Source: Escherichia phage 04922B
Reading direction: 5' to 3' (one strand)
Length of the DNA: 39,427 bases
Sequence record: OP331230.1
In this document: positions 1 to 39,427 of the stretch, one piece after another
Layout of the letters: the number at the start of each line of letters is the position of its first letter
Numbering within the stretch: the first letter of the stretch is position 1
The notes under the pieces: generated by a model
What the model was told of the DNA's origin: nothing
What the model saw: only the letters and a program-made list of their open reading frames with translations
Database searches by the model: none
Program-made: the position numbers and the translations under genes

Positions 1-1029
1 GCTACTATGACTGGTGGACAGCAACTGGGTACTAACCAAGGTAAAGGTCAAAGTGCTGGTGATAAACTGGCGTTGTTCTTGAAGGTATTTGGTGGTGAAG
101 TTCTGACTGCATTCGCTCGTACCTCTGTGACCACTTCTCGACACATGACCCGTTCCATCTCCAGCGGTAAATCCGCTCAGTTCCCTGTACTGGGTCGTAC
201 TCAGGCGGCTTACTTGTCTCCTGGTGAGAACCTCGACGATATTCGTAAAGACATCAAACACACCGAGAAGACCATCACCATTGACGGCCTCCTGACGGCA
301 GACGTTCTGATTTACGATATTGAGGACGCAATGAACCACTATGACGTTCGCTCTGAGTATACCTCTCAGCTTGGAGAATCTCTGGCTATGGCTGCTGATG
401 GTGCAGTTCTGGCTGAGATTGCCGGTCTGTGTAACTTGGTGGGAACCTCTAACGAGAACATTGAGGGCTTAGGCTCTGCAACGGTAATTGAGACTACTCA
501 GGCTAAGACTGCACTTACCGACCAAGTTGCTCTGGGTAAAGAGATTATTGCGGCTCTGACTAAGGCTCGTGCGGCTCTGACCAAGAACTACGTTCCGGCT
601 GCTGACCGTGTGTTCTACTGTGACCCGGATAGCTACTCTGCGATTCTGGCAGCACTGATGCCTAACGCTGCAAACTACGCTGCATTGATTGACCCTGAGA
701 AGGGTTCCATCCGCAACGTTATGGGCTTTGAGGTTGTAGAAGTTCCTCACCTCACTGCTGGCGGTGCTGGCACCTCTCGCTCGGATACCTCTGGTCAGAA
801 GCACGCCTTCCCTGCCACTAAGAGTGGTAACGACAAGGTGGCTAAAGACAACGTTATCGGACTGTTCATGCATCGTTCTGCGGTTGGTACTGTGAAGCTG
901 CGTGACTTGGCTCTGGAACGTGCTCGCCGAGCTAACTTCCAAGCGGACCAGATTATCGCGAAGTACGCAATGGGTCACGGTGGTCTGCGCCCAGAAGCTG
1001 CTGGTGCTGTAGTTTTCAAGGGGGAGTAA
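1..1029 (+). CDS. 10A: Major capsid protein 10A; 5' partial in this linearisation, start codon is at 39425-39427
   Basis: Translation MTGGQQLGTNQGKG...AVVFKGE is near-identical to T7 gp10A as I recall it; reading frame is continuous with the ATG at the window end. Confidence 0.96.
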   Translation, partial: ATMTGGQQLGTNQGKGQSAGDKLALFLKVFGGEVLTAFARTSVTTSRHMTRSISSGKSAQFPVLGRTQAAYLSPGENLDDIRKDIKHTEKTITIDGLLTADVLIYDIEDAMNHYDVRSEYTSQLGESLAMAADGAVLAEIAGLCNLVGTSNENIEGLGSATVIETTQAKTALTDQVALGKEIIAALTKARAALTKNYVPAADRVFYCDPDSYSAILAALMPNAANYAALIDPEKGSIRNVMGFEVVEVPHLTAGGAGTSRSDTSGQKHAFPATKSGNDKVAKDNVIGLFMHRSAVGTVKLRDLALERARRANFQADQIIAKYAMGHGGLRPEAAGAVVFKGE

Positions 1030-1181
1030 TGCTGAAAGTGACCTCAACGGTCGCTGCTAGTACCGAAGAGGTGAGCATTACTTCCGAAGAGAGTCTAACT
1101 CCAGCACAGAAAGCTGCACGTACACGCGCTGCCAACAAAGCCCGAAGGGAAGCAGAGTTGGCTGCTGCCGCTGCTGAGTAA
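1012..1181 (+). other. 10B: Putative -1 frameshift extension giving minor capsid protein 10B
   Basis: The -1 frame after the gttttc motif reads MLKVTSTVAASTEEVSITSEESLTPAQKAARTRAANKARREAELAAAAAE and stops at 1179-1181, matching the T7 10B tail from memory. Confidence 0.6.
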
Positions 1182-1184
1182 TAA

Positions 1185-1232
1185 CTAGCATAACCCCTTG
1201 GGGCCTCTAAACGGGTCTTGAGGGGTTTTTTG
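1185..1232 (+). terminator. T7-RNAP terminator Tphi
   Basis: ctagcataaccccttggggcctctaaacgggtcttgaggggttttttg: GC-rich hairpin plus U-run, matching the Tphi sequence. Confidence 0.93.
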
Positions 1233-1249
1233 CTGAAAGGAGGAACTAT

Positions 1250-1840
1250 ATGCGCTCTTACGATATGAACGTTGAGACTGCCGCTGAGTTATCCGCTGTG
1301 AACGACATTCTGGCATCTATCGGAGAACCTCCGGTATCGACGCTGGAAGGTGACTCTAACGCAGACGTAGCGAACGCTCGACGTATTCTCAACAAGATTA
1401 ACCGACAGATTCAGTCTCGTGGCTGGACGTTCAACATTGAGGAAGGCATAACGCTTCTGCCAGATGTTTACTCCAACCTGATTGTATATAGCGATGACTA
1501 CCTGTCACTAATGGCTACCTCTGGTCAGTCAATCTATGTCAACCGTGGTGGCTATGTGTATGACCGAACGAGTCAATCAGACCGCTTTGAGTCCGGTATT
1601 ACCGTGAACATTATTCGTCTCCGCGACTACGATGAGATGCCTGAGTGCTTCCGCTACTGGATTGTCACCAAGGCTTCCCGCCAGTTCAACAACCGATTCT
1701 TTGGGGCACCAGAAGTAGAGGGTGTACTCCAAGAAGAGGAAGATGAGGCTAGACGTCTCTGTATGGAGTACGAAGTGGACTACGGTGGGTACAATATGCT
1801 GGACGGTGATGCATTCACTTCTGGTCTACTGACTCGCTAA
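1250..1840 (+). CDS. 11: Tail tubular protein A (gp11)
   Basis: 196-aa [38 protein letters not shown]..., recognised as T7 gp11; RBS ggaggaa upstream. Confidence 0.95.
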
Positions 1841-1860
1841 TAATCAATAAGGAGGCTCTA

Positions 1861-4251
1861 ATGGCACTCATTAGCCAATCAATCAAGAACTTGAAGGGTG
1901 GTATCAGCCAACAGCCTGACATCCTTCGTTATCCCGACCAAGGGTCACGCCAAGTTAACGGTTGGTCTTCGGAGACCGAGGGCCTCCAAAAGCGTCCACC
2001 TATGGTTTTCCTTAAGACACTGGGAGGAAGTGGTGACTTAGGACAAGCACCTCTCATTCACCTGATAAACCGTGACGAGTACGAGCGGTACTACGCAGTG
2101 TTTACCGGAAGTACAATCCGAGTTTTTGATTTAGCTGGTAACGAGAAACAAGTGCGTTTCCCTTCAGGGGCAGCGTATGTACAGACAGCTAACCCAAGGA
2201 ATGACCTTAGGATGGTAACAGTTGCAGACTACACGTTTGTCGTTAACAGAAACGTCACAGTAACCGAGTCAACCGAAATTTCAACTGGTGGTAACTTTCG
2301 GGATAAAGGTGACGCTCTGATTAACGTGCGAGGTGGTCAATATGGAAGAACATTGAAGGTTCTGATTAATGGTACAGTATATGCATCATACACAATCCCC
2401 AACGGGTCCGCTCCAGAACACGTCAATAACACAGATGCTCAATGGCTTGCTAACGAGTTGGCTAAAAATCTTAGGAACACCCTAGGACCCCACGGGTGGA
2501 CATTCAACGTTGGTCAAGGGTTCATTCATGTGATAGCTCCTGCCAACGGCGAGATAGTCAACATATCAACCGAGGATGGATACGCAGACCAGCTAATTAA
2601 CCCCGTCACGCACTACGCTCAGTCGTTCTCTAAGTTGCCACCAAACGCTCCAGACGGCTACATGGTTAAGATTGTTGGAGATTCCTCAAAGTCCGCTGAC
2701 CAGTATTACGTTCAGTATGATGCCAGTCGTAAGGTATGGAAGGAAGTTGTTGGGTGGAACACCAAGCTGCACTACACTCATGCTACGATGCCTCACGCTC
2801 TCATTAGGGCCTCTGATGGTAACTTTGAATTCCAGACCATCTCGTGGAACCCTAGGGTGTGCGGTGATGCCGATACTAACCCGTATCCTTCATTCGTAGG
2901 CTCTACGATTAATGATGTCTTCTTCTTCCGTAACCGTTTAGGATTCCTTAGCGGAGAGAATATCATATTGAGTCGTACTGCAAAATACTTCAACTTCTTC
3001 CCAGCGTCGGTTGCTAACCTAAGTGATGATGACCCTATCGACGTAGCTGTGAGTACCAACCGAATCGCAATCCTTAAGTACGCCGTTCCGTTCTCAGAAG
3101 AGTTACTCATCTGGTCCGATGAAGCACAGTTCGTACTGACTGCTTCTGGGACTCTCACGTCGAAGTCGGTTGAGTTGAACCTAACGACTCAGTTTGACGT
3201 ACAGGACCGAGCGAGACCTTTTGGGATTGGACGAAATGTCTACTTTGCTAGTCCGAGGTCCAGCTTCACGTCCATCCACAGATACTATGCTGTGCAGGAC
3301 GTAAGTTCCGTTAAGAACGCTGAGGACATTACAGCACACGTTCCTAACTACATTCCAAATGGTGTGTTTAGTATTTGTGGTAGTGGTACCGAAAACTTCT
3401 GTTCTGTACTATCTCACGGGGACCCTAGCAAAATCTTCATGTACAAATTCCTGTACCTTAACGAAGAGCTAAGGCAACAGTCGTGGTCTCACTGGGACTT
3501 TGGGGCAAACGTGCAGGTTTTGGCATGTCAGAGCATCAACTCAGATATGTTCATTATTCTACGTAACGAGTTCAATACGTTCCTTGCGAGAGTTTCCTTT
3601 ACGAAGAACGCCATTGACTTACAGGGAGAACCCTATCGGGCCTTTATGGATATGAAGATTCGCTACACGATTCCAAGCGGAACGTACAACGATGACACCT
3701 ACGAAACTTCCATTCACATACCAACCATTTATGGTGCGAACTTCGGGAGGGGCAAAATCACTGTATTGGAGCCTGATGGTAAGATAACCGTATTTGAGCA
3801 ACCAACTTCTGGGTGGAACAATGACCCATGGTTGAGGCTTAGTGGTAACTTAGAGGGACGAACGGTATACATTGGGTTCAACATTAACTTCGTCTATGAG
3901 TTCTCTAAGTTTCTCATCAAGCAGACTGCCGACGATGGGTCAACCTCAACGGAAGACATTGGTCGCTTGCAGTTACGCCGAGCGTGGGTTAACTATGAGG
4001 AGTCTGGTACGTTTGACATTTATGTTGAGAACCAATCATCCAACTGGAAGTATACGATGGCTGGTGCTCGCTTAGGCTCTAACACTCTGAGGGCTGGTCG
4101 ATTGAACTTAGGGACAGGACAATACCGATTCCCTGTGGTTGGTAACGCCAAGTTCAATACCGTGTCTATCTTGTCTGACGAGACTACCCCGCTGAACATC
4201 ATTGGTTGTGGCTGGGAAGGTAACTACTTACGGAGAAGTTCCGGTATTTAA
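1861..4251 (+). CDS. 12: Tail tubular protein B (gp12)
   Basis: 796-aa ORF recognised as T7 gp12 (794 aa); RBS aaggagg upstream. Confidence 0.95.
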   Translation: MALISQSIKNLKGGISQQPDILRYPDQGSRQVNGWSSETEGLQKRPPMVFLKTLGGSGDLGQAPLIHLINRDEYERYYAVFTGSTIRVFDLAGNEKQVRFPSGAAYVQTANPRNDLRMVTVADYTFVVNRNVTVTESTEISTGGNFRDKGDALINVRGGQYGRTLKVLINGTVYASYTIPNGSAPEHVNNTDAQWLANELAKNLRNTLGPHGWTFNVGQGFIHVIAPANGEIVNISTEDGYADQLINPVTHYAQSFSKLPPNAPDGYMVKIVGDSSKSADQYYVQYDASRKVWKEVVGWNTKLHYTHATMPHALIRASDGNFEFQTISWNPRVCGDADTNPYPSFVGSTINDVFFFRNRLGFLSGENIILSRTAKYFNFFPASVANLSDDDPIDVAVSTNRIAILKYAVPFSEELLIWSDEAQFVLTASGTLTSKSVELNLTTQFDVQDRARPFGIGRNVYFASPRSSFTSIHRYYAVQDVSSVKNAEDITAHVPNYIPNGVFSICGSGTENFCSVLSHGDPSKIFMYKFLYLNEELRQQSWSHWDFGANVQVLACQSINSDMFIILRNEFNTFLARVSFTKNAIDLQGEPYRAFMDMKIRYTIPSGTYNDDTYETSIHIPTIYGANFGRGKITVLEPDGKITVFEQPTSGWNNDPWLRLSGNLEGRTVYIGFNINFVYEFSKFLIKQTADDGSTSTEDIGRLQLRRAWVNYEESGTFDIYVENQSSNWKYTMAGARLGSNTLRAGRLNLGTGQYRFPVVGNAKFNTVSILSDETTPLNIIGCGWEGNYLRRSSGI

Positions 4252-4281
4252 TTAAGTGTTCTCCCTGTGGTTGTTCGAAAT

Positions 4282-4304
4282 TAATACGACTCACTATAGG
4301 GAGA
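4282..4304 (+). promoter_or_regulatory. T7-RNAP class III promoter phi13
   Basis: taatacgactcactatagggaga, exact 23-bp consensus. Confidence 0.93.
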
Positions 4305-4331
4305 ACAATACGACTACGGGAGGGTTTTCTT

Positions 4332-4748
4332 ATGATGACAATAAGACCTACTAAAAGTACAGACTTTGAGGTATTCACTCCGGCTCACCATGACATTCTT
4401 GAAGCTAAGGCTGCTGGTATTGAGCCTAGTTTCCCTGATGCTTCCGAGTGTGTCACGTTGAGCCTATATGGGTTCCCTCTAGCCATTGGTGGTAATTGCG
4501 GGGACCAGTGCTGGTTCGTTACGAGTGACCAAGTGTGGCGACTTAGTGGAAAAGCTAAGCGAGAATTCCGTAAGTTAATCATGGAGTATCGCGATAAGAT
4601 GCTTGAGAAGTATGATACTCTTTGGAATTACGTGTGGGTAGGCAATACGTCTCACATTCGTTTCCTCAAGACTATCGGTGCGGTATTTCATGAGGAGTAC
4701 ACACGCGATGGTCAATTTCAATTATTCACAATAACGAAAGGAGGGTGA
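4332..4748 (+). CDS. 13: Internal virion protein A (gp13)
   Basis: 138-aa ORF MMTIRPTKSTDFEVFTPAHHDILEAK..., recognised as T7 gp13. Confidence 0.94.
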   Translation: MMTIRPTKSTDFEVFTPAHHDILEAKAAGIEPSFPDASECVTLSLYGFPLAIGGNCGDQCWFVTSDQVWRLSGKAKREFRKLIMEYRDKMLEKYDTLWNYVWVGNTSHIRFLKTIGAVFHEEYTRDGQFQLFTITKGG

Positions 4749-4752
4749 TTAT

Positions 4753-5343
4753 ATGTGTTGGCCTGCTGCAATACCAATCGCACTAGCTGGTGCTCAGGCT
4801 ATCGGTAGCCAGAACGCTCAAGCTAAAATGATAGCTTCACAGACCGCCGCTGGTCGTCGTCAAGCAATTGAACTTATGAAGCAGACGAACATCCAGAATG
4901 CAGACCTATCGTTGCAAGCTCGAAGTAAACTTGAGGAAGCGTCCGCTGAGTTGACCTCGCAGAACATGCAGAAGGTCCAAGCTATGGGGTCTATCCGAGC
5001 GGCTATCGGAGAAAGTATGCTTGAAGGTTCCTCAATGGACCGCATTAAGCGAGTAACCGAAGGACAGTTCATTCGGGAAGCCAATATGGTAACTGAGAAC
5101 TACCGCCGTGACTACCAAGCAATCTTCGCACAGCAACTTGGTGGTACTCAAAGTGCTGCAAGTCAGATTGACGAAATCTACAAGGGTGAACAGAAACAGA
5201 AGAGTAAGCTACAGATGGTTCTTGACCCACTGGCTATCATGGGGTCATCTGCTGCTAGTGCTTATGCATCTGGGGCGTTCGACTCTAAGCCAACCACTAA
5301 GGCACCTATTGTTGCCGCTAAAGGAACCAAGACGGGGAGGTAA
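4753..5343 (+). CDS. 14: Internal virion protein B (gp14)
   Basis: 196-aa ORF, same length and position as T7 gp14. Confidence 0.93.
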   Translation: MCWPAAIPIALAGAQAIGSQNAQAKMIASQTAAGRRQAIELMKQTNIQNADLSLQARSKLEEASAELTSQNMQKVQAMGSIRAAIGESMLEGSSMDRIKRVTEGQFIREANMVTENYRRDYQAIFAQQLGGTQSAASQIDEIYKGEQKQKSKLQMVLDPLAIMGSSAASAYASGAFDSKPTTKAPIVAAKGTKTGR

Positions 5344-5349
5344 TACACT

Positions 5350-7593
5350 ATGAGTAAGATTGAATCTGCCCTTCAAGCCGCACAACCGGGACTATCTAGG
5401 TTACGTAGTGGCGCTGGTGGTATGGGCTATCGTGCAGCAACCACTCAGGCCGAACAGCCTAAGTCAAGCCTATTGGACACCATTGGTCGGTTCGCTCAGG
5501 CTGGAGCCGATATGTATACCGCTAAGGAACAACGTGCTCGTGACCTAGCCGATGAACGCTCTAACGAGATTATTCGCAAGCTGACCCCTGAGCAACGCCG
5601 AGAGGCTCTCAACAACGGGACCCTTCTGTATCAGGATGACCCATACGCTATGGAAGCACTACGAGTCAAGACTGGTCGTAACGCTGCGTACCTAGTTGAT
5701 GATGACGTTATGCAGAAGGTAAAAGAGGGTGTCTTCCGTACTCGTGAAGAGATGGAACAGTATCGCCACAGTCGTCTTCAAGAGGGCGCTAAGGCATACG
5801 CTGAGCAGTTTGGGATTGACCCTGATGACGTTGATTATCAGCGTGGTTTCAACGGGGACATCACTGAGCGTAACATCTCACTGTATGGTGCGCATGATAA
5901 CTTCTTGAGCCAGCAAGCTCAGAAGGGTGCCATCATGAACAGCCGAGTGGAACTCAACGGTGTCCTTCAAGACCCTGATATGCTTCGCCGCCCAGACTCT
6001 GCTGACTTCTTTGAGAAGTACATCGACAATGGTCTGGTTACTGGGGCAATCCCATCTGATGCTCAAGCCACACAGCTTATAAGCCAAGCGTTCAGTGACG
6101 CTTCTAGCCGTGCTGGTGGTGCTGACTTCCTGATGCGAGTCGGGGACAAGAAGGTAACACTTAACGGAGCCACTACGACTTACCGAGAGTTGATGGGTGA
6201 GGAACAGTGGAATGCTCTAATGGTGACAGCACAACGCTCTCAGTTTGAGACTGACGCTAAGCTGAACGAGCAGTATCGCTTGAAGATTAACTCTGCGCTG
6301 AACCAAGAGGACCCTCGTACTGCGTGGGAGATGCTTCAAGGTATCAAGGCTGAACTAGATAAGGTACAACCTGATGAGCAGATGACACCACAACGTGAGT
6401 GGCTAATCTCCGCACAGGAACAAGTTCAGAATCAGATGAATGCATGGACGAAAGCTCAGGCCAAGGCTCTGGACGATTCCATGAAGTCAATGAACAAACT
6501 TGACGTAATCGACAAGCAATTCCAGAAGCGAATCAACGGTGAGTGGGTCTCAACGGATTTTAAGGATATGCCAGTCAACGAGAACACTGGTGAGTTCAAG
6601 CATAGCGATATGGTTAACTACGCCAATAAGAAGCTCGCTGAGATTGACCGTATGGATATTCCAGATGGCGCTAAGGACGCTATGAAGTTGAAGTACCTTC
6701 AAGCTGACTCTAAGGACGGTGCATTCCGTACAGCAATCGGGACTATGGTAACAGACGCTGGTCAAGAGTGGTCTGCCGCTGTGATTAACGGTAAGTTACC
6801 GGACAATACCCCAGCTTTGGATGCTCTACGTAGAATCCGTAATGCCGACCCTCAGTTGATTGCTGCGCTATACCCAGACCAAGCTGAGTTATTCCTTACG
6901 ATGGACATGATGGACAAGCAAGGTCTCGACCCTCAGCTTCTTCTTGATGCCGACCGACTGACTGTTAAGCGGTCCAAAGAGCAACGCTTTGAGGATGATA
7001 AAGCATTTGAGTCTGCACTGAATGCGTCTAAGGCTCCTGAGATTGCCCGTATGCCAGCGTCACTGCGCGAATCTGCACGTAAGATTTATGACTCAGTTAA
7101 GTATCGCTCAGGGAACGAAAGCATGGCTATGGAGCAGATGACCAAGTTCCTTAAGGAATCTACCTACACGTTCACTGGTGACGATGTTGATGGTGATACT
7201 ATTGGTGTAATTCCGAAGAACATGATGCAAGTCAACTCTGACCCGAAATCATGGGAGCAAGGTCGTGATATTCTGGAGGAAGCACGTAAGGGAATCATTG
7301 CGAGCAACCCTTGGATAACCAATAAGCAACTGACCATGTATTCACAAGGTGACTCCATTTACCTTATGGATACCACTGGTCAAGTCCGCGTCCGTTATGA
7401 TAAAGAGTTACTCTCGAAGGTCTGGAGTGAGAACCAGAAGAAACTCGAAGAGAAGGCTCGCGAGAAGGCTCTGGCTGATGTTAACAAGCGAGCACCTATA
7501 GTTGCCGCTACGAAGGCCCGTGAAGCTGCTGCTAAACGAGTCCGAGAGAAACGTAAACAGACTCCTAAGTTCATCTACGGACGTAAGGAGTAA
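5350..7593 (+). CDS. 15: Internal virion (core) protein C (gp15)
   Basis: 747-aa ORF, same length as T7 gp15. Confidence 0.94.
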   Translation: MSKIESALQAAQPGLSRLRSGAGGMGYRAATTQAEQPKSSLLDTIGRFAQAGADMYTAKEQRARDLADERSNEIIRKLTPEQRREALNNGTLLYQDDPYAMEALRVKTGRNAAYLVDDDVMQKVKEGVFRTREEMEQYRHSRLQEGAKAYAEQFGIDPDDVDYQRGFNGDITERNISLYGAHDNFLSQQAQKGAIMNSRVELNGVLQDPDMLRRPDSADFFEKYIDNGLVTGAIPSDAQATQLISQAFSDASSRAGGADFLMRVGDKKVTLNGATTTYRELMGEEQWNALMVTAQRSQFETDAKLNEQYRLKINSALNQEDPRTAWEMLQGIKAELDKVQPDEQMTPQREWLISAQEQVQNQMNAWTKAQAKALDDSMKSMNKLDVIDKQFQKRINGEWVSTDFKDMPVNENTGEFKHSDMVNYANKKLAEIDRMDIPDGAKDAMKLKYLQADSKDGAFRTAIGTMVTDAGQEWSAAVINGKLPDNTPALDALRRIRNADPQLIAALYPDQAELFLTMDMMDKQGLDPQLLLDADRLTVKRSKEQRFEDDKAFESALNASKAPEIARMPASLRESARKIYDSVKYRSGNESMAMEQMTKFLKESTYTFTGDDVDGDTIGVIPKNMMQVNSDPKSWEQGRDILEEARKGIIASNPWITNKQLTMYSQGDSIYLMDTTGQVRVRYDKELLSKVWSENQKKLEEKAREKALADVNKRAPIVAATKAREAAAKRVREKRKQTPKFIYGRKE

Positions 7594-7622
7594 CTAAAGG
7601 CTACAACATAAGGAGGCCCTAA

Positions 7623-10600
7623 ATGGATAAGTACGATAAGAACGTACCAAGTGATTATGATGGTCTGTTCCAAAAGGCGGCTGATGCCAACGGGGTCTCT
7701 TATGACCTTTTACGTAAAGTCGCTTGGACGGAATCACGATTTGTACCTACAGCAAAGTCTAAGACTGGACCATTAGGTATGATGCAATTTACCAAGGCAA
7801 CCGCTAAGGCCCTTGGTCTGCGAGTTACCGATGGTCCAGATGACGACCGACTGAACCCTGAGTTAGCTATCAACGCTGCTGCTAAGCACCTTGCGGGTCT
7901 GGTTGGTAAATTCGATGGTGATGAACTCAAAGCTGCCCTTGCGTATAACCAAGGCGAGGGACGCTTGGGTAATCCACAACTTGAGGCGTACTCTAAGGGA
8001 GACTTCGCGTCCATCTCTGAGGAGGGGCGTAATTACATGCGTAGCCTTCTGGATGTTGCTAAGTCACCTATGGCTGGACAGTTGGAAACTTTTGGAGGCA
8101 TCACCCCAAAGGGTAAAGGAATTCCGGCTGAGGTAGGATTGGCTGGAATTGGTCATAAGCAGAAGGTGACACAGGAACTACCTGAGTCCACAAGTTTTGA
8201 CGTTAAGGGTATCGAACAGGAGGCTCCGGCGAAACCATTCGCCAAGGACTTTTGGGAGACCCACGGAGAAACGCTTGACGAATACAACAGTCGTTCAACC
8301 TTCTTCGGATTCAAAAATGCTGCCGAAGCTGAACTCTCCAACTCAGTCGCTGGGATGGCTTTCCGTGCTGGTCGTCTCGATAATGGTTTTGACGTGTTTA
8401 AAGACACCATTACGCCGACTCGCTGGAACTCTCACATCTGGACTCCAGAAGAGTTAGAGAAGATTAGAACAGAGGTTAAGAACCCTGCGTACATCAACGT
8501 GGTAACTGGTGGTTCCCCTGAGAATCTTGACGACCTCATTAAGCTGGCTAACGAGAACTTTGAGAATGACTCACTAGCTGCCGAAGCTGGTCTAGGTGCA
8601 AAACTGAGTGCTGGTATTATTGGCGCTGGCGTGGACCCTCTTAGCTATGTCCCTATGGTCGGTGTCACTGGTAAGGGCTTTAAGTTAATCAATAAGGCTC
8701 TTGTAGTTGGTGCAGAAAGTGCTGCTCTGAACGTTGCATCCGAAGGTCTCCGTACCTCCGTAGCTGGCGGTGACGCAGACTACGCTGGTGCGGCCTTAGG
8801 TGGCTTTGTGTTTGGCGCTGGTATGTCTGCAATCAGTGACGCTATAGCTGCTGGACTTAAACGTAGTAAACCAGAAGCTGAGTTCGATAATGAGTTCATC
8901 GGCCCTATGATGCGGATGGAAGCCCGTGAGACAGCACGCAACGCCAACTCTGCTGACCTCTCTCGGATGAACACTGAGAACATGAAGTTTGAAGGTGAAC
9001 ATAATGGTGTCCCTTATGAGGACTTATCAACCGAGAAAGGTGCCGTGGTGTTACAGGATGGCTCCGTTCTAAGTGCAAGCAACCCAATCAACCCTAAGAC
9101 CCTCAAAGAGTTCTCCGAGGTTGACCCTGAGAAGGCTGCGAGAGGAATCAAACTTGCTGGATTCACCGAGATAGGCTTGAAGACCTTGGGGTCTGACGAT
9201 GCTGACATCCGTAGAGTGGCTATCGACCTCGTTCGCTCTCCTACTGGTATGCAGTCTGGTGCCTCCGGTAAGTTCGGTGCAACAGCTTCTGACATCCATG
9301 AGAGACTTCATGGTACTGACCAGCGTACTTATAATGACTTGTACAAAGCAATGTCTGACGCTATGAAAGACCCTGAGTTCTCTACTGGCGGCGCTAAGAT
9401 GTCCCGTGAAGAAGCTCGATACACTATCTACCGTAGAGCGGCACTAGCTATTGAGCGTCCAGAGTTGCAGAAGGCACTAACCCCGTCTGAGAGAATCGTT
9501 ATGGACATTATTAAGCGCCACTTTGACACCAAGCGTGAACTTATGGAGAATCCTGCAATCTTCGGTAATACGAAGGCTGTGAGTATTTTCCCTGAGAGTC
9601 GCCACAAAGGGACTTACGTTCCTCACGTTTACGACCGTCATGCTAAAGCACTGATGATTCAACGCTACGGTGCCGAAGGTTTACAGGAAGGTATTGCTCG
9701 TTCGTGGATGAACAGCTACGTCTCCAGACCTGAGGTCAAGGCCAGAGTCGATGAGATGCTTAAGGAATTACACGGGGTGAAGGAAGTAACGCCAGAGATG
9801 GTAGAGAAGTACGCTATGGATAAGGCTTATGGTATCTCCCATTCAGACCAGTTCACCAACAGTTCCATCATTGAAGAGAACATTGAGGGCTTAGTAGGTA
9901 TAGAGAACAACTCATTCCTTGAGGCACGTAACTTGTTTGATTCGGACCTATCCATCACTATGCCAGACGGACAGCAATTCTCGGTGAACGACCTAAGGGA
10001 CTTCGATATGTTCCGCATCATGCCAGCGTATGACCGCCGTATTAATGGTGACATCGCCATCATGGGGTCTACTGGTAAAACCACTAAGGAACTTAAGGAT
10101 GAGATTTTGGCTCTCAAGGCGAAAGCTGAGGGTGACGGTAAGAAGACTGGCGAGGTTCATGCTCTAATGGATACCGTTAAGATTCTTACTGGTCGTGCTC
10201 GACGCAATCAGGACACTGTGTGGGAAACCTCACTGCGTTCCATCAATGACCTAGGGTTCTTCGCTAAGAACGCCTACATGGGTGCTCAGAACCTTACGGA
10301 GATTGCTGGTATGATTGCCACGGGCAACGTTCGTGCTCTAGGCCACGGTATCCCAATTCTGCGTGATACACTCTACAAGTCTAAACCAGTTTCCGCTAAG
10401 GAACTCAAGGAACTCCATGCGTCTCTGTTCGGGAAGGAGGTGGACCAGTTGATTCGCCCTAAACGTGCTGACATTGTGCAGCGCCTAAGGGAAGCAACTG
10501 ATACTGGCCCTGCTGTGGCGAACATCGTAGGGACCTTGAAGTATTCCACACAGGAACTGGCTGCTCGCTCTCCATGGACTAAGATGCTGAACGGGACCAC

Positions 10601-11579
10601 TAACTACCTTCTGGATGCGGCACGTCAAGGTATGCTAGGGGACGTTATTAGTGCCACCCTAACAGGTAAGACTACCCGCTGGGAGAAAGAAGGATTCCTT
10701 CGTGGCGCCTCCGTAACTCCTGAGCAGATGGCTGGCATCAAGTCTCTCATCAAGGAGCATATGGTCCGTGGCGAGGACGGGAAGTTTACCGTTAAGGACA
10801 AGCAAGCGTTCTCTATGGACCCTCGTGCTATGGACTTATGGCGACTTGCTGACAAGGTAGCTGATGAGGCAATGCTGCGTCCACACAAGGTGTCCTTACA
10901 GGATTCCCATGCGTTCGGAGCATTAGGTAAAATGGTTATGCAGTTTAAGTCTTTCACTATCAAGTCACTTAACTCTAAGTTCCTGCGAACCTTCTACGAT
11001 GGGTACAAGAACAACCGAGCGATTGACGCTGCGTTGACTGGTATCATCTCTATGGGTCTCGCTGGGGGTTACTACGCTATGGCTGCACACGTCAAAGCAT
11101 ATGGGATGCCTAAGGAGAAACGTAAGGAGTACTTGGAGAGAGCACTGGACCCAACCATGATTGCACACGCTTCGTTGTCTCGTAGTTCTCAATTGGGTGC
11201 TCCTTTGGCTATGGCTGACCTAGTAGGTGGTGTCTTAGGGTTCGAGTCGTCCAAGATGGCTCGCTCTACGATTCTACCTAAGGACACCATGAAGGAACGA
11301 GACCCAAACAAACCGTACACCTCCAGAGAGGTAATGGGAGCTATGGGTTCAAACCTTCTGGAACAGATGCCTTCTGCTGGCTTTGTGGCTAACGTAGGGG
11401 CTACCTTAATGAATGCTGCTGGCGTGGTCAACTCACCTAACAAAGCAACCGAGCAGGACTTCATGACTGGCTTGATGCACTCTACCAAAGAGTTAGTACC
11501 TAACGACCCTCTTACTCAACAGCTTGTGATTAAGATTTATGAGGCCAATGGTGTTAACTTAAGGGAACGTAGGAAATAA
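7623..11579 (+). CDS. 16: Internal virion protein D (gp16) with N-terminal lytic transglycosylase domain
   Basis: 1318-aa ORF; N-terminus carries the SLT-type signature WTESRF...GPLGMMQF; length equals T7 gp16. Confidence 0.95.
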   Translation: MDKYDKNVPSDYDGLFQKAADANGVSYDLLRKVAWTESRFVPTAKSKTGPLGMMQFTKATAKALGLRVTDGPDDDRLNPELAINAAAKHLAGLVGKFDGDELKAALAYNQGEGRLGNPQLEAYSKGDFASISEEGRNYMRSLLDVAKSPMAGQLETFGGITPKGKGIPAEVGLAGIGHKQKVTQELPESTSFDVKGIEQEAPAKPFAKDFWETHGETLDEYNSRSTFFGFKNAAEAELSNSVAGMAFRAGRLDNGFDVFKDTITPTRWNSHIWTPEELEKIRTEVKNPAYINVVTGGSPENLDDLIKLANENFENDSLAAEAGLGAKLSAGIIGAGVDPLSYVPMVGVTGKGFKLINKALVVGAESAALNVASEGLRTSVAGGDADYAGAALGGFVFGAGMSAISDAIAAGLKRSKPEAEFDNEFIGPMMRMEARETARNANSADLSRMNTENMKFEGEHNGVPYEDLSTEKGAVVLQDGSVLSASNPINPKTLKEFSEVDPEKAARGIKLAGFTEIGLKTLGSDDADIRRVAIDLVRSPTGMQSGASGKFGATASDIHERLHGTDQRTYNDLYKAMSDAMKDPEFSTGGAKMSREEARYTIYRRAALAIERPELQKALTPSERIVMDIIKRHFDTKRELMENPAIFGNTKAVSIFPESRHKGTYVPHVYDRHAKALMIQRYGAEGLQEGIARSWMNSYVSRPEVKARVDEMLKELHGVKEVTPEMVEKYAMDKAYGISHSDQFTNSSIIEENIEGLVGIENNSFLEARNLFDSDLSITMPDGQQFSVNDLRDFDMFRIMPAYDRRINGDIAIMGSTGKTTKELKDEILALKAKAEGDGKKTGEVHALMDTVKILTGRARRNQDTVWETSLRSINDLGFFAKNAYMGAQNLTEIAGMIATGNVRALGHGIPILRDTLYKSKPVSAKELKELHASLFGKEVDQLIRPKRADIVQRLREATDTGPAVANIVGTLKYSTQELAARSPWTKMLNGTTNYLLDAARQGMLGDVISATLTGKTTRWEKEGFLRGASVTPEQMAGIKSLIKEHMVRGEDGKFTVKDKQAFSMDPRAMDLWRLADKVADEAMLRPHKVSLQDSHAFGALGKMVMQFKSFTIKSLNSKFLRTFYDGYKNNRAIDAALTGIISMGLAGGYYAMAAHVKAYGMPKEKRKEYLERALDPTMIAHASLSRSSQLGAPLAMADLVGGVLGFESSKMARSTILPKDTMKERDPNKPYTSREVMGAMGSNLLEQMPSAGFVANVGATLMNAAGVVNSPNKATEQDFMTGLMHSTKELVPNDPLTQQLVIKIYEANGVNLRERRK

Positions 11580-11599
11580 TACGACTCACTATAGGGAGA
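11577..11599 (+). promoter_or_regulatory. T7-RNAP promoter phi17
   Basis: taatacgactcactatagggaga overlapping the gene 16 stop codon. Confidence 0.93.
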
Positions 11600-11651
11600 G
11601 GCGAAGGAATCTTCTCCCTGTAGTCTCTTAGATTTACTTTAAGGAGGTCAA

Positions 11652-13316
11652 ATGGCTAACGTAATTAAAACCGTTTTGACTTACCCGTTAGATGGCTCCA
11701 ATCGTGATTTTAATATCCCGTTTGAGTATCTAGCCCGTAAGTTCGTAGTGGTAACTCTTATTGGTGTAGACCGAAAGGTCCTTACTATTAATACAGACTA
11801 CCGTTTTGCTACGCGTACTACCATCTCACTGACCAAGGCTTGGGGTCCAGCTGATGGCTATACTACCATCGAGTTACGTCGAGTAACCTCCACGACCGAT
11901 AGATTGGTTGACTTTACGGACGGCTCAATCCTCCGTGCGTATGACCTTAACGTCGCTCAGATTCAGACCATGCACGTTGCTGAGGAAGCGCGTGACCTTA
12001 CCGCTGATACTATTGGTGTCAACAACGATGGTCACTTGGACGCTCGTGGTCGCCGTATCGTGAACCTTGCTAACGCCGTGGATGACCGTGACGCTGTTCC
12101 GCTGGGGCAACTCAAGACCATGAACCAGAACTCGTGGCAGGCGCGTAATGAGGCCCTACAGTTCCGTAATGAGGCTGAGACTTTCAGAAATCAAGCGGAG
12201 GGCTTTAAGAACGAGTCTAGCACTAACGCTACGAACACTAATCAGTGGCGTAATGAGGCTAAGGGGTTCCGTGATGAAGCAGAGCAGTTCAAGAATACGG
12301 CTGGTCAATATGCTACATCTGCTGGGAACTCTGCTACTGCCGCACATCAATCTGAGGTGAACGCTGCTAACTCCGCAACTGCTTCCGCTAACTCTGCTAC
12401 TCTGGCAGAACAGCAAGCAGACCGCGCCGAGCGTGAGGCTGATAAACTTGGTAACTGGAACGGACTTGCTGGTGCTGTAGATAGTGTTCAGGGTGATAGT
12501 GTATTCTGGAAAGGAAGCGGCTATTGGGTCGGAGGTCCCGTATACCGACTACAAACGAACCACGCGTTTAGGTTCCGTATGGGTCTTTGGGAAGAAGGCG
12601 ACTTCCTTAAGTCTGACTTCGCTATGGACCGACCGGACGGTATAGGGTTCATAGAGTATGCAGCGGACAAGACTGGTCAACATCGTCACCAGATTCGACT
12701 TAATCAGTTAACAATAGCTGGCGGTGTGTTAGAGTCAGATGCTGATGGTTTCATATCCCACGCTTTCGCTGACCAGTACACCACTAAAGCTCCCTTCTTC
12801 CAGCAGATTCAGGTACAATCTACAAGCTCATATCACCCAATAATAAAGCAACGAACTTACCAATCTGGACGGTGGGCAGGATGCTGGTCTATCGGTACAT
12901 TGCTGACTGGAACGCATCCGTCATTCCACATACATATGAGAGACGAATCGTCAAATGATAAACTTTGGACGTTCAATACCAATGGAGACTTCCTCGTCCC
13001 TGGGGAGATTTGGGCCAATGGTGGGCGTGTGGTTGTACAGAATGGCTCTTTTAACCCTGCTGGTAGAGTTTGGGGTACTGCGTATGATTCTGGATACCTA
13101 GATGATTGGATAAGGGCTAACTGGCCCGGCGATATTTATTGGGGTCCTCAACGCTGGGTACAAAAGTGGGGAGGTTATGCAGACATAGTTGCTGGTGCTG
13201 GGGAAGCATGCTCTGGTGTAACCGCTGATGGTAGCGGTAACGTTGCGGGTGCATTCTTCCGAGCGCTTTGGCTTGGATATCACAACGGTAATAAACGATT
13301 GGTTGCTTCCCAATAA
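11652..13316 (+). CDS. 17: Tail fiber protein gp17; T7-like N-terminal half, unrelated C-terminal distal domain
   Basis: 554-aa ORF. Residues 1 to about 285 (MANVIKTVLTY...ADRAEREADKL) match T7 gp17; the rest (...FHIHMRD...GNKRLVASQ) does not match the T7 C-terminus I recall. Confidence 0.9.
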   Translation: MANVIKTVLTYPLDGSNRDFNIPFEYLARKFVVVTLIGVDRKVLTINTDYRFATRTTISLTKAWGPADGYTTIELRRVTSTTDRLVDFTDGSILRAYDLNVAQIQTMHVAEEARDLTADTIGVNNDGHLDARGRRIVNLANAVDDRDAVPLGQLKTMNQNSWQARNEALQFRNEAETFRNQAEGFKNESSTNATNTNQWRNEAKGFRDEAEQFKNTAGQYATSAGNSATAAHQSEVNAANSATASANSATLAEQQADRAEREADKLGNWNGLAGAVDSVQGDSVFWKGSGYWVGGPVYRLQTNHAFRFRMGLWEEGDFLKSDFAMDRPDGIGFIEYAADKTGQHRHQIRLNQLTIAGGVLESDADGFISHAFADQYTTKAPFFQQIQVQSTSSYHPIIKQRTYQSGRWAGCWSIGTLLTGTHPSFHIHMRDESSNDKLWTFNTNGDFLVPGEIWANGGRVVVQNGSFNPAGRVWGTAYDSGYLDDWIRANWPGDIYWGPQRWVQKWGGYADIVAGAGEACSGVTADGSGNVAGAFFRALWLGYHNGNKRLVASQ

Positions 13317-13325
13317 GGAGACATT

Positions 13326-13709
13326 ATGCGTAAATTTACTAACTGGACATACGAAGTAACTACCGCTTACGGCGGTATCGCCACTTATGACGTGACGGCC
13401 TCTTGTGGGACCGATTGGTATGAACTCATGGTTGAACTTGAGGACCGACCTGAGAGATGGGTCGTCGGTCTTGATAAGAACGGATTCATCTCATGGTTCT
13501 CCGATGGTACTGTTAACGGCACTTATGCGCCACCTGAGGGCGGTCTGGTGATTGTCACCGATGAGTTCGACCCTGAGTGGCAACGTGTTAAACTTTGGAA
13601 CGGGGAGTCCTTCGAGGATATCCCTAAGCCACCTAAACGTACACCTGAGGAAATCCAAGCAGACCTTGAGGCTCTGATGGTTGAACTTCGTGCGCTTAGG
13701 GAGGGATAA
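13326..13709 (+). CDS. Inserted 127-aa ORF absent from T7; possible tail-fiber assembly chaperone
   Basis: Strong RBS taaggagacattATG; sits between gene 17 and the holin where T7 has only a short spacer; segment PPEGGLVIVTDEFDPEWQRVKLWNGESF weakly resembles Tfa-type assembly proteins (memory-based, unverified). Confidence 0.6.
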   Translation: MRKFTNWTYEVTTAYGGIATYDVTASCGTDWYELMVELEDRPERWVVGLDKNGFISWFSDGTVNGTYAPPEGGLVIVTDEFDPEWQRVKLWNGESFEDIPKPPKRTPEEIQADLEALMVELRALREG

Positions 13710-13723
13710 TGGAGGTAAACTAA

Positions 13724-13927
13724 ATGTTGTCTTTAGATTTCAACAACGAAATCGTAAAGGCGGCTCCGATTGTCGGGACGGGTGTGGCTGATGGTGCAGC
13801 CCGTCTCTTCTTTGGATTGTCGCTAAACGAATGGTTCTACGTTGCCGCTATCGCCTACACAGTGGTTCAGATTGGTGCCAAGGTAGTCGATAAGATGATT
13901 GACTGGAAGAGAGCCAATAAGGAGTGA
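13724..13927 (+). CDS. 17.5: Type II holin (gp17.5)
   Basis: 67-aa ORF MLSLDFNNEIVKAAPIVGTGVADGAARLFFGLSLNEWFYVAAIAYTVVQIGAKVV..., recognised as T7 gp17.5. Confidence 0.93.
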   Translation: MLSLDFNNEIVKAAPIVGTGVADGAARLFFGLSLNEWFYVAAIAYTVVQIGAKVVDKMIDWKRANKE

Positions 13928-13932
13928 TACAT

Positions 13933-14202
13933 ATGGAAAAGGATAAGAGCCTTATTACATTCTTAGAGATGTTGGACACTGCGATGGCTCAGCGTATGCT
14001 TGCTGATTTATCCAATGATGAGCGTCGGACTCCGCAACTTTATAATGCTATTAACAAACTGTTAGACCGACACAAGTTCCAGATTGGTAAGTTGCAGCCG
14101 GATGTTCACATCTTGGGCGGCCTTGCTGGTGCTCTTGAAGAGTACAAAGAGAAAGTCGGTGATAACGGTCTTACGGATGACGATATTTACACATTACAGT
14201 GA
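13933..14202 (+). CDS. 18: Terminase small subunit (gp18)
   Basis: MEKDKSLITFLEMLDTAMAQRMLADLS... recognised as T7 gp18; ATG at 13933 chosen over the upstream in-frame ATG of the 13924 ORF to match the T7 N-terminus. Confidence 0.92.
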   Translation: MEKDKSLITFLEMLDTAMAQRMLADLSNDERRTPQLYNAINKLLDRHKFQIGKLQPDVHILGGLAGALEEYKEKVGDNGLTDDDIYTLQ

Positions 14203-14247
14203 TATGCTCAAGGCCACTACATATAGTGGTCTTTATGGATGTCATTG
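14203..14247 (+). promoter_or_regulatory. RNase III processing hairpin (R18.5-like)
   Basis: ctcaaggccactac...gtggtctttatg, the conserved T7 RNase III stem-loop architecture. Confidence 0.7.
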
Positions 14248-14296
14248 TCTACACGAGATGCTCCTACGTGAAATCTGAAAGTTAACGGGAGGCATT

Positions 14297-14743
14297 ATGC
14301 TACAATTTTTACGTAAGCTGGTCCCTTGGGTTATCGCTGGGATGCTGTTCGGATGGGGATGGCAACTTGGGGCTGACTCAATGGACGCCAAGTGGAAACA
14401 GGAGGTACAGAATGAGTACGTTAAGAGAGTTGAGGCTACGGCGAGCACTCAAAGAGCAATCAATGAGATATCGGCTAAGTATCAAGAAGACCTTGCCGCG
14501 CTGGAAGGGAGCACTGATAGGATTATTTCTGATTTGCGTAGCGACAATAAGCGGCTGCGCGTCAGAGTCAAAACTACCGGAACCTCCGATGGTGAGTGTG
14601 GATTCGAGCCTGATGGTCGAGCCGAACTTGACGACCGAGATGCTAAAAGTATTCTCGCAGTGACCCAAAAGGGTGACGCGTGGATTCGTGCCCTACAGGA
14701 CACTATACGAGAATTACAGAATAAGCAGGAGGTTAAGCAATGA
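14297..14743 (+). CDS. 18.5: i-spanin, Rz-like (gp18.5)
   Basis: 148-aa [25 protein letters not shown]... with N-terminal TM segment; recognised as T7 gp18.5. Confidence 0.92.
14412..14663 (+). CDS. 18.7: o-spanin, Rz1-like lipoprotein (gp18.7), embedded in 18.5 in another frame
   Basis: [16 protein letters not shown]... with lipobox ATISGCAS; recognised as T7 gp18.7. Confidence 0.88.
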   Translation: MSTLRELRLRRALKEQSMRYRLSIKKTLPRWKGALIGLFLICVATISGCASESKLPEPPMVSVDSSLMVEPNLTTEMLKVFSQ

Positions 14744-16512
14744 GGAAAGGTGTATCTGCTCAGTCCAATCGTAATGCGCTCGTTGTGGCGCAACTAAAGG
14801 GTGACTTCGTGGCGTTCCTGTTCGTCTTATGGAAGGCGTTAAATCTACCAGTACCAACTAAGTGTCAAATTGACATGGCTAAGGTACTAGCGAATGGGGA
14901 CAACAAGAAGTTCATCCTACAGGCTTTCCGTGGTATCGGTAAGTCGTTCATCACTTGTGCGTTCGTCGTGTGGTCCTTATGGAGGGACCCTCAGTTGAAG
15001 ATACTTATCGTATCAGCTTCTAAAGAACGTGCAGACGCTAACTCCATATTCATCAAGAACATCATTGACCTGCTACCGTTTCTCAGTGAGTTGAAGCCGA
15101 GACCCGGACAGCGTGACTCTGTGATTAGTTTTGATGTTGGTCCTGCTAGTCCTGACCACTCGCCTAGTGTGAAATCAGTTGGTATCACTGGTCAGTTAAC
15201 TGGTAGTCGTGCTGACATTATCATTGCGGATGACGTTGAGATTCCTTCTAACAGTGCGACTATGGGTGCCCGTGAGAAGCTATGGACTCTGGTTCAGGAG
15301 TTCGCTGCGTTACTTAAGCCGCTGCCTACTTCTCGTGTTATCTACCTTGGTACACCTCAAACTGAGATGACTCTCTATAAGGAACTGGAAGATAACCGTG
15401 GGTATACAACCATTATCTGGCCTGCTCTGTACCCAAGGACTCGTGAGGAGAATCTTTACTACGCCCAACGTCTGGCTCCAATGCTCCGTGCGGAGTACGA
15501 GGAGAATCCTGAGGCGCTTGCTGGTACACCTACAGACCCTGTTCGATTCGACAGAGATGACCTACGTGAGCGTGAGTTGGAATACGGTAAGGCTGGCTTT
15601 ACGTTGCAGTTCATGCTTAACCCGAACCTGAGTGATGCCGAGAAGTACCCTCTGAGGCTCCGTGACGCTATCGTAGCGGCCTTAGACTTAGAGAAGGCAC
15701 CAATGCATTACCAGTGGCTTCCGAACCGTCAGAACATCATTGAGGACCTTCCTAACGTGGGCCTTAAGGGTGATGACCTGCACACGTACCATGAGTGCTC
15801 GAATAACTCTGGTCAGTATCAGCAGAAGATTCTGGTCATTGACCCTAGTGGTCGCGGTAAGGATGAAACAGGTTACGCTGTACTGTATACCCTAAACGGG
15901 TACATCTACCTCATGGAAGCTGGTGGTTTCCGTGATGGCTACTCCGATAAGACCCTTGAGTTACTCGCTAAGAAAGCTAAGCAATGGGGAGTCCAGACGG
16001 TTGTCTACGAGAGTAACTTCGGTGATGGTATGTTTGGTAAGGTATTCAGTCCTATCCTTCTTAAACACCACAACTGTGCTATGGAAGAGATTCGTGCTCG
16101 TGGTATGAAGGAGATGCGTATTTGTGATACCCTTGAGCCAGTCATGCAGACTCACCGCCTTGTCATTCGTGATGAGGTCATTAGGGCAGACTATCAGTCC
16201 GCTCGTGATGTAGACGGTAAGCATGACGTTAAGTATTCACTGTTCTACCAGATGACTCGTATCACTCGTGAGAAAGGCGCTCTGGCACACGATGACCGAT
16301 TGGATGCCCTTGCGTTAGGCGTTGAGTACCTCCGTGAGTCCATGCAATTGGATTCCGTTAAGGTCGAGGGTGAAGTTCTTGCTGACTTCCTTGAGGAACA
16401 CATGATGCGTCCTACAGTGTCTGCTACCCACATCATTGAGATGTCTGTAGGAGGAGTTGATGTGTACTCTGAGGATGATGAGGGCTACGGTACGTCTTTC
16501 ATTGAGTGGTGA
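14740..16512 (+). CDS. 19: Terminase large subunit (gp19)
   Basis: 590-aa ORF with Walker A FRGIGKSF; near-identical to T7 gp19 apart from an ATG-initiated N-terminus (MRKGVSAQ...). Confidence 0.96.
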
Positions 16513-16593
16513 TTTATGCAGTAAGATTGCATAGGGATGCACTATAGACCACGGATGGTCAGTTCTTTAAGTTACTGAAAAGACACATTAAAT

Positions 16594-16616
16594 TAATACG
16601 ACTCACTATAGGGAGA
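16594..16616 (+). promoter_or_regulatory. T7-RNAP promoter phiOR
   Basis: taatacgactcactatagggaga upstream of gene 19.5. Confidence 0.92.
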
Positions 16617-16772
16617 GGAGGGACGAAAGGTTACTATATAGATACTGAATGAATACTTATAGAGTGCATAAAGTATGCATAATGGTGTACCTAAAGTGAC
16701 CTCTAAGAATGGTGATTATATTGTTATTAATATCACCTCTAACTTAAAGACCAACATAAAGGGAGGAGACTC

Positions 16773-16922
16773 ATGTTCCGCTTATTGTTGAACTTACTGC
16801 GGCATAGAGTCACCTACCGATTTCTTGTGGTACTTTGTGCTGCCCTTGGGTACGCATCTCTTACTGGAGACCTCAGTTCACTGGAGTCTGCCGTTTGCTC
16901 TTTACTCACTTGTAGCGATTAA
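16773..16922 (+). CDS. 19.5: gp19.5, small protein of unknown function
   Basis: 49-aa ORF MFRLLLNLLRHRVTYRFLVVLCAALGYASLTGDLSSLESAVCSLLTCSD, recognised as T7 gp19.5; below the 60-aa cutoff of the ORF track. Confidence 0.85.
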   Translation: MFRLLLNLLRHRVTYRFLVVLCAALGYASLTGDLSSLESAVCSLLTCSD

Positions 16923-17161
16923 GGTCTTCCTGACAGACTGATGGCTCACCGAGGGATTCAGCGGTATGATTGCATCACACCACTTCATCCCTATAGAGTC
17001 AAGTCCTAAGGTATACCCATAAAGAGCCTCTAATGGTCTATCCTAAGGTCTATACCTAAAGATAGACCATCCTATCAGTGCCACCTAAAGAGGGTCTCAG
17101 AGAGGGCCTAAGGAGTCCCTAGAGGGTCCTTTAAAATATACCATAAAAATCTGAGTGACTA

Positions 17162-17309
17162 TCTCACAGTGTACGGACCTAAAGTTCCCCCCATAGGGGT
17201 ACCTAAAGCCCAGCCAATCACCTAAAGTCAACCTTCGGTTGACCTTGAGGGTTCCCTAGGGTTGGGGTTGGGTCATTGGGTTTACCTTTGAGTGTCTCTC
17301 TGTGTCCCT
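17162..17309. repeat. Terminal repeat of the mature linear genome, single copy (concatemer-junction form)
   Basis: tctcacagtgtacggacctaaag...gagtgtctctctgtgtccct matches the T7 terminal-repeat start and end; exact boundaries are approximate. Confidence 0.75.
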
Positions 17310-17460
17310 ATCTGTTACAGCCTCCTAAAGTCACCTCCTAAAGTCATTCCTACCGTCTACAACCTAAAGACTACACTTAAAGACCCATTCAGTCAATCCC
17401 TATCTTAAAGATAATCCTAAAGACCATACCTAAAGACCATACCTAAAGATGCCTTGTTGT
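17310..17460. repeat. Left-end array of short cctaaag-type direct repeats
   Basis: Repeated cctaaag, cttaaag and acctaaagaccat units visible by eye, as at the T7 left end. Confidence 0.7.
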
Positions 17461-17494
17461 TACCTATAAAGAGATTATCTTTAATCATTGTCTT

Positions 17495-17517
17495 TAATAC
17501 AACTCACTATAAGGAGA
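17495..17517 (+). promoter_or_regulatory. T7-RNAP promoter phiOL (left-end variant)
   Basis: taatacaactcactataaggaga, the phiOL-type variant of the consensus. Confidence 0.85.
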
Positions 17518-17566
17518 CTACTTAAAGGCCTTAAAGAGATTAATCAAAATAATTTAAAAAAGAGTA

Positions 17567-17595
17567 TTGACTTAAAGAGTCCTACAGATTATTAT
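17567..17595 (+). promoter_or_regulatory. Host sigma70 early promoter A1
   Basis: -35 TTGACT, 17-bp spacer, -10 TATTAT. Confidence 0.8.
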
Positions 17596-17693
17596 TCATC
17601 TCGTCAACGGGACAACGGCCTAAAGCCACTCCCTGAGATACCGGGGTCAACCGGATAAGTAGACAGCCTGATAAGTCATATGAAAAACAGGCA

Positions 17694-17723
17694 TTGACAA
17701 CACGCAGTAACATGCAGTAAGAT
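17694..17723 (+). promoter_or_regulatory. Host sigma70 early promoter A2
   Basis: -35 TTGACA, 18-bp spacer, -10 TAAGAT. Confidence 0.8.
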
Positions 17724-17798
17724 GCACAGCGTCAACCGGACGAACGGTGTCTTCTAGGTGACTTAAGCGCACCACGGCACACAAGGTGAAACAAACGG

Positions 17799-17827
17799 TT
17801 GACAACATGCAGTAAACACGGTACGAT
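17799..17827 (+). promoter_or_regulatory. Host sigma70 early promoter A3
   Basis: -35 TTGACA, 17-bp spacer, -10 TACGAT. Confidence 0.8.
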
Positions 17828-17945
17828 GTACCACAAGCATTAAGGGTGTAGGGATAGGAACCGAGAAACCTGCCCGTGACCCGCCAAGGATAAGGCACTA
17901 GCCATGAGTCGAATTCGGTCACTCATCGCATAAAAGAATAACAGG

Positions 17946-17974
17946 TTGACAGCCTCCTTTAAAAGCTGTAAGAT
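17946..17974 (+). promoter_or_regulatory. Additional sigma70 promoter-like element (fourth A-type promoter)
   Basis: -35 TTGACA, 17-bp spacer, -10 TAAGAT, inside a segment I do not recall in T7 between A3 and gene 0.3. Confidence 0.6.
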
Positions 17975-18176
17975 GTACCACAGAAAGACACCGAGTGTCG
18001 TAGGTGTAAAAACGCGACATAGTGGATAGATGCCGAAAGCACAAGCGACCACGATAATAAAGAGCTTGTCGGATATATAACGCAAGTGACGGCTAACACT
18101 GAAACAGCCTCGGCTCGATGAAACTGTAGCTTAAAGTTCTTTAACAATCTGGTAAACGGCTCTTGAGTGTACACAC

Positions 18177-18228
18177 GTAGCGGATAACTCAAGGGTATCG
18201 CAAGGTGCCCTTTATGATATTCACTACT
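18177..18228 (+). promoter_or_regulatory. RNase III processing site R0.3
   Basis: agcggataactcaagggtatcgcaaggtgccctttatgatattcac, the conserved hairpin upstream of gene 0.3. Confidence 0.8.
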
Positions 18229-18253
18229 AACCACACACATGAGGTAACACAAG

Positions 18254-18601
18254 ATGGCTATGTCTAACATGACTTATAACAACGTTTTCGACCACGCTTA
18301 CGAAATGCTGAAAGAAAACATCCGTTATGATGACATCCGTGACACTGATGACCTGCACGATGCAGTACACATGGCAGCCGATAGCGCCGTTCCGCACTAT
18401 TACAGCGACATTTTCAGCGTAATGGCAAGCGAGGGCATTGACCTTGAGTTCGAAGACTCTGGCCTGATGCCGGACACCAAGGACGTAATCCGTATCCTGC
18501 AAGCGCGTATCTATGAGCAACTCACGATTGACCTCTGGGAAGACGCTGAGGACTTGCTGAACGAGTACCTTGAGGAAGTCGAAGAAGAGGATGAAGAGTA
18601 A
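18254..18601 (+). CDS. 0.3: Ocr, DNA-mimic inhibitor of type I restriction-modification (gp0.3)
   Basis: 115-aa acidic protein [36 protein letters not shown]...EEVEEEDEE, recognised as T7 Ocr. Confidence 0.95.
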
Positions 18602-18753
18602 TGGCTAACAACGTGCAATATGGTCTGACCGCTCAAACTGTGCTGTTCTATAGCGACATGGTGCGCTGTGGCTTTAACTGGTCGCTCGCAATGGAACACC
18701 TTAAGGAACTGTACGAAAACAACAAGGCAATAGCCTTGGAGTCTGCTGAGTGA
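18601..18753 (+). CDS. 0.4: gp0.4, FtsZ inhibitor
   Basis: 50-aa [53 protein letters not shown], recognised as T7 gp0.4; TAATG overlap with 0.3. Confidence 0.88.
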   Translation: MANNVQYGLTAQTVLFYSDMVRCGFNWSLAMEHLKELYENNKAIALESAE

Positions 18754-18796
18754 TAGGCTCAAGGTCGCTCGATATGAGTGGCCTTTATGATTATCA
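18753..18796 (+). promoter_or_regulatory. RNase III-like hairpin, upstream copy of a duplicated site
   Basis: ctcaaggtcgctcgatatgagtggcctttatgattatcac, nearly identical to the site at 19070-19114. Confidence 0.7.
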
Positions 18797-18821
18797 CTTA
18801 ACACGCTATAGGACTAATATC

Positions 18822-19022
18822 ATGAGTAAACTTCTGGCAACATCTAAAATCAAAGGCCAACACACTGTAACTCTGCGTAAGTACGAGCACGGGAAAATGG
18901 GGAGCACTTACGTTGTTAGGTACGGTAAACAGGTCACACACTGGATGAACGAGGTTTTGGCACAGGAGGAATATCAAGCCTGTGTGCTACACCAAGCAAC
19001 ATGTGCAGGCTGGAATGATTGA
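18822..19022 (+). CDS. Inserted 66-aa early ORF, hypothetical, not in T7
   Basis: MSKLLATSKIKGQHTVTLRKYEHGKMGSTYVVRYGKQVTHWMNEVLAQEEYQACVLHQATCAGWND; lies between two RNase III hairpins in the host-takeover gene block; RBS is weak (agga 9 nt upstream). Confidence 0.5.
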   Translation: MSKLLATSKIKGQHTVTLRKYEHGKMGSTYVVRYGKQVTHWMNEVLAQEEYQACVLHQATCAGWND

Positions 19023-19069
19023 TACCGCGATTTGCAATCACTGGACAACAACCTTTTAGTCTACCCAGT

Positions 19070-19114
19070 GATAAACTCAAGGTCGCTCCTAGCGAGTGGC
19101 CTTTATGATTATCA
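19070..19114 (+). promoter_or_regulatory. RNase III processing site R0.5
   Basis: ctcaaggtcgctcctagcgagtggcctttatgattatcac, matching the T7 R0.5 sequence. Confidence 0.8.
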
Positions 19115-19137
19115 CTTTACTTACTGGAGTAATGTAT

Positions 19138-19266
19138 ATGCTTACTATCGGTCTGCTCACCGCTCTGGGTCTAGCTGTAGGCGCATCCTTTGGGAAGTCC
19201 TTAGGCGTAGCTGTAGGCGCTTACTTGGTCGCTTGTATCATTACGGGAGCACTGCGCAAATGCTGA
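19138..19266 (+). CDS. 0.5: gp0.5, small membrane protein
   Basis: 42-aa hydrophobic ORF MLTIGLLTALGLAVGASFGKSLGVAVGAYLVACIITGALRKC, recognised as T7 gp0.5. Confidence 0.8.
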   Translation: MLTIGLLTALGLAVGASFGKSLGVAVGAYLVACIITGALRKC

Positions 19267-19421
19267 AACACTACGTTATGCCTATCCACACATCCAACGG
19301 GTCTACAGTATGCACACCTGATGGGTTCGCAATGAAACAGCGAATCGAACGCCTTAAGCGTGAACTACGCATCAACCGCAAGATTAACAAGATAGGTTCC
19401 AGCTATGACAGAACGCACTGA
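19260..19421 (+). CDS. 0.6A: gp0.6A
   Basis: 53-aa ORF MLKHYVMPIHTSNGSTVCTPDGFAMKQRIERLKRELRINRKINKIGSSYDRTH, recognised as T7 gp0.6A. Confidence 0.85.
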   Translation: MLKHYVMPIHTSNGSTVCTPDGFAMKQRIERLKRELRINRKINKIGSSYDRTH

Positions 19422-19623
19422 TGGCTTAAAGAAAGGTTACATGACCAACGGTACACTATACGCTGCAAATAGGCGAATAGTGAGAACTTGGAGAGAGAAC
19501 AACCTTGAACGCCGCAAGGCCCAAGAAAGGGCGGCATGGCATAGGCGAAAGGAAAAGGTTAAAGCCAAGAAACTAGCCGCACTTGAACAAGCACTAGCCA
19601 ATACACTGAACGCTATCTCATAA
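19405..19623 (+). other. 0.6B: Downstream ORF corresponding to the frameshift-dependent distal part of gp0.6B
   Basis: 72-aa ORF in a different frame overlapping the 0.6A end (MTERTDGLKKGYMTNGTLYAANRRIVRTWRENNLERRK...), at the position of the T7 0.6B extension. Confidence 0.5.
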
Positions 19624-19644
19624 CGAACTAAAGGACACACTGAA

Positions 19645-20724
19645 ATGAACATTACCGACATCATGAACGCTATCGACGCAATCAAAGCGCTGCCAATCTG
19701 TGAACTTGACAAACGTCAAGGTATGCTTATCGACCTGCTGGTTGAAATGGTCAACAGCGAAACGTGCGATGGCGAGATAACCGAACTGAATCAGGCACTT
19801 GAGCATCAAGATTGGTGGACTACCTTGAAGTGTCTCACGGCTGACGCAGGGTTCAAGATGCTTGGTAATGGTCACTTCTCGGCTGCTTATAGTCACCCGC
19901 TGCTGCCCAACAGAGTGATTAAGGTGGGCTTTAAGAAAGAGGACTCAGGTGCTGCGTATACCGCATTCTGCCGAATGTATCAGGGTCGCGCCGGTATCCC
20001 TAACGTCTACGATGTACAGCGTCACGCTGGATGCTATACGGTGGTACTTGATGCACTGAATGATTGCGAGCGTTTCGACAACGATGAGCACTATAAATAC
20101 GCTGAGATTGCAAGCGACATCATTGACTACAAATCCAGTGAGCACGATATGTTAACTGGGTGGGATGGCGAGTTCGTCGAGACTTGTAAGCTAATCCGCA
20201 AGTTCTTTGAGGGCATCGCTTCGTTCGACATGCACAGCGGTAACATCATGTTCGGTGCTAATGATGTACCGTACATTACCGACCCTGTGTCATTCTCACA
20301 GAAGAAAGATGGTGGCGCATTCAGTATTGACCCTGAGGAACTCATCAAGGAAGTCGAAGAGGTCGCACACCAGAGAGCAATCGACCGCGCTAAGGAACGT
20401 AAAGCACGTCATGTGGGCCGATTGGAGGCACGCAAAGTAAAACGCCGTAACCGTAAGGCACGTAAAGCACACCAAGAGAAGCACAAGCGAATGGTTGCTG
20501 CGTGGCGTATGGCTGAGCGTCAAGAACGACGTAACCATGAGGTAGCTGTAGACGTACTGGGAAGAACCAATAACGCTATGCTCTGGGTTAACATGTTCGC
20601 TGGGGACTTTAAGGCTCTTGAGGAACGAATTGCGGCGCACTGGTTTCAAGCTGACCGAATGGCTATCGCTAACGGTCTTCCACTCAACATCGACAAGCAA
20701 CTTGACGCAATGCTAATGGGCTGA
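19645..20724 (+). CDS. 0.7: Serine/threonine protein kinase and host transcription shut-off protein (gp0.7)
   Basis: 359-aa [35 protein letters not shown]..., same length as T7 gp0.7 and recognised by sequence. Confidence 0.95.
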
Positions 20725-20775
20725 TAGTCTTATCTTACAGGTCATCTGCGGGTGGCCTGAATAGATACGATTTAC
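20725..20775 (+). promoter_or_regulatory. RNase III site R1 region
   Basis: tagtcttatcttacaggtcatctgcgggtggcctgaatag between 0.7 and gene 1, as in T7. Confidence 0.6.
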
Positions 20776-20794
20776 TAACTGGAAGAGGCACTAA

Positions 20795-23446
20795 ATGAAC
20801 ACGATTAACATCGCTAAGAACGACTTCTCTGACATCGAACTGGCTGCTATTCCGTTCAATACTCTAGCTGACCATTACGGTGAGCGTTTAGCTCGCGAGC
20901 AGTTGGCCCTTGAGCATGAGTCTTACGAAATGGGTGAAGCACGATTCCGCAAGATGTTTGAGCGTCAACTTAAAGCTGGTGAGGTTGCGGATAACGCTGC
21001 CGCTAAGCCTCTCATTACTACCCTGCTCCCTAAGATGATTGCACGCATCAACGACTGGTTTGAGGAAGTGAAAGCTAAGCGCGGCAAACGCCCGACAGCC
21101 TTCCAGTTCCTGCAAGAAATCAAGCCGGAAGCGGTAGCGTACATCACCATTAAGACCACTCTGGCTTGCCTAACCAGTGCAGACAATACAACCGTTCAGG
21201 CTGTAGCAAGCGCAATCGGTCGAGCCATTGAGGATGAGGCTCGCTTCGGTCGCATCCGTGACCTTGAAGCCAAGCACTTCAAGAAAAACGTTGAGGAACA
21301 ACTAAACAAGCGTGTAGGTCACGTCTACAAGAAAGCATTCATGCAGGTTGTCGAAGCGGACATGCTCTCTAAGGGTCTACTGGGTGGCGAGGCGTGGTCT
21401 TCATGGCATAAGGAAGACTCCATTCACGTGGGGGTTCGCTGCATTGAGATGCTCATTGAGTCAACAGGAATGGTTAGCTTGCATCGTCAAAATGCTGGCG
21501 TAGTAGGTCAAGACTCTGAGACTATCGAACTCGCACCGGAATACGCTGAGGCTATCGCTACTCGCGCTGGAGCACTAGCTGGCATTTCCCCAATGTTCCA
21601 GCCTTGCGTAGTCCCTCCTAAGCCTTGGACTGGTATTACTGGTGGTGGCTATTGGGCTAACGGTCGCCGTCCTCTGGCGCTGGTACGCACTCATAGTAAG
21701 AAAGCACTGATGCGCTACGAAGATGTTTACATGCCTGAGGTGTACAAAGCGATTAACATTGCGCAAAACACCGCATGGAAAATCAACAAGAAAGTCCTAG
21801 CGGTCGCAAACGTAATCACCAAGTGGAAGCACTGCCCTGTAGAGGACATCCCAGCGATTGAACGTGAAGAACTCCCGATGAAACCGGAAGACATCGACAC
21901 GAATCCTGAGGCTCTCACCGCATGGAAACGTGCCGCTGCCGCTGTGTACCGTAAAGACAAGGCTCGCAAGTCTCGCCGTATCAGCCTTGAGTTCATGCTT
22001 GAGCAAGCCAACAAGTTCGCTAACCATAAGGCCATCTGGTTCCCTTACAACATGGACTGGCGCGGTCGTGTTTACGCTGTGTCAATGTTCAACCCGCAAG
22101 GTAACGATATGACCAAGGGTCTGCTGACGCTGGCGAAAGGTAAACCAATCGGTAAGGAAGGTTACTACTGGTTGAAAATCCACGGTGCAAACTGTGCTGG
22201 TGTCGATAAGGTTCCGTTCCCTGAGCGCATCAAGTTCATTGAGGACAACCACGAGAACATCATGGCTTGCGCTAAGTCTCCACTGGAGAACACTTGGTGG
22301 GCTGAGCAAGATTCTCCGTTCTGCTTCCTTGCGTTCTGCTTTGAGTACGCTGGGGTACAACACCACGGCCTTAGCTACAACTGCTCTCTTCCGCTGGCGT
22401 TCGATGGGTCTTGCTCTGGTATTCAGCACTTCTCCGCGATGCTCCTTGATGAGATAGGTGGTCGTGCGGTTAACCTGCTGCCTAGTGAAACCGTTCAGGA
22501 CATCTACGGGATTGTCGCTAAGAAAGTAAATGTGATTCTGCAAGCAGATGTAATCAACGGGACCGACAACGAAGTAGTTACCGTGACAGATGAGAACACT
22601 GGTGAAATCTCTGAGAAAGTCAAGCTGGGCACTAAGGCGCTGGCTGGTCAATGGCTGGCTTACGGTGTTACTCGCAGCGTGACTAAGCGTTCAGTCATGA
22701 CGCTGGCTTACGGGTCCAAAGAGTTCGGCTTCCGTCAACAAGTGCTGGAAGATACCATTCAACCAGCTATTGATTCCGGTAAAGGTCTGATGTTTACTCA
22801 ACCGAATCAGGCTGCTGGGTACATGGCTAAACTGATTTGGGAAGCTGTGAGCGTCACGGTGGTGGCTGCGGTTGAAGCAATGAACTGGCTTAAGTCTGCT
22901 GCTAAGCTGCTGGCTGCTCAGGTCAAAGATAAGAAGACTGGAGAGATTCTTCGCAAGCGTTGCGCTGTGCATTGGGTAACTCCTGATGGGTTCCCTGTGT
23001 GGCAGGAATACAAGAAGCCAATTCAAACTCGCTTGAACCTGATGTTCCTCGGTCAGTTCCGCTTACAGCCAACCATTAACACTAACAAGGATAGTGAGAT
23101 TGATGCACACAAACAGGAGTCCGGTATTGCTCCTAACTTTGTACACAGCCAAGATGGTAGCCACCTGCGTAAGACTGTGGTGTGGGCGCATGAGAAGTAC
23201 GGAATCGAATCATTTGCGTTGATTCACGACTCCTTCGGGACAATTCCTGCTGATGCTGCCAACTTGTTCAAAGCTGTGCGTGAAACTATGGTCGACACCT
23301 ATGAGTCTTGTGATGTACTGGCTGACTTCTATGACCAGTTCGCCGACCAGTTACACGAGTCTCAATTGGATAAAATGCCAGCACTTCCTGCTAAGGGTAA
23401 CTTGAATCTCCAAGACATCCTTAAGTCAGACTTCGCGTTCGCGTAA
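20795..23446 (+). CDS. 1: T7-type single-subunit DNA-dependent RNA polymerase (gp1)
   Basis: 883-aa ORF MNTINIAKNDFSDIELAAIPFNTLADHYGERLAREQ... with DGSCSGIQHFSA and HDSFGT motifs; near-identical to T7 RNAP. Confidence 0.98.
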   Translation: MNTINIAKNDFSDIELAAIPFNTLADHYGERLAREQLALEHESYEMGEARFRKMFERQLKAGEVADNAAAKPLITTLLPKMIARINDWFEEVKAKRGKRPTAFQFLQEIKPEAVAYITIKTTLACLTSADNTTVQAVASAIGRAIEDEARFGRIRDLEAKHFKKNVEEQLNKRVGHVYKKAFMQVVEADMLSKGLLGGEAWSSWHKEDSIHVGVRCIEMLIESTGMVSLHRQNAGVVGQDSETIELAPEYAEAIATRAGALAGISPMFQPCVVPPKPWTGITGGGYWANGRRPLALVRTHSKKALMRYEDVYMPEVYKAINIAQNTAWKINKKVLAVANVITKWKHCPVEDIPAIEREELPMKPEDIDTNPEALTAWKRAAAAVYRKDKARKSRRISLEFMLEQANKFANHKAIWFPYNMDWRGRVYAVSMFNPQGNDMTKGLLTLAKGKPIGKEGYYWLKIHGANCAGVDKVPFPERIKFIEDNHENIMACAKSPLENTWWAEQDSPFCFLAFCFEYAGVQHHGLSYNCSLPLAFDGSCSGIQHFSAMLLDEIGGRAVNLLPSETVQDIYGIVAKKVNVILQADVINGTDNEVVTVTDENTGEISEKVKLGTKALAGQWLAYGVTRSVTKRSVMTLAYGSKEFGFRQQVLEDTIQPAIDSGKGLMFTQPNQAAGYMAKLIWEAVSVTVVAAVEAMNWLKSAAKLLAAQVKDKKTGEILRKRCAVHWVTPDGFPVWQEYKKPIQTRLNLMFLGQFRLQPTINTNKDSEIDAHKQESGIAPNFVHSQDGSHLRKTVVWAHEKYGIESFALIHDSFGTIPADAANLFKAVRETMVDTYESCDVLADFYDQFADQLHESQLDKMPALPAKGNLNLQDILKSDFAFA

Positions 23447-23454
23447 CGTCAAAT

Positions 23455-23477
23455 TAATACGACTCACTATAGAGGGA
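23455..23477 (+). promoter_or_regulatory. T7-RNAP promoter phi1.1A
   Basis: taatacgactcactatagaggga. Confidence 0.9.
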
Positions 23478-23518
23478 CAAACTCAAGGTCATTCGCAAGA
23501 GTGGCCTTTATGATTGAC
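23477..23518 (+). promoter_or_regulatory. RNase III site R1.1
   Basis: aactcaaggtcattcgcaagagtggcctttatgatt hairpin. Confidence 0.75.
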
Positions 23519-23529
23519 CTTCTTCCGGT

Positions 23530-23552
23530 TAATACGACTCACTATAGGAGAA
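23530..23552 (+). promoter_or_regulatory. T7-RNAP promoter phi1.1B
   Basis: taatacgactcactataggagaa. Confidence 0.9.
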
Positions 23553-23630
23553 CCTTAAGGTTTAACTTTAAGACCCTTAAGTATTAATTAAAGATTTAAA
23601 TTAAAGAATTACTAAGAGAGGACTTTAAGT
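23553..23630 (+). other. AT-rich region after phi1.1A/B; putative primary origin of replication
   Basis: ttaaggtttaactttaagacccttaagtattaattaaagatttaaattaaagaatt; the position corresponds to the T7 primary origin (established for T7, inferred here). Confidence 0.6.
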
Positions 23631-23759
23631 ATGCGTAACTTCGAAAAGATGACCAAACGTTCTAACCATAACGCTCATGACTTCGAGGCAACCAAGGGTC
23701 GCAAGCTGAATAAGACCAAGCGCGACCGCTCGCATAAACGTAGCTGGGAGGGTCAGTAA
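23631..23759 (+). CDS. 1.1: gp1.1, small basic protein
   Basis: 42-aa ORF MRNFEKMTKRSNHNAHDFEATKGRKLNKTKRDRSHKRSWEGQ, recognised as T7 gp1.1. Confidence 0.85.
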   Translation: MRNFEKMTKRSNHNAHDFEATKGRKLNKTKRDRSHKRSWEGQ

Positions 23760-23760
23760 G

Positions 23761-24018
23761 ATGGGCCGTTTATACAGTGGGAATCTGAATGACTTCAAGG
23801 CTGCAACAAATAAGCTGTTTGAGTTGGACCTTGCGGTGATACATGACGACTGGTACGATGCTTACAAACGCCTTTCGTGTATACGTCTACGTGTAGAGGA
23901 CAGGGCTGGAAATCTGATTGATACCAATACGTTCTGTCACCACGATGAAGACGTCTTGTACAATACGTGTACTGACTGGCTGAACCGTATGTACGACCAG
24001 TTGAAGGACTGGAAGTAA
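23761..24018 (+). CDS. 1.2: gp1.2, inhibitor of host dGTPase
   Basis: 85-aa ORF MGRLYSGNLNDFKAATNKLFELDLAVIHDDWYDAYKRLSC..., recognised as T7 gp1.2. Confidence 0.92.
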   Translation: MGRLYSGNLNDFKAATNKLFELDLAVIHDDWYDAYKRLSCIRLRVEDRAGNLIDTNTFCHHDEDVLYNTCTDWLNRMYDQLKDWK

Positions 24019-24038
24019 TACGACTCAGTATAGGGACA
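24016..24038 (+). promoter_or_regulatory. T7-RNAP promoter phi1.3
   Basis: taatacgactcagtatagggaca, the phi1.3-type variant. Confidence 0.88.
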
Positions 24039-24075
24039 ATGCTTAAGGTCGCTCATTGAGTGGCCTTAGTCATTT
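24037..24075 (+). promoter_or_regulatory. RNase III site R1.3
   Basis: gcttaaggtcgctcattgagtggccttagtcatt hairpin. Confidence 0.75.
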
Positions 24076-24096
24076 AACCAATAGGAGATAAACATT

Positions 24097-25179
24097 ATGA
24101 TGAACATTAAGACCAACCCATTCAAAGCCGTGTCTTTCGTAGAGTCTGCCATTAAGAAAGCTCTGGATAACGCTGGGTATCTTATTGCTGACATTAAGTA
24201 CGATGGTGTGCGTGGTAACATCTGCGTAGACAATACCGCTAACTGCTGCTGGCTCTCTCGTGTATCCAAACCGATTCCGGCACTGTCTTACCTTAATGGG
24301 TTCGACGCACGTTGGCAGCGTCTACTAAAGGATGACCGTTGCTTCTACCCTGATGGCTTCATGCTGGATTGCGAACTTATGGTCAAGGGAGTGGACTTCA
24401 ACACTGGCTCCGGCCTTCTGCGGACCAAGTGGCTCAACAAGAAGAACATGCAGTTCGATATTGGCGGTCCGTATGAATCGTGGGACGTGAGCCTGAAAGG
24501 ACTTCCTTTCGGTATTGACCCGAACTTACTAACAGTTAAACTCTACGCTATCCTTCCGTACCACATTGTGGAATCTGGGGAAGACTGTGATGTCATGACG
24601 TTGCTCATGCAGGAACACGTTAAGAACATGCTGCCTCTGCTACAGGAATACTTTCCCGAAATCGAATGGCAAGCTGCTGAGTCTTACGAGGTTTACGACA
24701 TGGTAGAACTACAGCAACTGTACGAGAAGAAGCGTGAAGAAGGGCATGAGGGTCTCATTGTGAAAGACCCTATGGGAATCTACAAGCGAGGTAAGAAGTC
24801 CGGCTGGTGGAAAATGAAGCCTGAGAACGAGGCTGACGGTATTATCCAAGGTCTTGTATGGGGTACTCAAGGTCTGGCTAACGAAGGTAAAGTGATTGGC
24901 TTTGAGGTGCTTCTTGAGAGTGGTCGCGTAGTAAACGCCACAAACATCTCTCGCGCCTTAATGGACGAGTTCACAGCCGTGGTAAAAGAGGCCACCTTGA
25001 AACAGTGGGGATTCTTTAGCCCGTATGGTATTGGTGACAACGATGCTTGCACCTTAAATCCCTACAATGGATGGGCCTGCCAGATTAGCTACATGGAGGA
25101 AACACCAGACGGCTCTCTGCGCCACCCATCATTCGTAATGTTCCGTGGCACCGAGGACAACCCTCAAGAGAAAATGTAA
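24097..25179 (+). CDS. 1.3: ATP-dependent DNA ligase (gp1.3)
   Basis: 360-aa ORF with KxDG adenylation motif IKYDGVRG; matches T7 ligase with a divergent internal segment (about aa 115-160). Confidence 0.95.
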   Translation: MMNIKTNPFKAVSFVESAIKKALDNAGYLIADIKYDGVRGNICVDNTANCCWLSRVSKPIPALSYLNGFDARWQRLLKDDRCFYPDGFMLDCELMVKGVDFNTGSGLLRTKWLNKKNMQFDIGGPYESWDVSLKGLPFGIDPNLLTVKLYAILPYHIVESGEDCDVMTLLMQEHVKNMLPLLQEYFPEIEWQAAESYEVYDMVELQQLYEKKREEGHEGLIVKDPMGIYKRGKKSGWWKMKPENEADGIIQGLVWGTQGLANEGKVIGFEVLLESGRVVNATNISRALMDEFTAVVKEATLKQWGFFSPYGIGDNDACTLNPYNGWACQISYMEETPDGSLRHPSFVMFRGTEDNPQEKM

Positions 25180-25182
25180 TCA

Positions 25183-25216
25183 CACTGGCTCACCTTCGGG
25201 TGGGCCTTTATGCGTT
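25183..25216 (+). terminator. Early terminator TE for host RNA polymerase
   Basis: ggctcaccttcgggtgggcctttatgcgttt: GC hairpin with ttcg loop and T-rich tail, matching T7 TE. Confidence 0.85.
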
Positions 25217-25232
25217 TATAAGGAGACACTTT

Positions 25233-25388
25233 ATGTTGAAGAAGGTCGGTAAGTTCCTTGCAGCTTGGGCAGCTATCCTGACGTTTGCATATCTTCTGGC
25301 GGTATATCCTCAAGTAGCACTCGTAGTAGTTGGTGCGTGTTGCCTAGCGGCAGCGTGCGCTTGCGTGTGGTGCTTCGTCAATTGCTAA
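25233..25388 (+). CDS. 1.4: gp1.4, small membrane protein
   Basis: MLKKVGKFLAAWAAILTFAYLLAVYPQVALVVVGACCLAAACACVWCFVNC, recognised as T7 gp1.4. Confidence 0.85.
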   Translation: MLKKVGKFLAAWAAILTFAYLLAVYPQVALVVVGACCLAAACACVWCFVNC

Positions 25389-25408
25389 TACGACTCACTA
25401 AAGGAGGT
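25386..25408 (+). promoter_or_regulatory. T7-RNAP promoter phi1.5
   Basis: taatacgactcactaaaggaggt. Confidence 0.9.
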
Positions 25409-25415
25409 ACACATC

Positions 25416-25505
25416 ATGATGTACTTAATGCCATTACTCATTGTCATCATAGGATGCCTTGCGCTCCACTGTAGCGATGACGATATGCCAGATGGCCATG
25501 CTTAA
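25416..25505 (+). CDS. 1.5: gp1.5
   Basis: 29-aa ORF MMYLMPLLIVIIGCLALHCSDDDMPDGHA, recognised as T7 gp1.5. Confidence 0.8.
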   Translation: MMYLMPLLIVIIGCLALHCSDDDMPDGHA

Positions 25506-25525
25506 TACGACTCACTAAAGGAGAC
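25503..25525 (+). promoter_or_regulatory. T7-RNAP promoter phi1.6
   Basis: taatacgactcactaaaggagac. Confidence 0.9.
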
Positions 25526-25530
25526 ACTAT

Positions 25531-25791
25531 ATGTTTCGACTTCATTACAACAAAAGCATTAAGAATTTCACGGTTCGCCGTGCTGACCGTTCAATCGTAT
25601 GTGCGAGCGAGCGCCGAGCTAAGTTACCTCTTATTGGTAACACAGTTCCTTTGGCACCGAGCGTCCACATCATTATCACTCGTGGTGACTTCGAGAAAGC
25701 AATAGACAAGAAACGTCCGGTTCTTAGCGTGGCAGTGACCCGCTTCCCGTTCGTCCGTCTGTTACTCAAACGAATCAAGGAGGTGTTCTGA
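25531..25791 (+). CDS. 1.6: gp1.6
   Basis: 86-aa [34 protein letters not shown]..., recognised as T7 gp1.6. Confidence 0.92.
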
Positions 25792-26333
25792 TGTCTGGTT
25801 GCATAGCTTGCTTAGAGAAAGACGACCGTTATCCACACACCTGTAATAAAGGAGCTAACAACATGACTGAACGTGAACAAGAAATGATCATGAAGCTGGT
25901 AGACAACAACGAAGGTCGCCCAGATGATTTGACTGGCTGCGCGGTTCTCTGCTCTAATGTTCCCTACCACCTCTGCCCAGCAAATAATGATCAGAAGATA
26001 ACCTTAGGTGAAATACGAGCGATGGACCCACGTAAGTCTAAGTCGGATAAACCAGAGGTAACTCCGACAGATGACCAGTCTTCCGCTGAGTCAATCGAAG
26101 GTATCACTAAGCCATCCCATTACATGCTGTTCGACGACATTGAGGCTATCGAAGTGATTGCCCGTTCGATGACCCGTGAGCAGTTCAAGGGGTACTGCTT
26201 AGGGAACATCCTTAAGTATCGCCTACGTGCTGGTAAGAAATCCGAACTGGCTTACTTAGAGAAGGACATGGCGAAAGCTGGGTTCTATGGTGAACTGTAC
26301 GAGAAACATAAGGATAAGTGCTATGACGCTTAA
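25791..26333 (+). CDS. 1.7: Nucleoside monophosphate kinase (gp1.7), N-terminally shortened relative to T7
   Basis: 180-aa [35 protein letters not shown]...; matches T7 gp1.7 but lacks about 16 N-terminal residues. Confidence 0.92.
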   Translation: MSGCIACLEKDDRYPHTCNKGANNMTEREQEMIMKLVDNNEGRPDDLTGCAVLCSNVPYHLCPANNDQKITLGEIRAMDPRKSKSDKPEVTPTDDQSSAESIEGITKPSHYMLFDDIEAIEVIARSMTREQFKGYCLGNILKYRLRAGKKSELAYLEKDMAKAGFYGELYEKHKDKCYDA

Positions 26334-26413
26334 CGATGTTCTGTACTTCGGATTAATTTGCGCTGGAGTGGGAGCGTTACTTCGCTTAATGTATTGGGCC
26401 ATAGAGGTGGAAT

Positions 26414-26433
<20 letters not shown>
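26323..26433 (+). CDS. Small hydrophobic ORF (36 aa) at the position where T7 gene 1.8 starts
   Basis: MTLNDVLYFGLICAGVGALLRLMYWAIEVEYGKAK; ATG overlaps the end of 1.7 exactly as the 1.8 start does in T7, but the sequence is unrelated and TM-like. Confidence 0.4.
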
Positions 26434-26726
<293 letters not shown>

Positions 26727-26729
<3 letters not shown>

Positions 26730-26749
26730 TACGACTCACTATTGGGAGA
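26727..26749 (+). promoter_or_regulatory. T7-RNAP promoter phi2.5
   Basis: taatacgactcactattgggaga. Confidence 0.9.
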
Positions 26750-26795
26750 AGACTCCCTTTGAGAAACCAAACGAAACCTAAAGGAGATTAACATT

Positions 26796-27494
26796 ATGGC
26801 TAAGAAGATTTTCACCTCTGCACTGGGTACTGCCGAACCTTACGCTTACATCTCTAAGCCGGACTACGGCAACGAAGAGCGTGGCTTTGGGAACCCTCGT
26901 GGTGTCTACAAAGTTGACCTGACTATTCCCAACAAAGACCCGCGCTGCCAGCGTATGGTCGATGAAATCGTGAAGTGCCACGAAGAGGCTTATGCTGCTG
27001 CCGTTGAGGAATACGAAGCGAACCCGCCTGCTGTAGCTCGTGGTAAGAAACCACTGAAACCGTATGAAGGCGACATGCCGTTCTTCGATAACGGTGACGG
27101 CACGACTACCTTTAAGTTCAAATGCTACGCGTCTTTCCAAGACAAGAAGACCAAAGAGACCAAGCACATCAATCTGGTTGTGGTTGACTCCAAAGGTAAG
27201 AAGATGGAAGACGTTCCGATTATCGGTGGTGGCTCTAAGCTGAAAGTCAAATACTCTCTGGTTCCGTACAAGTGGAACACCGCTGTGGGTGCAAGCGTTA
27301 AGCTGCAACTGGAATCCGTGATGCTGGTCGAACTGGCTACCTTTGGTGGCGGTGAAGATGATTGGGCTGACGAAGTTGAAGAGAACGGCTATGTTGCCTC
27401 TGGTTCTGCCAAAGCGAGCAAACCACGCGACGAAGAAAGCTGGGACGAAGACGACGAAGAGTCCGAGGAAGTAGATGAAGACGGAGACTTCTAA
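26796..27494 (+). CDS. 2.5: Single-stranded DNA-binding protein (gp2.5)
   Basis: 232-aa ORF with acidic C-terminal tail ...DEESEEVDEDGDF, recognised as T7 gp2.5. Confidence 0.97.
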   Translation: MAKKIFTSALGTAEPYAYISKPDYGNEERGFGNPRGVYKVDLTIPNKDPRCQRMVDEIVKCHEEAYAAAVEEYEANPPAVARGKKPLKPYEGDMPFFDNGDGTTTFKFKCYASFQDKKTKETKHINLVVVDSKGKKMEDVPIIGGGSKLKVKYSLVPYKWNTAVGASVKLQLESVMLVELATFGGGEDDWADEVEENGYVASGSAKASKPRDEESWDEDDEESEEVDEDGDF

Positions 27495-27950
27495 GTGGCT
27501 GGTGCATACGCTGCGCGTGGTATCAGAAAGGTCGGGACATTCCGTTCCGGCCTAGAAGATAAGGTCTCTAAGCAGCTAGAGGGTAAGGGCATTAAGTTCG
27601 ATTATGAACTGTGGAAAATCCCTTACGTTGTCCCTGCGAGCAACCATGTGTATACTCCAGACTTCCTGCTGCCTAACGGAATCTTTATTGAAACCAAAGG
27701 TTTATGGGAGAGTGACGACCGAAAGAAACACTTATTGATTCGCGAACAGTTTCCTGAACTTGACATCCGTCTGGTGTTCTCAAGCTCACGCACCAAGCTG
27801 TACAAAGGGTCTCCGACCAGTTACGGTGAGTGGTGCGAGAATCACGGCATTCTGTTTGCTGACAAATTAATTCCGGTAGAATGGCTCAAAGAACCTAAAA
27901 AGGAGGTGCCATTTGACAAGTTAAAGCAATCTAAGGGAGGAAAGAAATAA
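27495..27950 (+). CDS. 3: Endonuclease I, Holliday-junction resolvase (gp3)
   Basis: 151-aa ORF ...GIRKVGTFRSGLEDKVSKQLEGKGIKF...TPDFLLPNGIFIETKG..., recognised as T7 gp3; apparent GTG start immediately after the 2.5 stop. Confidence 0.93.
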   Translation: MAGAYAARGIRKVGTFRSGLEDKVSKQLEGKGIKFDYELWKIPYVVPASNHVYTPDFLLPNGIFIETKGLWESDDRKKHLLIREQFPELDIRLVFSSSRTKLYKGSPTSYGEWCENHGILFADKLIPVEWLKEPKKEVPFDKLKQSKGGKK

Positions 27951-28405
27951 TGGCTCGTGTACAGTTTAAACCACGTGAATCTACTGACGCAATCTTTGTC
28001 CACTGCTCGGCTACCAAACCAAGTCAAAATGTGGGTGTCCGCGAGATTCGCCAGTGGCATAAAGAGCAGGGTTGGCTTGATGTCGGGTATCACTTTATCA
28101 TCAAGCGAGATGGTACTGTAGAGGAAGGCCGAGATGAGATGGCTGTAGGCTCTCACGCTAAGGGCTATAACCACAACTCAATCGGTGTCTGCCTTGTTGG
28201 TGGTATTGACGATAAAGGTAAGTTCGAAGCTAACTTTACGCCAGCCCAAATGCAATCCCTCCGCTCACTGCTTGTCACACTACTGGCTAAGTATAAAGGC
28301 GCTGTTCTTCGAGCGCATCACGATGTGGCTCCGAAGGCTTGCCCTTCGTTCGACCTTAAGCGTTGGTGGGAGACGAACGAACTGGTCACTTCTGACCGTG
28401 GCTAA
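27950..28405 (+). CDS. 3.5: N-acetylmuramoyl-L-alanine amidase / T7 lysozyme, RNAP inhibitor (gp3.5)
   Basis: 151-aa ORF MARVQFKPRESTDAIFVHCSATKPSQNVGVREIRQWHKEQGWLDVGYHFII..., recognised as T7 gp3.5. Confidence 0.97.
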   Translation: MARVQFKPRESTDAIFVHCSATKPSQNVGVREIRQWHKEQGWLDVGYHFIIKRDGTVEEGRDEMAVGSHAKGYNHNSIGVCLVGGIDDKGKFEANFTPAQMQSLRSLLVTLLAKYKGAVLRAHHDVAPKACPSFDLKRWWETNELVTSDRG

Positions 28406-28406
28406 T

Positions 28407-28429
28407 TAATTGAACTCACTATAGGGAGA
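28407..28429 (+). promoter_or_regulatory. T7-RNAP promoter phi3.8
   Basis: taattgaactcactatagggaga, the phi3.8-type variant. Confidence 0.88.
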
Positions 28430-28468
28430 CCACAACGGTTTCCCTTTGTTCGCACTGGAGATCAAATA

Positions 28469-30509
<2,041 letters not shown>

Positions 30510-30527
30510 CAGGATTCTTGACGATTT

Positions 30528-30550
30528 CAATACGACTCACTAAAGGAGAC
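30528..30550 (+). promoter_or_regulatory. T7-RNAP promoter phi4.3
   Basis: caatacgactcactaaaggagac; -17 is C rather than T. Confidence 0.8.
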
Positions 30551-30555
30551 ACACC

Positions 30556-30768
30556 ATGTTCAAACTGATTAAGAAGTTAGGCCAACTACTGGTTCGTATG
30601 TACAACGTGGAAGCCAAGCGTCTGAACGATGAGGCTCGTAAAGAGGCAACACAGTCACGCGCTCTGGCGATTCGCTCCAACGAACTGGCTGACAGTGCAT
30701 CCACTAAAGTTACCGAAGCTGCCCGTGTAGCCAACCAAGCTCAACAGCTTTCCAAATTCTTTGAGTAA
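30556..30768 (+). CDS. 4.3: gp4.3
   Basis: 70-aa ORF MFKLIKKLGQLLVRMYNVEAKRLNDEARKEATQSRALAIRSNE..., recognised as T7 gp4.3. Confidence 0.92.
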   Translation: MFKLIKKLGQLLVRMYNVEAKRLNDEARKEATQSRALAIRSNELADSASTKVTEAARVANQAQQLSKFFE

Positions 30769-30787
30769 TCAAACAGGAGAAACCATT

Positions 30788-31057
30788 ATGTCTAACGTAG
30801 CTGAAACTATCCGTCTATCCGACACCGCTGACCAGTGGAACCGTCGAGTCCACATCAACGTGCGCAACGGTAAGGCGACTATGGTTTACCGCTGGAAGGA
30901 CTCTAAGTCCTCTAAGAATCACACTCAGCGTATGACGTTGACCGATGAGCAAGCACTGCGTCTGGTCAATGCGCTTACCAAAGCTGCCGTGACAGCAATC
31001 CATGAAGCTGGTCGCGTCAATGAAGCTATGGCTATCCTCGACAAGATTGATAGCTAA
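30788..31057 (+). CDS. 4.5: gp4.5
   Basis: 89 aa MSNVAETIRLSDTADQWNRRVHINVRNGKATMVYRW..., recognised as T7 gp4.5; the ORF-track start at 30761 is upstream of the true Met. Confidence 0.9.
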   Translation: MSNVAETIRLSDTADQWNRRVHINVRNGKATMVYRWKDSKSSKNHTQRMTLTDEQALRLVNALTKAAVTAIHEAGRVNEAMAILDKIDS

Positions 31058-31059
31058 AG

Positions 31060-31102
31060 AGTGGTATACTCAAGGTCGCCAAAGTGGTGGCCTTCATGAA
31101 TA
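31060..31102 (+). promoter_or_regulatory. RNase III site R4.7
   Basis: gtggtatactcaaggtcgccaaagtggtggccttcatgaatac hairpin. Confidence 0.75.
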
Positions 31103-31125
31103 CTATTCGACTCACTATAGGAGAT
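31103..31125 (+). promoter_or_regulatory. T7-RNAP promoter phi4.7
   Basis: ctattcgactcactataggagat. Confidence 0.85.
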
Positions 31126-31131
31126 ATTATC

Positions 31132-31539
31132 ATGCGTGACCCTAAAGTTATCCAAGCAGAAATCGCTAAGTTGGAAGCTGAACTGGAGGACGTTAAGTAC
31201 CATGAAGCTAAGACTCGCTCCGCTGTTCATATCTTGAAGAACTTAGGTTGGACTTGGACAAGACAGACTGGCTGGAAGAAACCAGAAGTTACCAAGCTGA
31301 GCCACAAGGTGTTCGATAAGGACACTATGACCCACATCAAGGCTGGTGATTGGGTTAAGGTTGACATGGGAGTTGTTGGTGGGTACGGCTATGTCCGCTC
31401 AGTGAGTGGCAAATACGCACAAGTGTCATACATCACTGGCGTTACTCCGCGAGGGGCAATCGTTGCCGACAAGACCAACATGATTCACACAGGCTTCTTG
31501 ACGGTTGTATCGTATGAAGAGATTGTTAAGTCACGATAA
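31132..31539 (+). CDS. 4.7: gp4.7
   Basis: 135 aa MRDPKVIQAEIAKLEAELEDVKYHEAKTRSAVHILKNLGW..., recognised as T7 gp4.7. Confidence 0.92.
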   Translation: MRDPKVIQAEIAKLEAELEDVKYHEAKTRSAVHILKNLGWTWTRQTGWKKPEVTKLSHKVFDKDTMTHIKAGDWVKVDMGVVGGYGYVRSVSGKYAQVSYITGVTPRGAIVADKTNMIHTGFLTVVSYEEIVKSR

Positions 31540-31557
31540 TCAATAGGAGAAATCAAT

Positions 31558-33672
31558 ATGATCGTTTCTGACATCGAAGCTAACGCCCTCTTAGAGAGCG
31601 TCACTAAGTTCCACTGCGGGGTTATCTACGACTACTCCACCGCTGAGTACGTAAGCTACCGTCCGAGTGACTTCGGTGCGTATCTGGATGCGCTGGAAGC
31701 CGAGGTTGCACGAGGCGGTCTTATTGTGTTCCACAACGGTCACAAGTATGACGTTCCCGCATTGACCAAACTGGCAAAGCTACAATTGAACCGAGAGTTC
31801 CACCTTCCTCGTGAGAACTGTATCGACACCCTTGTGCTGTCACGCTTGATTCACTCTAACCTAAAGGACACCGATATGGGTCTTCTGCGTTCCGGTAAAC
31901 TGCCGGGGAAACGATTTGGGTCTCACGCTTTGGAGGCGTGGGGCTATCGCTTAGGTGAAATGAAGGGTGAATACAAAGATGACTTTAAGCGTATGCTTGA
32001 AGAGCAGGGTGAAGAATACATCGACGGAATGGAATGGTGGAACTTCAACGAAGAGATGATGGACTATAACGTTCAGGACGTTGTGGTCACTAAGGCTCTC
32101 CTTGAGAAGCTACTCTCTGACAAACATTACTTCCCTCCTGAGATTGACTTTACGGACGTAGGTTACACTACGTTCTGGTCAGAATCCCTTGAGGCCGTTG
32201 ATGTTGAACATCGCGCTGCATGGCTACTCGCTAAGCAAGAGCGCAATGGATTCCCGTTTGACACAAAAGCAATCGAAGAGTTGTACGTAGAGTTAGCTGC
32301 TAGACGCTCTGAGTTGCTACGTAAATTGACCGAAACGTTTGGCTCGTGGTATCAACCTAAAGGTGGCACCGAAATGTTCTGCCATCCACGAACAGGTAAG
32401 CCGCTGCCTAAATACCCTCGCATTAAGACACCTAAAGTTGGTGGTATCTTTAAGAAGCCTAAGAACAAGGCACAGCGAGAAGGCCGTGAGCCTTGCGAAC
32501 TGGATACACGCGAGTACGTTGCTGGTGCTCCGTATACTCCAGTAGAGCACGTAGTGTTTAACCCTTCGTCTCGTGACCACATCCAGAAGAAACTCCAAGA
32601 GGCTGGATGGGTCCCCACGAAGTACACCGATAAGGGTGCGCCTGTGGTGGACGATGAGGTACTCGAAGGAGTACGTGTAGATGACCCTGAGAAGCAAGCT
32701 GCCATTGACCTCATTAAAGAGTATCTGATGATTCAGAAGAGAATCGGTCAGTCTGCTGAGGGAGATAAAGCATGGCTTCGTTATGTTGCTGAGGATGGTA
32801 AAATTCATGGTTCTGTTAACCCCAATGGTGCTGTTACTGGGCGCGCTACTCACGCTTTCCCTAACCTCGCACAGATACCTGGTGTCCGTTCTCCTTATGG
32901 TGAGCAGTGCCGCGCTGCTTTTGGCGCTGAACATCACTTAGATGGAGTTACCGGTAAGCCTTGGGTTCAGGCTGGCATAGACGCATCCGGTCTGGAGTTG
33001 CGCTGCTTGGCCCACTTCATGGCTCGCTTTGACAACGGTGAGTACGCTCACGAGATTCTCAATGGTGACATCCACACTAAGAACCAGATTGCTGCTGAGT
33101 TGCCTACCCGTGATAACGCTAAGACGTTTATCTATGGGTTCCTCTATGGTGCTGGTGATGAGAAGATTGGACAGATTGTCGGTGCTGGTAAAGAGCGCGG
33201 TAAGGAACTCAAGAAGAAATTCCTTGAGAACACCCCAGCGATTGCTGCACTCCGAGAGTCTATCCAACAGACACTAGTTGAGTCCTCTCAGTGGGTAGCT
33301 GGTGAGCAGCAAGTCAAGTGGAAACGCCGCTGGATTAAAGGTCTAGATGGTCGTAAGGTACACGTTCGTAGTCCTCACGCTGCCTTGAATACCCTACTAC
33401 AATCCGCTGGTGCTCTCATCTGCAAACTGTGGATTATCAAGACCGAAGAGATGCTCGTAGAGAAAGGCTTGAAGCATGGATGGGATGGGGACTTTGCGTA
33501 CATGGCATGGGTACATGACGAAATCCAAGTAGGTTGTCGTACCGAAGAGATTGCTCAGGTGGTCATTGAGACCGCACAGGAAGCGATGCGCTGGGTAGGG
33601 GACCACTGGAACTTCCGGTGCCTTCTTGATACCGAAGGTAAGATGGGTCCTAATTGGGCCGTATGTCACTAA
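31558..33672 (+). CDS. 5: DNA polymerase, family A (gp5)
   Basis: 704-aa ORF with 3'-5' exonuclease motif and polymerase motifs [26 protein letters not shown] and VHDEIQ; near-identical to T7 gp5. Confidence 0.98.
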
Positions 33673-33691
33673 TTCTATAGGAGAAATTATT

Positions 33692-33991
33692 ATGGCTATG
33701 ACCAAGAAATTTAAAGTGTCCTTCGACGTTACCGCTAAGATGTCATCTGACGTTCAGGCAATCTTAGAGAAAGATATGCTGCACCTGTGTAAGCAGGTTG
33801 GCTCAGGTGCTATCGTGCCAAATGGTAAGCAGAAAGAGATGATTGTCCAGTTCCTGACGCATGGTATGGAAGGACTGATGACCTTCGTTGTTCGAACAGC
33901 TTTCCGTGAGGCTATCAAAGATATGCACGAAGAGTATTCCGATAAGGACTCCTTCAAGCTATCTCCTGCTACTGTACGGGAGGTGTTCTAA
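33692..33991 (+). CDS. 5.5: gp5.5, H-NS-binding protein
   Basis: 99 aa MAMTKKFKVSFDVTAKMSSDVQAILEKDMLHLCKQVGSG..., recognised as T7 gp5.5. Confidence 0.93.
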   Translation: MAMTKKFKVSFDVTAKMSSDVQAILEKDMLHLCKQVGSGAIVPNGKQKEMIVQFLTHGMEGLMTFVVRTAFREAIKDMHEEYSDKDSFKLSPATVREVF

Positions 33992-34200
33992 TGTCCGACT
34001 ACCTGAAAGTGCTGCAAGCAATCAAGAGTTGCCCTAAGACTTTCCAGTCAAACTATGTGCGTAACAATGCGAGCCTCGTAGCGGAGGCCGCTTCCCGTGG
34101 TCACATCTCATGTCTGACTACAAGCGGACGCAATGGTGGTGCTTGGGAAATCACTGCTTCTGGTACTCGCTTTCTGAAACGAATGGGAGGGTGTGTCTGA
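33991..34200 (+). CDS. 5.7: gp5.7
   Basis: 69-aa ORF MSDYLKVLQAIKSCPKTFQSNYVRNNASLVAEAASRGHISCL..., recognised as T7 gp5.7. Confidence 0.93.
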   Translation: MSDYLKVLQAIKSCPKTFQSNYVRNNASLVAEAASRGHISCLTTSGRNGGAWEITASGTRFLKRMGGCV

Positions 34201-34358
34201 TGGTACGTGACACTGTAACAATTCCTCGTGATGCGTGGAACGATATGCAGGGTTATATTGATTCTCTGGAACGTGAGAACGATAGCCTTAAGAACCAACT
34301 TATGGAAGCTGACGAATACGTGGCTGAGCTAGAGGAGAAACTTAATGGCGCTGCTTGA
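34200..34358 (+). CDS. 5.9: gp5.9, RecBCD inhibitor
   Basis: 52 aa MVRDTVTIPRDAWNDMQGYIDSLERENDSLKNQLMEADEYVAELEEKLNGAA, recognised as T7 gp5.9; TGATG overlap with 5.7. Confidence 0.9.
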   Translation: MVRDTVTIPRDAWNDMQGYIDSLERENDSLKNQLMEADEYVAELEEKLNGAA

Positions 34359-35247
34359 CCTTAAACAATTCTACGAGTTACGTGAAGGCTGTGACGACAA
34401 GGGTATCCTCGTTATGGACGGCGACTGGCTGGTCTTCCAAGCTATGAGTGCTGCTGAGTTCGATGCCTCTTGGGAGGAAGAGATTTGGCACCGCTGCTGT
34501 GACCACGCTAAGGCGCGTCAGATTCTTGAGGATTCCATTAAGTCCTATGAGACCCGTAAGAAGGCTTGGGTAGGTGCTCCGATTGTCCTTGCGTTCACAG
34601 ATAGTGTGAACTGGCGTAAAGAACTGGTGGACCCGAACTACAAGGCTAACCGTAAGGCCACGAAGAAACCTGTAGGTTACTTTGAGTTCCTTGATGCTCT
34701 ATTTGAGCGCGAAGAGTTCTACTGCATTCGCGAGCCTATGCTTGAGGGAGATGACGTTATGGGAGTCATTGCTTCCAATCCGTCTGCATTCGGTGCGCGT
34801 AAGGCTGTAATCATCTCGTGCGATAAGGACTTTAAGACCATCCCTAACTGTGACTTCTTGTGGTGTACCACTGGTAACATCCTGACTCAGACCGAAGAGT
34901 CCGCTGACTGGTGGCACCTCTTCCAGACAATCAAGGGTGACATTACCGATGGTTACTCAGGGATTGCCGGATGGGGCGATACTGCCGAGGACTTCCTGAA
35001 TAACCCGTTCATTACCGAGCCTAAAACGTCTGTGCTCAAGTCTGGTAAGAACAAAGGCCAAGAGGTTACTAAGTGGGTTAAGCGTGACCCTGAGCCACAT
35101 GAGACGCTTTGGGACTGTATTAAGTCCATTGGTGCTAAGGCTGGCATGACCGAAGAGGATGTTATTAAGCAGGGTCAAATGGCTCGCATCCTACGGTTCA
35201 ACGAGTACAACTTTATTGACAAGGAGATTTACCTGTGGAGACCGTAG
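34345..35247 (+). CDS. 6: 5'-3' exonuclease (gp6)
   Basis: 300-aa ORF MALLDLKQFYELREGCDDKGILVMDGDWLVFQAM..., recognised as T7 gp6. Confidence 0.96.
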   Translation: MALLDLKQFYELREGCDDKGILVMDGDWLVFQAMSAAEFDASWEEEIWHRCCDHAKARQILEDSIKSYETRKKAWVGAPIVLAFTDSVNWRKELVDPNYKANRKATKKPVGYFEFLDALFEREEFYCIREPMLEGDDVMGVIASNPSAFGARKAVIISCDKDFKTIPNCDFLWCTTGNILTQTEESADWWHLFQTIKGDITDGYSGIAGWGDTAEDFLNNPFITEPKTSVLKSGKNKGQEVTKWVKRDPEPHETLWDCIKSIGAKAGMTEEDVIKQGQMARILRFNEYNFIDKEIYLWRP

Positions 35248-35348
35248 CGTATATTGGCATTGGTCTTTGTGTCCTCGGAATGGGCCTCATTGCGTGGGGC
35301 CTTTGGGACTTAGCCCGAATAATCAAGTCCTTACACGACACTAAGTGA
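35235..35348 (+). CDS. 6.3: gp6.3, small membrane protein
   Basis: 37 codons from a GTG start (gtg gag acc gta gcg tat att ggc...), giving ...AYIGIGLCVLGMGLIAWGLWDLARIIKSLHDTK, recognised as T7 gp6.3. Confidence 0.75.
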   Translation: METVAYIGIGLCVLGMGLIAWGLWDLARIIKSLHDTK

Positions 35349-35413
35349 TAAACTCAAGGTCCCTAAATTAATACGACTCACTATAGGGAGATAGGGGCCT
35401 TTATGATTATTAC
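35347..35413 (+). promoter_or_regulatory. RNase III site R6.5, enclosing phi6.5
   Basis: gataaactcaaggtccc...ggggcctttatgattattac hairpin arms flank the promoter. Confidence 0.75.
35369..35391 (+). promoter_or_regulatory. T7-RNAP promoter phi6.5
   Basis: taatacgactcactatagggaga. Confidence 0.93.
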
Positions 35414-35445
35414 TTTAAGATTTAACTCTAAGAGGAATCTTTATC

Positions 35446-35700
35446 ATGTTAACACCTATTAGCCAATTACTTAAGAACCCTAACGATATTCCAGACGTGC
35501 CTCGTGCAACCGCTGAGTATCTACAGGTTCGATTCAACCACGCGTACCTCGAAGCGTCTGGTCATATAGGATTTATGCGTGCTAGTGGTTGTAGTGAAGC
35601 CCACATCTTGGGTTTCATTCAGGGCCTACAGTATGCCTCTAACATCATTGACGAGATTGAGATGCGCAAGGAACAACTAAGAGAAGATGGGGAGGATTGA
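35446..35700 (+). CDS. 6.5: gp6.5
   Basis: 84-aa [43 protein letters not shown]..., recognised as T7 gp6.5. Confidence 0.92.
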
Positions 35701-35704
35701 CCTT

Positions 35705-35971
35705 ATGTGTTTCTCACCGAAAGTTAAAGTTCCGAAGATGGATACCAATCAGATTCGAGCCGTAGAGCCAGCGCCTCTGACCCAAGAAGTGTCAAGCGTG
35801 GAGTTCGGTGGTTCTTCTGATGATACGGATACCGAAGGCACCGAAGTGTCTGGACGCAAAGACCTCAAGGTCGAACGCGATGATTCCGTAGCGAAGTCTA
35901 AAGCCAGTGGTACTGGTTCCGCTCGCATGAAATCTTCAATCCGTAAGTCCGCATTCGGAGGTAAGAAGTAA
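35705..35971 (+). CDS. 6.7: gp6.7, virion protein
   Basis: 88 aa MCFSPKVKVPKMDTNQIRAVEPAPLTQEVSSVEFGG..., recognised as T7 gp6.7. Confidence 0.92.
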   Translation: MCFSPKVKVPKMDTNQIRAVEPAPLTQEVSSVEFGGSSDDTDTEGTEVSGRKDLKVERDDSVAKSKASGTGSARMKSSIRKSAFGGKK

Positions 35972-36372
35972 TGTCTGAGTTCACATGTGTGGAAGCCAAA
36001 AGTCGCTTCCGTGCAATCCGGTGGACTGTAGAGCACCTTGGGTTGCCTAAGGGATTCGAAGGACACTTTGTTGGTTACAGCCTCTACGTTGACGAAGTTA
36101 TGGACATGTCTGGCTGCCGTGAAGAGTACATTCTGGACTCTACCGGAAAACATGTAGCGTACTTCGCGTGGTGCGTAAGCTGTGACATTCACCACAAAGG
36201 TGACATTCTGGATGTAACGTCCGTTGTCATTAATCCTGAGGCAGACTCTAAAGGCTTACAGCGATTCCTCGCGAAACGCTTTAAGTACCTTGCAGAACTC
36301 CACGATTGTGATTGGGTGTCCCGCTGCAAACACGAAGGCGAGACAATGCGTGTATACTTTAAGGAGGTATAA
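35971..36372 (+). CDS. 7: gp7, host-range/virion protein
   Basis: 133-aa ORF MSEFTCVEAKSRFRAIRWTVEHLGLPKGFEGHFVGYSLY..., recognised as T7 gp7. Confidence 0.93.
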   Translation: MSEFTCVEAKSRFRAIRWTVEHLGLPKGFEGHFVGYSLYVDEVMDMSGCREEYILDSTGKHVAYFAWCVSCDIHHKGDILDVTSVVINPEADSKGLQRFLAKRFKYLAELHDCDWVSRCKHEGETMRVYFKEV

Positions 36373-36375
36373 GTT

Positions 36376-36678
36376 ATGGGTAAGAAAATTAAGAAGGCCG
36401 TGAAGAAAGTCACTAAGTCCGTTAAGAAAGTCGTTAAGGAAGTGGCCCGTCCGGTTAAACAGGTTGCCAGTGGTCTGGCTGGTGGTGCAGGTGAAGCACA
36501 AGTAGTGGAAGTACCACAGGCTGCCGCAACCCCTGCTGCACAGATTGTTGACGTACCTGAGAAAGAGGTTTCCACTGAGGACGAAGCACAGACCGAAAGC
36601 GGACGTAAGAAAGCTCGCGCTGGTGGTAAGAAGTCCTTGAGTGTTGCCCGTAGCTCCGGTGGCGGCATCAACATTTAA
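36376..36678 (+). CDS. 7.3: gp7.3, tail protein
   Basis: 100-aa ORF MGKKIKKAVKKVTKSVKKVVKEVARPVKQVASG..., recognised as T7 gp7.3. Confidence 0.92.
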   Translation: MGKKIKKAVKKVTKSVKKVVKEVARPVKQVASGLAGGAGEAQVVEVPQAAATPAAQIVDVPEKEVSTEDEAQTESGRKKARAGGKKSLSVARSSGGGINI

Positions 36679-36692
36679 TCAGGAGGTGACAC

Positions 36693-38303
36693 ATGGCTGA
36701 GAAGCGTACAGGTCTAGCCGAGGAAGGTGCAAAGTCGGTCTATGAGCGATTAAAGAACGACCGCGCTCCTTATGAGACTCGCGCTCAAAACTGCGCTCAG
36801 TACACCATTCCGTCCCTCTTCCCTAAGGATTCCGATAACTCATCCACAGACTACACAACTCCGTGGCAAGCTGTGGGTGCTCGCGGTCTCAATAACTTGG
36901 CCTCTAAGCTCATGCTAGCTCTCTTCCCGATGCAAACGTGGATGAAACTAACCATCTCTGAGTTCGAGGCTAAACAGTTACTGAACGACCCCGATGGACT
37001 CGCTAAGGTCGATGAGGGTCTCTCAATGGTAGAGCGCATCATCATGAACTACATTGAGTCTAACAGTTACCGAGTGACTCTCTTTGAGGCTCTCAAGCAG
37101 TTAGTCGTTGCTGGTAACGTCCTGCTGTACCTACCGGAACCAGAGGGGTCGAACTACAATCCCATGAAGCTGTATCGTTTGTCTTCTTATGTGGTCCAAC
37201 GAGACGCATTCGGCAACGTTCTACAAATGGTGACTCGCGACCAGATAGCCTTCGGAGCACTCCCTGAGGATGTCCGTAAGGCTGTAGAAGGTCAAGGTGG
37301 TGAGAAGAAACCTGATGAGACCATTGATGTGTACACTCACATCTATCTGGATGAAGACTCAGGAGAGTATCTCCGCTACGAAGAGGTTGAAGGTATGGAA
37401 ATCCAAGGCTCCGATGGGTCTTACCCTAAAGAGGCTTGTCCGTATATCCCGATTCGAATGGTTCGACTAGACGGTGAATCCTATGGTCGTTCGTACATTG
37501 AGGAATACTTAGGTGACTTACGGTCCCTTGAGAATCTCCAAGAGGCCATCGTTAAGATGTCAATGATTAGCTCTAAGGTTATCGGCTTAGTGAATCCTGC
37601 TGGTATCACCCAGCCACGCCGACTGACCAAAGCTCAGACTGGTGACTTCGTTACTGGTCGCCCAGAAGACATCTCGTTCCTCCAACTGGAGAAGCAAGCA
37701 GACTTTACTGTAGCTAAAGCCGTAAGTGACGCTATTGAGGCTCGCCTTTCGTTTGCCTTTATGTTGAACTCTGCGGTTCAGCGCACAGGTGAACGAGTGA
37801 CCGCCGAAGAGATTCGGTATGTCGCTTCTGAACTTGAAGATACTTTGGGTGGTGTCTACTCCATCCTTTCTCAAGAATTACAATTGCCTCTGGTACGAGT
37901 GCTCTTGAAGCAACTACAAGCCACGCAACAGATTCCTGAGTTACCTAAGGAAGCCGTAGAGCCAACCATTAGTACAGGTCTGGAAGCAATCGGTCGTGGT
38001 CAAGACCTTGATAAGCTGGAGCGGTGTGTCACTGCTTGGGCTGCTCTAGCACCGATGCGTGATGACCCTGACATCAACCTTGCGATGATTAAGTTGCGCA
38101 TTGCGAACGCTATTGGTATTGACACTTCTGGTATTCTACTCACCGAAGAACAGAAGCAACAGAAGATGGCACAACAGTCTATGCAAATGGGTATGGATAA
38201 TGGTGCTGCTGCTCTGGCTCAAGGTATGGCTGCACAAGCTACAGCTTCACCTGAGGCTATGGCTGCTGCCGCTGATTCCGTAGGTTTACAGCCGGGAATT
38301 TAA
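36693..38303 (+). CDS. 8: Head-tail connector / portal protein (gp8)
   Basis: 536-aa ORF MAEKRTGLAEEGAKSVYERLKNDRAPYETRAQNCAQYTIP..., same length as T7 gp8 and near-identical. Confidence 0.97.
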   Translation: MAEKRTGLAEEGAKSVYERLKNDRAPYETRAQNCAQYTIPSLFPKDSDNSSTDYTTPWQAVGARGLNNLASKLMLALFPMQTWMKLTISEFEAKQLLNDPDGLAKVDEGLSMVERIIMNYIESNSYRVTLFEALKQLVVAGNVLLYLPEPEGSNYNPMKLYRLSSYVVQRDAFGNVLQMVTRDQIAFGALPEDVRKAVEGQGGEKKPDETIDVYTHIYLDEDSGEYLRYEEVEGMEIQGSDGSYPKEACPYIPIRMVRLDGESYGRSYIEEYLGDLRSLENLQEAIVKMSMISSKVIGLVNPAGITQPRRLTKAQTGDFVTGRPEDISFLQLEKQADFTVAKAVSDAIEARLSFAFMLNSAVQRTGERVTAEEIRYVASELEDTLGGVYSILSQELQLPLVRVLLKQLQATQQIPELPKEAVEPTISTGLEAIGRGQDLDKLERCVTAWAALAPMRDDPDINLAMIKLRIANAIGIDTSGILLTEEQKQQKMAQQSMQMGMDNGAAALAQGMAAQATASPEAMAAAADSVGLQPGI

Positions 38304-38323
38304 TACGACTCACTATAGGGAGA
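38301..38323 (+). promoter_or_regulatory. T7-RNAP promoter phi9
   Basis: taatacgactcactatagggaga overlapping the gene 8 stop. Confidence 0.93.
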
Positions 38324-38402
38324 CCTCATCTTTGAAATGAGCGATGACAAGAGGTTGGAGTCCTCGGTCTTCCTGTAGTTCAACTTTAAGGAGACAAGAA
38401 TA

Positions 38403-39326
38403 ATGGCTGAATCTAATGCAGACGTATATGCATCTTTTGGCGTGAACTCCGCTGTGATGTCTGGTGGTTCCGTTGAGGAACATGAGCAGAATATGCTGGC
38501 TCTTGATGTTGCTGCCCGTGATGGCGATGATGCAATCGAGTTAGCGTCCGACGAAGTGGAAACAGAACGCGACCTGTATGACAACTCTGACCCATTCGGT
38601 AAAGAGGATGACGAAGGCCGAATTCAGGTTCGTATTGGTGATGGCTCTGAGCCAACCGATGTGGACACTGGAGAAGAAGGCTTTGAGGGCACCGAAGGTT
38701 CCGAAGAGTTTACCCCACTGGGTGAGACTCCAGAAGAACTGGTAGCTGCCTCTGAGCAACTTGGTGAGCACGAAGAGGGATTCCAAGAGATGATTAACAT
38801 TGCTGCCGAGCGTGGCATGAGCGTCGAGACCATCGAGGCCATCCAGCGTGAGTACGAGGCGAACGAAGAGTTGTCCGCTGAGTCCTACGCTAAGCTGGCT
38901 GAAATTGGTTACACGAAGGCTTTCATCGACTCGTACATTCGGGGTCAAGAAGCTCTGGTGGAGCAGTACGTAAACAGTGTCATTGAGTACGCTGGTGGTC
39001 GTGAGCGTTTTGACGCACTGTATACTCACCTTGAGACGCACAACCCTGATGCTGCACAGTCTCTGGACAATGCATTGACCAATCGTGACTTAGCGACCGT
39101 TAAAGCTATCATCAACTTGGCTGGTGAGTCTCGCGCTAAGGCGTTCGGTCGTAAGCCAACTCGTAGTGTGACTAATCGTGCTATTCCGGCTAAACCTCAG
39201 GCTACCAAGCGTGAAGGCTTTGCGGACCGTAGCGAGATGATTAAAGCTATGAGCGACCCTCGGTATCGCACAGATGCCAACTATCGTCGTCAAGTCGAAC
39301 AGAAAGTAATCGATTCGAACTTCTGA
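38403..39326 (+). CDS. 9: Capsid assembly scaffolding protein (gp9)
   Basis: 307-aa acidic ORF MAESNADVYASFGVNSAVMSGGSVEEHEQNMLALDVAARDGDD..., recognised as T7 gp9. Confidence 0.96.
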   Translation: MAESNADVYASFGVNSAVMSGGSVEEHEQNMLALDVAARDGDDAIELASDEVETERDLYDNSDPFGKEDDEGRIQVRIGDGSEPTDVDTGEEGFEGTEGSEEFTPLGETPEELVAASEQLGEHEEGFQEMINIAAERGMSVETIEAIQREYEANEELSAESYAKLAEIGYTKAFIDSYIRGQEALVEQYVNSVIEYAGGRERFDALYTHLETHNPDAAQSLDNALTNRDLATVKAIINLAGESRAKAFGRKPTRSVTNRAIPAKPQATKREGFADRSEMIKAMSDPRYRTDANYRRQVEQKVIDSNF

Positions 39327-39338
39327 TAGACTCTGAAA

Positions 39339-39361
39339 TTAATACGACTCACTATAGGGAG
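39339..39361 (+). promoter_or_regulatory. T7-RNAP promoter phi10, followed by the gene 10 leader and RBS
   Basis: taatacgactcactatagggagaccacaacggtttccctctagaaat...aaggagacatacatATG; the ATG at 39425-39427 is the gene 10A start, continuing at position 1. Confidence 0.93.
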
Positions 39362-39427
39362 ACCACAACGGTTTCCCTCTAGAAATCATTCTTGTTTAAA
39401 CTTTATTAAGAAGGAGACATACATATG

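Follow-up and report, generated by a model that had tools for sequence, protein, structure and literature searches.

The major capsid gene of Escherichia phage 04922B, gene 10A, differs from its T7 counterpart in two clustered patches. The finding is an ordinary feature of T7-group capsid genes, because the patches are the usual hypervariable loops of the T7-group major capsid protein. Probably, they are solvent-exposed, dispensable loops of the HK97 fold that are under relaxed purifying selection and whose variants are redistributed by homologous recombination among co-infecting phages. The regions concerned are called here VR1 (T7 residues 147-176) and VR2 (T7 residues 260-285, before the conserved C-terminal third of the protein), to which are added the variable stretch of the N-terminal tail (N-tail, T7 residues 17-23) and the last three residues.

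Gene 10A and its surroundings

The window, i.e., the whole stretch of DNA analysed (39,427 nucleotides of sequence record OP331230.1), is a circularly permuted T7-like genome. Its large open reading frames (ORFs) all lie on the plus strand in the order of the T7 genes, and the nearest genomes in a phage collection are 92-96% identical to it across parts of its length; the annotations of these relatives under the match are major capsid, minor capsid, and tail tubular protein A. Gene 10A wraps around to nt 1, from which the record reads gct act atg act ggt gga cag, because the record was cut directly behind the ATG of the gene (Table 1). The joined reading frame is intact and specifies a protein of 343 residues that begins MATMTGGQQ, compared with MASMTGGQQ in T7. 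This protein matches Pfam family PF21703 (Gp10A-like) with 371 bits (cut-off 27) over profile positions 1-279 of 279, and it matches the sequence of PDB entries 2XVR/3J7X with E = 8e-201.

The context is that of T7 gene 10, with a class III promoter and leader upstream, a terminator and gene 11 downstream, and everything on one strand. T7 gp10A and gp10B (NP_041998 and NP_041997; PDB 2XVR, 3IZG, 3J7V-X) are encoded in the same setting, with the phi10 promoter and leader, the Tphi terminator, and the same neighbouring genes. No RNA family was returned when the entire window was scanned against Rfam. The gene-10 leader at 39363-39424 (aaatcattcttgtttaaactttattaagaaggagacatacat) presumably differs at several positions from the leaders of T7 and of the pET vectors, while the promoter is taken to be identical.

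Table 1. Positions of gene 10A, its variable regions, and neighbouring features in the window
Feature	Position (nt)	Strand	Basis or remark
T7-type class III promoter (phi10), taatacgactcactatagggaga	39340-39362	+	Sequence read directly; position compared with T7 phi10
Gene 10A start codon, ATG	39425-39427	+	Preceded by phi10 promoter, leader, and Shine-Dalgarno sequence (aaggag)
Gene 10A remainder, codons 2-343 and stop; HK97-fold major capsid protein	1-1029	+	Homology to T7 gp10A; Pfam
N-terminal tail, third cluster of differences (S3T, M10L, VVA18-20 to QS)	4-66	+	Alignment with T7; family-variable part is T7 17-23
Patch 1 core (VR1a), LVGTS here, VESKY in T7 (148-152)	436-450	+	Adjoins long conserved segment 107-146
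VR1b (T7 161-176), most variable stretch of the family	475-522	+	Differs from T7 at 161, 170, and 172
Patch 2 (VR2, T7 260-285)	772-846	+	Differs from T7 at nine positions, one of them a deletion
Predicted -1 frameshift heptamer for 10B, A GTT TTC (T7: G GTT TTC)	1011-1017	+	Comparison of 66 loci
Variable C-terminal residue, T7 V344G	1021-1023	+	Downstream of the frameshift site
10B extension, 54 residues, -1 frame	1017-1181	+	Homologous to the T7 10B tail
Tphi-like terminator hairpin, then T run	1185-1232	+	Sequence; phage 13a and T7 have a terminator annotated at the corresponding site
ORF of 196 residues at the gene 11 position	1250-1840	+	ORF list; T7 gene order

In GenBank, the product is present as UXY92468.1, 'capsid and scaffold protein [Escherichia phage 04922B]', a protein of 340 residues that starts at the internal Met4. 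This entry lacks the true first residues, M-A-T, because the origin of the record falls right after the gene 10 ATG. An exact look-up of the 343-residue gp10A gave no match, the deposited form being the one of 340 residues that starts at the internal methionine.

An antisense ORF of 192 residues on the minus strand (469-1047) was considered and rejected as a gene. It sits in the codon-aligned antisense frame of gene 10A, which is open for 135-343 codons across relatives and through the entire gene in several of them. A highly expressed gene such as 10A avoids TTA, CTA, and TCA codons, which keeps this frame open, and the ORF is thus an artefact of codon usage; all other large ORFs, moreover, are on the plus strand.

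The sequence features of a predicted T7-type programmed -1 frameshift between 10A and 10B, i.e., N GTT TTC together with an open -1 frame, are present. Among 66 related loci, the heptamer is GGTTTTC in 62 and AGTTTTC in 3, with C as its first base in the remaining one; thus, the first base is not conserved. We assign the shift site to this heptamer following the T7 literature (Condron et al. 1991). The 10B tail has 56 residues in T7 and 54 here; the two can be aligned, and the extension is conserved. In the Przondovirus loci L023 and L082 (Klebsiella phage H5), the -1 frame after GTT TTC is open for 96 residues. This extension shows no sequence relationship to the T7 10B tail and resembles a putative Ig-like (Big_2-type) domain, and a separate 'minor capsid protein' CDS is annotated in phage H5 at this position.

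Clustered differences from T7 gp10A

The T7 reference was taken from NC_001604 and from the sequence of PDB 2XVR/3J7X, and the T7 sequence on which the initial annotation had relied is accurate when checked against both. End to end, the two proteins are 92% identical (343 versus 345 residues). Thus, the early statement that most of 10A is identical to T7 describes the protein well, but the DNA is only 89% identical, with synonymous changes all along the gene. The proteins differ at 27 of the 345 T7 positions, by 25 substitutions and by single-residue deletions of V18 and G277. The positions affected are 3, 10, 18-20, 52, 75, 83, 93, 148-152, 161, 170, 172, 261, 263, 264, 266, 271, 275, 277, 278, 281, and 344.

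Patch 1 (nt 430-468) reads CNLVGTSNENIEG in phage 04922B and CNVESKYNENIEG in T7. Patch 2 (nt 769-852) reads GTSRSDTSGQKHAFPATKSGNDKVAKDN and GTAREGTTGQKHVFPANKGEGNVKVAKDN, respectively, with its differences spanning nt 775-834. Together, these patches make up 12% of the protein and hold 14 of the 27 differing positions. When differences were placed at random 100,000 times, 5 differences within 5 residues were reached 63 times, 9 differences within 21 residues 55 times, and a gap dispersion like that observed 50 times. The clustering in two patches noticed in the initial annotation is therefore real and far beyond chance (about 6 in 10,000 permutations). The description as two patches was incomplete, however; a third cluster in the N-terminal tail (positions 3, 10, and 18-20) had been missed, as had the changes scattered outside the clusters (52, 75, 83, 93, 161, 170, 172, and 344).

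Variable regions of the T7-group capsid protein

An alignment of 122 protein sequences, composed of 120 database homologues, T7, and the window protein, gives a mean column entropy of 0.52 bits. Entropy amounts to 0.8 bits at T7 residues 141-150, 1.7 bits at 161-180, 1.0-1.4 bits at 261-290, and 1.4 bits at 341-345, with 0.6-0.7 bits at residues 1-20. Long stretches, such as T7 residues 31-40, 101-140, and 321-330, have only 0.03-0.18 bits. The two regions that contain the patches occur in 98 and 108 distinct variants among the 122 sequences, almost all close relatives having a version of their own, and indels are concentrated there.

More distant capsids vary at the same places. Gaps relative to the solved capsids of Kp9, E1004, and cyanophage P-SCSP1u fall in the same variable stretches, and the length of VR2 varies in these three and in phage H5. 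The capsids of Przondovirus (Klebsiella phage H5; Kp9, PDB 7Y23) have the same fold with about 80% identity. Relative to T7, the H5 protein has indels in the N-tail, VR1b, and VR2, the last of which carries both a 4-residue insertion and a 4-residue deletion. Alignment with the capsid proteins of other T7-group phages, which the initial annotation had proposed as a check, thus places both patches in the variable, indel-tolerant stretches of the family (about 200 relatives).

Within Teseptimavirus, the N-tail, VR1, VR2, and the last three residues hold almost all of the amino-acid polymorphism of the capsid protein, and the rest is nearly frozen. The changes between T7 and phage 04922B follow this pattern and cluster in the N-tail, VR1, VR2, and the C-terminus. 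The patches are no peculiarity of phage 04922B but belong to the regions in which the whole family usually varies.

The hypervariable regions of the adenovirus hexon are hypervariable surface loops of a capsid protein. The variable regions of gp10A may be likened to them in that short, indel-tolerant loops would carry most of the polymorphism of a conserved shell protein. However, the fold and the virus lineage differ, and any role of the T7-group loops in defining serotypes or in neutralisation would be hypothetical.

Selection on gene 10A

A codon alignment was made of 80 viral-contig loci together with T7 and the window, and Nei-Gojobori estimates were obtained for the 13 sequences of the T7 clade. 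Among these 13 sequences, dN/dS is 1.06 in VR1a (T7 147-152), 0.71 in the variable stretch of the N-tail (T7 17-23), 0.35 in VR1b (T7 161-176), and 0.26 in VR2 (T7 260-285), compared with 0.00-0.03 in the core segments (T7 24-146, 177-259, and 286-342). Constraint on amino-acid change in the variable regions is thus some 10-100 times weaker than in the core. There are 21 codons with a non-synonymous diversity greater than the synonymous diversity of the whole gene (0.246); all of them except that of residue 93 lie in the variable regions. Together, these values show that purifying selection is strongly relaxed in the variable regions. They do not demonstrate positive selection, because no region has a dN/dS clearly above 1 (1.06 in VR1a and 0.26-0.71 in the other variable stretches).

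Diversity at four-fold sites where the amino acid is invariant is also raised around VR1 and VR2, at 0.356 versus 0.189 elsewhere (about 1.9 times). An excess as large arose in 1 of 20,000 site shuffles but in 7 of 156 circular shifts, in a test that used 13 close sequences and regions defined after the amino-acid profile had been seen; the signal is thus modest. Simple relaxation of constraint does not predict raised four-fold diversity, which hints at old alleles maintained by selection.

At the start of the gene, pS is 0.000 at codons 4-16 (nt 7-48) in the 13-sequence T7 clade, compared with 0.246 gene-wide, and four-fold diversity is zero at the 6 usable sites in residues 1-20, which adjoin the hypervariable residues 17-22. 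The lack of synonymous diversity at codons 4-16 suggests a constraint at the mRNA level on the translation-start region of a very highly expressed gene.

Recombination within gene 10A

Different parts of gene 10A have their best DNA matches in different phages. These matches are to the C5/N30 contigs at nt 7-123 (99-100%), the 64795_ec1 contig at nt 394-567 (89-96%), the HZP2 contig at nt 658-786 (95-97%), and the HZ2R8 contig at nt 786-984 (95-99%), and no single relative exceeds 92% DNA identity over the whole gene. Informative sites were submitted to maximum chi-squared tests, which like the other DNA-level analyses rest on 13 close sequences; they place a breakpoint at about nt 502 with L002 and L012 as parents and at about nt 564 with L005 and L012; in each case, none of 2000 permutations reached the observed value. 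Gene 10A is thus a significant recombination mosaic, a component of the patch variation that the initial annotation had left out of its account.

The variable peptides are also shared piecemeal. The patch 1 peptide NLVGTSNENIEG is also present in the 64795_ec1 contig (L005), and the patch 2 peptide AFPATKSGND is common to the contigs of phiA1122 (L009) and HZ2R8 (L012). The other patch 2 peptide, SRSDTSGQ, was not seen among about 200 relatives. Teseptimavirus capsid proteins (those of C5/N30, 64795_ec1, HZ2R8, HZP2, phiA1122, and JB01) are 93-96% identical to that of phage 04922B and share segments and loop peptides with it, but no single one of these relatives matches gene 10A throughout. 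Loop variants have been moved by recombination inside gene 10, and phage 04922B therefore carries one combination of the circulating alleles. This combination consists of a VR1a of the 64795_ec1 type and a second half of VR2 of the HZ2R8/phiA1122 type.

Location of the variable regions in the capsid

An AlphaFold2 model built from a 39-sequence alignment has a mean pLDDT of 57, with residues 1-130 and 292-326 below 50. Its best Foldseek match is the T7 capsid entry 3J7W (probability 1.0), with a TM score of 0.47 that reflects the poor overall quality of the model. Only the secondary structure of the A-domain was used, where the block-mean pLDDT is 56-93. In the model, patch 1 follows the end of a long helix and contains only a 3-residue helical turn (DSSP; pLDDT 56-87 around the patches), and patch 2 lies within a stretch of about 37 residues that has neither helix nor strand and is placed between two beta strands. 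Both patches are thus predicted to occupy stretches of the A-domain that have no regular secondary structure.

The initial annotation regarded clustered changes of this kind as typical of surface-exposed regions. This interpretation is supported in part. The patches do coincide with indel-tolerant, irregular, and weakly constrained stretches, and their position on the outer face of the capsid is inferred. The further suggestion of the initial annotation, that the patches may reflect variation in serotype or host interaction, would be a hypothesis.

Covariation between the N-tail and the A-domain loops was sought by mutual information with APC correction in 189 sequences. The region means are about zero, with hints only at the residue pairs 146-279 and 146-280. 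The idea that the N-tail and the A-domain loops evolve together, as a hairpin and its pocket might, was dropped, the top covarying pairs being mostly clade-defining substitutions. The refolded N-terminal hairpin reportedly docks into a pocket of a neighbouring capsomer, a result attributed to Guo et al. in 2014. When the T7 capsid matures, the N-terminal tail of gp10 (23 residues) passes from its inner to its outer surface (PMC7695174); this tail, which the initial annotation did not list, is the one variable region placed on the outside in the literature consulted. Where phage H5 was compared with T7 by cryo-EM, the two capsids differed in structure at the A-loop, A-pocket, E-loop, and N-hairpin (PMC11481518).

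Why the loops vary

In the explanation we prefer, VR1 and VR2 are two hypervariable stretches in the A-domain of gp10A, with VR2 in a long irregular loop. Purifying selection is relaxed there and indels are tolerated, as the dN/dS values and the family alignment show, and the mosaic structure of the gene shows that variants are moved between related phages inside gene 10. The loops would be exposed to solvent and would add little to the fold or to the lattice, so that their variation may alter the surface chemistry and antigenicity of the capsid and not adsorption. An explanation that overlaps with this one and differs only in the driver is diversifying or balancing selection, in which capsid-sensing defences (e.g., PifA of the F plasmid) or the antibodies of animal hosts favour rare loop alleles; if rare alleles are favoured, old allele classes would therefore be kept and exchanged as cassettes. 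We consider such a driver rather unlikely. A dN/dS near 1 in VR1a, the 21 codons above the gene-wide synonymous diversity, the many distinct allele combinations with clear recombination, and the raised four-fold diversity around VR1 and VR2, which alleles of long standing would bring about in their vicinity, would all fit it; however, no region clearly exceeds a dN/dS of 1, and the circular-shift control of the diversity peak is marginal (7 of 156). Two papers state that T7 gp10 together with gp1.2 influences PifA exclusion (PMC10286901; BASEL preprint), and capsid-sensing defences are thus plausible in principle, but the BASEL work credits PifA sensitivity mainly to the gp1.2 allele. The fuller proposal, that VR1, VR2, and the N-tail are long-lived allelic cassettes under frequency-dependent selection by capsid-sensing immunity or antibodies and reassorted by recombination, strikes us as doubtful.

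A role in host recognition or adsorption, with the patches varying according to host range, is very improbable. Phages of the T7 group adsorb by means of the tail and its fibres (gp11, gp12, and gp17; in T7, the fibre protein gp17), and the shell is not known to take part, which makes it an unlikely receptor-binding structure. Relatives that infect Escherichia, Shigella, Yersinia, Serratia, and Cedecea do carry different loop alleles, which apart from the variability itself is all that favours such a role, but identical loop peptides are found in coliphages and in a Yersinia phage (L009 and L012), and the authors of the H5 study see no correlation of capsid-loop differences with infectivity or specificity (PMC11481518). 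It is more improbable still, to the point of being negligible, that the patches arise from an inaccurate T7 sequence in the initial annotation, from sequencing errors, or from a chimeric assembly. In favour of an artefact are the circular permutation of the record, its cut within gene 10, and the mosaic nature of the gene. However, comparison with the true T7 protein gives the same differences, the frame is unbroken, the peptides of the patches turn up again in independent phage genomes, and GenBank lists the identical 340-residue protein for an isolate; moreover, the segments of the mosaic match different phages at 95-100% identity, which is what natural recombination between T7-like phages would yield. 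Relaxed constraint on probably exposed loops, combined with recombination, remains the preferred explanation.

Implications

The window encodes an ordinary T7-group capsid gene, which differs from T7 where every member of the group differs. The analysis shows in which parts of gp10A change is tolerated (T7 residues 17-23, 147-176, 260-285, and 343-345), which is useful for capsid engineering or display, and it flags the truncated gene-10 annotation in the public record. If the loops were indeed maintained as allelic cassettes, they might determine how sensitive a phage is to capsid-sensing defences, or its antigenic type. In that case, the capsid shell, and not the tail fibre alone, would be a target in the arms race between phages of the T7 group and their hosts.

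Follow-up and report, generated by a model that had tools for sequence, protein, structure and literature searches.

The host range of T7-like phages is determined mainly by gene 17, a favoured engineering target. In Escherichia phage 04922B (OP331230.1) its product, the tail fibre protein gp17, starts as a close copy of T7 gp17 and continues, from near its middle, as a different sequence. A preliminary description of the locus attributed this change to a host-range module exchanged by recombination inside gene 17 and marked the segment 12500-13316. The locus raises the question of what was exchanged, where the exchanged segment begins and ends, and whether the new fibre half came by itself. 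It is argued here that gene 17 is recombinant and that its distal half-fibre is of a chaperone-assisted kind, accompanied by its own helper gene, a reading that, taken as a whole, is given a probability of about 75%.

Genome context of gene 17

The window analysed is the whole record, 39,427 nt, and all positions refer to it. It represents a complete T7-like (Teseptimavirus) genome, circularly permuted; among deposited phages, Escherichia phage JB01 is closest to it, with 92.7% identity and 94% of the first 25 kb covered. The structural-gene block opens with a 340-aa ORF at 7..1029, the largest ORF of the early region (20795..23446) presumably encodes the RNA polymerase, and the matches to linear phage records stop at ~17160-17300, which marks the natural genome end. 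According to the ORF map and Pfam, the plus strand carries a gp16 homologue (7623..11579), gp17, an ORF of 127 aa, the holin, gp18 and the spanin, in this order. Gene 17 lies between gp16 (internal virion protein D) and the lysis and packaging genes 17.5 and 18, an order identical to that of T7, where, however, genes 17 and 17.5 are only 58 nt apart and the 127-aa gene, here called the helper, is absent. The features of the locus are as follows.

11652..13316, plus strand: gene 17, 554 aa, stop codon TAA at 13314-13316
11652..12137, plus strand: tail-attachment domain, gp17 aa 1-162 (PF03906 Phage_T7_tail, E 2e-73; near-identical to T7 gp17, PDB 7boz, 8e4g, 8dsp)
12138..12474, plus strand: T7-like proximal shaft (repetitive 'rod'), gp17 aa ~163-274 (few substitutions against T7 gp17; DNA 82-100% identical to T7 and ~100% to CQ615)
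12475..12527, plus strand: left recombination junction, gp17 aa ~275-292, '...NWNGLAGAVDSVQGDSVFWKG' (drop in T7 DNA identity; end of megablast match; end of protein alignment after WKG)
12528..13100, plus strand: non-T7 distal shaft, gp17 aa ~293-483, with a widespread fibre domain at aa ~353-483 (tblastn, phrog_1699, protein scan)
13075..13134, plus strand: second, internal breakpoint, ~aa 483 (identity profiles against CQ615 and C5; megablast ends)
13101..13316, plus strand: fibre tip, gp17 aa 484-554 (71 aa), plus stop codon (AF2 pLDDT 77-90; tip/helper identity tracking; Cronus match)
13315..13320, plus strand: Shine-Dalgarno AAGGAG of the 127-aa gene (read from the sequence; overlaps the gp17 stop, 5 nt to the ATG at 13326)
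13326..13709, plus strand: 127-aa gene, predicted short Tfa-like tail-fibre assembly protein with a beta-rich N-terminal part and a C-terminal heptad helix, aa ~106-126 (synteny, phrog_136)
13710..13723, plus strand: right junction, a spacer with the holin ribosome-binding site GGAGG (T7 identity 75-100% again from 13726)
13724..13927, plus strand: holin gp17.5 (PF10746, E 6.5e-35), the first conserved T7 gene past the cassette

The exact gp17 sequence is absent from the public contig index, and a 98%-identical gp17 (P0001) was found in four Logan assemblies, in which the gene order matches the window. One contig with this gp17, from SRR10822056, has an extra 92-aa Endonuclease_7 (PF02945) ORF (contig 5606-5884) between gp18 and the spanin; the corresponding site of the window (14202-14297) is without it, and the ORF looks like an insertion polymorphism of a mobile nuclease.

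The break with T7

The N-terminal half of the fibre is that of T7. In a phmmer search against the PDB, gp17 aa 1-299 were aligned to T7 gp17 residues 1-298 (7boz, E 1.4e-173), and the near-identity, with scattered substitutions only, persists through '...VFWKG' (aa 292), slightly past residue 285 or so, up to which the preliminary description had judged the protein close to T7. The N-terminal PF03906 is the sole Pfam domain in gp17, and the proximal shaft is taken here, following published T7 fibre work, to be a coiled-coil rod. Beyond aa ~292 the distal halves of gp17 and T7 gp17 (NP_042005; PDB 4A0T) are unrelated in sequence, the total lengths being 554 and 553 aa. The earlier impression that the distal part is unlike T7 was confirmed by pairwise alignment, in which BLASTP of aa 284-554 against full T7 gp17 gave a best E of 0.16, and by the absence from gp17 of the C-terminal Pfam families PF12604 and PF20744, which T7-type homologues carry. 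Past aa 292, phmmer found no significant PDB sequence match. A short motif before the tip, GxxxGTxW...LDxxxR (window 13212-13274, gp17 aa ~471-491), occurs also in T7 gp17 at aa 443-463; alone statistically non-significant, it may represent a structural element conserved where shaft and tip meet.

The break is equally visible in the DNA. In sliding 60-nt windows, identity to T7 is 82-100% over 11581-12474, drops from 75% through 60% to 52% across 12415-12534 (60% at 12445-12504), lies at 0-50% from ~12475 to 13720, and is back at 75-100% from 13726. This profile, with its left junction in gene 17, supports the proposed exchange by recombination inside that gene. The start of the marked segment was accurate, lying within ~25 nt of the 12475-12527 junction; its end was too early, as the exchanged unit runs to ~13720 and includes the downstream 127-aa gene, so that gene 17 does not contain the right junction, which falls before the holin gene. 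It is probable that a host-range cassette of ~1.25 kb (about 12475-13720), made up of the distal half (aa ~293-554) and the 127-aa gene, stands in place of the T7 distal half.

The megablast matches of T3, T7M, phiA1122, the YpP phages, 64795_ec1, Bas102 and ESh2 all stop at gene positions 821-863, and many of the 1,120 gp17 protein homologues match only the first 50-58% of the query, their other C-terminal modules being the intramolecular chaperone PF13884, PF12604/PF20744, PF21446 or pectate-lyase-like spikes. These common match ends and varied modules point to the boundary between rod and distal half-fibre as a recurrent exchange point in the group. For gp17 itself, an intramolecular-chaperone reading was dropped because Pfam does not detect PF13884 (Peptidase_S74), which many other T7-group gp17 variants carry. 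The rod, too, can vary: Bas104 gp17 has 596 aa, with a proximal rod ~42 aa longer (Bas104 locus 2001-3791 against window 12031-12444) and 44% aa identity to the window over aa 151-285, yet both protein ends are conserved. A rod both longer and strongly divergent makes shaft length a third variable element of the fibre.

A second breakpoint within the distal half

A second breakpoint, near 13100, makes the distal half a mosaic in its own right. DNA identity to CQ615 (PQ010280) is ~100% from 11500 to ~13075, then falls from 93% through 67% to 52%, and stays at 40-65% until 13700; identity to C5 (NC_048079) is 80-93% upstream and then 95-100% from ~12565 to 14300. Up to ~13100 the window is ~100% identical in nucleotides to CQ615, compared with 80-93% to C5, JB01 (MW074885), Bas104 (PQ850595) and Serratia phage UFV01 (MT543041), and the megablast matches of CQ615, N30 (NC_048078) and AV103 (OR352934) stop at gene positions 1458-1461. 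C5, JB01, Bas104 and UFV01 have the same architecture as the window, namely a T7-type N-terminal half, a distal half 88-91% identical in amino acids and, before the holin, the 127-aa gene at 97-98%. CQ615, N30 and AV103 have the N-terminal half, the distal shaft to aa ~483 and the gene order of the window, combined with a tip allele of 54% and a helper allele (125 aa) of 44% aa identity to those of the window. The preliminary description had considered that the distal half might be a recognised T7-group variant with no breakpoint; it is a recognised variant, found in at least nine deposited T7-like genomes, but one with two breakpoints.

Among 50,697 phage records searched by tblastn, the complete distal half was found only in T7-like phages, with identities of 80-91% in C5, UFV01, JB01, Bas104, CQ615 and N30, 79% in AV103, 42% in Citrobacter phage YSYH and Klebsiella phage Koku, and 31-36% in Pila, D226 and P694. 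When only the distal fragment was used as query, a word-indexed protein search came back empty, while the full-length query and tblastn recovered the close homologues; since these exist, the empty result reflects a limit of the index. The match to 'Escherichia phage ST2' (OM982647.1, 171 kb, labelled partial genome) was discarded for its mixture of T7-like and unrelated genes. That record is classified as Kagunavirus and looks chimeric: next to unrelated genes it has T7-like ones for lysis, packaging and the fibre helper. In Serratia phage vB_SmaP-UFV01 (MT543041.1), the distal fibre is 91% and the helper 98% identical to the coliphage C5/window versions; unless the cassette works in both genera, the recorded Serratia host should be verified. 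A donor lineage, which the preliminary description had hoped to identify, did not emerge at the DNA level: no prophage donor turned up when the cassette was compared by blastn with 5,426 complete E. coli genomes.

The middle of the distal half is more widespread. By tblastn, gp17 aa ~332-475 match Tequatrovirus gp37 (34% identity, E 1e-10) near the gp37 N-terminus (aa ~60-189 of AndreasVesalius gp37), and phrog_1699, 'long tail fiber distal subunit', matches the distal shaft with E 4.7e-11. When 1.84 billion representative proteins were scanned exhaustively with HMMER, only 87 matched the distal half, most of them restricted to the middle domain (query residues ~70-200); the few that reach toward the C-terminus have N-termini of T7 type, or of P2 gpH type (PF12571), lambdoid-prophage (PF08400) or Phage_fiber_2 type. 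The last three belong to fibre classes with an assembly protein encoded separately, and the P2 gpH-type and lambdoid fibres share the distal domain with gp17 at 30-36% identity. The best structural match for the distal half was the Mu fibre.

Structure prediction of the distal domain was confident only at the tip, the sole AF2 region with pLDDT 77-90, which consists of a helix followed by beta strands. The tip, aa 484-554, is likely to be the end that binds the receptor and is contacted by the chaperone. The C-terminal 134 aa of gp17 align to the very end of the distal long tail fibre of Erwinia phage Cronus (Roskildevirus; E 9e-10), in which ~158 C-terminal aa align to gp17 aa 420-553, to the last residues.

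The 127-aa gene and the Tfa family

The 127-aa gene starts 9 nt past the gp17 stop codon, and the overlap of its ribosome-binding site with that stop codon suggests co-translation. By tblastn, homologues were found in 57 phage records, in which most of them adjoin fibre or holin annotations, and in the T7-like records inspected the immediate neighbours of the homologue are gene 17 on one side and the holin gene on the other. In the T4-like Cronus the homologue lies directly 3' of the distal long-tail-fibre gene, the position occupied in T-even phages by gene 38, and this adjacent ORF (130 aa) is 40-43% identical to the 127-aa protein. Cronus has a contractile tail and attaches its fibre through a T4-type gp34-36 chain; given this mode of attachment, the tip-plus-helper unit is the only part that Cronus and the window have in common. 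The nearest records (C5, JB01, UFV01 and Bas104) annotate the gene as 'hypothetical protein', and some GenBank records label more distant homologues 'tail fiber assembly protein'.

Homology to Tfa was found at the level of the family. Eight of 12 helper family members match phrog_136 (best E 1.8e-12, profile positions ~3-133 of 178), to which Mu U and P2 G belong (E 1e-81), and the 127-aa protein alone gives a weak match (E 0.03). From this coverage, the 127-aa protein would comprise the Tfa N-terminal domain and the start of the helical region. The conserved C-terminal helical (trimerisation) domain of Tfa is missing, the protein ending after one heptad helix of ~21 residues, and there was no match to the C-terminal PHROGs 3792, 105 and 188, which Mu U, P2 G and lambda Tfa do match. 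According to structural work on Tfa summarised in PMC9608196, the variable N-terminal domain binds the fibre and the conserved C-terminal helices mediate trimerisation. In the short helix of the 127-aa protein the hydrophobic residues I110, L114, L117, L121 and L124 are spaced 4-3-4-3, and this helix could be a minimal trimerisation element. Other comparisons were negative: the helper family profile gave nothing against Pfam and chance matches only (nanobodies) against the PDB, hhalign of the helper against a four-sequence Tfa alignment (Mu, P2, lambda) was non-significant at 4% probability, and the AF2 model of the protein (pLDDT 39) was unusable, as it was built on an alignment of two sequences, the word-indexed search having given one homologue.

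The arrangement of a fibre gene followed by a small assembly-protein gene is that of Mu S (gp49)/Tfa U (gp50; PDB 5YVQ / 8JU3), P2 H/G and lambda Stf/Tfa, the chaperone-dependent kind of fibre. Several differences separate the present case from these: Mu S has no detectable sequence similarity to gp17, the helper has 127 aa compared with 175-194 aa for the Mu, P2 and lambda Tfa proteins, and the carrier is a podovirus fibre anchored via the T7 N-terminal domain, unlike the Mu, P2 and lambda fibres. Within Teseptimavirus, a Mu-like Tfa downstream of the fibre was described in 2025 for Bas103 in the BASEL paper (PMC11990801). The Bas103 Tfa is not among the tblastn matches of the 127-aa protein and is therefore probably a different Tfa. 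The HZP2/HZ2R8 phage paper (PMC7598189) offered nothing useful on this fibre.

Tip and helper vary together

Protein identities to the window were compared by segment. In CQ615 they amount to 89% for aa 353-483 (the middle), 54% for aa 484-554 (the tip) and 44% for the 127-aa protein; in C5 the corresponding values are 85%, 99% and 98%. Across ten phages, tip identity and helper identity are correlated with a Pearson coefficient of 0.97 and a Spearman coefficient of 0.91, values that are descriptive and not a formal test because the ten phages are related; other gp17 segments track helper identity less well than the tip does. Tip and helper gene move and diverge as one inner sub-cassette, and in the window a CQ615-like fibre body is joined to a C5-like tip and helper.

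Proposed assembly and alternative explanations

In the assembly that we propose, the beta-rich N-terminal part of the 127-aa protein would bind the C-terminal tip of three gp17 chains, in what would be a 3:3 complex, and its short C-terminal helix would put the three chains in register, after which the gp17 trimer would fold from the tip toward the shaft. The protein may then stay bound to the tip, like Mu Tfa. The parallel variation of tip and helper lends indirect support to such a complex. A chaperone function of the 127-aa protein as such is likely.

If no module had been exchanged, the distal half would be a T7-type C-terminal domain diverged by point mutation under host-range selection, an account in line with the similar overall length, with the motif GxxxGTxWxxxxLDxxxR found in both proteins (BLASTP E 0.16) and with a weak Foldseek match of the distal half to the T7 gp17 C-terminal structure 4a0t (E 1e-2). 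It is hardly credible, and the DNA identity profile largely refutes it: T7 identity goes from >80% to background within ~60 nt and rises again just as abruptly at the holin gene, a whole extra gene is present, the nearest relative differs by segment (CQ615 upstream of ~13100, C5 downstream), and the significant relatives of the distal domain are found in P2-type, lambdoid and T4-like fibres, not in T7. The extra gene, for its part, might be an unrelated accessory hitch-hiker, such as an anti-defence or superinfection-exclusion moron, beside a fibre that folds alone. A helper that matches nothing in Pfam or the PDB by sequence, has no usable predicted structure, is called 'hypothetical protein' in the nearest records and lacks the conserved Tfa C-terminal domain would suit such a gene, but we consider it quite improbable, given that matches of its family to phrog_136, which includes Mu U and P2 G, reach E 1.8e-12, that it always lies directly 3' of the fibre gene, the T4-like myophage included, that its divergence follows the fibre tip and not the rest of the genome, that the overlap of its ribosome-binding site with the gp17 stop suggests co-translation, and that gp17, unlike other variants, does not have PF13884 as a substitute.

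Closer to the chaperone-assisted reading, which it overlaps and does not exclude, is the suggestion that the 127-aa protein acts mainly as an adhesin retained on the virion tip, like T2-type gp38 or Mu Tfa, and contacts the receptor instead of gp17. In Cronus the homologue does stand where gp38 would, behind the distal long-tail-fibre gene; phages that are otherwise nearly identical differ strongly in the helper (window and CQ615, 44% identity); and Mu Tfa reportedly stays on the mature fibre and has a part in host recognition (PMC9608196). On the other side, 127 aa is about the size of the Tfa N-domain plus one helix, and the homology detected is to the Tfa family, with no match to an adhesin family; a role mainly as adhesin is unlikely. 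A wider and tentative proposal, somewhat doubtful though not far-fetched, is that the tip (~70-135 aa) and the truncated 'mini-Tfa', devoid of the canonical trimerisation domain, form an autonomous host-range cassette exchanged between podoviruses (Teseptimavirus, Teetrevirus) and T4-like myoviruses (Roskildevirus). In that case the mini-Tfa would work differently from Mu-type Tfa, for instance as a tip subunit that stays bound permanently and aids receptor contact.

Receptor and implications for T7-like phages

The preliminary description predicted a receptor specificity different from that of T7, which is plausible by analogy with Bas104, whose distal half is 88% and whose helper 97% identical to those of the window. 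The Teseptimavirus phages Bas102-104 are reported to require restored O16 O-antigen on E. coli K-12 and not rough LPS, while the receptor of T7 is the rough LPS core (PMC11990801). From the likeness to Bas104 and its O16 requirement, a glycan receptor unlike that of T7 is the best guess, and the receptor is probably a surface glycan such as O-antigen.

Mosaic gp17 genes and Tfa-assisted fibres are already known in Teseptimavirus, and the fibre-plus-helper combination is present in C5, N30, JB01, UFV01, CQ615, AV103 and Bas104. The additions made here are modest: an ORF annotated as 'hypothetical protein' is assigned to a truncated type of Tfa, the breakpoints are seen to be nested, and a tip/helper unit is found to be common to the window and a T4-like phage. 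For the T7-like phages, the meaning would be that this fibre variant carries a dedicated helper gene and that tip and helper must move together, with junctions at about 12475-12527, ~13100 and ~13720, which provides practical rules for host-range swaps and for annotating the many 'hypothetical' ORFs that lie between genes 17 and 17.5.

Follow-up and report, generated by a model that had tools for sequence, protein, structure and literature searches.

What does a small gene do between the tail fibre gene and the holin gene of a T7-like phage, at a place where T7 itself has no gene? In Escherichia phage 04922B (OP331230.1) a 384-nt open reading frame (ORF) fills this position. An earlier note on this DNA suggested that the ORF encodes a chaperone for a fibre whose distal part had been exchanged. 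Here, the locus was analysed in its whole sequenced stretch of 39,427 nt (the window), which is probably a whole, circularly permuted T7-like genome. According to our analysis, the ORF product very probably belongs to the Mu U / P2 G lineage of tail fibre assembly proteins (Tfa), as a short form whose N-terminal domain would dock on the tip of the fibre protein gp17, with tip and Tfa exchanged as one cassette. The features of the locus are listed in Table 1.

Table 1. Coordinates of the ORF and of neighbouring features in the window
Feature	Position	Strand	Description
T7-type late promoter, phi17 equivalent	11577..11599	+	promoter scan; exact consensus TAATACGACTCACTATAGGGAGA
Gene 16	7623-11579		part of the T7-like late region
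Gene 17 tail fibre, 554 aa	11652..13316	+	T7-type N-terminal anchor (residues 1-162), coiled shaft, non-T7 distal part from ~270
gp17 C-terminal domain, residues 477-554	13080..13316	+	5' half of the exchangeable cassette; proposed chaperone docking site
Shine-Dalgarno TAAGGAG	13314..13320	+	overlaps the gene 17 stop codon
ORF, 127 aa, ATG start, TAA stop	13326..13709	+	probable short Mu/P2-type tail fibre assembly protein
N-terminal alpha/beta domain of the ORF, ~residues 1-100	13326..13625	+	fold as the TfaMu fibre-binding domain in the predicted model; conserved W31, Y32, P69, G72
C-terminal amphipathic helix of the ORF, residues 107-126	13644..13703	+	heptad hydrophobics; putative oligomerisation role
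Class II holin (gp17.5), 67 aa	13724..13927	+	downstream neighbour, outside the module; identity to phage N30 recovers here

The factual statements of the earlier note on this locus all turned out to be correct. This includes the comparison with T7: gene 17 of T7 ends at 36285 and gene 17.5 starts at 36344, with a 58-nt spacer without ORF between them. In the window, the gap from gene 17 to the ORF is 9 nt and, as had been noted, that from the ORF stop to the holin ATG is 14 nt (13710–13723). The strong ribosome-binding site is present as well (upstream sequence ccaaTAAGGAGacattATG), and the stop codon TAA of gene 17 (13314–13316) makes up the first three bases of the Shine-Dalgarno sequence. 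The upstream protein is a T7-type fibre (Pfam Phage_T7_tail, residues 1–162, E 2e-73), with about 90–100% identity to T7 gp17 over roughly the first 270 residues and no relation to it further on, which agrees with the claim that its distal part was exchanged. The downstream gene product belongs to Pfam Phage_holin_2_2 (E 6.5e-35). After the promoter at 11577 the next phage promoter is at 16594, and with none in between, gene 17, the ORF and the holin gene are taken to be co-transcribed; in the ORF-holin interval, sigma-70 promoter and terminator signals were not above chance. The ORF is more aptly seen as the final gene of the virion-structure block than as a member of the lysis cassette.

Two further observations concern this layout. 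In the whole window, 12 promoters of the T7-RNA-polymerase type were found, all on the + strand (starts at 4282, 11577, 16594, 17495, 23455, 23530, 24016, 26727, 28407, 35369, 38301 and 39340), of which six have the exact consensus and six contain 1–3 mismatches, while 0 are expected by chance. Moreover, gene 17 and the ORF share a reading frame and are separated by TAA GGA GAC ATT, and read-through of the stop codon would fuse the fibre to the chaperone. Such a fusion was rejected: in-frame gaps (9 or 18 nt) are found in 8 of 16 homologous pairs, not clearly more often than by chance.

The ORF product (127 aa, 14.5 kDa, pI 4.3) is acidic and contains no hydrophobic segment, with a maximum Kyte-Doolittle value of 0.48. 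Homologues with 28–53% identity exist at the same slot and with the same length (125–136 aa) in dozens of phages, indicating that the ORF is a real gene. Using tblastn (E <= 1e-3) against 50,697 phage records, homologues were found in at least 57 records. The closest ones (97–98% identity) come from Escherichia phages C5, JB01 and AnnaIndermaur (Bas104) and from Serratia phage UFV01, followed by T7-like phages of Klebsiella, Erwinia, Pantoea, Serratia, Citrobacter, Yersinia and other Escherichia (31–64%), and about 40–48% identity was found in the T4-like Erwinia phages Cronus and IT22. Among these records, several homologues have already been annotated as 'tail fiber assembly protein' and one as 'tail fiber assembly protein U', and a Tfa of phage EmilieLinder has been published (PMC11990801). 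The arrangement had been thought to be undescribed in T7-type phages, and this is not so; genes of this kind have been described before, also from T7-like phages.

At the protein level, a word-indexed search returned a single near-identical match, and the family was recovered by an exhaustive search of cluster representatives. Here phmmer against 1.84 billion representatives gave just 26 matches, about 20 of which are true members of 113–136 aa, indicating a small and tight family; it comprises about 20 clusters at 50% identity. In the phmmer results, long proteins (351–1602 aa) match ORF residues ~40–105 in 2–9 repeated stretches (E 1e-7 to 7e-4), and the W-V-V-G-x-D-x-N-G-x-I-S-W segment may resemble a beta-hairpin repeat of unrelated large proteins. 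One homologue, from OM982647.1 ('Escherichia phage ST2', 171 kb, partial, labelled Kagunavirus), was set aside. In this record a T7-like block (fibre C-terminal fragment, ORF homologue, class II holin and small terminase) adjoins T4-like genes and the taxonomy label is inconsistent, and the record is probably a chimeric or mixed assembly.

To which known proteins is this family related? No Pfam family was found for the window ORF, and for 21 members, neither Pfam nor NCBIfam gave a meaningful match. When PDB sequences were searched, phmmer of the ORF found nothing and the family profile found only a nanobody (E 0.59). The profile-HMM search proposed in the earlier note had a divided outcome. 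Caudo_TAP (PF02413), which matches Mu U, Mu U', P2 G and lambda Tfa (E 1e-37 to 1e-43), does not match the ORF or any of the 21 members at E up to 1. However, phrog_136 ('tail fiber assembly protein'), to which Mu U, Mu U' and P2 G belong (E 1e-74 to 1e-82), is matched by 14 of the 21 members, with a best E of 4e-16. The window ORF itself matches it marginally (E 0.03, profile positions 33–124), and it is placed in the Mu/P2 Tfa family transitively, because these 14 clear homologues match. The family matches span positions ~13–132 of 178 in phrog_136, which corresponds to the N-terminal domain plus the beginning of the helical region and leaves out the last ~45 positions. A direct hhalign comparison between the ORF family and a thin three-sequence alignment of Mu/P2 Tfa proteins was weak (E 0.031, probability 1.6%).

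A likeness between the C-terminal segment of the ORF and the motif region of lambda and P2 Tfa proteins had also been proposed, and it holds for P2 but not for lambda. PPEGGLVIV...KLWNGESF of the ORF aligns with NPEGFSVVEVPD...GKWMFKDG of Mu U and P2 G, which can be extended to PPEGGLVIVTDEF...VKLWNGESF against NPEGFSVVEVPDI...GKWMFKDGA, and a G-x-[DN]-WY-E motif shared by the ORF, Mu U and P2 G adjoins the aligned region. The N-terminal part of lambda Tfa, in contrast, belongs to a different PHROG from phrog_136. By sequence, the ORF is classified as the Mu/P2 N-domain type and not as a lambda Tfa.

The predicted structure points to the same family. In the AF2 model of the ORF (pLDDT 95.7), an N-terminal alpha/beta domain with the TfaMu fold is present. 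When this model was searched against PDB by Foldseek, a check that the earlier note had also put forward, TfaMu (5yvq_B) ranked first (prob 1.00, E 3.7e-3) and no other entry was below E 1. In BFVD (predicted viral structures), two family members came first, followed by matches at E 2.5e-4 to 3.7e-2, which include six 'tail fiber assembly protein' entries of 137–199 aa; the others are named baseplate or tail fibers protein, or are unnamed. For the gp38 adhesin of T2/S16, no match to the ORF was found in fold or sequence. The structure prediction settles the modelled fold of the ORF product as Tfa-like.

Within this fold, the ORF represents a short form, in line with the observation that it is shorter than a canonical Tfa and does not contain the conserved C-terminal region. 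Mu U (TfaMu; 5YVQ chain B), Mu U' and P2 gpG (PHROG 136, Caudo_TAP) have 175–176 aa, whereas the ORF ends at about profile position 132 of 178, with the latter half of the conserved C-terminal helical region missing, and is not recognised by PF02413. In contrast to Mu U and P2 G, it carries a heptad helix of its own, 20 residues long and strongly conserved (RTKEDI-x-ADL-x-x-L-x-x-EL), and it occurs in a podovirus with T7-type fibres, not with a contractile-tail baseplate fibre. There are ten invariant residues in the 21-member alignment, and the most conserved segment of the family is the C-terminal R-T-K-E-D-I-x-A-D-L-x-x-L-x-x-E-L, in which R105, D113, L114, L117, E120 and L121 are invariant. 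The heptad hydrophobics (I110, L114, L117, L121 and L124) follow a 4-3-4-3 spacing in a nearly invariant helix. A shorter homologue was observed in Escherichia phage CICC 80001 (KM242061.1), a viable phage, where the protein of 109 aa (1268–1597 of the locus) stops before the C-terminal helix; the holin ATG follows immediately, and there is no helix-coding remnant in the other frames.

To figure out the relation between the ORF and the fibre, we compared the gene neighbourhoods of its homologues. A fibre gene lies directly upstream and co-oriented in all of the homologues examined (16 of 16), which include metagenomic and quite divergent Autographiviridae, and the gap between fibre gene and homologue is 8–18 nt in 15 of the 16 pairs. 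In Cronus, which is a myovirus, the homologue lies between the distal long-tail-fibre gene and holin t, and the C-terminal ~135 residues of the Cronus fibre are homologous to gp17 residues 420–553 (26% identity, E 5e-10). In all partner fibres, the last ~75 residues are conserved regardless of the middle part, with the pattern D-[VI]-[YW]-L-G...G-x-G-x-V-C-T-G...F-x-R-x-x-W...N-G-x-x-R-x-I-A-S.

The ORF also co-varies with this fibre terminus. In Mantel tests on pairwise identities, the correlation of the ORF with the last 75 fibre residues (rho 0.67, p 2e-4) is followed by those with the fibre N-terminus (rho 0.61, p 0.012), the holin (rho 0.57, p 0.005) and the fibre middle part (rho 0.25, p 0.007). 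The N-terminus and holin correlations are positive too, and part of the co-variation signal is thus shared phylogeny; on the pair subsets available for the N-terminus and the holin, rho for the last 75 residues is 0.74 and 0.81, respectively.

The natural swap seen against phage N30 is the cleanest evidence for the link to the fibre. DNA identity between the window and N30 is 80–100% up to 13079, falls to 55–68% from 13080 to about 13740 and returns to 77–98% after that, and blastn similarity resumes exactly at the holin ATG. The drop delimits the exchanged unit as gp17 residues 477–554 plus the ORF. Taken with the Tfa fold (5yvq_B as top match), the phrog_136 relatives, synteny and co-variation, the proposal of a cognate fibre chaperone is well supported. 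A comparison with phage C5 gave a separate observation: the ORF shows 4 differences in 384 nt, whereas in gene 17 a total of 127 codons are changed, 84 of them synonymously and 43 non-synonymously. Relative to C5, the ORF and gene 17 therefore differ in their recent history, indicating mosaicism inside the module.

If the ORF comes from the Mu/P2 lineage, what about its fibre? BLASTP between the gp17 tip and Mu S gave nothing, and phmmer of gp17 residues 271–554 against PDB was negative. The relation between the gp17 tip and Mu S is visible in profile-level comparisons only: hhalign of the fibre C-termini against Mu S / S' / P2 H gave E 1.8e-4 and a probability of 48% over 78 columns extending to both last residues, and E 5.6e-5 and a probability of 66% when the EmilieLinder fibre was added. 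Searched against PDB, the fibre-tip profile had Mu fibre S (5yvq_A) as best match, at just E 0.2. The C-terminal domain of Mu S is the part bound by TfaMu in 5YVQ. From these comparisons, the ORF and the fibre tip both appear to descend from the S-U / H-G pair of Mu and P2, with moderate support for the fibre half.

The closest published system is that of Teseptimavirus EmilieLinder (Bas103; PQ850602), in which a separate Mu-like Tfa, Gp60, is encoded downstream of a gp17-type fibre (Humolli et al. 2025, PMC11990801, S7 Fig and supplementary table); fibre and Gp60 were modelled by AlphaFold-Multimer as a 3:3 heterohexamer (pLDDT 74, pTM 0.78; PMC11990801). Gp60 is encoded at the position that the ORF has in the window, with a gp17-type fibre gene before it and the holin gene behind, and the two phages belong to the same genus. 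The two proteins are weakly related in the N-domain, with 30% identity over 57 residues (E 0.002), including a G-x-DWYEL motif, and the two fibre tips are weakly related as well, with 32% identity over 94 residues (E 4e-6). However, with 175 aa and a Caudo_TAP match (E 8e-10), Gp60 represents the full-length form, whereas the ORF is of the short form and belongs to a separate sequence family. Phages Bas102–104 need the O16 O-antigen (PMC11990801), and Bas104 is close to the window, with 93% identity in the fibre (DNA) and 97% in the ORF (protein); the O16 dependence suggests the receptor class of the window fibre.

Other phages use comparable arrangements. T4 gp38, together with gp57A, is the chaperone of the long tail fibre gp37 and has a fibre-specific assembly role, as proposed for the ORF family, and the Cronus homologue takes exactly the gp38 position, after the distal long-fibre gene and before holin t. 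However, no similarity between T4 gp38 and the ORF was detected in sequence or fold, and gp38 is not in the virion, whereas Mu-type Tfa is. The same modular logic, with a gene after the fibre gene, a variable fibre-binding N-domain and a helical trimerising C-part, is found in the chaperone gp25 of cyanophage Pam3 (7YPX) and in the 'chaperone caps' of Alteromonas phages; the 7YPX chain is a weak structural match to the ORF (Foldseek E 1.2), and sequence families and hosts differ.

Could the product act mainly at the receptor, or not act at all? In Mu and Ur-lambda, Tfa proteins persist in the mature virion and reportedly help to recognise the receptor (PMC9608196). The ORF product might be mainly a virion-borne adhesin on the fibre tip that contacts the receptor, like gp38 of T2/S16 and as has partly been proposed for Mu Tfa, with chaperoning as a secondary role. 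The high variability of the family across phages of different hosts (28–53% identity) and the gp38 slot of the Cronus homologue would fit this, but the gp38-type fold of T2/S16 finds no support in the searches, and we consider the adhesin role unlikely as the main function, although it may be an added one. The lack of ~45 C-terminal residues of canonical Tfa, the failure of Pfam Caudo_TAP and the CICC 80001 copy that also ends without the helix could instead indicate a decaying, functionless remnant of a full-length Tfa, hitch-hiking with the fibre-tip cassette. A length kept at 125–136 aa, ten residues invariant over about 20 clusters (50% identity), a strong, conserved and closely spaced ribosome-binding site and a very confident fold prediction are hard to bring together with decay, and the C-terminal helix is the most conserved segment, unlike a decaying end; a remnant is thus highly improbable.

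Position and annotation suggest two other functions. The holin gene adjoins the ORF both in T7-like phages and in Cronus, as would be expected of a protein with a role in lysis, for instance an antiholin or a regulator of the holin, but the holins of these phages belong to unrelated families while the fibre tips upstream are homologous, and the ORF is missing from T7 and other phages with the same holin. Together with the soluble, acidic character of the product without a transmembrane segment, its Tfa fold and a cassette boundary at the holin start codon, this leaves a lysis function with a very slim chance. A single-stranded DNA-binding protein (SSB) is named in the records of VAC1, HZP2, KPP-5 and VR4605, and one of the 21 members has a weak NCBIfam match to SSB (E 0.068, below any cutoff). 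Nevertheless, no Pfam SSB or OB-fold match was found and the fold search gave Tfa, not an OB fold; moreover, an SSB of their own (gp2.5) is encoded at another place in the genomes of T7-like phages, which also counts against it, and the probability of an SSB is close to nil. The 'ssDNA-binding protein' label on the homologues in MZ428229.1, MK542821.1/NC_048164.1, MW600722.1 and OM103160.1 is probably a propagated misannotation. Most homologues are named 'hypothetical protein', and 'tail fibre assembly protein (short Mu/P2 type)' is the supported name for them.

For the preferred reading, a short-form Tfa of the Mu U / P2 G lineage, the following mechanism can be proposed. According to the Tfa model of North et al. 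2019 (summary in PMC9608196), a variable N-terminal domain binds the distal end of the fibre and a conserved C-terminal helical domain provides oligomerisation, through which fibre folding starts correctly at the C-termini. In the window, the ORF would be transcribed late with gene 17 from the phi17-type promoter and translated from the Shine-Dalgarno sequence that overlaps the fibre stop codon, and this tight translational coupling would supply Tfa in matching amounts. The TfaMu-gpS complex (5YVQ) suggests, by analogy, docking of the N-terminal alpha/beta domain of the ORF product on the last ~75 residues of gp17 (~477–554). Three Tfa copies, gathered by the conserved 20-residue heptad helix, may keep the C-termini of the three fibre chains in register, and trimerisation and folding would then begin at that end. 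Homology, fold, synteny, co-variation and the cassette boundaries come directly from the analysis, and we infer physical binding, stoichiometry and the role of the helix from these analogies; afterwards, Tfa would either remain bound to the mature fibre, like the Mu protein, or leave it, like T4 gp38. The ~0.66-kb cassette of fibre C-terminal domain and Tfa (13080–13709) is swapped as a unit among T7-like phages, and is also found in a T4-like myovirus.

The C-terminal domain, the functional core of Tfa in the published model, is mostly missing from the ORF. It is possible, though we lean against it, that the ORF is a 'minimal Tfa', in which a single 20-residue heptad helix replaces most of the Caudo_TAP C-terminal domain, and that the ~0.66-kb cassette needs nothing else for folding and travels as a portable unit from podoviruses with T7-type fibres to T4-like myoviruses or back. 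If this is true, most of the Caudo_TAP C-terminal domain, the universal functional core in the current model, would be replaceable, and the cassette could graft foreign receptor-binding tips onto T7. A Tfa in which most of the conserved C-terminal domain is missing puts the published two-domain model to a modest natural test. T7-like phages are a favoured chassis for host-range engineering via fibre swapping, and if the tip needs a co-transferred chaperone, the unit to move would be from gp17 residue ~477 to the ORF stop. The interest of the locus is modest and lies in the truncated architecture, the sharply bounded cassette of tip plus Tfa, and its occurrence in podoviruses and a T4-like myovirus.

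A minor observation was made in one metagenomic T7-like relative, which contains a gene with an Endonuclease_7 domain (1842–2267 of the contig) between the spanin and large terminase genes. This gene is not found in two near-identical sibling contigs and is probably a mobile nuclease insertion.

Follow-up and report, generated by a model that had tools for sequence, protein, structure and literature searches.

The early control region of Escherichia phage 04922B (OP331230.1), analysed here within a window that comprises the whole stretch of 39,427 nucleotides, is probably best described as a lengthened version of the T7 arrangement, in which a short non-coding cassette, hereafter cassette X, would provide both a fourth sigma70 promoter (A4) and, upstream of it, a structured RNA. 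As judged by comparison with related phages, A4 is likely a promoter in use, and a conserved structured leader RNA, whose function as RNA we infer, appears to be the likeliest reading of the approximately 105 nt that precede it. In itself, A4 is of minor importance, and the conserved sequence that precedes it in X could prove the more important of the two.

Genome context and promoters

Because gene 0.3 encodes Ocr and nucleotides 1-750 of T7 align to positions 17162-17835, the window is a circularly permuted T7-like genome, with its physical left end at 17162, and its closest relatives assign the phage to Teseptimavirus. By its sequence, the segment under study belongs to the early, host-transcribed control region (Table 1). 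Around the left end, the window carries arrays of short CCTAAAG-type repeats (17000-17460), typical of T7-group genome ends, and the terminal repeat is present as a single copy in the permuted assembly.

Table 1. Features of the left end and early control region, in window positions
Feature	Position	Strand	Basis or remark
Segment matching T7 up to the A3 start	17162-17835		T7 alignment
phiOL-type phage-RNAP promoter TAATACAACTCACTATAAGGAGA, landmark	17495..17517	+	Read from sequence; positional homolog of phiOL annotated in T7, T3 and BA14
A1-type sigma70 promoter, TTGACT-17-TATTAT	17567..17595	+	Aligns to T7 A1
A2-type sigma70 promoter, TTGACA-18-TAAGAT	17694..17723	+	Aligns to T7 A2
A3-type sigma70 promoter, TTGACA-17-TACGAT, predicted start 17835	17799..17827	+	17835 is the T7 A3 start (750) by alignment
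Cassette X, 147-bp non-coding insertion relative to T7	17836..17982	+	Contains palindrome and A4; absent from T7, T3 and phiYe-F10
Conserved, apparently structured part of X	17844..17929	+	Minimum-energy fold and RNAalifold
Helix P1	17844-17847/17879-17882
Helix P2	17851-17858/17869-17875
Helix P3	17883-17885/17894-17896
Helix P4	17901-17912/17919-17929		17 bp upstream of the A4 -35 hexamer
Imperfect palindrome with EcoRI site (17911-17916), core of helix P4	17904..17926	+	Outer pair varies: A-U, G.U, G-C
Predicted fourth sigma70 promoter (A4), TTGACA-17-TAAGAT, predicted start 17982	17946..17974	+	Homolog of BA14 host RNAP promoter 834-870
Helix P5, 5-bp inverted repeat in the A4 spacer	17949-17953/17965-17969		Loop CCUCCUUUAAAA
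Y-insert, 89-nt leader segment	17983..18071	+	Absent from T7, T3 and CICC 80001
Leader hairpin with invariant loop AACACUGAAAC (boxB-like)	18091..18109	+	In all relatives examined
Second leader hairpin	18112-18131
boxA-like sequence GTTCTTTAACAATCTGG	18136..18152	+	CTTTAACAAT invariant in 24/24 distinct leaders
R0.3 RNase III site	about 18177..18227	+	Homology to stem_loop annotated R0.3 in T3 (822-875) and phiYeO3-12
Gene 0.3 (Ocr DNA mimic), first gene served by the promoters	18254..18601	+	Pfam PF08684, E = 5e-63

The three A1/A2/A3-like promoters described in the initial annotation are present at 17567, 17694 and 17799, and the further TTGACA-17-TAAGAT element is found at 17946-17974, where it had been placed. 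Each of the four sites matches 10 of the 12 consensus positions. At 10/12 or better, six sites occur on both strands of the whole 39.4-kb window against 4.9 expected from shuffled sequences, and four of the six lie on the + strand within 410 bp, immediately upstream of the first gene, a clustering whose chance we put, as a rough estimate computed from the site counts, at ~1e-8; a looser threshold applied to a 3-kb scan was uninformative (five sites, 4.8 expected). In published T7-like Yersinia phages, three to six host promoters are predicted per genome (PMC5923468). Counted from the A3 start, the ATG of gene 0.3 is 175 bp away in T7 (750 to 925) and 419 bp away in the window (17835 to 18254), so that the extra length between A3 and R0.3 claimed earlier is real, but amounts to 244 bp and not to ~260 bp.

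A4 has the hexamers of A2 with better spacing, and its -35 hexamer, on the + strand, is separated by 785 bp from the left end and by 308 bp from the Ocr ATG further downstream. It shares with A1-A3, the class I promoters of T7 and T3, the near-consensus hexamers, the 17-18 bp spacing, the strand and the place upstream of gene 0.3; its -10/start region is the same GATGTACCACA as that of A3 and is followed by the same downstream leader. The window differs from T7 and T3 in having this fourth copy, 147 bp downstream of A3, and A4 differs from A1-A3 in its unique spacer, AGCCTCCTTTAAAAGCTG, which holds a covarying inverted repeat, and in the roughly 105 nt upstream of it, a nearly invariant sequence with no counterpart before A1-A3. 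In the window, A4 matches its paralog A3 at 33 of 43 positions, among them those of the -35 hexamer and the start region (z = 7.6 relative to shuffled sequences), and A4 and A2 are also paralogs (z = 3.3). Both relationships are confined to the promoter part, the upstream ~105 nt of X having no paralog (z about 0). The possibility that X arose by tandem duplication of the interval A1-A2 or A2-A3 was rejected, given that only the promoter part is paralogous.

The proposal of an additional strong early promoter thus gains comparative support from the paralogy with A3, from the 44 phage records that carry X, and from two genomes in particular, but the promoter is not novel. The carefully annotated record of phage BA14 (EU734171) lists four 'host RNAP promoter' features, the fourth of which (834-870) is the homolog of A4, and window positions 17798-17979 align to BA14 684-867 with 90% identity and the same order of elements. 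BA14 differs in its -10 hexamer (TAAGCT), in a T-A for C-G change in the spacer repeat, in its SAMase-type gene 0.3 and in lacking the Y-insert; its record annotates the promoter only and not the conserved element upstream. The alignment with T7-group left ends therefore makes the segment a standard feature of the lineage rather than a new one and, being annotated in BA14 and widespread, the fourth promoter is, as far as homology can tell, not new. A search of the literature library returned nothing specific on a fourth A-type promoter, on early initiation from it by the E. coli holoenzyme, on the promoters of BA14 or on a T7 boxA. The second genome is that of the Teseptimavirus PDP351P2 (OZ035763), in which positions 488-650 hold only two sigma70 consensus promoters before gene 0.3, namely A1 and an A4 core, TTGACAGCCTCCTTTAAAAGCTGTAAGAT, fused directly to A2-type upstream sequence and lacking the upstream part of X. 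Because PDP351P2 has the A4 core as one of its two host-type promoters, this core is separable and presumably works as a promoter.

It could be argued that the TTGACA-17-TAAGAT element is not used as a promoter at all, and that it is conserved as part of the P5 structure or as a DNA site, with gene 0.3 transcribed from A1-A3 only. This would account for the covarying inverted repeat in the A4 spacer, which a promoter does not need, and for the weaker TAAGCT found as the -10 hexamer in many copies (those of Berlinvirus and most of those of Kayfunavirus). However, the -35 hexamer is a perfect TTGACA in 21/21 distinct X sequences, the spacer measures 17 bp in 20/21 and the A2 and T6 positions of the -10 hexamer are kept; moreover, the start region GTACCAC is that of A3, the leader downstream is shared with T7 and T3, where it comes after the last A promoter, PDP351P2 relies on the A4 core and the BA14 annotation is that of a host promoter. 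We consider a non-promoter role very unlikely, and a start at about 17982 by the E. coli sigma70 RNA polymerase is what homology with T7 A3 would predict.

Two independent cassettes

A pairwise mosaic map of the window against T7, T3, phiYe-F10, phiYeO3-12, CICC 80001, pO111, CQ615, BA14, 285P and SH3 does not bear out the view of a single expanded region, which is instead made up of two independent, laterally shared non-coding cassettes, X and the Y-insert. X is flanked by an 11-bp direct repeat, and ends with the same GATGTACCACA as A3. phiYe-F10 has the Y-insert after A3 and lacks X, in CICC 80001 and its kin a T7-type leader comes directly after X, and the two cassettes occur together only in pO111 and CQ615, as they do in the window. 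The Y-insert occurs in 38 phage records, each with an identity of 96.6% or more, and the others lack it, an all-or-none distribution of the same pattern as that of X. Its carriers are mostly T3-group phages, with hosts in ten genera, and it would represent a second, independent leader cassette borrowed from that group. Over its first 15 nt it is similar to the beginning of the standard leader, and it holds small hairpins (GACACCGAGUGUC; ACAAGC...GCUUGU). A 16-codon ORF in the Y-insert (ATGCCGAAAGCA...TAA) was set aside as doubtful, since its differences from phiYe-F10 are all non-synonymous and its Shine-Dalgarno sequence is weak.

The early control region would owe its extra length to two short non-coding cassettes, transferred between phages through recombination where promoter and start-site sequences are conserved. 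X would have been gained between the A3 start site and the standard leader and would be gained or lost as a unit through the repeated promoter/start-site cores, recombination being the presumed mechanism of the gain. Across the genomes compared, the number of promoter cassettes varies from two to four, by what their sequences indicate to be exchange at the conserved AACAGG-TTGACA and GATGTACCAC motifs, and PDP351P2 shows that promoter cassettes are lost and recombined at conserved cores.

Conservation and spread of cassette X

Cassette X was found by blastn in 44 GenBank phage records, with 92.7-100% identity, and homologs between about 65% and 92% identity were absent, down to the sensitivity of blastn. 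The carriers belong to Teseptimavirus, Berlinvirus, Kayfunavirus and, in one case, Przondovirus, in addition to several metagenomic contigs. A metagenome scan with a 21-mer yielded five contigs with X, all near-identical, and a scan of viral contigs yielded 13, mostly the same GenBank phages. No match to X was obtained by blastn at E up to 1 among 5,426 complete E. coli genomes, and an origin in the host was rejected on this basis. With a covariance model, the window, BA14 and SH3 each yielded a single copy; diverged copies were found neither elsewhere in the window nor in T7, T3, phiYe-F10 or phiYeO3-12, where the best E value, 0.42, came from the promoter part only.

When the genome is compared with BA14 (Berlinvirus) and with SH3 (Kayfunavirus), the best-conserved 120 bp of its entire length are those of X (117/120 in each case), against a background that averages about 70% identity for alignable sequence, and both flanks of X diverge beyond alignment. 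It is nearly invariant over about 125 bp, a promoter requiring about 40-60 bp. The gene that follows varies, being Ocr in the window, a SAMase-type 0.3 in BA14, 285P and Klebsiella phage K35PH164C3, and neither of these in several of the Kayfunavirus carriers; at its other end, X begins 5-15 nt after the start site of the upstream sigma70 promoter in 24/24 distinct copies examined.

Near-identity across genera could partly reflect recent lateral transfer and not constraint. In its full form, this explanation holds that X is a promoter cassette recently spread between co-infecting T7-like phages by recombination at promoter cores, and that its upstream 105 nt have no function. It is consistent with the all-or-none occurrence of X and the gap in identity among its homologs, with its patchy presence within each genus, its sharp boundaries at promoter/start-site motifs and the varying number of cassettes, and with the same all-or-none pattern in the Y-insert; a second segment of ~92% identity to BA14 (26117-26325) would also indicate that local lateral exchange happens. 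Nevertheless, the variants of X group according to genus and carry fixed differences, compensation accompanies most of the changes at paired positions, and in none of the four named genera that carry X was flanking sequence co-transferred. The EcoRI palindrome adds to these objections, as it has been kept only within X in two genomes otherwise devoid of EcoRI sites: the GAATTC of P4 is the only one in BA14 (position 799) and in SH3 (position 688), where about 10 would be expected, which argues that the sequence of X is held by selection. Taken together, we regard recent spread of a functionless upstream segment as rather unlikely, and continue to favor a conserved structured leader.

The window itself has five EcoRI sites; of the other 6-bp palindromic sites checked, most are missing, or nearly so, from BA14 and SH3. 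The segment at 26117-26325, 91.9% identical to BA14 8579-8787 (best window 115/120, background about 70%), is the only other outlier in the comparison with that phage, and may represent local lateral exchange or a second strongly constrained element.

A possible structured element upstream of A4

The imperfect palindrome at the EcoRI site, atgagtcgaattcggtcactcat, is real, but is situated at 17904-17926, one base to the right of the position first given to it. It forms one helix of a larger conserved and apparently structured element, so that the earlier suggestion of a small-RNA locus is partly supported. The structure initially came from the sequence of the window alone, as the minimum-energy fold of the + strand RNA, which gave helices P1-P4, and RNAalifold on 21 distinct sequences recovered the same four helices independently and added the P5 hairpin. 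In these 21 sequences, 98% of 608 cells are standard pairs and 4 of the 29 pairs are compensatory, which amounts to few independent events, whereas the slid controls, with partners moved by one to three columns, gave no compensatory pairs. Two of the four lie in P1 (17844:17882, G-C to U-A, and 17847:17879, U-A to C-G), one in P4 (17904:17926, A-U, G.U and G-C) and one in P5 (17953:17965, C-G to U-A, in Berlinvirus). By a tally of the alignment, X has about 23 variable columns, about 14 of them unpaired, and eight of the nine at paired positions fall in compensatory pairs; the compensatory changes correspond to about 4-6 independent events among closely related sequences. On the other side, the P1 pair 13:45 is unpaired in 11 of the 21 sequences, and X, when folded as a single sequence, shows no significant excess of stability over shuffled ones (z = -1.7). 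We place selection on the upstream element as a structured RNA at close to an even chance.

No match was found in Rfam 15 within 17828-18260, even at E up to 10, and ARAGORN found no tRNA or tmRNA. The + strand of X has no intrinsic terminator, P4 being followed by CGCAUAAAAGAAU without a U-tract.

Covarying inverted repeats fit recognition at the level of DNA as well as that of RNA, and the palindrome could accordingly be a DNA operator through which a host or phage regulator acts on A4. It lies upstream of the promoter, with its centre about 67 bp from the predicted start, a distance typical for activators that contact RNA polymerase; it is invariant in 20/21 sequences, six of which show a symmetrical change in the outer pair (A..T to G..C). 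However, the arms are offset by a 3-nt asymmetry that is unusual for a dimer-binding site, the G.T intermediate is common (6/21) and fits RNA better, and the conservation runs 60 nt further upstream into P1-P3, which an operator does not explain. By eye, there is also no good fit to the consensuses of CRP, Fis, LexA, ArgR, TrpR or the LacI family. An operator thus seems improbable.

Even less credible is the possibility that X encodes a small protein, either from a 9-codon ORF in the palindrome or from minus-strand ORFs annotated in some records. The former reads ATG/GTG AGT CGA ATT CGG TCA CTC ATC GCA TAA after TAAGG, and its first codon is always ATG or GTG, with the Shine-Dalgarno-like TAAGG 8 nt upstream; hypothetical proteins have been auto-annotated here in ESh1, ESh6 and Baskent. 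Against this, EG1 lacks the stop codon of the mini-ORF, the minus-strand frames are disrupted by a 1-nt insertion in BA14 and P483, stop codons interrupt all frames on the + strand of X, and the genes of T7-group phages are all on one strand in the annotated records. The minus-strand ORFs at 17840-18085, 17647-17922 and 17959-18270 and a 27-aa ORF on the + strand, tried as coding candidates, were discarded, having no Pfam or PHROG match.

Among the readings of the upstream part of X, we retain that of a structured RNA. The 5' two-thirds of X (about 17844-17930) would be transcribed from A1-A3, and the resulting RNA would fold into four helices, with a fifth in the A4 spacer, and expose sequence-specific loops that include AAGGAUAAGG and, in P5, CCUCCUUUAAAA. 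A fuller proposal, which we put forward tentatively and consider somewhat doubtful as a whole, is that the ~105 nt upstream of A4 (17844-17930, together with the A4-spacer hairpin) are an undescribed structured early-leader RNA on a laterally mobile promoter cassette; contacts of its loops with a specific partner, from the host or the phage, would then account for its near-invariance across no fewer than four named genera. RNA polymerase or elongation factors, the ribosome (via the AAGGAUAAGG and CCUCCUU motifs) or a defence system would be candidates for that partner. With regard to these motifs, the loop of the A4 spacer (17949-17969, + strand) resembles the 3' end of 16S rRNA and, because it reads CCUCCUUUAAAA on the + strand, the minus strand reads AAGGAGG there; AAGGAUAAGG is found in the P3 loop, 60 nt upstream of the A4 spacer repeat.

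The closest parallel to X that we are aware of is offered by the PeSL cassettes (promoter-early stem-loops) of T4-like phages, which are small and non-coding and combine a strong sigma70-type early promoter with a stem-loop, are conserved between phages, lie at recombination joints where genomes differ and mediate shuffling (PMC2839356, PMC4122927). X likewise joins a strong sigma70-like promoter to a stem-loop (P4). However, the stem-loops of PeSLs are effective terminators, and PeSLs are present in many copies flanking variable ORFs (PMC2839356, PMC4122927), whereas X is single-copy, lacks a U-tract terminator and does not flank a gene. The missing terminator and the single copy place X outside the PeSL definition, and the parallel is best taken as one of analogy, not of membership.

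The common leader

From about 18072, the window enters a leader common to every relative, which consists of a hairpin, a second hairpin, the boxA-like sequence, R0.3 and gene 0.3. In 16 sequences, all four pairs of the first hairpin are compensatory, none is broken and at least seven different stems occur, and all T7-group leaders examined have the hairpin loop (A)ACACUGAAA. About 27 nt downstream of this hairpin lies GYUCUUUAACAAUYUGG, in which the boxA-like core reads GUUCUUUAACAA in the window and GCUCUUUAACAA in T7; the T7 version, GCUCUUUAACAAU, we take to be the rrn boxA core (consensus GCUCUUUAACAA). A freely covarying hairpin with an invariant loop, followed ~27 nt later by GYUCUUUAACAAU, recalls the rrn leader and the lambda nut site, and the two elements look like a boxB-boxA site of the rrn/nut type ahead of R0.3. 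The putative nut-like site lies outside X and is common to T7 and T3.

Implications for early infection

The 3' third of X would be A4, a class-I promoter at which the host RNA polymerase may start at about 17982, giving a transcript that passes through the leader hairpin, the boxA-like sequence and R0.3 and then gene 0.3. A4 would be one more entry point for the polymerase, about 785-820 bp from the genome end, so that the early genes and transcription-driven genome entry would be served by four tandem promoters instead of three. In T7, as work from the Molineux laboratory is reported to have established, roughly the first 850 bp enter the cell without transcription, after which the early region is drawn in by the host polymerase; A4 would fall within this initial ~850 bp. 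X would be located in the DNA that enters first and in the earliest RNA transcribed, and it is non-coding. If its upstream part is a functional RNA or a binding platform, it would represent an unrecognised element of early infection in one of the best-studied groups of phages.

The genome of phiYeO3-12 (NC_001271) contains a TTGACA-17-TAAGAT element at 816-844, directly upstream of the standard leader and unannotated in the record. Because of this site, which comes in addition to the annotated promoters up to A3 (628-656), phiYeO3-12 also has four promoter-like sites. The 160-bp segment between its annotated A3 and the unannotated site is unrelated to X in the covariance-model search, and has the motif AAGGCACTA(C)AGCC in common with it.

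Follow-up and report, generated by a model that had tools for sequence, protein, structure and literature searches.

Gene 0.45 and its two RNase III-type hairpins in the early region of a T7-like Escherichia phage

Between genes 0.4 and 0.5, Escherichia phage 04922B (OP331230.1) carries a small open reading frame (ORF) with a hairpin on each side, which raises the question of what this segment is, how its ORF would be expressed and what the encoded protein might do for the phage. In T7 (NC_001604), as the original prediction stated, a single hairpin of this kind separates 0.4 from 0.5 and the ORF is missing, whereas there are two hairpins in the window, by which we mean the whole stretch of 39,427 nucleotides that was analysed. 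The window is a circularly permuted T7-like phage genome (Teseptimavirus), and its closest records over 16600-26600 are phages C5 and N30, with 95-96% nucleotide identity. The ORF at 18822-19022 translates exactly into the 66-residue sequence first reported for it. The 0.45 cassette is placed between Ocr/0.4 and 0.5/0.6/0.7/RNA polymerase, and the features of the locus are as follows.

18254-18601: Ocr (gene 0.3)
18601..18753, + strand: gene 0.4 (50 aa), upstream neighbour (ORF list; PHROG 7202, E 1.8e-33)
18747..18800, + strand: hairpin A (fold; homology to T7 R0.5 / R0.45)
18810..18813, + strand: AGGA Shine-Dalgarno of gene 0.45 (sequence; 8 nt before the ATG)
18822..19022, + strand: gene 0.45, 66 aa, 7.6 kDa, pI 9.0 (ATG to TGA; PHROG 6500)
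19023..19066, + strand: spacer between 0.45 and hairpin B (75-nt direct repeat D1; pairwise alignment)
19067..19116, + strand: hairpin B, second copy of the RNase III site (fold; homology)
19132..19266, + strand: gene 0.5, small membrane protein, downstream neighbour (ORF list; PHROG 16572, E 5e-28)
19260-19623: 0.6A/B
19645-20724: 0.7 kinase
20795-23446: gene 1, RNA polymerase

As judged from homology, the ORF is gene 0.45, a gene long annotated in the T7/T3 group whose function is uncharacterised, and the window holds a new copy of this known gene, which has been annotated since the phiYeO3-12 genome. Residues 1-66 of the product align with profile positions 1-66 of 66 in PHROG 6500 (unknown function) at E 1.3e-42, and the protein is 83-95% identical to annotated gp0.45 proteins. 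A tblastn search found matches to 0.45 in 163 phage records, 160 of them over the full length and mostly at 80-95% identity, and the carriers infect Klebsiella, Escherichia, Yersinia, Salmonella, Citrobacter and Shigella. The original prediction regarded the ORF as an extra insertion, but the insertion is neither unusual nor new, given this number of records, the annotated 0.45 of phiYeO3-12 and phiSG-JL2 and the layout of phage CICC 80001. The ORF is therefore annotated in reference T7-group genomes, but the annotation comes without a function. T3 has no gene 0.45. In the literature search, the sole match for 'gp0.45' was an annotation table (PMC4925675), and queries with 'gene 0.45' and with the peptide sequence gave no match; the phiYeO3-12 genome and non-essential-gene papers lay outside this search. 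The same search returned no report of cleavage, expression or phenotype for 0.45, and the Sxt1 and BASEL papers do not mention the gene.

We compared the locus to its annotated relatives. Yersinia phage phiYeO3-12 and Salmonella phage phiSG-JL2 (both Teetrevirus), like the window, carry a 66-aa 0.45 (83-85% identical) downstream of gene 0.3, and the same hairpin precedes it, annotated as RNase III site R0.45. The phiSG-JL2 record reads 'gp0.45', preceded by 'putative RNaseIII site R0.45', and phiYeO3-12 is annotated likewise. Unlike in the window, the upstream gene in these two phages is a SAM hydrolase and gene 0.4 is absent, and phiSG-JL2 lacks a second hairpin after 0.45. Escherichia phage CICC 80001 (Teseptimavirus; RefSeq NC_027387; gp09-gp11) has the same order as the window, namely Ocr, 0.4, hairpin A, 0.45, hairpin B and 0.5, and several other phages also share this exact double-hairpin layout. 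However, the cassettes of CICC 80001 and the window show only 85% nucleotide and 89% amino-acid identity, and the window flanks are nearer to the cassette-less N30 and C5 than to CICC 80001. Gene 0.4 of the window aligns with gene 0.4 of both N30 and CICC 80001. The ATAGGACTAA motif at the Shine-Dalgarno of 0.45 is also kept in CICC 80001 and phiSG-JL2, and many T7-like and T3-like phages conserve the spacer at 19023..19066 along with 0.45. The segment is quite probably a T7/T3-group cassette of gene 0.45, comprising an accessory class I gene and its own R0.5-type hairpin.

A small ORF that several GenBank records leave unannotated might not be a gene at all, and a double hairpin might be an artefact of assembly or duplication. 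The dN/dS ratio of 0.45 across 10 distinct alleles is 0.11 (mean dN 0.050, mean dS 0.46), and 0.45 is a real protein-coding gene under purifying selection. When 1.84 billion representative proteins were scanned exhaustively with HMMER, only about a dozen further relatives were added, with 63-89 residues and 33-68% identity. Homologues at 39-48% identity retain the length and the motifs, those of about 40% identity are found in unrelated phages, and the residues conserved in the family are L18, Y34, G35, A47, H57, C61 and A62. The full-length copies come from independent genomes, and the same double hairpin is present in independently sequenced phages. Because of these conservation data, the reading of the locus as a non-gene or an artefact is already refuted, and we regard it as having next to no chance of being right. 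Two long proteins from the HMMER scan with many matched stretches, P0019 (755 aa) and P0021 (847 aa), were rejected as homologues of 0.45, being low-complexity repeat proteins with spurious matches.

We next consider the hairpins on either side of the gene. The folding energies are -25.7 kcal/mol (z -4.9) for hairpin A and -22.1 kcal/mol (z -5.0) for hairpin B, and for neither did any of 200 shuffled sequences fold as well. In each hairpin, 10 pairs make up the upper stem and 8-10 pairs the lower one, with an internal loop between them. The stems of A and B are identical, and the 3' arm is the same over 24 nt, whereas the terminal and internal loops differ; gene 0.4 ends with its stop codon inside the lower stem of A. 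A search of the 39-kb window with a 40-nt pattern whose 5-nt loop was left free gave exactly two matches (18758 and 19076), against a shuffled expectation of 0.00, and a 75-nt direct repeat of 80% identity joins 18728-18802 with 19046-19120 at a start-to-start distance of 318 bp. The folds, the pattern and the repeat thus bear out the claim of two near-identical hairpins around the ORF. The coordinates first proposed for them were otherwise correct but slightly narrower than the full lower stems.

The relatives of the hairpins place them in a known class. Hairpin A matches the one hairpin of N30 at 100% identity, and for hairpin B of the window the identity is 100% to hairpin B of CICC 80001 and 98% to T7 R0.5. 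T7 R0.5 and hairpin B have the same structure of two stems and an internal loop, and both stand in the same place upstream of gene 0.5. The consensus of 27 distinct copies from related phages consists of two stems separated by an internal loop of 4 x 5, and compensatory changes occur in 12 of its 19 pairs. The conserved GGCCUUUAUGAUUA 3' arm and the asymmetric internal loop between the stems are present in both hairpins. Both belong to the covarying family of T7 RNase III sites, for which Rfam holds no family. No T-run follows either hairpin on the + strand, so they are not intrinsic terminators.

The direct repeat is not limited to the hairpins, and about 20 nt of it fall in the 3'-terminal part of gene 0.4. 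Because it extends 5' of the hairpin, the spacer after 0.45 holds what looks like a decayed copy of the 0.4 end, which is seen when 18728-18746 is compared to 19046-19064, TGA included. This alignment hints that the duplicated unit may originally have been the end of 0.4 together with the hairpin.

These hairpins suggest how 0.45 would be expressed. The original prediction placed the gene in the early class I region, and 0.45 does lie there, between hairpins that match T7 R0.5 at 98-100%; the class I location, 3' of gene 0.3 and 5' of 0.6/0.7, is shared by the window and at least 15 related loci. Four sigma-70 consensus promoters lie upstream of the cassette, with the A promoters at 17567-17974. 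The host RNA polymerase would start at these A promoters and read through the region, and RNase III would cut each hairpin on the 3' side of the internal loop. Dunn and Studier (1983) are reported to have established cleavage at this side of the loop in T7, and homology to the T7 cleavage site predicts cuts in the window near 18788/18789 (A) and 19106/19107 (B). A 0.3-0.4 mRNA would end at the hairpin A cut, where the 0.45 mRNA would begin, and the hairpin B cut would in turn separate the 3' end of the 0.45 mRNA from the start of a 0.5-0.7 mRNA. The released product would be a monocistronic 0.45 mRNA of about 318 nt, with hairpin B kept at its 3' end as a possible barrier to exonucleases. Because 0.45 has a class I location between hairpins so close to T7 R0.5, separate processing of its transcript is very likely on homology grounds, and the earlier description of an independently processed early gene is well supported in this respect.

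Several further observations concern the early region around the cassette. The fourth strong sigma-70 promoter (17946-17974; TTGACA, 17 nt, TAAGAT) lies 147 bp 3' of the A3-like promoter, and the region containing it (17937-17982) is 74% identical to the A3 region (17790-17835). This extra A-type promoter is present in CICC 80001 and EG1 and absent from N30, T7 and EFA-2; because only some relatives have it, the early leader is also mosaic. Further upstream, 17324-17451 contains a cluster of short CCTAAAGAC-type direct repeats, which lie a short way inward of the left genome end, placed near 17162 by alignment to C5, and resemble the repeat arrays beside the T7 terminal repeat. On the other side of the cassette, 0.6A (19260-19421) and an overlapping ORF at 19405-19623 match the first and second halves of a single PHROG (8393), and such a split match is expected for a T7-style 0.6A/0.6B translational frameshift.

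We also analysed the protein itself. The absence of a recognisable domain, as noted originally, holds for Pfam and NCBIfam, neither of which gave a match for gp0.45, and searches of Pfam, NCBIfam and PHROGs with the query and 26 relatives returned no family of known function. The best hit of a sequence-profile search against the PDB had E 0.38 (RsfS) and is not meaningful. The AlphaFold2 model of gp0.45, built on an 18-sequence alignment, has a pLDDT of 90.8 and a pTM of 0.75, and it predicts strands at residues 2-8, 16-22, 28-34 and 37-41 followed by a helix at 44-61. Foldseek found nothing below E 1.6 in the PDB, while in BFVD it found many small uncharacterised phage proteins with TM 0.7-0.85, including proteins of Bordetella phage BB8, Pseudomonas phage VCM and the large phages RaK2 and PBECO4. 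Because the BFVD matches are only small phage proteins, we take the modelled fold to be a widespread small domain restricted to phages, with no characterised member among the matches. The homology and structure searches suggested at the outset thus gave PHROG 6500 and a confident model, but no characterised relative.

On the model, the conserved residues map to a single helix face and to the beta3-beta4 turn, and they look structural rather than catalytic. Two candidate motifs were rejected. The first is a likeness of the YG...A...GW pattern to the WGR domain; no Pfam match at E <= 1 was obtained in 18 members, and no PARP WGR is among the fold matches. The second is a zinc site formed by C54, H57 and C61 with residue 14; this position may hold H, C or Y, and some members have S or I in place of C54.

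Gp0.45 most probably would bind a host protein stoichiometrically early in infection, and it may serve host takeover or counter-defence as a dispensable factor, its value varying with the host strain. We infer host-protein binding from the size of gp0.45, its predicted early expression, the lack of a catalytic motif, its patchy distribution and its neighbourhood, and also from the conserved residues, which look structural, and the mildly basic rather than acidic character of the protein.

As to the target, it is possible, and we propose it only tentatively, that gp0.45 inhibits a bacterial anti-phage defence system. The original prediction saw here a strong candidate for an anti-defence or host-modulating protein, an idea that is reasonable but was guessed from the position of the gene. 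In every arrangement seen, 0.45 comes immediately after an anti-restriction gene (Ocr or SAMase), and its distribution is patchy, with 163 records carrying it compared to 706 that match the surrounding region. In addition, the distant relatives on long enough contigs lie within arrays of small early ORFs; one has a phage RNA polymerase downstream and an Acb2/Tad1-hairpin gene nearby, and another is close to a Lar restriction-alleviation gene. However, PHROGs, Pfam, NCBIfam, PDB sequence, PDB fold and BFVD searches show no similarity of gp0.45 to a characterised inhibitor, and the 0.45 sequence is absent from the supplements of the accessory-gene screen of Silas et al. Gp0.45 is also no DNA mimic, since the acidic surface of such a protein is absent: its pI is 9.0 and its charge +2.8, compared to a pI of 4.05 and a charge of -27 for the Ocr of the window.

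The same region also houses inhibitors of host physiology. T7 0.4 targets FtsZ and T7 0.6 targets MreB, and because the neighbours include such inhibitors, position does not separate anti-defence from takeover. A takeover factor acting on host growth or division, transcription or metabolism, like T7 gp0.4, gp0.6 and gp2, is a somewhat unlikely identity for gp0.45. The gene lies in the same class I cluster as these small inhibitors and the protein falls within their size range, and the compact single-domain fold that is predicted would suit protein binding, but the Foldseek search of the PDB listed none of gp0.4, gp0.6 and gp2.

We consider it improbable that gp0.45 is instead a nucleic-acid binding protein, such as a PUR/PC4/Whirly-like unit or a dsRNA-binding protein, acting on early RNA or DNA of the phage. 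The predicted topology of four strands and a helix is the same as that of a PUR repeat, the window allele is mildly basic, and Pur-alpha (3nm7) and several dsRBDs are among the weak Foldseek matches. However, these matches all have E > 4, TM <= 0.45 and probability <= 0.2, there is no Pfam match, and other alleles are near neutral, such as the gp0.45 of phage SH1 with a pI of 6.8 (PMC4925675).

The distribution of the hairpin among T7-like and T3-like phages shows how the cassette behaves. The nearest relatives, N30 and C5, have one hairpin and no 0.45 ORF; on either side of the cassette, the window shares 96-98% identity with N30, which is without the 318-bp unit. The junction between the two lies inside the hairpin, with the cassette ending exactly at the hairpin repeat, and the cassette has at most 91-92% nucleotide identity to any copy in the phage collection. 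The hairpin was found at 185 places in 153 records, so that about 30 records have two or three copies. The arrangements between and around these copies (hp, hairpin) include the following.

Window and CICC 80001: 0.45 alone between the hairpin copies
EG1: 0.4-hp-94aa-hp-0.45-hp-0.5
EFA-2: 0.4-hp-0.45-hp-94aa-hp-0.5
P694: SAMase-hp-Ocr-0.4-hp-0.45
HZ2R8: hp-0.45-hp-HNH, with an HNH endonuclease after the second hairpin
A7: Ocr-hp-SAMase-hp

The 94-aa ORFs of EG1 and EFA-2 are identical at 90 of 95 positions, and their order relative to 0.45 is swapped. In the Klebsiella Przondovirus phages, 0.45 directly adjoins the SAMase gene and this hairpin is absent, so the hairpin is not obligatory to 0.45. 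Loop type was considered as a sign of independent deletion in T7 and N30 and was rejected, because double-hairpin phages mix loop types; for the same reason, the loops do not distinguish gain in this lineage from loss in N30 and C5.

Three R0.5-type hairpins surround two cassettes in EG1 (locus L004, 1596-2277) and in EFA-2 (locus L056, 1533-2217), and in P694 (locus L005, 1373-2701) and A7 (locus L058, 1075-1946) the SAM hydrolase and Ocr are adjacent cassettes separated by a hairpin. The record of 'Enterococcus phage EFA-2' (MT350293) is a typical enterobacterial T7-like Studiervirinae genome with Ocr, 0.4, 0.45, 0.5 and 0.7, and its host label, Enterococcus faecalis, is probably wrong, or the phage is a contaminant. 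In Vibrio cholerae, the palindromes of T7 RNase III sites are reported to be triggers of the DdmABC (Lamassu) defence (PMC11707656). Each extra hairpin cassette adds a potential DdmABC trigger at the DNA level, which would be a possible cost of its carriage.

In the simplest reading, the hairpin repeats of 50-75 bp would provide homology for recombination that adds, removes and reorders early cassettes. With little confidence, we propose that the R0.5-type hairpin could be the recombination joint of such an array and that gp0.45, with its predicted phage-only fold of four strands plus a helix, could be one of the shuffled counter-defence or host-range factors.

As gene discovery, this copy of 0.45 adds little, since the gene and its layout are already in reference genomes. 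It represents, however, a conserved and strongly selected early protein carried by about a quarter of the sequenced Studiervirinae records, and the fold of gp0.45 recurs in many unrelated phages. The natural presence/absence pairs, formed by the window phage and N30 or C5 with flanks 96-98% identical, ease a clean genetic test. The recurring hairpin-gene-hairpin pattern offers a testable account of how early host-takeover genes are swapped in T7-like phages, and of all the findings at this locus, the cassette-array pattern most deserves further work.

The arrangements suggest a hairpin-bounded cassette array in the early region that may be compared to the PeSL (promoter-early stem-loop) elements, the mobile regulatory cassettes of T4-type phages (PMC2839356, PMC4122927). 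The PeSL repeat consists of a promoter and a terminator, whereas the repeat of the 0.45 array is an RNA-processing hairpin and is restricted to a single short part of a 39-kb podovirus genome, with no promoter-like site or + strand terminator in or beside the hairpins. Because no promoter or terminator is involved, the 0.45 array is analogous to PeSL and not the same element. The likeness lies in three properties: in both systems, small early ORFs of unknown function are bordered by a conserved regulatory repeat, close relatives differ by indels that end at the repeats, and the cassettes occur in varied orders and combinations.

Follow-up and report, generated by a model that had tools for sequence, protein, structure and literature searches.

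The class II promoters of bacteriophage T7 are weak, and no T7 RNA polymerase (RNAP) terminator is known downstream of them ahead of T-phi; none is listed there in the curated T7 record. One of these promoters, phi4.3, lies between genes 4 and 4.3; in the annotated T7 record (NC_001604) gene 4 ends at 13265, the phi4.3 transcription start site (+1) is 13341 and gene 4.3 begins at 13352. A literature search on phi4.3 retrieved a T7 simulation study as its sole result; every class II promoter was set there at 0.01 of phi10 (PMC6938266). The same junction has been sequenced in relatives of T7. Yersinia pestis phage phiA1122 (AY247822), coliphage 13a (EU734174) and Yersinia phages Y and R are identical to the sequence analysed here over the end of the spacer and the promoter (positions 30515–30552), including a C at promoter position -17. 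They differ in having ACACCCATG where the present sequence has ACACACCATG, with the distance from promoter to ATG one base shorter.

The stretch of DNA analysed (the window) is the 39,427-nucleotide sequence of Escherichia phage 04922B (OP331230.1). It represents a whole, circularly permuted Teseptimavirus genome with ∼92% identity to both T7 and phiA1122 in a whole-window comparison; position 1 corresponds to T7 22970 (the start of gene 10) and position 17162 to T7 position 1. The terminal repeat is present as a single collapsed copy of ∼148 bp (17162–17309). Among the phages of the collection, coliphage C5 came closest overall (95%). An inspection of the sequence alone (hereafter, the sequence-only reading) had described the gene 4 to 4.3 junction of this phage as compacted, with a non-consensus base at -17 of a phi4.3 promoter that was probably functional but possibly weaker. 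The comparisons presented below make it very likely that the site is the class II phi4.3 promoter, of ordinary type, in a natural T7 relative, lying in a widespread junction allele that lacks a 40-bp hairpin segment and carries a T-to-C change at -17. The arrangement is a common phi4.3 allele that had been sequenced and annotated before and is not peculiar; of the two variants, that of the T7 type strain is the rarer.

The gene 4 to 4.3 junction of 04922B and that of T7

The features of the junction, and the gene for the polymerase that would read the promoter, are listed in Table 1.

Table 1. Coordinates of the gene 4 to 4.3 junction and related features in the 04922B window
Feature	Position	Strand	Basis
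Gene 4, primase/helicase, 4A form, 566 aa from MDNSHDS...	28809..30509	+	ORF list (ORF as listed begins at TTG 28776; ATG 28809 assigned from the T7 gp4A N-terminus); stop TGA 30507–30509
Gene 4.2-type ORF, 103 aa, out of frame over the gene 4 3′ end	30232..30543	+	ORF list, T7 comparison
18-bp spacer CAGGATTCTTGACGATTT, gene 4 stop to promoter -17	30510..30527	+	Alignments, coordinates
phi4.3 promoter CAATACGACTCACTAAAGGAGAC, -17 to +6, for T7-type RNA polymerase	30528..30550	+	Position weight matrix (30.8 bits), orthology to T7 phi4.3
Shine-Dalgarno AAGGAG for gene 4.3, within promoter -2..+4, 7 nt before ATG	30543..30548	+	Sequence
Gene 4.3, 70 aa, ATG at 30556	30556..30768	+	ORF list; ortholog of T7 gp4.3 (13352–13564)
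Gene 1 RNA polymerase, 883 aa, reader of the promoter	20795..23446	+	T7 RNAP comparison

Over the 801 bases around the phi4.3 site, identity was 97.5% with T7 and 97.6% with Shigella phage ESh6, and the 3′ end of gene 4 showed 97.5% DNA identity to T7 gene 4A/4B. In the promoter, -17 corresponds to C30528, -2 to A30543 and +1 to G30545. In T7 and the window alike, the GGAGAC start region also serves as the ribosome-binding site of gene 4.3, and +1 lies 11 nt from the ATG; in the window, ACACC separates the promoter from this codon. In Serratia phage Pila, the annotation places a ribosome-binding site for gene 4.3 at the equivalent position. The T7 promoter (TAATACGACTCACTAAAGGAGAC) shares 22 of its 23 bases (-16 to +6) with that of 04922B, including the A at -2. 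The only difference between the two promoters is at -17, a T in T7 and a C in the window. The sequence-only reading had correctly reported both the C at -17 and an A at -2 of the phi4.3 type.

The two phages differ more clearly in the spacer. In T7, 58 bp (13266–13323) precede the promoter and 86 bp separate the gene 4 stop from the gene 4.3 ATG; the corresponding distances in the window are 18 bp, the value already read directly from the sequence, and 46 bp. The sequence-only reading had suggested a longer spacer in T7, and this was borne out, the window spacer being 40 bp shorter. Alignment with T7, the check which that reading proposed, showed that the spacers are not identical and that they differ by a single indel: one clean 40-bp gap, equivalent to T7 13280–13319, in otherwise nearly identical sequence. 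The window spacer therefore equals T7 13266–13279 joined to 13320–13323. As a result of the spacer change, the bases upstream of -17 read cgattt in the window and ccattc in T7.

Since the short sequence of the EG1 type (GATGATTTTAATACG) equals the long sequence of the CICC 80001 type minus exactly 40 bp, the simplest history would start with a single 40-bp indel, position -17 later changing from T to C in the short form. As to polarity, the indel may represent a deletion in the lineage of the window or an insertion in that of T7. Two other origins were considered and rejected. Recombination between two ACGACT hexamers is less parsimonious, as these lie 39 rather than 40 bp apart and an extra indel and two substitutions would be needed. 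The T7 40-bp segment does not appear to be a degenerate duplicate of the promoter either; TTTCCAGACGACTAC resembles TTTTAATACGACTCAC, but the local alignment score was 7, the mean for shuffled sequences was 5.9, and 25% of these scored as well. A search of the window for further copies of the T7 40-bp segment found none.

Since the 40-bp indel shifts the reading frame, the gene 4.2-type ORF has a C-terminus and a stop codon that differ from those of T7. In the window its predicted product (103 aa) ends in ..DDFNTTH and the ORF stops at the TAA made up of promoter positions -4 to -2, while T7 gp4.2 (112 aa) ends in ..DDFPDDYEKFRWRVPF and its TAA stop lies at -17 to -15 of phi4.3. The phage 13a record annotates the same 103-aa form (a 312-nt ORF) as gp4.2. 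Judging from these sequences, the tail of this type of ORF is evidently not conserved.

Distribution of the short spacer and of C at -17

The exact 38 nt that comprise the end of the spacer and the promoter with C at -17 (window 30515–30552) were found with 100% identity in 21 database records, corresponding to 16 phages: phiA1122, 13a, Y, R, YpP-Y, YpP-R, YpsP-G, Pila, UFV01, HZP2, SYGE1, AV103, ESh1, ESh3, ESh6 and PDP351P2. These phages were isolated independently, on Yersinia, Escherichia, Shigella and Serratia hosts. A promoter is annotated at the matching place in three of the 21 records (Y, R and 13a). The record of Yersinia phage Y labels the identical 23-mer ‘phi4.3; phage promoter’, and in 13a the coordinates of the promoter feature are shifted 6 nt relative to -17..+6. 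Serratia phage Pila was 100% identical to the window over the 71 nt tested, and one IMG/VR contig also matched the junction pattern.

An alignment of 14 Teseptimavirus genomes showed the 40 bp to be absent from the window, ESh6, phiA1122, Y, Pila, pO111, IME390, EG1 and WX2, present in T7, CICC 80001, WW2 and CQ615, and rearranged in 3A_8767. The short-spacer phages EG1, IME390 and WX2, which have T at -17, show the same clean 40-bp gap. Database searches identified the short spacer in 13a, R, YpP-Y, YpP-R, YpsP-G, UFV01, AV103, PDP351P2, 64795_ec1, SYGE1, ESh1, ESh2, ESh3, NC-A, HZP2, WX1 and vB_YpYeO9 as well, and the long one in Yanou, JacobBurckhardt, PGX1 and EmilieLinder. In total, the short spacer was present in at least 25 natural isolates and the long one in about eight, T7 apart; most records with the long form are laboratory derivatives of T7. 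T occupied -17 in each of the nine long-allele sequences examined, and C at this position was seen on the short background only.

The description of the junction as compacted did not hold, since it takes T7 as the norm; the short spacer is the commoner form among natural Teseptimavirus isolates, with an identical sequence in 16 phages. The T7 type strain is thus not the norm for the gene 4 to 4.3 junction, at which most of the sequenced natural relatives are short, and differences from a reference strain should not be read as peculiarities.

In more distant relatives a promoter-like sequence was found ∼17–18 bp past the gene 4 stop. Salmonella phage Vi06 (positions 230–275) has the short spacing; at the position of phi4.3 it carries TTAACACAACTACACCAAAGGAGAC, a T7-type promoter in badly degraded form; the ribosome-binding site there is intact. 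In C5 (NC_048079, 1845–2300) an endonuclease gene separates a phi4.3-like promoter (TAATTAGACTCACTAAAGGAGGT) from gene 4.3, and phage N30 likewise has an endonuclease listed after gene 4. Judging from such cases, this junction seems to be an indel hot spot.

The phi4.3 promoter and the effect of C at -17

A position weight matrix derived from the 17 annotated promoters of T7 assigned 30.8 bits to the site at 30528. Exactly 17 sites scored 14 bits or more in the window, all of them on the + strand and collinear with the 17 T7 promoters. With the same matrix, the - strand of the window contained no promoter site of at least 14 bits (top score, 12.5 bits), and in 100 dinucleotide shuffles such sites averaged 0.05, the best reaching 19.0 bits. 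The score at 30528 is therefore certainly far above chance. The invariant core from -12 to -5 (CGACTCAC) is intact, reading ATACGACTCACTA, and +1 is a G. The alignment with annotated T7 places the site at the orthologous position, between genes 4 and 4.3 and on the transcribed strand, and gene 1 of the window encodes a cognate polymerase of T7 promoter specificity. The site also shows class II traits, namely A at -2 and GGAGAC rather than the GGGAGA of class III promoters, as do T7 phi4.3 and phi1.6. A scan of positions 30200–31200 revealed no sigma-70-like promoter or intrinsic terminator above shuffle expectation. Transcription from phi4.3 of the window is predicted to initiate at +1 with the phage RNAP, and we infer that it is active in 04922B in vivo.

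Three other promoters of the window also differ from their T7 counterparts, here in the opposite direction: phi1.1A (23455–23477) has T at -17 where T7 has C, phi3.8 (28407–28429) has T at -2 where T7 has A, and phi2.5 (26727–26749) reads TATTGGGAGA, as compared with TATTAGGGAA in T7.

The C at -17 had been presented as a peculiarity, a view that a survey of both genomes did not support. C occupies this position in three of the 17 T7 promoters (phi1.1A, phi4c and phi4.7), in which it is the second-commonest -17 base, and in three of the 17 promoters of the window (phi4c, phi4.3 and phi4.7). The three T7 promoters are annotated class II promoters, like phi4.3 of the window, although they lie at other loci and depart further from the consensus. 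The RNAP encoded by gene 1 has 10 substitutions in 883 residues relative to T7 RNAP; the residues that contact the promoter are identical, namely 88–105, which include the AT-rich recognition loop, 225–245 (the intercalating hairpin) and 739–770 (the specificity loop). Since these contact regions are identical, data obtained with T7 RNAP should transfer to 04922B.

Such data are available from a barcoded library of promoter variants (-17..+2) transcribed in vitro, for which ratios of RNA to DNA reads were reported (Komura et al. 2018, S2 File; PMC5937735). The consensus TAATACGACTCACTATAGG, represented by five barcodes, gave values of 188, 188, 176, 153 and 142 (mean 169, CV 11%), and the variant with C at -17 alone (CAATACGACTCACTATAGG) gave 149, within the wild-type range of 142–188 (PMC5937735). 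The variant with A at -2 alone (TAATACGACTCACTAAAGG) gave 161 and 138, while that combining C at -17 and A at -2 (CAATACGACTCACTAAAGG), which is the -17..+2 sequence of phi4.3 in the window, gave 116 from one barcode (PMC5937735). This corresponds to ∼69% of the consensus and ∼78% of the phi4.3-type sequence with T at -17, in values that for the window sequence come from one barcode and a library with downstream sequence of the GGGAGA type, the window promoter having GGAGAC (PMC5937735). T at -17 was kept in 77.9% of the 244 active variants, as compared with 73.6% of the input library, which indicates that selection at this position was almost nil; retention at -9..-7 exceeded 98% among active variants (PMC5937735). 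A small affinity cost of C at -17 is plausible, since the AT-rich recognition loop has been assigned to -17..-13 (PMC10138996). By analogy with these data, phi4.3 of the window is probably functional and at most mildly weaker, in keeping with what the sequence-only reading had suggested: 116, against 169 for the consensus and 161 and 138 for A at -2 alone. T7-type promoters thus tolerate C at -17, both in nature and in vitro.

In the mechanism proposed, the phage RNAP would bind -17 to -5, with the AT-rich recognition loop contacting -17..-13 and the specificity loop -11..-7; melting would proceed from -4 onward and transcription would start at G30545. The transcript would carry at its 5′ end the GGAG of the gene 4.3 ribosome-binding site and would continue into genes 4.5, 4.7 and 5. 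C at -17 might cost at most a modest fraction of the activity and, as read-through from upstream class II promoters would also cover genes 4.3 onward, its net effect on expression would be small. Since the class II promoters are weak and no terminator is known before T-phi, read-through from phi3.8 and phi4c should buffer small changes in phi4.3.

The T7 hairpin and alternative readings of the junction

When folded as RNA, T7 13270–13330 formed a hairpin with arms GACUUUCCAG and CUGGAGAGUC (dG -19.5 kcal/mol, z -3.57), a fold matched by one of 200 shuffled sequences. The window junction showed no structure (dG -6.1 kcal/mol, z -0.1). The 40-bp indel coincides almost exactly with this hairpin, which spans T7 13279–13317 (arms GACTTTCCAG and CTGGAGAGTC) and is missing in the window between 30523 and 30524. 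Its arms are kept in eight other long-allele phages, including 3A_8767, in which 14 nt of the loop are deleted. No compensatory substitutions were found in the hairpin among the nine long-allele sequences, and EmilieLinder breaks the top pair. Since the region is ∼94% identical anyway, and no compensatory change was seen, the conservation of the hairpin is uninformative. The curated T7 record annotates no feature at this place.

An assembly or sequencing artefact, for instance the collapse of a hairpin-containing stretch, would also produce a short spacer. The 40 bp of T7 form a strong hairpin, structures of this kind can give sequencing drop-outs, and the genome in the window was assembled and is circularly permuted. 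Such an origin has nevertheless a negligible probability: the identical junction was obtained in 16 independently sequenced phages, including the Sanger-era phiA1122 and the curated 13a, whose record annotates both the promoter and the 103-aa form of gp4.2, and the same clean gap occurs in EG1, IME390 and WX2, with T at -17. If the short spacer is accepted as real, the presence or absence of the hairpin could still be the functionally relevant difference, the hairpin acting in T7 as an mRNA stabiliser, or as a processing or pause site, 3′ of gene 4; short-allele phages, 04922B among them, would then handle their gene 4 and 4.3 transcripts differently. The near coincidence of indel and hairpin, a fold that one in 200 shuffles equals, and arms that persist in 3A_8767 despite the 14-nt loop deletion speak for such a role. 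It is nonetheless considered unlikely, as most natural isolates do without the hairpin, the T7 record has no feature annotated there, the nine long-allele sequences offer no compensatory substitution and in one (EmilieLinder) the top pair is broken, and conservation is no guide at ∼94% regional identity.

The other alternative concerns the promoter itself: the C at -17 and the new upstream context might substantially weaken or inactivate phi4.3, leaving genes 4.3 to 4.7 dependent for their expression on read-through out of phi3.8 and phi4c alone. The dose of gp4.3 and gp4.5 would then have undergone a regulatory change; some related records annotate gp4.5 as inhibiting a host toxin/antitoxin system. 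Position -17 does lie within the stretch (-17..-13) contacted by the AT-rich recognition loop (PMC10138996), T is kept there in nine of nine long-allele phages, and the double variant was the lowest of the four related library sequences, at 116 (PMC5937735). However, 116 as compared with 169 is a drop of ∼30% and not a loss, and the 149 of the single C variant falls within the wild-type values of 142–188 (PMC5937735). C is also the -17 base of three established T7 promoters, and 16 phages of independent isolation are fixed for the allele; a substantial weakening thus seems highly improbable. Since every C at -17 that was seen belonged to a sequence lacking the hairpin, the two changes might also be connected, the hairpin cassette being a functional RNA-level polymorphism that protects the ends of gene 4 transcripts or directs their processing, and C at -17 a linked, compensating adjustment of phi4.3 strength. 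To this combination, too, we give very little credence. An ordinary class II promoter in a widespread hairpin-less allele is the reading preferred over all of these. The result is of small importance, the extra hairpin of T7 being the one loose end with some potential.

The window differs from T7 at other places of the genome. BLAST tiling showed T7 genes 2.8, 5.3 and 7.7 to be absent, with joins at 27498/27519, 33659/33675 and 36687/36693, and the distal part of the tail-fibre gene 17 (12440–13729) had no nucleotide match to T7. According to the T7 annotation, 2.8 and 7.7 are endonucleases; gene 3.8 (28469–28834) is kept in the window.
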